Made by a program: the position numbers and the translations under genes
Shown: piece by piece, positions 1-7,129 of the stretch
How the letters are laid out: each line of letters starts with the position of its first letter
How positions within the stretch are numbered: position 1 is the stretch's first letter
IMG/VR virus record: IMGVR_UViG_2651869750_000012
Origin: a virus
Lineage: Duplodnaviria; Heunggongvirae; Uroviricota; Caudoviricetes
DNA length: 7,129 nt
Reading direction: 5' to 3' (one strand)
The notes under the pieces: model-generated
Database searches by the model: none
Told to the model about the DNA's origin: nothing
The model's input: only the letters and a program-made list of their open reading frames with translations

Positions 1-51
1 ATAAGCATCACGACGAACTTCAATACCATCAATGACCATCAGATTATTCAT
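1..51 (-). CDS. 5' end of an unidentified ORF continuing beyond the left edge (visible N-terminus MNNLMVIDGIEVRRDAY)
   Basis: ATG at 51..49 (minus strand) preceded by GAGGAG (reverse complement of 61-66) at 9-nt spacing, 19 nt downstream of the rusA stop; frame stays open to position 1. Too short to assign a function. Confidence 0.3.
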   Translation of the reverse strand, partial: MNNLMVIDGIEVRRDAY

Positions 52-70
52 ACTTCGTTTCTCCTCTTAA

Positions 71-460
71 TCAGGCGGCTGCACCCGCCGTTTTCTCGTA
101 CTTACTGATAGTGATCTCGACCTTCCCTCCCGGGATAACCGGTCCCCACTCAACCAGCATTCTTTTCACCTGACTGTCGTCTTCCCACACACCCGCATGG
201 GTCAGGGCGTCAAACAGCGCCTTGTTATAGTTGTCCAGATCGCGGATCCGGTTATCCGGAGGAAACAACACGATCTCCACTGAAGCAGGTGCCGACGTTG
301 GTTTTGGCAGACGACGTAACTGCTCAACTATTGCTGCACACGCCGCGCTCTGGAATTTGCGCCCCGCCGCGCTTATCAGGCTCTTACCAGCAAATGCCCC
401 TTTGTTGGGGTGTCGCCAGTACGTGTTCACGCTGGGCGGGAAAGGCAGGATCAGCTTCAT
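71..460 (-). CDS. rusA: Crossover junction endodeoxyribonuclease RusA (Holliday junction resolvase)
   Basis: 129-aa ORF. N-terminal LPFPPSVNTYWRH and central PDNRIRDLDNYNKALFDALTHAGVWEDDSQV align motif-for-motif with my recollection of E. coli RusA ([44 protein letters not shown]), including the catalytic acidic residues. The ATG (460..458) overlaps the upstream MTase stop as ATGA. Confidence 0.9.
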   Translation of the reverse strand: MKLILPFPPSVNTYWRHPNKGAFAGKSLISAAGRKFQSAACAAIVEQLRRLPKPTSAPASVEIVLFPPDNRIRDLDNYNKALFDALTHAGVWEDDSQVKRMLVEWGPVIPGGKVEITISKYEKTAGAAA

Positions 461-1110
461 GCCACCATCTCCCTGACCAGTTTTTCTGCCTGCTGGCGAA
501 CCTGCGCCAGAAAGGCCTCACCACATGCCTCAAGTTCATCGCGCCCGATGTAGCTGATTGCCGGTCCCTTCCAGGTCTTGTCAAAAACAGCAATAGCACC
601 AGCGAAGAAAGCGCCTGTCGGCACCTGCTTCTCATCCTTCGGGATAAACCAGGCAGGCAGTTCAAAACCAATACGCCCGCGAATAAAAGCAATATGGTCC
701 GCATCTTCCGGCCACCACACTTCGCTGGTGGCAGCTTTGATCAGGAAAACATAGCGCCCGCCCTTATCACGCATGGCACTGGCATGTTTCATGATGTAAC
801 GCATGCCGGTGATGTATTGCCCCTCATGCTGACTGGCGCGGCTGTATGGAGGATTACCAAAGGCAGCACCTTTAAGCTCCACAAGGCGTTCTGACCAGTC
901 ATGCGCCAGCGCGTTGTCTTCCGCCGTGTAATACGCGGCACATTTGGCGTTATCACCGTCAGTGAACAGATCCAGAACAAACGGGCCAAACAGGGTGTTA
1001 ATTCCCCAGAAAATGTTGTCCGGCGTGCGCCACTGATCACCCACTTCCTTCAGTTCATGGGCTGGTTTGTTCCGCAGTTCCACCAGCTCCTGGCAATATT
1101 TATTACTCAT
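457..1110 (-). CDS. Phage Dam-family DNA N6-adenine methyltransferase (orphan; no nuclease partner in the window)
   Basis: Contains the amino-MTase catalytic motif GNPPYS and WRTPDNIFWG..FGPFVLDLFTDGDNAKCAAYYT, which I recognise as typical of the phage T1-type Dam family. Start is ambiguous: the ORF track begins at a GTG at 1143, which would overlap the upstream gene by 34 nt; I prefer the ATG at 1110..1108, which overlaps the YfdN-like stop as TAATG and gives 217 aa. Confidence 0.85.
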   Translation of the reverse strand: MSNKYCQELVELRNKPAHELKEVGDQWRTPDNIFWGINTLFGPFVLDLFTDGDNAKCAAYYTAEDNALAHDWSERLVELKGAAFGNPPYSRASQHEGQYITGMRYIMKHASAMRDKGGRYVFLIKAATSEVWWPEDADHIAFIRGRIGFELPAWFIPKDEKQVPTGAFFAGAIAVFDKTWKGPAISYIGRDELEACGEAFLAQVRQQAEKLVREMVA

Positions 1111-1604
1111 TAAGCCCCCACGTAATTCCCTGACAGATACCACTCATCACCCGATACAGCGCGCTTGCTGCTTTTCCGTAAACACTGCTCACGACGCGCC
1201 AGAAAATTGTTTCGTTCTGGCTGGGAGTGGCTTTCACGGAATGCCGCCATCCACACCGTTGCAGCACGACGGTATAGGCCCCTGGACTCCAGTTCTTCCG
1301 CCTGGCGGGTCAGGCACAAAATCACCCGGGGATCGTTAGTGCCGACATAGAAATTGCGCACAGGTCTGGTTTCACGAACTGGTTGTAGTTCCGGCTCCTG
1401 CGCTCTCTCAGTCAGGCGTGGGAAATGTCTGCGTGTATCTCCTTCACAACGGTGAGCCACACGCCCACTCTGACGTAACTTGCTTGCTGACTGCAGAACG
1501 CGCTGCCGTGAGTAACCTGCAAAAGCATCCGCAATGTCTCCGGAAGTACACCCCGGATGGGCTTCAATGAATTTCTGAACGTCATTCAAAAGACTCATGA
1601 TCAC
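1110..1604 (-). CDS. yfdN: YfdN-like protein: N-terminal winged-helix-like region plus C-terminal PerC-like domain (putative transcriptional regulator)
   Basis: 164-aa ORF. The C-terminal AEELESRGLYRRAATVW resembles the PerC/Pch signature as I recall it (A-E-x-L-E-x-K/R-G-L/F-W/Y-R-R-A-A-x-x-W). Length matches my recollection of K-12 YfdN (164 aa); the gene symbol is from memory, not a search. Track start is GTG 1604 (GTGA overlap with the O-like stop); an ATG at 1598 preceded by AGGGGG is an equally plausible start. Confidence 0.65.
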   Translation of the reverse strand: MIMSLLNDVQKFIEAHPGCTSGDIADAFAGYSRQRVLQSASKLRQSGRVAHRCEGDTRRHFPRLTERAQEPELQPVRETRPVRNFYVGTNDPRVILCLTRQAEELESRGLYRRAATVWMAAFRESHSQPERNNFLARREQCLRKSSKRAVSGDEWYLSGNYVGA

Positions 1605-2419
1605 CCCCTGAATCCTGCCGGGATCTGGCTGTAGTCCACGTTGTCGTAACTGGCTTTGAAGTACGGGTCCTCGCGTCTGGCTGCAGATATCGCAGGAACT
1701 TCCCAGGATTCTTCGAAATGACGATCCGGACCAAAGAACGTGACAGCCTGTTTCACAAATTGTGTGCCGCTGTTACCCATCGCAGATACCCAGCCCGCGT
1801 AGCGTTTCACACCTTCCAGCATGGTTTCGGGGTTTACCCCCTCGTTCAAACGGGCTTTCCAGGCTTTGAAGGCTGCAGATTTTGAATTGCCACCAGCACG
1901 TTTGGGATATGCCAGCCATGCCTGCTCAAACTCCGGAGAGTATTCCGGTCGGTTTGAACGAACTCGCACGGACTCATCAACTGATGCACCAACAGCTATT
2001 GGTTCATTGACTGGTTCTTTGACTGGTTCAAAAGAGTGACTGGTTCTGGGTGAATCTCCTGCACTACCCCCTGGTGCAACTCCTGCACTACCTGGTGAAT
2101 TTGCTGCACCAGATAGTGAATTATTTGCACTACCCCCTAGTGAATCTCCTGCACCATCCAGATGAAGGAGATAGATATTACTTGAGTTACCTTTTTCACC
2201 TTTCCGGGTGACTTTTTTTACCAGCCCGGACTCACAGAGGGCCGCAATATGATTCATCACAGAACGTTTGCTAATCTCGCACTGATCAGCGATATGCTGA
2301 TAGCTGGGCCAGCACTCACCCTGATCGCTGGCATTATCAGCCAGCTTGATCAGAACCAGTTTTCGCAATGGATTACCCACTCGAATTTTCATCGCTTTAA
2401 CCATCAGCTCCATACTCAT
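1601..2419 (-). CDS. Lambda O-like replication initiation protein (N-terminal HTH iteron-binding-like domain, Gly/Ser/Ala-rich linker, C-terminal YdaU/DnaT-like domain)
   Basis: 272-aa ORF. N-terminus (LRKLVLIKLADNASDQGECWPSYQHIADQCEISKRSVMNHIAALCESGLVKK) has the winged-helix pattern of lambda O N-terminal domains. C-terminus (AWLAYPKRAGGNSKSAAFKAWKARL...QFVKQAVTFFGPDRHFEESW) matches what I recall of the YdaU/DUF1376-type replication domain. ATG at 2419 is preceded by GGAGG at 6 nt and overlaps the upstream stop as ATGA. The middle of the gene carries iteron-like DNA repeats. Confidence 0.8.
   Translation of the reverse strand: MSMELMVKAMKIRVGNPLRKLVLIKLADNASDQGECWPSYQHIADQCEISKRSVMNHIAALCESGLVKKVTRKGEKGNSSNIYLLHLDGAGDSLGGSANNSLSGAANSPGSAGVAPGGSAGDSPRTSHSFEPVKEPVNEPIAVGASVDESVRVRSNRPEYSPEFEQAWLAYPKRAGGNSKSAAFKAWKARLNEGVNPETMLEGVKRYAGWVSAMGNSGTQFVKQAVTFFGPDRHFEESWEVPAISAARREDPYFKASYDNVDYSQIPAGFRG
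2008..2160. repeat. Iteron-like direct repeats inside the O-like gene (candidate phage replication origin)
   Basis: Three copies of TGACTGGTTC at about 2008-2017, 2020-2029 and 2037-2046. Then five imperfect 20-25-bp direct repeats with consensus about tGGTGAATcTcCTGCACtACCcc at about 2047-2071, 2072-2092, 2093-2110, 2115-2137 and 2138-2157, followed by a more AT-rich stretch at 2161-2220. The position in the inter-domain linker of the initiator mirrors ori-lambda inside gene O. Confidence 0.45.
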
Positions 2420-2652
2420 GCTGCACCTCCGAGATGCTTCATGTTTTTTCCGGAGCGAAAGGCTATAAGCGGCATACTGACGCGGTAATTACGGCCCAGC
2501 GGTTCACAAATCACCTTCTGGCATTCACGGTCAACCAGGCTAACACGTAGAACATGCCCTGCAGGCGTGGTGTACCACTGCCCAACTGTAGGAATTGATG
2601 TTTTTTTACGCTGAAGTAAACGGCGAATATTGAGGCTCAACGGATTAAGCAT
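2416..2652 (-). CDS. Hypothetical 78-aa protein, translationally coupled between the 278-aa gene and the O-like gene
   Basis: ATG at 2652..2650 preceded by GGAGGG at 7-nt spacing; start overlaps the upstream stop (ATGCTTAA) and stop overlaps the O-like start (ATGA). I recognise no motif. Confidence 0.55.
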   Translation of the reverse strand: MLNPLSLNIRRLLQRKKTSIPTVGQWYTTPAGHVLRVSLVDRECQKVICEPLGRNYRVSMPLIAFRSGKNMKHLGGAA

Positions 2653-3481
2653 GACGATGCCCTCCGCTGATATTCAGGAGACGGTGAATATGAAAATTAG
2701 CCTTATCCGCCAGACGAATACGTTCAGCCTGCAAGTTAAGAAGGGTTTCTACCAAAACCTGATGCGCCTGGGGATCCGAAAGAGTTACCTTGCGCAGAGC
2801 ACGTAGTGCAGTTGTTACATAACTGAGTTTATGTAAGTCTTCATCATTCAGACGAGTGAGGGCTGGGACAGTAGCCATGATGGCAGCCTCCTTGATCGGT
2901 GAAATACTTCCACCACCGGAAACGCCAATTTCGCTGGTGGTGAACTGAACGGGGTTGGCGTAACCGGTGATCAAGGAAACCGGCGCATCTTTCGATGCCC
3001 CCGCCCAGCCCACCATAACTTTGATGTGAGCAAATGCGGACGATAAAAAAGACGCTGGCGCGTCATATATCGCCTTGATCAATTCCAGGACGCCAATCCC
3101 GGCACCCGCTTTATAAGGTGCCTGAACAGTGTAACGTCCCGGAATGGCAGAATCAATGTGCTGGTGGTCCTTCACACTCAACAAAATCACGCCTGAATTT
3201 CCACAAAGGACTAAAGCACTCATGCGGGTAGTCTTTGCGAAGATAGATAACGCGCTGTGTTTCTGGCTCCCAACGAATAACATGAACATAAAGTCCTCTT
3301 CCGTCACGAAACCAGCGGTTAAGTTCCTGCACAACTCGCCCCCCACAGTCAGGTAAAGTTCTCTGTGGTTACTTACAGCCAGGTGATTTGGTAATCTGCA
3401 TTCATGCCGTAACAACAGGTGTTCAGCGACGCTGACCACCAGCTGTTGCGACAAACGGTTATTTGCCGTTAAACTGTTCAT
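2645..3481 (-). CDS. Hypothetical 278-aa protein of unknown function (predicted alpha/beta, Gly-rich loops AGAGIG and GVSGGGS)
   Basis: Long ORF in the operon sense strand; ATG at 3481..3479 overlaps the CII-like stop as ATGA. It fits none of the lambdoid replication or regulatory families I know, and lacks Walker A, PP-loop, NPPY and HEPN motifs. The alternating hydrophobic strand/helix pattern with glycine-rich loops suggests a Rossmann-like fold, but that is inference only. Confidence 0.7.
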   Translation of the reverse strand: MNSLTANNRLSQQLVVSVAEHLLLRHECRLPNHLAVSNHRELYLTVGGELCRNLTAGFVTEEDFMFMLFVGSQKHSALSIFAKTTRMSALVLCGNSGVILLSVKDHQHIDSAIPGRYTVQAPYKAGAGIGVLELIKAIYDAPASFLSSAFAHIKVMVGWAGASKDAPVSLITGYANPVQFTTSEIGVSGGGSISPIKEAAIMATVPALTRLNDEDLHKLSYVTTALRALRKVTLSDPQAHQVLVETLLNLQAERIRLADKANFHIHRLLNISGGHRHA

Positions 3482-4041
3482 GCGTTAGTTTCTCCACAGA
3501 CACAAAACGCCACGACGCCCGGAGCTGCACACTCGCGGGCGTCACTCTTTTCTGGAGCGCAAAAGATTTTGTAGACCAGTGCTGCATGCTCCTGGAGCTT
3601 CGAAATTGACAGATACAACTCATCATTAATTGCTGTCTGCTCGTGTGGCTCCGCTACCCCATCTTCGATTGCCGAACGAATCTGCTTTGAGTAACTCCCG
3701 ATCTGTTCGATGACTTCCAGCAGGCGCTGGTTTATATCGGCGTTCTCTACTTCCTCAATTTCAGGAAGCGATACAAACACCCCACCAGCAGACTGTGCGA
3801 CAGCATCCGCAATGTAGTGAGTGCCAGCCGCGCGCTGTAAAATCATTGCCCATCCCAGCGGGAAAATCTGATCGCCATCTGCACGAAGGCGGTTGAATAA
3901 AGCGTTCTCTGTTACATCCAGCCACTCAGCAGCTTCAGCGTAACCCCCCGGCAACGCCGCGATAGTTTTTCTGACAGCTTTCACGTACCACTCAGGCTGT
4001 TTTTCTACTTTCCAGTGATGCTTACCCACGGTTAGCCTCAT
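3478..4041 (-). CDS. CII-like early regulatory protein (phage 186 CII/CP76 or YdaT-like family)
   Basis: 187-aa ORF in the second position of the early-right operon after the cro-like gene. The N-terminal region (AEWLDVTENALFNRLRADGDQIFPLGWAMILQRAAG...) follows the residue pattern of 186 CII as I recall it. The Shine-Dalgarno is weak, so the start may differ. Family assignment is from memory. Confidence 0.55.
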   Translation of the reverse strand: MRLTVGKHHWKVEKQPEWYVKAVRKTIAALPGGYAEAAEWLDVTENALFNRLRADGDQIFPLGWAMILQRAAGTHYIADAVAQSAGGVFVSLPEIEEVENADINQRLLEVIEQIGSYSKQIRSAIEDGVAEPHEQTAINDELYLSISKLQEHAALVYKIFCAPEKSDARECAAPGVVAFCVCGETNA

Positions 4042-4072
4042 CGTTCTGTGGTTAAAAATTGAAGGTGTTCTG

Positions 4073-4273
4073 TTAATCTTTCGGATAGATATCCGGTCTT
4101 AAGTCATATTTCGTAATTGCACCTGACGTGCATTGCTCAAGTTTTTTAGCCAGCACAAAACTGGCTTTTTTATAACCATTGAAAACCAGCCGTAAGTAGC
4201 CTGGTGTTGAGCCAACTTTTCCGGCCAACTCGCCCTGCTGTTCTTTGGTTAAAGAGTCCCAATACGCTTTCAT
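4073..4273 (-). CDS. cro: Cro-like repressor (YdaS/Cro-CI family HTH protein, 66 aa)
   Basis: The track ORF 4073..4576 overlaps cI antisense. The internal ATG at 4273..4271 is preceded by GGAGG (reverse complement of 4284-4288) and gives a 66-aa protein, MKAYWDSLTKEQQGELAGKVGSTPGYLRLVFNGYKKAS...KYDLRPDIYPKD, with an HTH and the C-terminal LRPDI motif I associate with YdaS-type Cro proteins. It lies divergent from cI across the operator region. Confidence 0.75.
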   Translation of the reverse strand: MKAYWDSLTKEQQGELAGKVGSTPGYLRLVFNGYKKASFVLAKKLEQCTSGAITKYDLRPDIYPKD

Positions 4274-4363
4274 ACAATATGTACCTCCGATATACATATT
4301 ACATGATTGAGATGAACCTTCAAGATACTTGTACCCTATCGGTACAAAGGTTTTAATTTCGTT
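4274..4363. promoter_or_regulatory. cro-cI intergenic control region: divergent promoters (PR/PRM analogues) with operator-like 19-bp palindromes
   Basis: 7-5-7 palindromes with half-site ATGTAYC: 4279-4297 ATGTACC-TCCGA-TATACAT; 4329-4347 TTGTACC-CTATC-GGTACAA (perfect); weaker 4312-4330 ATGAACC-TTCAA-GATACTT. Candidate leftward promoter: -35 TTGAAG (reverse complement of 4318-4323), 16-nt spacer, -10 TAATAT (reverse complement of 4296-4301). Candidate rightward promoter: -35 TTGTAC (4329-4334), 17-nt spacer, -10 TTTAAT (4352-4357) ending 6 nt before the cI ATG, which would make cI mRNA leaderless or nearly so, as at lambda PRM. Promoter calls are by eye. Confidence 0.5.
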
Positions 4364-5038
4364 ATGAAAACAGTCCATGACATCCGGCGGTCTAACGCCA
4401 GAAAACTGAGAGATGGTGTTGGCGGGAATTCTTCCTTTGCCACCATGATTGATCGCGAGCCAACCCAGACCAGCAGGTTTATGGGAGATGGTGCTACTAA
4501 AAATATCGGTGACAGCATGGCACGGCACATCGAAAAATGTTTCGACCTGCCTGTCGGATGGCTTGATCAAGAACACCAGACAACAAACATCACAAAAAAA
4601 CCTGATGTTTCAATTACTAACAAACAAATAACGTTAGTCCCTGTCATATCATGGGTACAGGCCGGAGCATGGAAAGAAGTTGGCTATTCTGAGGTTGATT
4701 TGAGCACAGCAGAAACTTATCCCTGCCCTGTACCCTGTGGCGAAATGACTTATATCTTGCGGGTGATTGGTGATTCAATGATTGATGAGTACCGCCCGGG
4801 AGACATGATTTTTGTAGATCCTGAAGTCCCTGCCTGCCACGGTGACGACGTTATTGCATTGATGCACGATACAGGCGAAACCACCTTTAAGCGGTTGATA
4901 GAAGATGGAACACAGCGTTACCTCAAAGCATTAAACCCAAACTGGCCTGAACCTTACATTAAGATCAACGGTAATTGCTCTATAATTGGTACAGTAATTT
5001 TCTCAGGAAAACCAAGAAGATACAAAATAAAGGCCTAA
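4364..5038 (+). CDS. cI: Prophage cI repressor (N-terminal HTH, C-terminal LexA-like S24 autopeptidase)
   Basis: 224 aa. The C-terminal domain aligns closely with my recollection of P22 C2: ISWVQAG-AW vs ISWVSAG-QW (Ala100-Gly101 cleavage site), VIGDSM (Ser138 nucleophile), FVDPEV, TFKRL (Lys176), LNPNWPEPYIKINGNCSIIG vs LNPQYPMIEINGNCKIIG. Confidence 0.9.
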   Translation: MKTVHDIRRSNARKLRDGVGGNSSFATMIDREPTQTSRFMGDGATKNIGDSMARHIEKCFDLPVGWLDQEHQTTNITKKPDVSITNKQITLVPVISWVQAGAWKEVGYSEVDLSTAETYPCPVPCGEMTYILRVIGDSMIDEYRPGDMIFVDPEVPACHGDDVIALMHDTGETTFKRLIEDGTQRYLKALNPNWPEPYIKINGNCSIIGTVIFSGKPRRYKIKA

Positions 5039-5049
5039 TCAATATTTAT

Positions 5050-5072
5050 AACCTGCTTCGGCAGGTTTTTTT
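5050..5072 (+). terminator. Rho-independent terminator downstream of cI
   Basis: Stem AACCTGC (5050-5056), loop TTCG, stem GCAGGTT (5061-5067), then a T-run (5066-5072), 12 nt after the cI stop codon. Confidence 0.7.
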
Positions 5073-5076
5073 ATAC

Positions 5077-5121
5077 TTGACAATGTACCCTTGAGATACA
5101 TAATGTATCTAAAAGAAACAT
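5077..5121 (+). promoter_or_regulatory. Strong sigma70-like promoter (early-left, PL analogue) overlapped by two tandem operator-like 19-bp palindromes
   Basis: -35 TTGACA (5077-5082), 16-nt spacer, -10 CATAAT (5099-5104). Operator-like sites 5083-5101 ATGTACC-CTTGA-GATACAT and 5103-5121 ATGTATC-TAAAA-GAAACAT share the half-site seen in the cro-cI intergenic operators. An 8-1-8 palindrome AGATACAT-A-ATGTATCT (5094-5110) bridges the two sites. Confidence 0.55.
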
Positions 5122-5541
5122 GTCACAGGCAAGATTAAACAAAATTTGGTTGTAACACGGCGTATGGCACATGCGTCGTTAGCGGTCTGGGGACGTTAAA
5201 GGGGACAATCCACTCCTTGCTCGGGCAAACAAACCAGGTAGCCGGAATGTGCAAGTCAATGATGATGCTGATAAGACGCCTAACCAGCGTGGCGGTTCGG
5301 TTTGACACCTGGGAAGAGACCAGGGTGCAACGATGAGGGCATTTATGGAACCGCGACAAAGTGTGGTGCCGTAACTGGCTAAGTGCTCTCAGCGTTGTGG
5401 TGAATGCGCAGGCTGATGCGCGAAAGACATTGCAGCTAATGCGGAAAAGAGCTGTTCGGCGGGGCAATTAAACGCCCGTGAGAGTCTGAAATAACCGCAA
5501 GCCGGAGATCAGCACCGGTCACCACAACAGCCACTGCTTTG

Positions 5542-5588
5542 GCGGTACCAGTTTGTACACTTGCTTCCGGCTGGTACCGCTCTTTTTA
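5542..5588 (+). terminator. Intrinsic terminator inside the early-left leader, upstream of the YfdP-like gene
   Basis: Perfect 10-bp GC-rich stem GCGGTACCAG (5542-5551) / CTGGTACCGC (5571-5580), 19-nt loop, followed by TCTTTTTA (5581-5588). Confidence 0.55.
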
Positions 5589-5589
5589 C

Positions 5590-5674
5590 AAAACAGAGAA
5601 GAGCATCACCGGACGACGGGCTCATAACCCAATCCATCCGGGCGGCTGCCACCGCAGGTGTTCTTCTCTGTTTT
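5590..5674 (+). other. Long-range 15-bp inverted repeat (putative RNA stem enclosing a ~55-nt structured loop) in the leader just upstream of the YfdP-like ribosome-binding site
   Basis: AAAACAGAGAAGAGC (5590-5604) is complementary to GTTCTTCTCTGTTTT (5660-5674) with a single G-U position; the enclosed loop contains shorter GC stems (for example GCGG 5642-5645 / CCGC 5652-5655). Confidence 0.4.
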
Positions 5675-5724
5675 GTGGAGAAACCAACCGACCTTGCAGG
5701 GTCGATATGATGAGGAGCAGCAAA

Positions 5725-6087
5725 ATGGCTAGCGAACGCAGTACTGATGTGCAGGCATTTATCGGGGAGCTGGACGGCGGCGTATTTGAAACCAAAATCG
5801 GCGCAGTTCTCAGTGAGGTCGCTTCCGGTGTGATGAACACGAAAACCAAAGGGAAGGTCTCACTCAATCTGGAAATCGAACCGTTTGATGAGAACCGTGT
5901 GAAAATCAAACACAAACTCTCATATGTTCGCCCAACTAACCGCGGGAAAATTTCCGAAGAAGACACCACCGAAACGCCGATGTATGTCAATCGCGGTGGT
6001 CGCCTGACTATTCTGCAGGAAGACCAGGGACAATTACTGACTCTTGCCGGTGAACCTGACGGAAAACTCCGCGCAGCAGGTCATTAA
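5725..6087 (+). CDS. yfdP: YfdP-like prophage protein of unknown function (120 aa)
   Basis: The track ORF 5539..6087 begins at a TTG and runs through the terminator hairpin. The internal ATG at 5725 is preceded by GAGGAG (5712-5717) at 7-nt spacing and gives 120 aa, matching my recollection of K-12 YfdP length. Gene symbol is from memory, unverified. Confidence 0.65.
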   Translation: MASERSTDVQAFIGELDGGVFETKIGAVLSEVASGVMNTKTKGKVSLNLEIEPFDENRVKIKHKLSYVRPTNRGKISEEDTTETPMYVNRGGRLTILQEDQGQLLTLAGEPDGKLRAAGH

Positions 6088-6152
6088 TATCGTTCTTAAT
6101 TAACTGATTATTTATCTCATCACTGAATATCTTTATATAGTGAGGACTTATT

Positions 6153-6977
6153 ATGTCTCAGAACTTAGACGCAACCGCAATTAATCAAATCCATGCCCTT
6201 ATTTCTGCTCAGGGTGTTAATGAAATTATCAGTAAGATTGGTGCCGATGCTGTGGCATTGCCTGAGAATTTCCGCATTCATGATCTGGAAAAATTTAATT
6301 TAAATCGCTTCCGTTTCCGTGGTGCACTTTCCACTGCCAGCATCGATGATTTTACCCGTTATTCTAAAGATCTTGCAGATGAAGGCACCCGCTGCTTTAT
6401 CGATGCCGATAATATGCGTGCCGTCAGTGTGCTTAACCTGGGTACTATTGATGAGCCAGGTCACGCAGATAACACTGCCACTCTCAAACTGAAAAAGACA
6501 GCACCGTTCTCTGCTCTGTTGTCTGTTAACGGCGAGCGTAACTCCCAGAAGTCACTGGCAGAATGGATCGAAGACTGGGCCGACTACCTTGTGGGCTTTG
6601 ATGCTAATGGTGACGCCATTCAAGCAACAAAAGCGGCTGCGGCAGTCCGTAAAATCACGATTGAAGCAAACCAGACCGCTGATTTTGAAGATAATGACTT
6701 CAGCGGCAAACGCTCCCTGATGGAGTCTGTCGAAGCGAAGACCAAAGACATTATGCCAGTGGCATTTGAATTTAAATGCGTTCCGTTTGAAGGTCTGAAA
6801 GAACGTCCGTTTAAATTACGCCTCAGCATTATCACTGGCGATCGTCCTGTACTGGTTCTGCGCATTATTCAGCTGGAAGCGGTGCAGGAAGAAATGGCTA
6901 ACGAATTTCGTGATCTGCTTGTTGAGAAATTCAAAGACAGCAAAGTAGAAACCTTTATTGGTACTTTCACCGCCTGA
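6153..6977 (+). CDS. yfdQ: YfdQ-like prophage protein of unknown function (274 aa; DUF2303-type as I recall)
   Basis: Clean 274-aa ORF with GTGAGGA 6 nt upstream of the ATG; the length equals what I recall for K-12 YfdQ. I recognise no catalytic motif. Gene symbol is from memory, unverified. Confidence 0.75.
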
Positions 6978-6989
6978 TTTCATTACTGC

Positions 6990-7011
6990 AAATGCCCCTG
7001 CGGGGGCATTT
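6990..7011 (+). terminator. Hairpin downstream of the YfdQ-like gene (weak or partial terminator, or RNA stability element)
   Basis: AAATGCCCC (6990-6998), loop TGCG, GGGGCATTT (7003-7011), 13 nt after the stop codon. The only U-tract is the three T's inside the stem end, so termination is probably weak. Confidence 0.3.
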
Positions 7012-7059
7012 ATGGAAACGTAATTAACTCAATAATCACCGGATGGTGAGGGCTTCCTT

Positions 7060-7129
<70 letters not shown>

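Follow-up and report, generated by a model that had tools for sequence, protein, structure and literature searches.

A probable iteron-type replication origin inside the sole replication gene of an SfV/ST64B/mEp460-type lambdoid prophage

The window, i.e. the whole stretch of 7,129 nucleotides that was analysed (viral sequence IMGVR_UViG_2651869750_000012), is the early region of an Escherichia coli lambdoid prophage and is matched at 100% by one RefSeq genome. The following genes were annotated:

71-460, minus strand: RusA, early-right-type operon
457-1143, minus strand: Dam methylase, early-right-type operon
1110-1604, minus strand: PerC/YfdN-like gene, directly after the replication gene
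1601-2419, minus strand: replication initiator gene, 272 aa (ORF call, Pfam, PHROG)
2416-2652, minus strand: 78-aa ORF, early-right-type operon
2645-3481, minus strand: Ash-family ORF, early-right-type operon
3478-4041, minus strand: CII/CP76-like gene, early-right-type operon
4073-4273, minus strand: cro-like gene, early-right-type operon
4364-5038, plus strand: cI-type S24 repressor
6153-6977, plus strand: DUF2303/yfdQ-type gene

The gene at 1601-2419 encodes the replication protein of SfV/ST64B/mEp460-type phages, with a DNA identity of 99.4% to orf39 of Shigella phage SfV and 88% to sb42 of ST64B and a match of its product to PHROG 270 ('replication initiation protein') at 1e-87. Genes for a helicase, a loader or a primase are absent from the whole SfV genome, which contains no further replication gene and no annotated origin; the genes located downstream in the window are the PerC-like gene, the Dam methylase and RusA. 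Helicase/loader-type genes are present in relatives with other C-domains, namely ZF40, phiV039C and a Klebsiella phage.

The initiator gene was divided into the following elements on the basis of domain, structure and repeat searches:

2162-2419, minus strand: N-terminal winged-helix DNA-binding domain, aa 1-86 (HTH_36, AlphaFold, Foldseek)
2155-2220, no strand assigned: moderately AT-rich stretch with 36% GC, encoding the wing, on the N-terminal side of the array
2050-2154, no strand assigned: iteron array of five 15-bp dyad units GTGMA-N5-TKCAC (TRF, pattern search)
2008-2049, minus strand: conserved box with three GAACCAGTCA copies, abutting the last iteron
1949-2149, minus strand: codons of the predicted disordered linker, aa 91-157 (AlphaFold pLDDT <50)
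1604-1948, minus strand: C-terminal helical domain, aa 158-272 (AlphaFold, PHROG names)

The N-terminal domain was recognized as HTH_36 (PF13730; Pfam cut-off 25) with 44.1 bits for the whole protein and 47.1 bits (2e-12) for the isolated domain. For DnaD_N (PF21984; cut-off 27), 24.3 bits were obtained with the whole protein and 27.8 bits with the isolated domain. AlphaFold predicts aa 1-85 with a pLDDT of 80-94 and the secondary structure H-H-H-H-E-E, in which aa 51-64 form the predicted recognition helix and aa 67-85 the beta-hairpin wing. The Foldseek matches of this domain are winged helices only, with the DnaD-N structure 2v79 among the generic ones (E = 0.03). The first-pass annotation had described the product as an O-like initiator. 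Judged from profile searches, this holds for the architecture only, and the protein lies outside the Phage_rep_O family (PF04492): the model was matched neither by the whole protein at E<=0.01 nor by the isolated N-domain at E<=10, whereas gp18 of P22 reaches 129 bits (1e-38), and BLASTP detected no similarity between the window protein and gp18 (E = 5.3).

In the C-terminal domain, helices at aa 162-226 are predicted with a pLDDT of 60-79, and the PHROG names 'DnaD-like helicase loader' and 'primosomal protein' were returned. No family could be assigned by searches against Pfam and NCBIfam, a PDB sequence search, AlphaFold combined with Foldseek, or a second homologue search. A DnaT-like identity, which had been considered, is therefore unsupported by profile, structure and homologue searches.

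The array at 2050-2154 encodes aa 89-123, and the linker codons cover nearly the whole array, the entire box and about 60 nt past the box. The five units are located at 2050-2064, 2074-2088, 2095-2109, 2116-2130 and 2140-2154, with centre-to-centre spacings of 24, 21, 21 and 24 bp, and all match the palindromic pattern GTGMANNNNNTKCAC. TRF reported the interval 2050-2154 with a period of 24 and 4.6 copies. The five longer direct repeats noted in the first-pass annotation were thus recovered by TRF and by the pattern search, with starts at 2050, 2074, 2095, 2116 and 2140, and their embedding in the initiator gene is borne out by the minus-strand ORF, whose translation contains both of the peptides quoted there. 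The pattern has five matches in 7,129 bp, all in the array, at an expectation of 0.04 and with at least five matches in 0 of 200 shuffles; as the units themselves supplied the pattern, this chance test is partly circular and the expectation somewhat flattering. Independent of the derivation are the 24/21/21/24 spacing and the search of the whole 37-kb SfV genome, in which the pattern is found only at the five homologous places (expected 0.25). No other sizeable tandem or direct-repeat array was detected in the 7-kb window. Lambdoid intragenic iteron origins are defined as a class by at least three direct repeats of about 18-23 bp; here, five direct repeats with an internal dyad, phased at about two helical turns, lie inside the initiator gene.

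All 12 divergent phage homologues inspected (30-69% identity) carry an array of 2-6 units at about nt 260-370 of the gene. These are AsXd-1, Vibrio D67, D96a, phiV039C, Va_PF430-3, Stx2a_F403, a Klebsiella phage, ZF40, a Morganella phage, mEp013 and two Pseudomonas phages. The spacing amounts to 21-24 bp, and to 17-22 bp in both Pseudomonas phages, and the iterons of the relatives have perfect arms of 6-7 bp. Furthermore, 79 prophages from 79 species were sampled by the N-domain protein alone, including Shewanella, Vibrio, Aliivibrio, Pseudomonas, Marinomonas, Avibacterium and Thalassospira, and an array was defined as at least three copies of a 10-mer with at most one mismatch. By this measure, the linker zone contains an array in 76 of the 79 loci, while repeats were found in one N-domain, three C-domains and one shuffled linker, each out of 79.

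At least six iteron types could be distinguished, each tied to one type of recognition helix and wing. The cores of the individual phage groups are GTGCA-N5-TKCAC, GGGGCAG-GAG-CTGCCCC, TGTAGGC-N5-GCCTACA, TGCCA-N5-TGGCA, GTGACA-N4-TGTCAC and GGTGCA-AATGC-TGCACC, and the type-specific dyad cores also include GGGGCAGGAGCTGCCCC and GGTGCAAATGCTGCACC.

The number of units varies, as the first-pass annotation had anticipated, while the flanking domains stay fixed. Among 80 loci with an identical N-domain, 4-7 units of the exact pattern and 2-5 short repeats were counted, the protein length ranges from 242 to 302 aa, corresponding to about 1-9 iteron units, and phage cdtI has an additional 66 bp, i.e. 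three extra units. Genomes frequently carry alleles with no more than one or two units (e.g., P0042 and P0028), so either few units are enough or these prophages are defective.

This variability is also what would be expected if the repeats had arisen only through slipped replication of a low-complexity Gly/Ser/Ala/Pro linker, with selection acting on the flexibility and length of the peptide and the DNA serving no purpose in itself. Disorder is predicted for the encoded segment, the unit number expands and contracts freely, and most units are in frame, so that the peptide is repetitive too. However, the units are dyad-symmetric, and dyad symmetry is a property of a dimer binding site that is meaningless for a peptide. 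Many arrays are spaced 23+22 bp, which puts the middle unit out of frame, yet its DNA is the same. The linker peptides are wholly different between iteron types (GAGDS, PPMPSDGT, VTESH, GGAGAA), and still 21-24-bp dyad units are found at the same place. Third-codon positions inside the iteron arms are invariant, and the arrays co-vary with the DNA-binding domain, as described below. Slippage is hence a very improbable explanation. The first-pass annotation had also allowed for repeats that are conserved at the protein level only, and the opposite was found, as out-of-frame units keep their DNA, the units have dyad symmetry and the short motif is read in two or three frames. Among 54 close alleles, polymorphic sites amount to 27% in the spacers, 10% in the arms, 4% in the centres and 7% in the box, numbers so small that they count as weak support only.

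The co-variation was quantified in pairs of loci, which are phylogenetically non-independent: array 9-mers are common to 32 of 36 pairs with at least 85% identity in the N-domain and less than 30% in the C-domain, but to only 2% of the pairs with less than 70% identity in the N-domain. The same is seen in natural chimeras (P0062, P0069 and P0072), in which a foreign N-domain and its own array are combined with a C-domain almost identical to that of the window, and in the phages D67 and D96a, which share the C-domain and differ in N-domain and array. Across the compared sequences, the array tracks the N-domain with its recognition helix and wing and not the C-domain, and the latter is a module that is exchanged independently of N-domain and iterons.

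The interval 2008-2154 is with a probability of roughly 0.8 the replication origin of this SfV/ST64B/mEp460-type lambdoid prophage, located inside the phage's sole replication gene. The arrangement of ori-lambda, with iterons within the initiator gene, had been proposed in the first-pass annotation and is supported by the homologue arrays and the N-domain co-variation, as far as comparison of sequences can tell. From the anatomy, the conservation at the DNA level, the co-variation with the N-domain and the uniqueness in the genome, we infer binding by the initiator, firing of the origin and the roles of box and C-domain. The five dyad units, about 22 bp or two helical turns apart, would act as iterons. 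Dimers of the N-terminal winged helix, one per unit, would sit on one face of the helix, bend the DNA and build an O-some-like nucleoprotein complex. The box, which like the AT-rich tract of lambda lies past the iterons as the gene is transcribed, would be the constant part of the origin and most likely the site of duplex opening, single-strand binding or host helicase entry. As phages of this type lack helicase and loader genes of their own, the exchangeable C-domain presumably interacts with the host replication machinery and would join the complex to it. The origin DNA would at the same time provide the codons of a disordered linker that may tolerate repeat expansion and contraction.

The base composition next to the array fits this scheme only in part. 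The more AT-rich flank mentioned in the first-pass annotation exists, as 2155-2220 has 36% GC compared to a window mean of 49%, and the lowest 40-bp value of the gene (32.5%) is found at 2156. But it is modest, it lies on the N-terminal side, which places the most AT-rich stretch opposite to the side of the AT tract in lambda, and several far more AT-rich stretches occur elsewhere in the window; AT-richer intergenic ones are found at 4948-5116 and 6073-6130. It may or may not play a part in the origin. A strongly AT-rich unwinding element adjoining the array was not found, matches to the DnaA-box and IHF consensus sequences occur nearby at chance level and not within array or box, and a search for Rfam RNA elements in 1900-2300 yielded none.

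The weak AT signal beside the array and the AT-richer intergenic stretches would also suit true initiator sites that serve as an autoregulatory operator, a roadblock or a copy-control (handcuffing) element, with replication starting elsewhere. In addition, plasmid iterons have a dual role in initiation and control. For chrII iterons, initiation and control have likewise been described (PMC3401445). On the other hand, the 37-kb SfV genome holds no further copy of the iteron pattern and the 7-kb early region no second repeat array, the conserved adjoining box is hard to explain by a mere operator, and in lambda, P22 and L it is the array within the gene that constitutes the origin (PMC7466680, PMC8022706). 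A start of replication elsewhere is accordingly considered unlikely; binding of the initiator within its own gene could result in autoregulation besides or in place of initiation.

The short repeats reported in the first-pass annotation were found as three exact copies of TGACTGGTTC at 2008-2017, 2020-2029 and 2037-2046, and a fourth copy does not occur in the window even if one mismatch is allowed. On the gene strand, the box has the sequence CCCAGAACCAGTCAC-TCTTTT-GAACCAGTCAA-A-GAACCAGTCAA and encodes PRTSHSFEPVKEPV. The GAACCAGTCA copies 1, 2 and 3 correspond to 2037-2046, 2020-2029 and 2008-2017, and owing to their spacings of 17 and 12 bp, copy 1 is read in a different frame from the other two. 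The interpretation of the short repeats as EPV linker codons is thus right for two of the three, whereas the copy at 2037-2046 encodes (R)TSH in another frame. In the SfV genome, GAACCAGTCA has three occurrences, all of them beside the array. An antisense promoter in the TTGACT repeats was considered and rejected, as no sigma-70-like site could be detected in 1500-2700.

Nearly all members of the family have the box in the form cacCCAGAACCAGTCAC-tctttt-GAACCAGTCAA-n-GAACC at a fixed distance after the last iteron. A DNA search with the box retrieved at least 120 viral contigs from 29 clusters of upstream sequence and with at least six iteron types. In the 79 prophages, which had been picked by protein, the box motif is present in 78 linker zones, compared to one N-domain and five C-domains. 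For identical amino acids in seven divergent phages, the same codon is used in 191 of 200 cases in the box (95%) versus 752 of 1845 in the N-domain (41%), a comparison in which the pairs are phylogenetically non-independent and recombination at the box could add to its uniformity. Furthermore, the repeats of the box occur in two to four copies with spacers of 12, 15 or 17 bp and are consequently read in different frames (RTSH, EPV), and mEp013, the Morganella phage and the Pseudomonas phages have an altered peptide but keep a GAACC/CAGTCA-type DNA repeat. Same-codon use, frame-shifted repeats and DNA that is kept where the peptide changes all indicate that the box is constrained as DNA. Its GC content is about 40-45%, and across species the mean is 42% for the box versus 52% for the gene. 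In some relatives, A-rich tracts follow the box.

The box is also the joint at which modules of N-domain and iterons recombine with C-domain modules. It might hence be kept as a recombination joint, or for an essential peptide PRTSHSFEPVNEP, and not as a working part of the origin. The natural chimeras P0062, P0069 and P0072 break exactly at the box, the C-domain types assort, and most members retain the peptide. Neither a joint nor a peptide would readily account for a 10-mer present in two to four copies that differ in frame and are separated by spacers of 12, 15 and 17 bp, for the retention of the GAACC/CAGTCA-type repeat in the phages with a changed peptide, for 95% same-codon use across phages in which both flanks have diverged, or for the invariable placement of the box next to the last iteron, at a constant distance from it. 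As a conserved functional element also becomes a crossover point, the chimeras fail to discriminate between a joint and an origin element. Overall, the joint or peptide explanation is rather unlikely for the box, but a serious alternative. Going further, the GAACCAGTCA box might be an element that works sequence-specifically in all origins of the large family of HTH_36-type phage initiators, and the loading site of the host helicase, which is possible rather than probable.

According to this tentative model, the box would stay constant while the iterons diversify into many specificities, and a conserved partner acting at the box would open the DNA and load the host helicase. This partner might be a conserved initiator surface that binds single-stranded DNA, or a component of the host primosome, helicase or primase. 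The family ranges over Enterobacterales, Vibrio, Shewanella, Pseudomonas, Pasteurellaceae and one alphaproteobacterium. A near-identical sequence, GAATCAGTCAA, is located at the junction of iterons and AT-rich part in the unrelated P22 origin, a sequence resemblance which hints that the box motif is perhaps read by a host factor.

Lambda-like origins built of iterons within an O-like gene are textbook knowledge, and in phage genomics origins are commonly assigned in this manner. The reading of the first-pass annotation is correct in this respect and unsurprising. Less ordinary are the HTH_36 family in place of Phage_rep_O, the absence of a loader, the wide distribution and the constant box beside diversifying iterons. 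The origins of lambdoid coliphages were compared in the early 1980s, with the result that type-specific iterons lie beside a conserved AT-rich part. No description of iterons or box was found for this initiator family in the searchable literature, and a literature string search with the box motif yielded unrelated primer sequences only.

The lambda ori consists of four 18-bp iterons with a period of about 22 bp and a 38-bp AT-rich tract inside O, the latter being the place of duplex opening and DnaB loading (PMC3349717, PMC7466680). The window resembles lambda and the Stx phages 933W and P27 in that the origin, putative in the window, lies in the initiator gene, about one third in and in the codons of the inter-domain linker, and consists of 4-6 dyad-symmetric iterons with a period of about 22 bp. 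Further similarities are an N-domain that binds the iterons, which for the window is presumed, a separately exchangeable C-domain, the lengthening of the protein by additional iterons and a constant element on the transcriptionally downstream side of the iterons. In contrast to lambda, the initiator of the window is a winged helix of the HTH_36/DnaD_N type without a Phage_rep_O match, it is followed by a PerC-like gene and not by a P-type loader or helicase, and what adjoins the iterons is not a 38-bp high-AT tract but a box of GAACCAGTCA direct repeats with a GC content of about 40%.

In P22 and L, type-specific iterons are found inside gene 18 as the inferred or annotated origin (PMC8022706), and the P22 record NC_002371 annotates a rep_origin within this gene. 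Different from the window, gp18 is a Phage_rep_O protein and is followed by a gene for a DnaB-type helicase (gene 12), neither of which the window contains. Iteron plasmids (RK2 TrfA, F RepE, R6K pi, pPS10 RepA) share the winged-helix initiator and the phased direct repeats. Their iterons measure 17-22 bp, and the short repeats of the adjacent unwinding region can be bound by Rep as single-stranded DNA (PMC4081077, PMC4980987). Unlike in the window, however, plasmid iterons are located outside the rep gene, and the usual DnaA boxes and the clear AT-rich element are not seen here.

A module with an O homologue only was described in 34 of 314 lambdoid phages; it has never been studied and its replication is not understood (Genome Res 2025, PMC12315714). 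The window is similar to the LLS-type phages of this account, with one O-analogue gene, no helicase or loader and early-left genes of the yfdQ type (DUF2303); for LLS, an ST64B-like early-left operon was reported (PMC12315714). The origin is not described in that publication (PMC12315714), whereas the anatomy of iterons and box results from the present analysis. If true, the role proposed for the box would explain the replication of these 'O-only' lambdoid phages without a P-type loader, and the constant box beside variable iterons is a testable candidate for the step by which these phages make up for the lack of a helicase loader.

Narrowing the origin down to about 150 bp provides a defined piece of DNA on which binding and origin function can be assayed. 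As the iteron type can be read from the sequence, it may be used as a marker for incompatibility and replication specificity. A DNA match to the gene is present in 2,718 of 5,426 complete E. coli genomes, near-full-length in 897 of them, and the gene is also found in Stx2c-, Stx2a- and cdt-converting phages. The origin would thus offer a handle on the genome amplification of toxin-carrying phages after induction and hence on toxin gene dosage. In a plasmid search, the gene was also encountered on circular records of about 40 kb which resemble excised phages, an observation that is uninformative about the origin.

The short direct-repeat motif at 2008-2049 (the box), which abuts the last of the five iterons within the initiator gene, marks the joint of natural chimeras. 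In the relatives P0062, P0069 and P0072, differing N-terminal domains with their own iterons are joined to a near-identical C-terminal domain, and the Vibrio phages D67 (L006) and D96a (L214) are likewise natural chimeras, in which N-domains that differ, with iterons of their own, are combined with a near-identical C-terminal domain. The joint between N-domain with iterons and C-terminal domain is the box. All five directly exemplify the exchange of modules at the box.

An extra GAACCAGTCA-like copy, CTGAACCAGTCAAAC, precedes the array by some 40-60 nt in loci L007 and L010 and in IMG/VR loci, e.g., L118 and L145. The genes with this copy are of the GGGGCAG type and the Morganella type, in which the array is thus bracketed by the motif. 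The upstream copy encodes LNQSN within the wing and is read in a third reading frame.

A box-like motif is also present in P22 (L218, NC_002371), where, at 3905-3925 inside the rep_origin annotated in gene 18, CCGAATCAGTCAAACAC comes after the last iteron and just ahead of the AT-rich tract. It is identical to GAACCAGTCAA at 10 of 11 positions, yet the P22 initiator belongs to Phage_rep_O and is unrelated to that of the window. This resemblance may be a coincidence, or the similarity in sequence may hint at a motif read by a host factor.

Two common alleles, P0028 of 250 aa (64 contigs) and P0042 of 242 aa, retain just two iteron units or one. Either two units are enough, which is the case in vitro for the minimal lambda origin, or the prophages with these alleles are defective in replication.

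A search of a plasmid collection revealed the N-domain of the window initiator also on circular records classed as "plasmids", roughly 30-45 kb in size, which resemble phage genomes in an excised or episomal state.

Plasmid records carrying the N-domain
NZ_CP148393.1, 44.6 kb
CP077666.1, 38.9 kb
CP080634.1, 43.4 kb
Arsenophonus records, 28-46 kb

Further features were detected in the window.

Features on either strand of the window
2196-2220, plus strand, terminator-like hairpin with T-run (TCACCTTTCCGGGTGA CTTTTTTTAC), beside the array and antisense to the initiator gene
2933-3020, minus strand, C4 antisense RNA (Rfam, 82 bits, E = 1e-15)
3045-3121, minus strand, isrK Hfq-binding sRNA (Rfam, 64 bits)

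Terminator-like hairpins occur in the region around 2196-2220 at chance level. The repressor gene is separated from the leftward operon by about 690 bp (5040-5724), in which neither a convincing ORF nor an Rfam match at E<0.3 was found; for such phages, a put-RNA-type antitermination element has been proposed as a possible substitute for N (PMC12315714). Both Rfam matches lie within the 278-aa "Ash-family" ORF (2645-3481), and therefore the call of this long ORF may be partly spurious. The C4 and isrK pair in the early-right operon resembles an antirepressor control module of the P1/P7 c4-icd-ant type.

Follow-up and report, generated by a model that had tools for sequence, protein, structure and literature searches.

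The untranslated stretch between an early-left promoter and yfdP in a lambdoid prophage is a mosaic of structured RNA modules that may form a non-coding RNA operon

The window analysed here is a whole stretch of 7,129 nt of Caudoviricetes DNA (IMG/VR record IMGVR_UViG_2651869750_000012). It contains about 600 nt of apparently empty sequence between an early-left promoter and a YfdP-like gene, which raises the question of whether this stretch is a passive 5' UTR, a control element of the downstream genes or a gene region in its own right. A preliminary description, made from the sequence alone, had regarded it as one untranslated, structured leader, and had proposed an HK022 put-like read-through, attenuation, or a functional prophage non-coding RNA. 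With moderate confidence, we favour the reading that the stretch is a non-coding RNA operon and not a passive 5' UTR. The non-coding RNA part of the earlier interpretation was retained, whereas membership of the put family and a single unit serving yfdP were not. The features of the locus were as follows.

4364-5038, + strand: LexA/cI-like repressor gene, ymfK-type (Peptidase_S24 domain; the annotation of an identical genome agrees)
5050-5075, + strand: terminator of the repressor gene (7-bp stem, then a T run)
5077-5104, + strand: early-left (PL-type) sigma-70 promoter, TTGACA-16-CATAAT (11 of 12 consensus positions)
5157-5324, + strand: module A, a pseudoknotted structured RNA domain of about 168 nt (covariation, covariance model score)
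5327-5398, + strand: hairpin cassette dom1, long stem GCAACGAUGAGGGCA/UGCUCUCAGCGUUG with variable inner sequence (fold energy)
5394-5528, + strand: motif K, a four-helix tRNA-like junction (covariance model, covariation)
5541-5587, + strand: strong intrinsic terminator (13-bp stem 5541-5553 with 5569-5581, then CUUUUU)
5588-5676, + strand: module D, a second long hairpin cassette with a stem of 18-20 bp (fold energy, covariation)
5689-5704, + strand: small hairpin, folding no better than shuffles (z = -0.47)
5712-5717, + strand: Shine-Dalgarno sequence GAGGAG of yfdP, with the ATG at 5725

The promoter, which the preliminary description had also placed ahead of the leader, lies directly 3' of the repressor gene terminator, and the same feature is labelled as a promoter in the annotation of phage Ayreon. 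A perfect palindrome, GATACATAATGTATC, overlaps the -10 element at 5095-5109, and a related site is found at 4271-4285 near a divergent promoter; palindromic operator-like sites gave three matches compared to 0.14 expected. On these grounds the palindrome is a putative operator, through which the promoter would be controlled by the repressor, and transcription would start at approximately 5111.

The ORF list and the comparison with homologues revealed no conserved ORF in 5106-5724. On the + strand between 5039 and 5538, where the absence of frames of 60 aa or more had already been reported, the only ORFs were of 39 aa (5217-5336) and 36 aa (5361-5471). The 182-aa TTG frame from 5539 was an in-frame upstream extension of yfdP, and the long antisense frame of 110 aa noted earlier was present at 5135-5467. 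Pfam gave no match for any of these four frames. The 39-aa frame was interrupted by stops or frameshifts in 14 diverse homologues, all antisense frames carried stops in four of the 14, and the lengths of the modules in homologues varied by non-multiples of three. Since they were broken in homologues and had no family match, the 39-, 36-, 49- and 110-aa frames were rejected as genes, and no conserved small protein, a finding named earlier as one that would refute an untranslated leader, came to light. The stretch is non-coding. It is scarcely credible that it encodes a small protein such as an Arg-rich N-like peptide, or that it consists only of DNA-level recombination sequences at module boundaries, even though the 36-aa frame ends in RKRAVRRGN and the CACAAC/GTTGTG boundaries enclose differing cargo in Ayreon and in the window. 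Besides the interruption of the frames, the 36-aa frame spans dom1 and K, and Ayreon has another element instead of K; moreover, strand-specific, G-U-tolerant covariation and the RNA detected in vivo, both described below, favour RNA.

The stretch is a mosaic of independent structured RNA modules which recur separately in unrelated phages. Its sub-segments matched separately to P1, phiV10, T1-like, Vi01-like, Edwardsiella and Pseudomonas phages. Module A was upstream in only 9 of 118 K loci, and K was downstream in 5 of 87 A loci; a single large RNA made up of A, dom1 and K could be rejected, since in most cases the modules are found without each other. The parts that accompany yfdP are the terminator and hairpin D (5541-5676) alone; A and K occur elsewhere without this gene, which refutes the earlier view of the 600 nt as one unit serving yfdP. 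Comparative folding across homologues, which the preliminary description had proposed as a check, yielded covariation-supported modules A, K and D. The Rfam covariance-model scan proposed alongside it gave no match: none of the Rfam 15 families, including self-cleaving ribozymes, GOLLD, ROOL, YrlA and tmRNA, was found in 5114-5724 at E values up to 10. Nine related loci likewise gave no Rfam family in the leader, with sub-threshold matches of the T-arm type to the tmRNA model upstream of K.

In module A, hairpin H1 pairs 5158-5162 with 5174-5178, and the segment GCACAU of its loop forms a pseudoknot with a distal AUGUGC. Helix H2 around a variable hairpin is followed by H3 and H4, the latter with the loop GAAGAGA. 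In the alignment of 14 diverse representatives (A3), 98.9% of the cells were paired and nine pairs were changed on both sides, and this pairing statistic was reached by 0 of 500 shuffles. The window copy scored 147.9 bits with covariance model R2, and the exact core GGTAGCCGGAATGTGCAAG was present in at least 120 viral contigs. Module A is usually the first element transcribed 3' of a cI-like repressor gene. In the window it starts about 46 nt past the predicted transcription start, and in loci L152 and L136 it starts at +1 of a PL-type promoter.

Motif K could be divided into the following elements.

5394-5402 with 5520-5528, + strand: helix P1, which covaries freely
5403-5405, + strand: linker AAU
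5406-5421, + strand: hairpin P2, GCGCA-GGCUGA-UGCGC
5422-5500, + strand: variable arm P3
5501-5519, + strand: hairpin P4, GCCGG-AGAUCAGCA-CCGGU

The window copy matched covariance model R1 over the full model length with 85.8 bits (E = 2e-23), and it has all features of the K family, a family itself defined in this analysis: a covarying P1, AAU, P2, a variable P3, GCCGG-AGAUCAGCA-CCGGY and complementary loops. Among 67 distinct cores, 94.4% of the cells were paired and 123 cells were changed on both sides, a result which 0 of 500 shuffles reached, and seven of the nine pairs of P1 covaried. G-U pairs are common in helix P1 and A-C rare, which indicates an RNA read from the + strand. The loops of P2 (GCUGA) and P4 (UCAGC) pair with each other, and this loop-loop pairing is accompanied by four independent compensatory variants (L066, L248, L253 and L261). 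Both hairpin loops are nearly invariant, the invariance of P2 being partly imposed by the search because the seed sequences had been collected by an exact 21-mer match. Arm P3 varies in length from 33 to more than 200 nt and can enclose an entire tRNA; among Enterobacter, Klebsiella, E. coli, N4-like, Pseudomonas and Erwinia phages, one type of P3 shows 88-96% identity.

The connectivity P1/AAU/P2/P3/P4/P1' with covarying helices is that of the tRNA cloverleaf, a likeness of shape only, and K shares with tRNA a contact between D-like and T-like arm loops. It also sits in the tRNA gene slots of phages, sometimes beside or enclosing a tRNA. Unlike in tRNA, the elbow of K is a 5-bp Watson-Crick kissing helix, P1 has at least 9 bp and there is no CCA, as P1 is followed by AGCC (5529-5532) and the RNA runs into the terminator. 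ARAGORN predicted 0 tRNA or tmRNA genes in the window, and Rfam gave no tRNA match in 5106-5724 at E values up to 10.

The exact 21-nt core of K was found in phages and prophages of Gamma-, Beta- and Alphaproteobacteria. The canonical 21-mer gave at least 120 matches in the viral collection and at least 120 in the genome collection, and variants of the loops were found in 12 and 10 contigs. K was present in 845 of 5,426 complete E. coli genomes (~16%), among them Stx strains, neonatal-meningitis strains and P1-type plasmids, and was annotated in none of the 845. Genes and tRNAs near K and A lie on the same strand as the modules, and K occurs in small tRNA units of virulent phages. However, a tRNA gene was present within 500 nt in only 24 of the 220 K copies, which counts against the non-coding RNA operon; the proposal that K is always beside tRNAs was rejected. 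An obligatory coupling of K to a terminator was likewise rejected, with a terminator within 120 nt in 13-18% of cases compared to a background of 6.7%. Both A and K are found preferentially in the leaders of long operons, either after PL, nutL or putL-like elements or before lysis genes, a placement that fits a role in cis and speaks against the non-coding RNA operon.

A role in cis could take the form of antitermination. Module A and/or K would bind their own RNA polymerase (or Nus factors or Rho) and confer put-like resistance to terminators or Rho, so that 5541-5587 is read through without N. We consider this unlikely, although several observations favour it. A cI-like gene lies directly upstream on the same strand for 56 of 106 A copies, and some copies start at +1 of a PL-type promoter. 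As with HK022 put, module A is a nascent structured RNA just downstream of an early promoter, on its own transcript, in a lambdoid phage without N. The H1 of module A (CGGCG/CGUCG, a loop ending in CAUG, then AGCG) is identical to part of putL stem I; this shared CGGCG...CAUGCGUCG..AGCG, a likeness without statistical support, includes the U which in putL contacts the beta' zinc-binding domain (PMC9378689). No boxA (YGCTCTTTAACAA) with up to two mismatches was found anywhere in the window and no N-like gene is annotated in the identical prophage, in agreement with the earlier claim that an N-like antiterminator is lacking; yet a strong terminator precedes the first gene. Near-invariance over many host classes would fit a target as conserved as RNA polymerase, and terminator-like sites are enriched 2-2.7-fold in the 120 nt 3' of K.

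However, an nhmmer profile of eight put RNAs (HK022 putL, putR and six others) gave no match to the window leader or to 101 module-A segments, and neither R2 with filters off nor R1 with default filters matched HK022 putL or putR. The put RNAs of HK022 are about 70 nt long with two stems; the core of stem II, GGCGGGYUCAGGAUGAACGGCAAU, is absent from the window leader, and the shared 9-mer is missing from putR. The profile and model searches thus gave no homology to HK022 put, and the put-like proposal of the preliminary description fails as a claim of membership. K moreover coexists with nutL and N (L018), with putL-like RNAs (L020, Salmonella S9-5) and with a PR'-type late leader with two terminators (L012), which indicates that it is no replacement for nutL/N, putL-like elements or Q-type late leaders. 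The leader occupies the same position as the N leader of lambda and P22 (nutL, RNase III site, N), and P22-type relatives carry K between boxA/boxB and the N start codon; unlike those leaders, the window has neither boxA nor an N gene, and K is unrelated to nut. In three loci (L198, L149 and L161) boxA follows module A. Antitermination would be pointless in the small tRNA units of virulent phages, and the RNA of lysogens ends at the terminator, as described below.

The terminator, which the preliminary description had placed at 5542-5588, consists of a hairpin directly followed by a U tract, as in intrinsic (Rho-independent) terminators. Its fold energy is -21.2 kcal/mol (z = -4.1), a value equalled by 0 of 200 shuffles; at 15 nt, its loop is too long for the consensus scanner (limit 8 nt), which for this reason alone did not report it. 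The 15-bp inverted repeat reported next to it is real and longer than described, with 25-nt arms at 5588-5612 and 5652-5676. This is module D, which folds with -46.2 kcal/mol (z = -6.3) and contains the mini-hairpin ACGGGCUCAUAACCCAAUCC in its inner part. Across 20 variants its stem was 93.6% paired, with five pairs changed on both sides. The terminator and D are conserved together as a composite which recurs elsewhere and is the most widespread part of the leader in E. coli; a YfdP-like ORF was downstream in 18 of 47 cases. The start of yfdP at 5725 agrees with the PGAP annotation (NCBI) of a 100% identical genome, and the Shine-Dalgarno position 5712 had been correctly assigned.

The dom1 cassette folds with -32.6 kcal/mol (z = -4.75). 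The overlap of its 3' strand with the 5' strand of helix P1 of K (5394-5398) makes the two pairings mutually exclusive, which looks like a cis switch and is a further point against the non-coding RNA operon. A complement of at least 15 of 16 nt adjoining K was found in 45 of 115 loci compared to 5 of 115 with shuffled upstream sequence.

A discrete RNA from this stretch has been detected in cells. The small RNA sRNA-17 of E. coli K1 RS218 was reported to measure 193 nt by RACE and gave a Northern blot signal (Sun et al. 2020, Front Microbiol 11:574833, PMC7719688). Its position is upstream of yfdP in a prophage of the mEp460 type, and the authors also found no Rfam homologue (PMC7719688). We placed it on the window through the published primers (Table S2 of PMC7719688), as follows.

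5393-5586, + strand: sRNA-17, corresponding to motif K and the terminator

All 13 published primers and probes could be placed on the window, one of them with a single mismatch and the other 12 with none; the full-length primers matched 5393-5586 with 0 mismatches. Relative to the + strand, the 5' RACE primers and the Northern probe run antisense and the 3' RACE primers sense, and the published 3' end at 5586 lies inside the terminator. The leader thus yields a discrete RNA, and the earlier proposal that it is itself a functional prophage non-coding RNA is supported by this transcript and by the covarying modules. The published qRT-PCR amplicon (PMC7719688) spans 5144-5539, which implies one contiguous transcript from A to K. 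The 5' end at 5393 is 1 nt before P1, inside the dom1 stem. As the promoter scan found no promoter-like site near or upstream of 5393, this end probably arises by processing at the junction of dom1 and P1; it could also be a transcription start, which would speak against the non-coding RNA operon, because RACE did not separate primary from processed ends.

The published study describes sRNA-17 as a stand-alone sRNA that occurs in a few enterobacteria only, is transcribed from a promoter of its own under ArcA repression, and regulates yfdP, yfdR, glnP, fdnG, fim and others in trans by base pairing (PMC7719688). This view draws on the Northern signal with stationary-phase induction, on ArcA gel shifts with the fragment 5144-5393, and on a deletion strain with transcriptome changes and virulence phenotypes (PMC7719688). 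We regard it as very unlikely. The four-way junction, the kissing loops and the spread over Proteobacteria and virulent phages are absent from that paper, which calls the upstream modules a promoter and does not contain the likely polar effect of the deletion, in which 5419-5536 were swapped for a cat cassette (PMC7719688). However, the 'promoter' fragment consists of module A and dom1 without a promoter-like site, and ArcA was used at 20-80 uM in the gel shifts. From the layout of the pKD3 cassette, cat should presumably read towards yfdP in the deletion strain, so the 95-fold rise of yfdP and yfdR is most simply polar read-through. Furthermore, K is conserved like a structured RNA, with invariant paired hairpins and a covarying P1, and not like a single-stranded seed beside a terminator. 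On re-reading, the 'promoter' of sRNA-17 is another structured RNA, and its strongest 'target', yfdP, is probably a polar artefact.

In the non-coding RNA operon which we favour, the repressor-controlled promoter would produce a precursor of about 480 nt stopping at the terminator, and in lysogens transcription of the repressor gene, which has the same orientation, may add to it by read-through. The precursor would bear three independently folding, horizontally shuffled modules, namely A, the hairpin cassette and K. K with the terminator hairpin would then be released as a stable RNA of about 193-194 nt, the published sRNA-17. The terminator would close the non-coding RNA unit and insulate the yfdP operon, with hairpin D and the small hairpin probably forming part of the leader of yfdP itself. 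When K is modelled as a tRNA, P1 would represent the acceptor stem, P2 the D arm, P3 an anticodon-type arm and P4 the T arm, with the P2 and P4 loops locked by five Watson-Crick pairs. On this model, K is most likely a trans-acting tRNA-shaped RNA; the invariant face formed by its kissing P2 and P4 loops would bind a host component that is conserved throughout Proteobacteria, and P3 may be an exchangeable specificity or cargo arm.

The same transcript could instead be a substrate only. K and the long hairpins would serve as cleavage sites of RNase P, RNase III or RNase E, at which polycistronic early or late transcripts are cut and nut or put RNA is detached from the mRNA, with a stable structure remaining at each new end; the released RNAs would have no function of their own. 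We hold this to be improbable. The location of the sRNA-17 5' end inside the dom1 stem, the tRNA-like topology of K, the direct adjacency of modules to tRNA genes in phages P1 and phiV10, and hairpin stems of 16-20 bp, the size of RNase III substrates, are all consistent with it. In lambda an RNase III site lies between nutL and the N start codon, and K is found in that interval. However, processing would need neither about 40 invariant nucleotides across three proteobacterial classes nor P3 arms about 90% identical between Pseudomonas and E. coli phages, and the released RNA accumulates to a level visible on a Northern blot.

That K represents a new class of self-cleaving ribozyme trimming phage non-coding RNA or tRNA precursors appears highly improbable. 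Variable stems around a few invariant nucleotides with a loop-loop tertiary contact are a typical ribozyme pattern, the RNA has a discrete 5' end at the motif edge, and the phage and tRNA-linked context resembles that of the hammerhead, twister-sister, pistol and theta ribozymes. However, no Rfam ribozyme model matched, the invariant nucleotides are in helices and kissing loops and not in a junction, and no conserved cleavage dinucleotide is evident.

Returning to the non-coding RNA operon, K has a core identical in phages of at least three proteobacterial classes, yet neither Rfam nor genome annotation includes it. Searching the literature for sequence strings gave no paper, and an unnamed entry among the 10,006 viral candidate RNAs of a 2023 catalogue could already cover A or K (PMC10690425). 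The conservation of a 21-nt stretch this widely in a covarying tRNA-like scaffold suggests a partner whose conservation equals that of the translation or transcription machinery. We tentatively suggest that K, and separately A, may found unrecognised pan-proteobacterial classes of phage RNA. The kissing-loop face of K might engage a universally conserved host machine, for example RNase P, RNA polymerase, the ribosome or a defence nuclease that targets tRNAs, with P3 defining the 'species', or K might be a self-processing ribozyme. If so, tRNA-like small RNA genes would form a second class carried by phages beside true tRNAs. The role of phage tRNA-like RNAs has been a question since the T4 'species 1 and 2' RNAs, and K would provide a testable handle on their use. 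K resembles T4 species 1/rnaC and species 2/rnaD in being a stable phage RNA, and kinship was rejected as the K model matched neither. GOLLD and ROOL are also structured RNAs of phages or prophages, often near tRNAs and sometimes enclosing one, with variable arms; they occur mainly in Firmicutes or lake metagenomes. Unlike them, K and A are much smaller, modular, found in Proteobacteria and without an Rfam match. The Pas sRNAs are different, being Escherichia-restricted Hfq-type sRNAs of late regions (PMC13192938).

Long 'empty' leaders after early or late phage promoters can therefore be arrays of shuffled RNA genes. In phage P1 the modules lie among tRNA genes in the ban operon. The analysis also suggests that plp and upl of P1 may have been annotated in error on top of an array of RNAs.

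The leader between the early-left promoter and yfdP folds into separately conserved, covarying modules. The window carries a lambdoid E. coli prophage, with strain FDAARGOS_1059 100% identical, and the following features could be distinguished.

Early-right operon, minus strand: cro-like ymfT, ymfL, phage P1-type C4/IsrK RNA region, replication genes, methylase, RusA
4364-5038, plus strand: LexA/cI-like repressor (Peptidase_S24)
5050-5075, plus strand: terminator of the repressor gene
5077-5104, plus strand: near-consensus promoter TTGACA-16-CATAAT
5095-5109, plus strand: perfect palindrome over the promoter, with a related site near the divergent promoter
Between promoter and yfdP, about 620 nt, plus strand: stretch free of annotated genes
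5157-5324, plus strand: module A, core GGTAGCCGGAATGTGCAAG
5327-5398, plus strand: dom1, window copy of a hairpin cassette (-32.6 kcal/mol)
5394-5528, plus strand: motif K, composed of helix P1 (GUUGUGGUG / CACCACAAC), AAU, hairpin P2 (GCGCA-GGCUGA-UGCGC), variable arm P3, hairpin P4 (GCCGG-AGAUCAGCA-CCGGU) and, contiguous with P4, the 3' strand of helix P1
5541-5587, plus strand: intrinsic terminator
5588-5676, plus strand: module D, a hairpin of the dom1 kind with a conserved inner mini-hairpin ACGGGCUCAUAACCCAAUCC
5725-6087, plus strand: yfdP, followed by the DUF2303 YfdQ protein

Every leader element listed in the preliminary description was present in the sequence. No plus-strand ORF of 60 aa or more was found ahead of 5539, and the antisense 110-aa frame was recovered. 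The terminator, described as strong, combines a 13-bp stem with a U tract and folds at -21.2 kcal/mol (equalled in 0 of 200 shuffles). The supposed long-range inverted repeat is really a hairpin with 25-nt arms (-46.2 kcal/mol). Comparison of 14 diverse homologues showed the 39-aa frame to be broken or shifted, module lengths to vary by non-multiples of three, and all antisense frames to have stops in several members; the stretch is non-coding. The small frames were rejected as genes, and none had a family match. A reading in which such frames encode a peptide, or the leader acts at the DNA level, was given almost no weight.

BLAST of the leader against phage records and E. coli genomes, including plasmids, revealed that separate sub-segments match separate, unrelated elements.

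About 5144-5400: phage P1, between tRNA-Ile and ban; phiV10/epsilon15-type phages
About 5381-5529: phage P1 variant, directly past tRNA-Thr; ~97-kb plasmids
5382-5422 (40-nt core): T1-like, Vi01-like, Edwardsiella, Erwinia and Cronobacter phages, ~92% identical
5539-5730: most widespread segment in E. coli, always with yfdP

Recurring units emerged on inspection of the matching loci. Among the matches listed, module A lay within 1.2 kb upstream in just 9 of 118 motif K loci, and motif K lay downstream in just 5 of 87 module A loci; a D motif was followed by a YfdP-like ORF in 18 of 47 cases. The modules are independent of one another. In phage Ayreon (~2855-2975), the helix P1 frame (GTTGTGG...CCACAAC) holds another element, UAAUCCGCGAAAUGGCGCGG..., in place of motif K, and a similar GTTGTGGTAATTGCGGCT element lies 3' of module A in three phage P1-like contigs (L158, L178, L183); these sequences suggest that cargo is exchanged within stem boundaries that stay fixed.

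The module A core was found in at least 120 IMG/VR contigs. Alignment of 14 representatives below 92% identity revealed four helices and a loop-to-distal GCACAU/AUGUGC pairing that forms a pseudoknot, with 98.9% of cells paired and both-sided changes in nine pairs (equalled by 0 of 500 shuffles). The window copy scored 147.9 bits against its own covariance model (CM), and the phage P1 and phiV10 copies 142-144 bits. In 56 of 106 module A contexts among the matches listed, module A was preceded by a same-strand cI-like repressor gene whose end lay about 200 nt away. In some phages module A starts at +1 of a TTGACA-N18-TACATT promoter, and in phage P1 it starts 2 nt past tRNA-Ile.

An HK022 put-like mechanism was one of the options named earlier for the leader. 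HK022 putL and the first hairpin of module A both contain CGGCG...CAUGCGUCG..AGCG, and this stretch includes the U for which a contact with the beta' zinc-binding domain has been reported (PMC9378689). The 9-mer common to putL and module A is, however, missing from putR, the conserved stem II of put is absent from module A, a profile of eight put RNAs gave no match to module A, and the module A and motif K CMs gave none in HK022. Membership in the put family was therefore not supported, and a put-like action of module A is possible as a functional analogy only.

In 67 distinct motif K cores among the matches listed, 94.4% of cells were paired, with both-sided changes in 11 pairs (123 cells) and 0 of 500 shuffles equal. 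Helix P1 covaried in seven of nine pairs (e.g., ttgtgg/ccacaa, gattgga/tccaatc, atgcaga/tctgcat, gagcggtc/gaccgctc). The inner helix contained many G-U pairs and hardly any non-pairs, indicating that motif K is folded as RNA from the plus strand. The P2 loop GCUGA is complementary to the P4 loop UCAGC. Exact-word seed sets inflate apparent invariance, for which loop-variant scans are a partial control; these yielded just 12 and 10 contigs, so the canonical loops dominate. Four independent compensatory loop-loop changes were found in related loci, and the further variants included some wobble-compatible and three mismatched ones.

Locus L066: P2 loop GGUGA, P4 loop UCACC
Locus L248: P2 loop GUUGA, P4 loop UCAAC
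Locus L253: P2 loop GCCGA, P4 loop UCGGC
Locus L261: P2 loop GCCGA, P4 loop ACGGC

The window copy scored 85.8 bits (E = 2e-23) with a CM built from 34 natural sequences, which also detected diverged copies in phages P1 and SfV. The P3 arm ranged from 33 to more than 200 nt and fell into conserved types; one of these recurs at 88-96% identity in Enterobacter, Klebsiella, E. coli, N4-like, Pseudomonas and Erwinia phages with unrelated flanks. Motif K is connected like a tRNA cloverleaf: the acceptor-like P1 is followed by a linker of 3 nt, a D-like P2, a variable P3 of anticodon type and a T-like arm that continues directly into the acceptor strand, and there is a D/T loop contact. Neither tRNA finders nor Rfam recognised motif K. 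One copy (related locus L097, 7014-7203) carries an apparent complete tRNA in P3 (..GTGGTAGCTCAGATTGGGAGAGC..GGTTCGATTCCGG..), and ARAGORN placed two same-strand tRNAs, three on both strands together, inside motif K copies overall. In the window, AAAAGAGCUGU (5445-5455, P3) is 91% complementary to ACCGCUCUUUU (5576-5586, terminator 3' strand and U tract); by its sequence it could compete with terminator folding, or the match could be a coincidence, and the same P3 is present in phage P1 without this terminator.

An exact-word scan with the 21-nt motif K core gave at least 120 contigs in IMG/VR and at least 120 matches in one-genome-per-species bacterial contigs. The genera among the matches listed were Pseudomonas, Pantoea, Erwinia, Yersinia, Halomonas, Massilia and Pandoraea, together with Achromobacter, Comamonas, Thauera, Martelella, Pelagibacterium and a Rhizobium MAG, some host labels being those of metagenome bins in which mis-binning is possible. 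The exact core was also listed in five bins (L279, L282, L291, L305, L326) labelled Flavobacterium, Coriobacteriia, Geobacteraceae, Phycisphaerales and Acidobacteriota; either the binning is at fault or the host range is wider still. Among 5,426 complete E. coli genomes, 845 carried the K type of the window; 237 of its places were on plasmids, and it was unannotated in every carrier.

Among the matches listed, a same-strand cI-like repressor preceded motif K in 33 of 121 cases and an endolysin lay about 1 kb downstream in 16 of 121, one such copy, downstream of a PR'-like promoter, having a terminator on either side. Some copies lie between a P22-type boxA/boxB and an N-like gene (P22-type relative L018). 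In a viral contig (L020) a putL-like RNA is followed within ~10-15 nt by motif K, and in Salmonella phage S9-5 (~400-560) put is followed at the same distance by a short K2-like variant, the putL-like RNA being of HK639 or CobraSix type. From these arrangements, motif K is, at the sequence level, a regular neighbour of put and of nutL. Terminator-like sites within 120 nt downstream were enriched 2-2.7-fold, yet were seen in only 13-18% of copies. A cis-acting antitermination or anti-Rho element was considered not very likely. Virulent phages have further copies in tRNA or ncRNA islands; a tRNA lay within 500 nt of 24 of 220 copies, and 40 of the 45 tRNAs within 1.5 kb were on the same strand. 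In Klebsiella phage Madison, about 2.6 kb (437-3045) hold no annotated gene, with motif K at 1517-1750 and STnc100 at 2838-3043 (Rfam 48 bits, barely above the gathering score of 47), which suggests an ncRNA island in this 158-kb virulent phage.

Many loci have a long dom1-type hairpin directly 5' of motif K, whose 3' strand enters helix P1 and has about 5 nt in common with it. A complement of at least 15/16 nt upstream of motif K was present in 45 of 115 loci among the matches listed, compared to 5 of 115 when shuffled. The module D stem was 93.6% paired with both-sided changes in five pairs (20 variants), and its mini-hairpin also occurs in phage P1 cassettes. Where linked to yfdP, module D regularly has an intrinsic terminator before it and GGAGAAAC with a small hairpin after it. 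That motif K and the hairpins are pure processing or insulator sites was judged unlikely. Between tRNA-Thr and tciA, phage P1 carries hairpin cassettes and motif K copies in an array. On the ban-operon strand, the CM matched locus L004 (phage P1, AF234172) at 1308-1409 (72 bits) and 1569-1692 (31 bits), and plp and upl are annotated at 963-1532 (record 69472-70041) on the strand opposite to the array; by position they may be mis-called CDSs over it.

An RNA from this locus is already in the literature as sRNA-17, a 193-nt RNA of an mEp460-type prophage in E. coli K1 RS218, with ends from 5' and 3' RACE, a Northern blot signal, a stationary-phase rise and no Rfam homologue (Sun et al. 2020, PMC7719688). 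Twelve of the 13 published primers mapped to the window with 0 mismatches and one with 1, the 5'RACE primers and Northern probe being antisense to the plus strand and the 3'RACE primers sense. This placed sRNA-17 at 5393-5586 on the plus strand and identified it as motif K plus terminator, in support of the earlier option that the leader is itself a non-coding RNA. Its 3' end is at the terminator U tract and its 5' end 1 nt before helix P1, within the dom1 stem. That motif K is a new self-cleaving ribozyme was considered highly improbable. By primer mapping, the qRT-PCR amplicon (5144-5539) spans module A, dom1 and motif K, indicating a contiguous precursor. A transcript covering A to K exists, and a discrete RNA of motif K and terminator accumulates.

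The published model is that of an ArcA-regulated, base-pairing sRNA, which we regard as quite improbable. The 'promoter' fragment (5144-5393) corresponds to module A and dom1, no promoter-like site was found in it, and ArcA bound it only at 20-80 µM (PMC7719688). In the published deletion a cat cassette replaces 5419-5536. Based on the pKD3 cassette layout, we take this cat gene to point towards yfdP. The reported 95-fold rise of yfdP, with yfdR also up (PMC7719688), is therefore most simply read as cat read-through and not as lost trans repression.

The picture we rather favour is a unit of RNA modules from which motif K is processed to act in trans. Upon induction the unit would be transcribed from the operator-controlled promoter; in lysogens, read-through from the same-strand repressor gene would probably contribute, which would explain expression in uninduced cultures. 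Motif K would be cut out of the precursor at the dom1/P1 junction, and the terminator would both make its 3' end and hold the yfdP operon off. The invariant P2/P4 face could then act in trans on a partner conserved across Proteobacteria, with P3 as a specificity or cargo arm. Within this favoured picture, the step of a trans-acting tRNA mimic is tentative and carries only part of the confidence given to the whole.

Scanning of the leader against Rfam 15 gave no match, E. coli genome annotation had no entry for its RNAs, and a literature search by core sequences returned no paper containing them. As far as these tools show, the structure and family-wide distribution of motif K, module A, the cassette architecture and the view of the 'leader' as an array of RNA genes are new; module A or motif K may overlap with a model in the 2023 viral candidate-RNA catalogue.

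On the minus strand, C4 antisense RNA (2933-3020, Rfam 82.3 bits) and IsrK (3045-3121, 64.2 bits) both scored above the gathering score, within a mechanical 278-aa ORF (2645-3481). Judged by these matches, the region is a phage P1/P7-type c4-ant immunity module (Gifsy-1 IsrK type) in a lambdoid early-right operon. By eye, a GGTGAATCTCCTGCAC-like unit was seen to be directly repeated several times at ~2040-2160, inside the minus-strand ORF 1601-2419 of a helix-turn-helix replication-type gene, and these repeats look like origin iterons.

Follow-up and report, generated by a model that had tools for sequence, protein, structure and literature searches.

A conserved early-left leader RNA of temperate enterobacterial phages with an initiator-tRNA-like anticodon arm

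The terminator-like hairpin and the long inverted repeat that lie immediately upstream of the yfdP-like gene are the 5' two-thirds of a conserved early-left (PL-type) leader module of temperate phages, and the leader RNA family to which they belong is apparently undescribed so far. In the window (the whole stretch of 7,129 nucleotides that was analysed), the repeat forms the base of a Y-shaped, three-way-junction RNA (about 90 nt) encoded on the + strand, and one of the arms of this RNA has a tip that is a copy of the anticodon stem-loop of E. coli initiator tRNA.

The order of the elements around this RNA is that of an early-left leader. The cI-like (ymfK) gene is followed on the + strand by a terminator at 5050-5075 (stem AACCTGC/GCAGGTT and a T-run), which is annotated in phage Ayreon, and then by a PL-like early-left promoter region at 5077-5121 (TTGACA-16-CATAAT, 11 of 12 positions in the promoter scan, also annotated in Ayreon), which includes two operator sites, 5084-5100 and 5104-5120; the leader transcript presumably originates from the promoter predicted at 5077-5104. 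Module A, another conserved structured RNA of the same leader, occupies 5393-5529 (+ strand), and its closing stem (5394-5403/5519-5528) is a 10-bp perfect inverted repeat. RCS47/P1 and IME207 contain Module A at approximately 97% identity beside tRNA genes, its closing stem showing a compensatory change, and it partners the long-helix element in the arrays of P1-like phages. Downstream of the element, a small + strand hairpin (CGACCU-UGCA-GGGUCG, 5689-5704), whose stem sequence differs in relatives while its loop is usually of the UGCAG type, precedes the ribosome-binding site. The Shine-Dalgarno sequence GAGGAG lies at 5712-5717, and the yfdP start codon ATG at 5725-5727 agrees with the PGAP start in a 100% identical record, which maps to 5725. 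No N-like ORF is present in the leader.

The hairpin with its U-tract (UCUUUUU) spans 5541-5587 on the + strand and looks like an intrinsic terminator as judged by its sequence. The 10-bp GC stem claimed by the sequence-only reading is real and far beyond chance expectation: GCGGTACCAG (5542-5551) pairs perfectly with CTGGTACCGC (5571-5580), and when G.U pairs are counted, the stem extends to 13 bp (5541-5553/5569-5581) with 7 G-C pairs, a predicted dG of -21.2 kcal/mol and a z score of -4.3 against 200 shuffles. TCTTTTT follows immediately at 5581-5587, whereas on the - strand the same hairpin is followed by AAAGCAG, without a U-tract. The reading as a terminator is supported by related phages, in which the stem is kept through compensatory changes: a perfect stem of at least 7 bp with at least 5 T stands at this spot in 82 of 88 distinct upstream contexts, and 26 different 3' stem arms occur, the hairpin always abutting the long helix. 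It is the structure rather than its sequence that is conserved. At 15 nt, or 19 nt if only the perfect 10-bp stem is counted (5-47 nt in relatives), the loop exceeds the 3-8 nt typical of intrinsic terminators, and since the simple terminator scan accepts only loops of 3-8 nt, it missed this hairpin.

The 15-bp long-range inverted repeat with a single G-U was confirmed exactly as first claimed, AAAACAGAGAAGAGC (5590-5604) pairing with GTTCTTCTCTGTTTT (5660-5674) with G5603.U5661 as the only G.U pair. It is the core of a 20-bp helix, P1 (5588-5607/5657-5676, + strand, directly abutting the terminator), whose 5' and 3' arms include the purine-rich and pyrimidine-rich arms of the repeat, respectively. 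The helix reaches 25 bp (5583-5681) if the U-tract at 5583-5587 pairs with the GGAGA motif at 5677-5681, which is nearly invariant in the family, with the last G and A invariant in one alignment (A2). The earlier judgement that such a repeat is unlikely by chance also holds, because 100 dinucleotide-preserving shuffles of the whole window gave longest ungapped stems (loop up to 80 nt) of 11-19 bp, compared to 25 bp here. The sequence 5586-5678 folds with a dG of -47.5 kcal/mol and a z score of -7.1, and none of 200 shuffles folds as well. The sequence-only reading overlooked what stands above the helix, namely the three-way junction and the arm that copies the initiator tRNA anticodon stem-loop. 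The P2 arm (5609-5641) consists of an outer stem (CCGGA/UCCGG), internal loops (CGAC/AAUCCA) and the tRNA-like tip, and P3 (5642-5655) is the hairpin GCGG-CUGCCA-CCGC, which ranges from 14 to approximately 40 nt in relatives.

Compensatory changes support the long complementarity as a genuine + strand RNA helix. In the first alignment (53 distinct sequences), 95.8% of pair cells are paired compared to 42-50% in slid controls, 10 pairs show double changes (92 such cells), and the 20-bp helix is without indels. In the second alignment (61 distinct sequences), which was gathered through the 3' arm only, 94.5% are paired compared to 33-51% in the controls. The P2 outer stem covaries as well, one of its pairs being GC in 31 and AU in 16 sequences. 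G.U pairs are frequent, and one pair is U.G in 46 of 53 sequences; on the other strand these pairs would be C.A mismatches, which argues that the helix has been selected as + strand RNA. Consistent with this strand, the score of the covariance model is 122 bits for the + strand, compared to 45 bits for the - strand. A mismatch in the middle of the helix is present in about half of the variants. Double-stranded RNA of about 20 bp is the length cut by RNase III, and the helix offers a nearly uninterrupted duplex of this length or more.

The tip of P2 consists of GGG (5618-5620), the loop CUCAUAA (5621-5627) and CCC (5628-5630). The segment CGGGCUCAUAACCC (5617-5630) is identical at 14 of 14 nucleotides to positions 28-41 of E. 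coli tRNA-fMet, and it is predicted to form the same hairpin tip, three G-C pairs closing the loop. The CAU anticodon is present in 173 of 176 distinct family variants, and distant versions hold the same tip core in different stem scaffolds. The tip is not invariant. Among 90 distinct variants ascertained independently of it, the 18-mer is altered in 32, the changes being U33C, A37C/U, C32U and rare anticodon changes; U33C would abolish the tRNA-type U-turn. In addition, the tip is conserved no more than the adjacent P2 columns. The identity may reflect either mimicry under selection or descent from a fragment of a tRNA-fMet gene; an internal deletion in a tRNA-fMet gene (match L175) yields exactly CCC joined to AAUCC. 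The element is not a tRNA gene, as it has no cloverleaf, acceptor end or CCA; ARAGORN found no tRNA in the window, and 5100-5730 gave no Rfam tRNA match even at E<=10. A relation to the E. coli metY-rimP leader (tRNA-fMet, terminators and an RNase III site) was rejected, only the 14-nt anticodon-arm identity being shared.

A scan for the 18-mer in one genome per species (596 Gb) gave 60 matches, none of which is a tRNA gene. Twenty-two are family members, all in Enterobacterales records except for one labelled Chryseobacterium. Most of the others look like chance matches, of which approximately 70 are expected in 596 Gb by our own estimate; in an Acidobacteria match (L155), located in another kind of prophage region, covarying stems enclose the same 23-nt core.

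The element is carried by 2493 of 5426 complete E. coli genomes (about 46%). Its carriers are SfV/ST64B/cdtI/mEp460-like temperate phages and prophages, in the early-left leader, and prophages of Shigella, Salmonella, Klebsiella, Citrobacter, Enterobacter and Erwinia also contain it; K-12 lacks the element, which is absent from its CPS-53 prophage. There is one copy per phage locus, and in relatives it always lies 500-1000 nt downstream of the repressor gene in the same orientation, while the first gene behind it varies (YfdP-like, RdgC, YfbR/YfdR-like or Xis). No Rfam 15 family matched 5040-5730 at E<=1 in a scan of the whole window, and at E<=10, 5100-5730 gave chance matches only. Literature searches by sequence and by concept found no description of the element. 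A preprint on the P2 OLD tRNase lists Thr(UGU) among the tRNA targets and never mentions the initiator tRNA, and a paper on Gifsy-1 and RtcR indicates a cis-acting determinant beside a prophage repressor, to which no connection from the element could be drawn.

In P1-like phages, related long-stem units stand in tandem after tRNA genes, with tips of the form GGG-NUCAUAN-CCC, a placement as expected for processed stable RNAs. These units also hold other pieces of tRNA, such as the T-arm-like GGGUUCGAAUCCC. The arrays beside the phage P1 tRNA genes are antisense to the annotated plp and upl, which suggests that this part of the P1 genome encodes stable RNAs instead of, or besides, those proteins. 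Stable-RNA-like units beside phage tRNA genes are also found in T4 as RNAs C and D, which have no known function; the covariance model found no match in T4 rnaC or rnaD. The bacterial Y RNAs (YrlA) similarly combine a long basal stem with a tRNA-like module, but the element has no Rfam YrlA match and mimics the anticodon arm rather than the T/D/acceptor region.

Based on the results presented above, we tentatively favour, at somewhat less than even confidence, a leader in which a terminator attenuates transcription and a processing helix of the RNase III type, located behind it, presents or releases a mimic of the tRNA-fMet anticodon arm to a host factor. Transcripts from PL would reach the terminator at 5541-5587, where a fraction would stop. 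In the read-through RNA, the bases right after the U-tract would fold into the Y-shaped RNA (5588-5676), and the fixed 20-bp helix (25 bp with the U-tract) may serve as a processing stalk of the RNase III type. Cleavage would separate the leader from the mRNA of the first gene and would release, or at a minimum expose, a small RNA that carries the tRNA anticodon arm. This arm may then engage a host component that reads the anticodon arm of the initiator tRNA, for which an anticodon nuclease such as VapC, methionyl-tRNA synthetase and the 30S P site are candidates. The large terminator loop, the variability of the tip at a level no lower than that of its P2 neighbours, the frequent mid-helix mismatch and the place of the terminator ahead of a supposed decoy, whose yield it would restrict, count against this reading.

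It is possible, although we consider it the less likely case, that the element is an ordinary leader, with a partial terminator and a hairpin for RNase III, mRNA stability or translation control, in which the tRNA identity is a functionless relic. In its location behind PL and ahead of the first gene of a lambdoid phage, the element corresponds to the hairpin of the lambda N leader; like that RNase III hairpin and the stalks of T7 early RNA and rRNA, it has a long helix, which is almost perfect and spans about two turns. The element has no sequence relation to the lambda hairpin and no nutL or N, its cleavage is predicted, its helix closes a three-way junction with a tRNA-like arm, and a terminator is fused to its 5' side. 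A relic would also accommodate the tolerated tip changes (U33C, A37C/U and C32U) and a conservation no higher than that of the neighbours, the product of the L175 deletion and the other tRNA pieces in the P1 array units. On the other hand, turnover in the family has affected P1, the lower P2 stem, P3, the terminator stem and the flanks on both sides, and the GGG/CCC pairs and CAU (173/176) persist despite it. Moreover, unrelated scaffolds and P1-phage units again contain the same core.

A more specific proposal, which we regard as rather doubtful, is that the phage makes the Y-shaped RNA to imitate the anticodon arm of the initiator tRNA, as a decoy that would bind or soak up a factor, from the host or a plasmid, which attacks or reads tRNA-fMet, and so protect translation initiation while the phage grows. 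The RNA would be made early from PL and, in P1-like phages, as an array of several copies transcribed together with phage tRNAs. Example targets are the VapC-type PIN toxins encoded on plasmids of Shigella, Salmonella, E. coli and Klebsiella, whose cleavage site in tRNA-fMet lies between A38 and C39; because a phage cannot easily swap the initiator tRNA for a resistant variant, a decoy would be the logical counter-measure. The likeness to the T5 tRNAs that act against PARIS and retron Eco7, and to RNA anti-CRISPRs, is that of an early expressed, phage tRNA-related RNA, and the P1-like versions share an operon with phage tRNA genes. Unlike the T5 tRNAs, the element is not a functional tRNA, and an anti-defence role for it is pure inference.

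Alternatively, the tip may act as a translational operator of the thrS type, at which a protein that binds initiator or methionine anticodon arms, for instance MetRS, modulates translation of the first early-left gene, but this appears improbable. The thrS operator and the HIV-1 tRNA-like element are likewise hairpins in an mRNA leader that reproduce the anticodon stem-loop of a specific tRNA. C34, A35 and U36, the MetRS identity elements, are the most conserved positions of the loop, and the tolerated loss of U33 fits a partner that splays the loop and needs no U-turn. However, while the thrS mimic adjoins or overlaps the ribosome-binding site, the tip here (5618-5630) is approximately 95 nt upstream of the yfdP ATG and does not overlap that site. 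Furthermore, the element copies the initiator tRNA, its partner is a matter of inference, and the first gene, with its ribosome-binding site, varies among the phages and encodes no synthetase. The complementarity of the loop to the start codon is not conserved either: UAUGAG fits many YfdP-type starts but not RdgC-type or other ones, and loop variants occur without a change in the partner, so that pairing between loop and start was rejected.

A processive antitermination signal of the put or nut type, modifying RNA polymerase from the nutL position, is very unlikely. The element occupies the nutL-equivalent position in phages without an N-like ORF in the leader, a small hairpin follows it, and the Ayreon terminator after yfdQ would need read-through; CGCUCUU at 5578-5584 also matches 7 of 8 bases of the lambda boxA. 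These bases are lost in relatives (GUCCUU, GCCCUU or GCACUU), so that the boxA-like motif is confined to this lineage, and there is no 15-nt hairpin of the boxB type. The HK022 put RNAs resemble the element as protein-independent structured RNAs located in an early leader, in a lambdoid phage that lacks N. Nevertheless, put sites occur as two copies, one per early operon, upstream of the terminators they suppress, whereas the element is a single copy approximately 480 nt from the promoter and after its own terminator, and the rightward operon, of which the window includes 4 kb, shows no further (putR-like) copy there. The covariance model found no match in HK022 22.0-34.0 kb, a region that presumably holds the immunity region and the put sites, whose position there annotation did not confirm.

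It is highly improbable that the element acts at the DNA level, be it as a cI/Cro site, as a recombinase core mimicking a tRNA anticodon-loop attB, or as a mobile inverted-repeat element. As first described, each arm of the terminator contains GGTACC and the loop contains TGTACA, and these are similar to operator halves, but the suggestion that they echo the operators and bind cI or Cro found no support: the consensus TGTAY-N7-RTACA occurs only at 4280, 4330, 5084 and 5104, all at OR/OL, and nowhere in the hairpin. The stem in relatives is of the GGCATC, GGCGTC, GGTAAC or GCCCATC type, and the heteroimmune mEp460, whose repressor has only the protease domain in common with that of this phage, has the entire element at 99% identity, with an identical hairpin. 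The GGG-N7-CCC shape does recall tyrosine-recombinase cores in tRNA genes, and the module is mosaic with sharp boundaries. However, the G.U pairs and the strand-asymmetric model score indicate selection on RNA. In all of the E. coli records listed, the annotated feature at the match is yfdP or a hypothetical protein in the same prophage context, and the copies are therefore not scattered.

Finally, a small protein-coding ORF (5561-5710, 49 aa), which is open in the window and has a similar counterpart in ST64B, is scarcely credible, because length differences of 1, 2, 19 and 25 nt among relatives would break its frame, the substitutions are compensatory for a helix, the short uORF downstream ranges from 4 to more than 40 codons, and PGAP annotates no gene here. 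That uORF (GTG/ATG-GAG-AAA, after the helix) was itself rejected, its length not being conserved and its G/A change being equally explained by pairing with the U-tract.

If confirmed, these results would add an unannotated RNA family that is present in nearly half of the sequenced E. coli strains and occupies the position that is central to regulation of the early-left operon in lambdoid phages without N protein. The P1 arrays recall a long-standing puzzle, that of the stable RNAs encoded in the tRNA cluster of T4. An initiator-tRNA mimic would join the short list of tRNA-like viral RNAs, and it would provide a testable link between the development of temperate phages and the factors that read or destroy the initiator tRNA.

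The window is 100% identical, by similarity search, to a prophage of E. coli FDAARGOS_1059 and carries the gene order RusA, methyltransferase, PerC-like, replication protein, ash, YmfL, YmfT (Cro-like, minus strand), YmfK (cI-like, 4364-5038, plus strand), yfdP (5725-6087) and yfdQ (6153-6977). PGAP leaves the 686 nt that separate the repressor gene from yfdP without an annotated gene. Directly past the repressor gene lie a strong terminator (5050-5067) and a near-consensus promoter, TTGACA-16-CATAAT (5077-5104). Operator-like sites of the pattern TGTAY-N7-RTACA are located between the Cro-like and cI-like genes (4280-4296 and 4330-4346) and over the PL-like promoter (5084-5100 and 5104-5120); these four matches in the window were equalled in only one of 200 shuffles. 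This arrangement of terminator, promoter and operators is the lambdoid PL/OL layout, reading rightward, and it therefore places the terminator hairpin upstream of yfdP and the structured RNA adjoining it (Y-RNA) within the early-left operon's leader, approximately 430-570 nt past the predicted start. The leader from 5111 to 5392 is weakly structured (fold z = -0.9), and this early part holds a 39-codon ORF with a TTG start (5217-5336, plus strand), annotated in phage Ayreon as a hypothetical protein. In the rightward operon, Rfam matches on the minus strand (2933-3020, 3045-3121 and 3082-3134) comprise the C4 antisense RNA (82 bits) and the isrK Hfq-binding RNA (64 bits) above threshold and the c4-a1b1 target motif below threshold, which together suggest a P1/P7-type, immI-like antisense control module.

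The 10-bp stem noticed in the sequence-only reading is perfect (5542-5551/5571-5580) and is followed by UCUUUUU. With G.U pairs, the stem extends to 13 bp around a 15-nt loop (dG -21.2 kcal/mol, z -4.3), and the hairpin fits the structural criteria of intrinsic terminators, loop size being the exception. Of 88 distinct upstream contexts, 82 keep a perfect stem (7 bp or more) that leads into a run of five or more T residues, and this T-run abuts the long helix of the Y-RNA (P1); the 3' arms comprise 26 sequences, including the types GGTACCGCC, GGATGCCGC, GACGCCGC, TGTTACCGCCC, GGTGGGCA and TGGATAACCGCC. Since stem and T-run are kept despite this diversity, what relatives conserve is the hairpin structure and its attachment to the Y-RNA, and the reading as a terminator is upheld. 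The proposal that GGTACC and TGTACA in the hairpin echo the operator half-sites and mark a protein-binding site finds no such backing: the TGTAY-N7-RTACA pattern does not occur in the hairpin, GGTACC is merely one among several stem solutions in relatives, and the hairpin is 99% identical in mEp460, whose repressor has only the protease domain in common with the YmfK-type repressor of the window. At related loci (e.g., L133, L174, L099 and L119), the unusually large terminator loops have in common a U-rich-CCC motif (UUUCCCGU, UUACCCGU, GUACCCUU), and loops of the ST64B/L129 type contain a 40-47-nt insert with an SD-like GGAGG and then ATG or GTG. In the fold of 5530-5730, GCCACUGCUUU (5530-5541, just 5' of the terminator) is predicted to pair with 5716-5729, the Shine-Dalgarno/start region of yfdP.

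Past the terminator, the 15-nt complementarity with one G.U pair that had been pointed out (5590-5604/5660-5674) is the middle of the 20-bp helix P1 (5588-5607/5657-5676), and the ungapped helix reaches 25 bp if GGAGA (5677-5681) pairs with the U-tract. That it exceeds chance is borne out, as the longest stem in 100 dinucleotide-preserving shuffles of the window is 11-19 bp. The 93-nt Y-RNA stretch folds at -47.5 kcal/mol (z = -7.1), and the predicted fold is a Y formed by P1, P2 (5609-5641) and P3 (5642-5655), with single A residues at the junction. In a first alignment of 53 distinct family members, collected by scanning IMG/VR with the P2 tip, standard pairs occupy 95.8% of pair cells versus 42-50% with slid partners, and both sides change at 10 of the 34 pairs (92 cells), as in C-G 29/A-U 19, G-C 35/C-G 18 and A-U 43/G-C 7. 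A second set, ascertained through the 3' arm only (100 loci, 61 distinct sequences), gives 94.5% standard pairs versus 33-51% in the control. G.U pairs are frequent, and covariance-model scores are 122 bits for the plus strand and 45 bits for the minus strand; hence, the conserved entity is the plus-strand RNA. Covariation, G.U pairs and strand preference bear out the RNA helix. The terminator and the helix of the sequence-only reading stand; its operator echo does not.

The first alignment is free of indels in P1, P3 is between 14 and approximately 40 nt long, and the element measures 93, 94, 95, 96, 112, 114, 117 or 118 nt among relatives, lengths that exclude a conserved reading frame through it. 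The central P1 pair G5598-C5666 (column pair 16/111 of alignment A2) is mismatched in 29 of the 53 first-set variants and throughout the second set (61 of 61), which indicates a conserved internal mismatch of one large sub-lineage. In relatives, P1 is followed by a near-invariant GGAGA, a short hairpin and then the ribosome-binding site. The small hairpin of the window (5689-5704, plus strand) is located 3' of the Y-RNA and 5' of the yfdP ribosome-binding site; its counterparts have the stems GGCGG/CCGCC, GCGCC/GGCGU, GGCGGCC/GGCCGCC and GCCCC/GGGGC and usually a UGCAG, GGCAG or GUGCAGA loop, and its equivalent may be the first hairpin of module A, a second structured leader RNA.

The tip of P2 consists of GGG (5618-5620), CUCAUAA (5621-5627) and CCC (5628-5630). 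Together with the C before it, the tip matches C28-C41 of the E. coli initiator tRNA-fMet at all 14 positions, a stretch that comprises three consecutive G-C pairs and the CAU anticodon loop. Three consecutive G-C pairs are a hallmark of initiator tRNAs. The reference sequence was verified in all 5426 E. coli genomes and in K-12 metY, whose leader has no further resemblance to the window beyond this stretch. Neither ARAGORN nor Rfam supports the Y-RNA as a tRNA. The first collection was ascertained via the tip sequence itself, and tip conservation was re-examined with the set ascertained through the 3' arm. Here, the exact 18-mer GGGCUCAU(A/U)ACCCAAUCC is kept in 58 of 90 distinct variants, and the remaining 32 mostly carry one or two changes (C32U, U33C, A37C or A37U, or in the flanking AAUCC). 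In the same set, anticodon changes (CCU, CAC) are rare, one lineage exhibits a compensatory change of G30-C40 to U-A, and the per-column conservation of the tip (70-100%) is comparable to that of other P2 columns. CAU is present in 173 of the 176 distinct family sequences overall. Judged from these alignments, resemblance to the tRNA is the dominant state and clearly constrained, though not absolute, and some lineages have lost U33, which speaks against a strict requirement for a tRNA-type U-turn.

The core GAC/GAA-GGG-CUCAUAA-CCC-AAUCC is also found in otherwise different closing stems in Pantoea, Raoultella, more IMG/VR contigs and one Acidobacteriaceae MAG. In this MAG (L155, 2540-2628, minus strand), the 23-nt core CGACGGGCUCAUAACCCAAUCCG lies within different, fully complementary inner and outer stems (model 38 bits), in a prophage-like region near glucosaminidase and DNA methylase. 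In the Gammaproteobacteria MAG DTU037 (L175, approximately 3694-3711), a tRNA-fMet-like gene has an internal deletion that joins exactly CCC to AAUCC; neither the variable loop nor the T-arm's 5' half is present (...GUCGGGCUCAUAACCC joined to AAUCCUGCUCCCGCAACCA), a terminator comes next, and the deletion junction is identical to that of the phage element. A deleted tRNA-fMet gene of this type is a possible route of origin for the P2 core.

Similarity searches reveal sharp mosaic boundaries: 5539-5760 is common to SfV, SfIV and others, 5539-5701 (terminator and Y-RNA, without yfdP) is common to SfII and SKA5, and 5582-5688 (Y-RNA alone) has approximately 85% identity with Salmonella ST64B and Klebsiella phages. 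In each of the five named phages examined (Ayreon, mEp460, ST64B, phiNP and SfII), the repressor gene is followed 500-1000 nt further on by the element, in the same orientation. The first gene past the element is variable (YfdP-like, RdgC (PF04381), YfbR/YfdR-like deoxynucleotidase or excisionase). Among complete E. coli genomes, 2493 of 5426 contain it, at a maximum of five copies per genome, and it is present in 22 records from about a dozen genera in a one-genome-per-species scan, all Enterobacterales except one labelled Chryseobacterium. It was not found in the decayed K-12 prophage CPS-53, where direct repeats of the type CAGATTTTGACGGGT/CAGATTTTGATGCGT replace it upstream of yfdP (L188, 5400-5520).

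Module A (5393-5529, plus strand, approximately 137 nt) lies directly upstream of the terminator, has the closing stem GUUGUGGUGA/UCACCACAAC and the hairpins GCGCAGGCUGAUGCGC and CCGGAGAUCAGCACCGG, and has no match in Rfam. Copies of approximately 97% identity adjoin tRNA genes: in the P1-like phage RCS47 and in P1 they directly follow tRNA-Asn and tRNA-Thr, and in phage IME207 a copy immediately precedes two tRNA genes. The closing stem of these tRNA-adjacent copies shows a compensatory change. A shortened form is present in Ackermannviridae Klebsiella phage(s). Directly past tRNA-Asn/tRNA-Thr, RCS47 (L295, 1420-2330, plus strand) and P1 (AF234172, 69502-70207) carry a tandem array in which long-stem units alternate with module-A-like units. 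The Y-RNA model matches RCS47 on the same strand at 1630-1716, 1836-1950 (tip ACGGGGUCAUAUCCCAAUCU) and 2119-2197 (tip ACGGGUUCAUAUCCCAAUCU), and a further long-stem unit (1420-1510) encloses the tRNA T-arm-like GGGUUCGAAUCCC. Two of the RCS47/P1 long-stem units have GGG-NUCAUAN-CCC tips, and all four RCS47 units fold as long-stem hairpins (z -4 to -8). The array lies on the strand opposite to the annotated plp and upl CDS and runs into a GC-rich stem followed by TTTTTT (L295, approximately 2290-2325), read as a putative terminator. A sub-threshold Rfam match to STnc100 (38 bits, cut-off 47) covers 2194-2314 of this locus. The units in P1-like phages are arranged like members of a tRNA operon, and since Y-RNA-type units are interleaved with A-like units by tRNA genes, the Y-RNA is one of the modular, tRNA-associated phage RNAs.

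The analyses establish a promoter-proximal leader, a terminator conserved in structure, and a Y-RNA that covaries and has a base of fixed length (20-25 bp) and a tRNA-fMet-like arm. The structure of the Y-RNA is solid; its function we infer. Tested for membership, the element does not qualify as a tRNA gene, put RNA, nut site or operator, and it matches none of the Rfam families. The closest likeness in position and form is the lambda N-leader hairpin cut by RNase III, and in the tRNA part that it copies the element resembles anticodon-arm mimics, of which the thrS operator is one. In the top-ranked but tentative model, processing plus mimicry, transcription from PL would be attenuated by the terminator, and P1 would take the position of the lambda N leader's RNase III hairpin. 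RNase III cuts double-stranded RNA of about the length of P1, which in the read-through RNA would be a substrate by length. Cleavage would separate the mRNA of the first gene from the leader and would free an RNA of approximately 50-70 nt bearing the anticodon-arm copy; in the P1 arrays, the stalks would be an obvious means to excise units from a long precursor. Candidate readers of the arm would be VapC-type toxins encoded on enteric plasmids and chromosomes, which cleave tRNA-fMet within the anticodon loop, MetRS, which recognises C34, A35 and U36, and the 30S P site, which recognises the three G-C pairs of the initiator. A leader acting purely through its structure, in which the tRNA fragment would be a relic, ranks second and appears rather unlikely, with further readings lower. 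A decoy against a nuclease, the specific version of the mimic reading, is improbable. No description of the element was found in the searchable literature, subscription-only papers being outside its scope; it is apparently an undescribed, widespread phage leader RNA with an initiator-tRNA-like arm.
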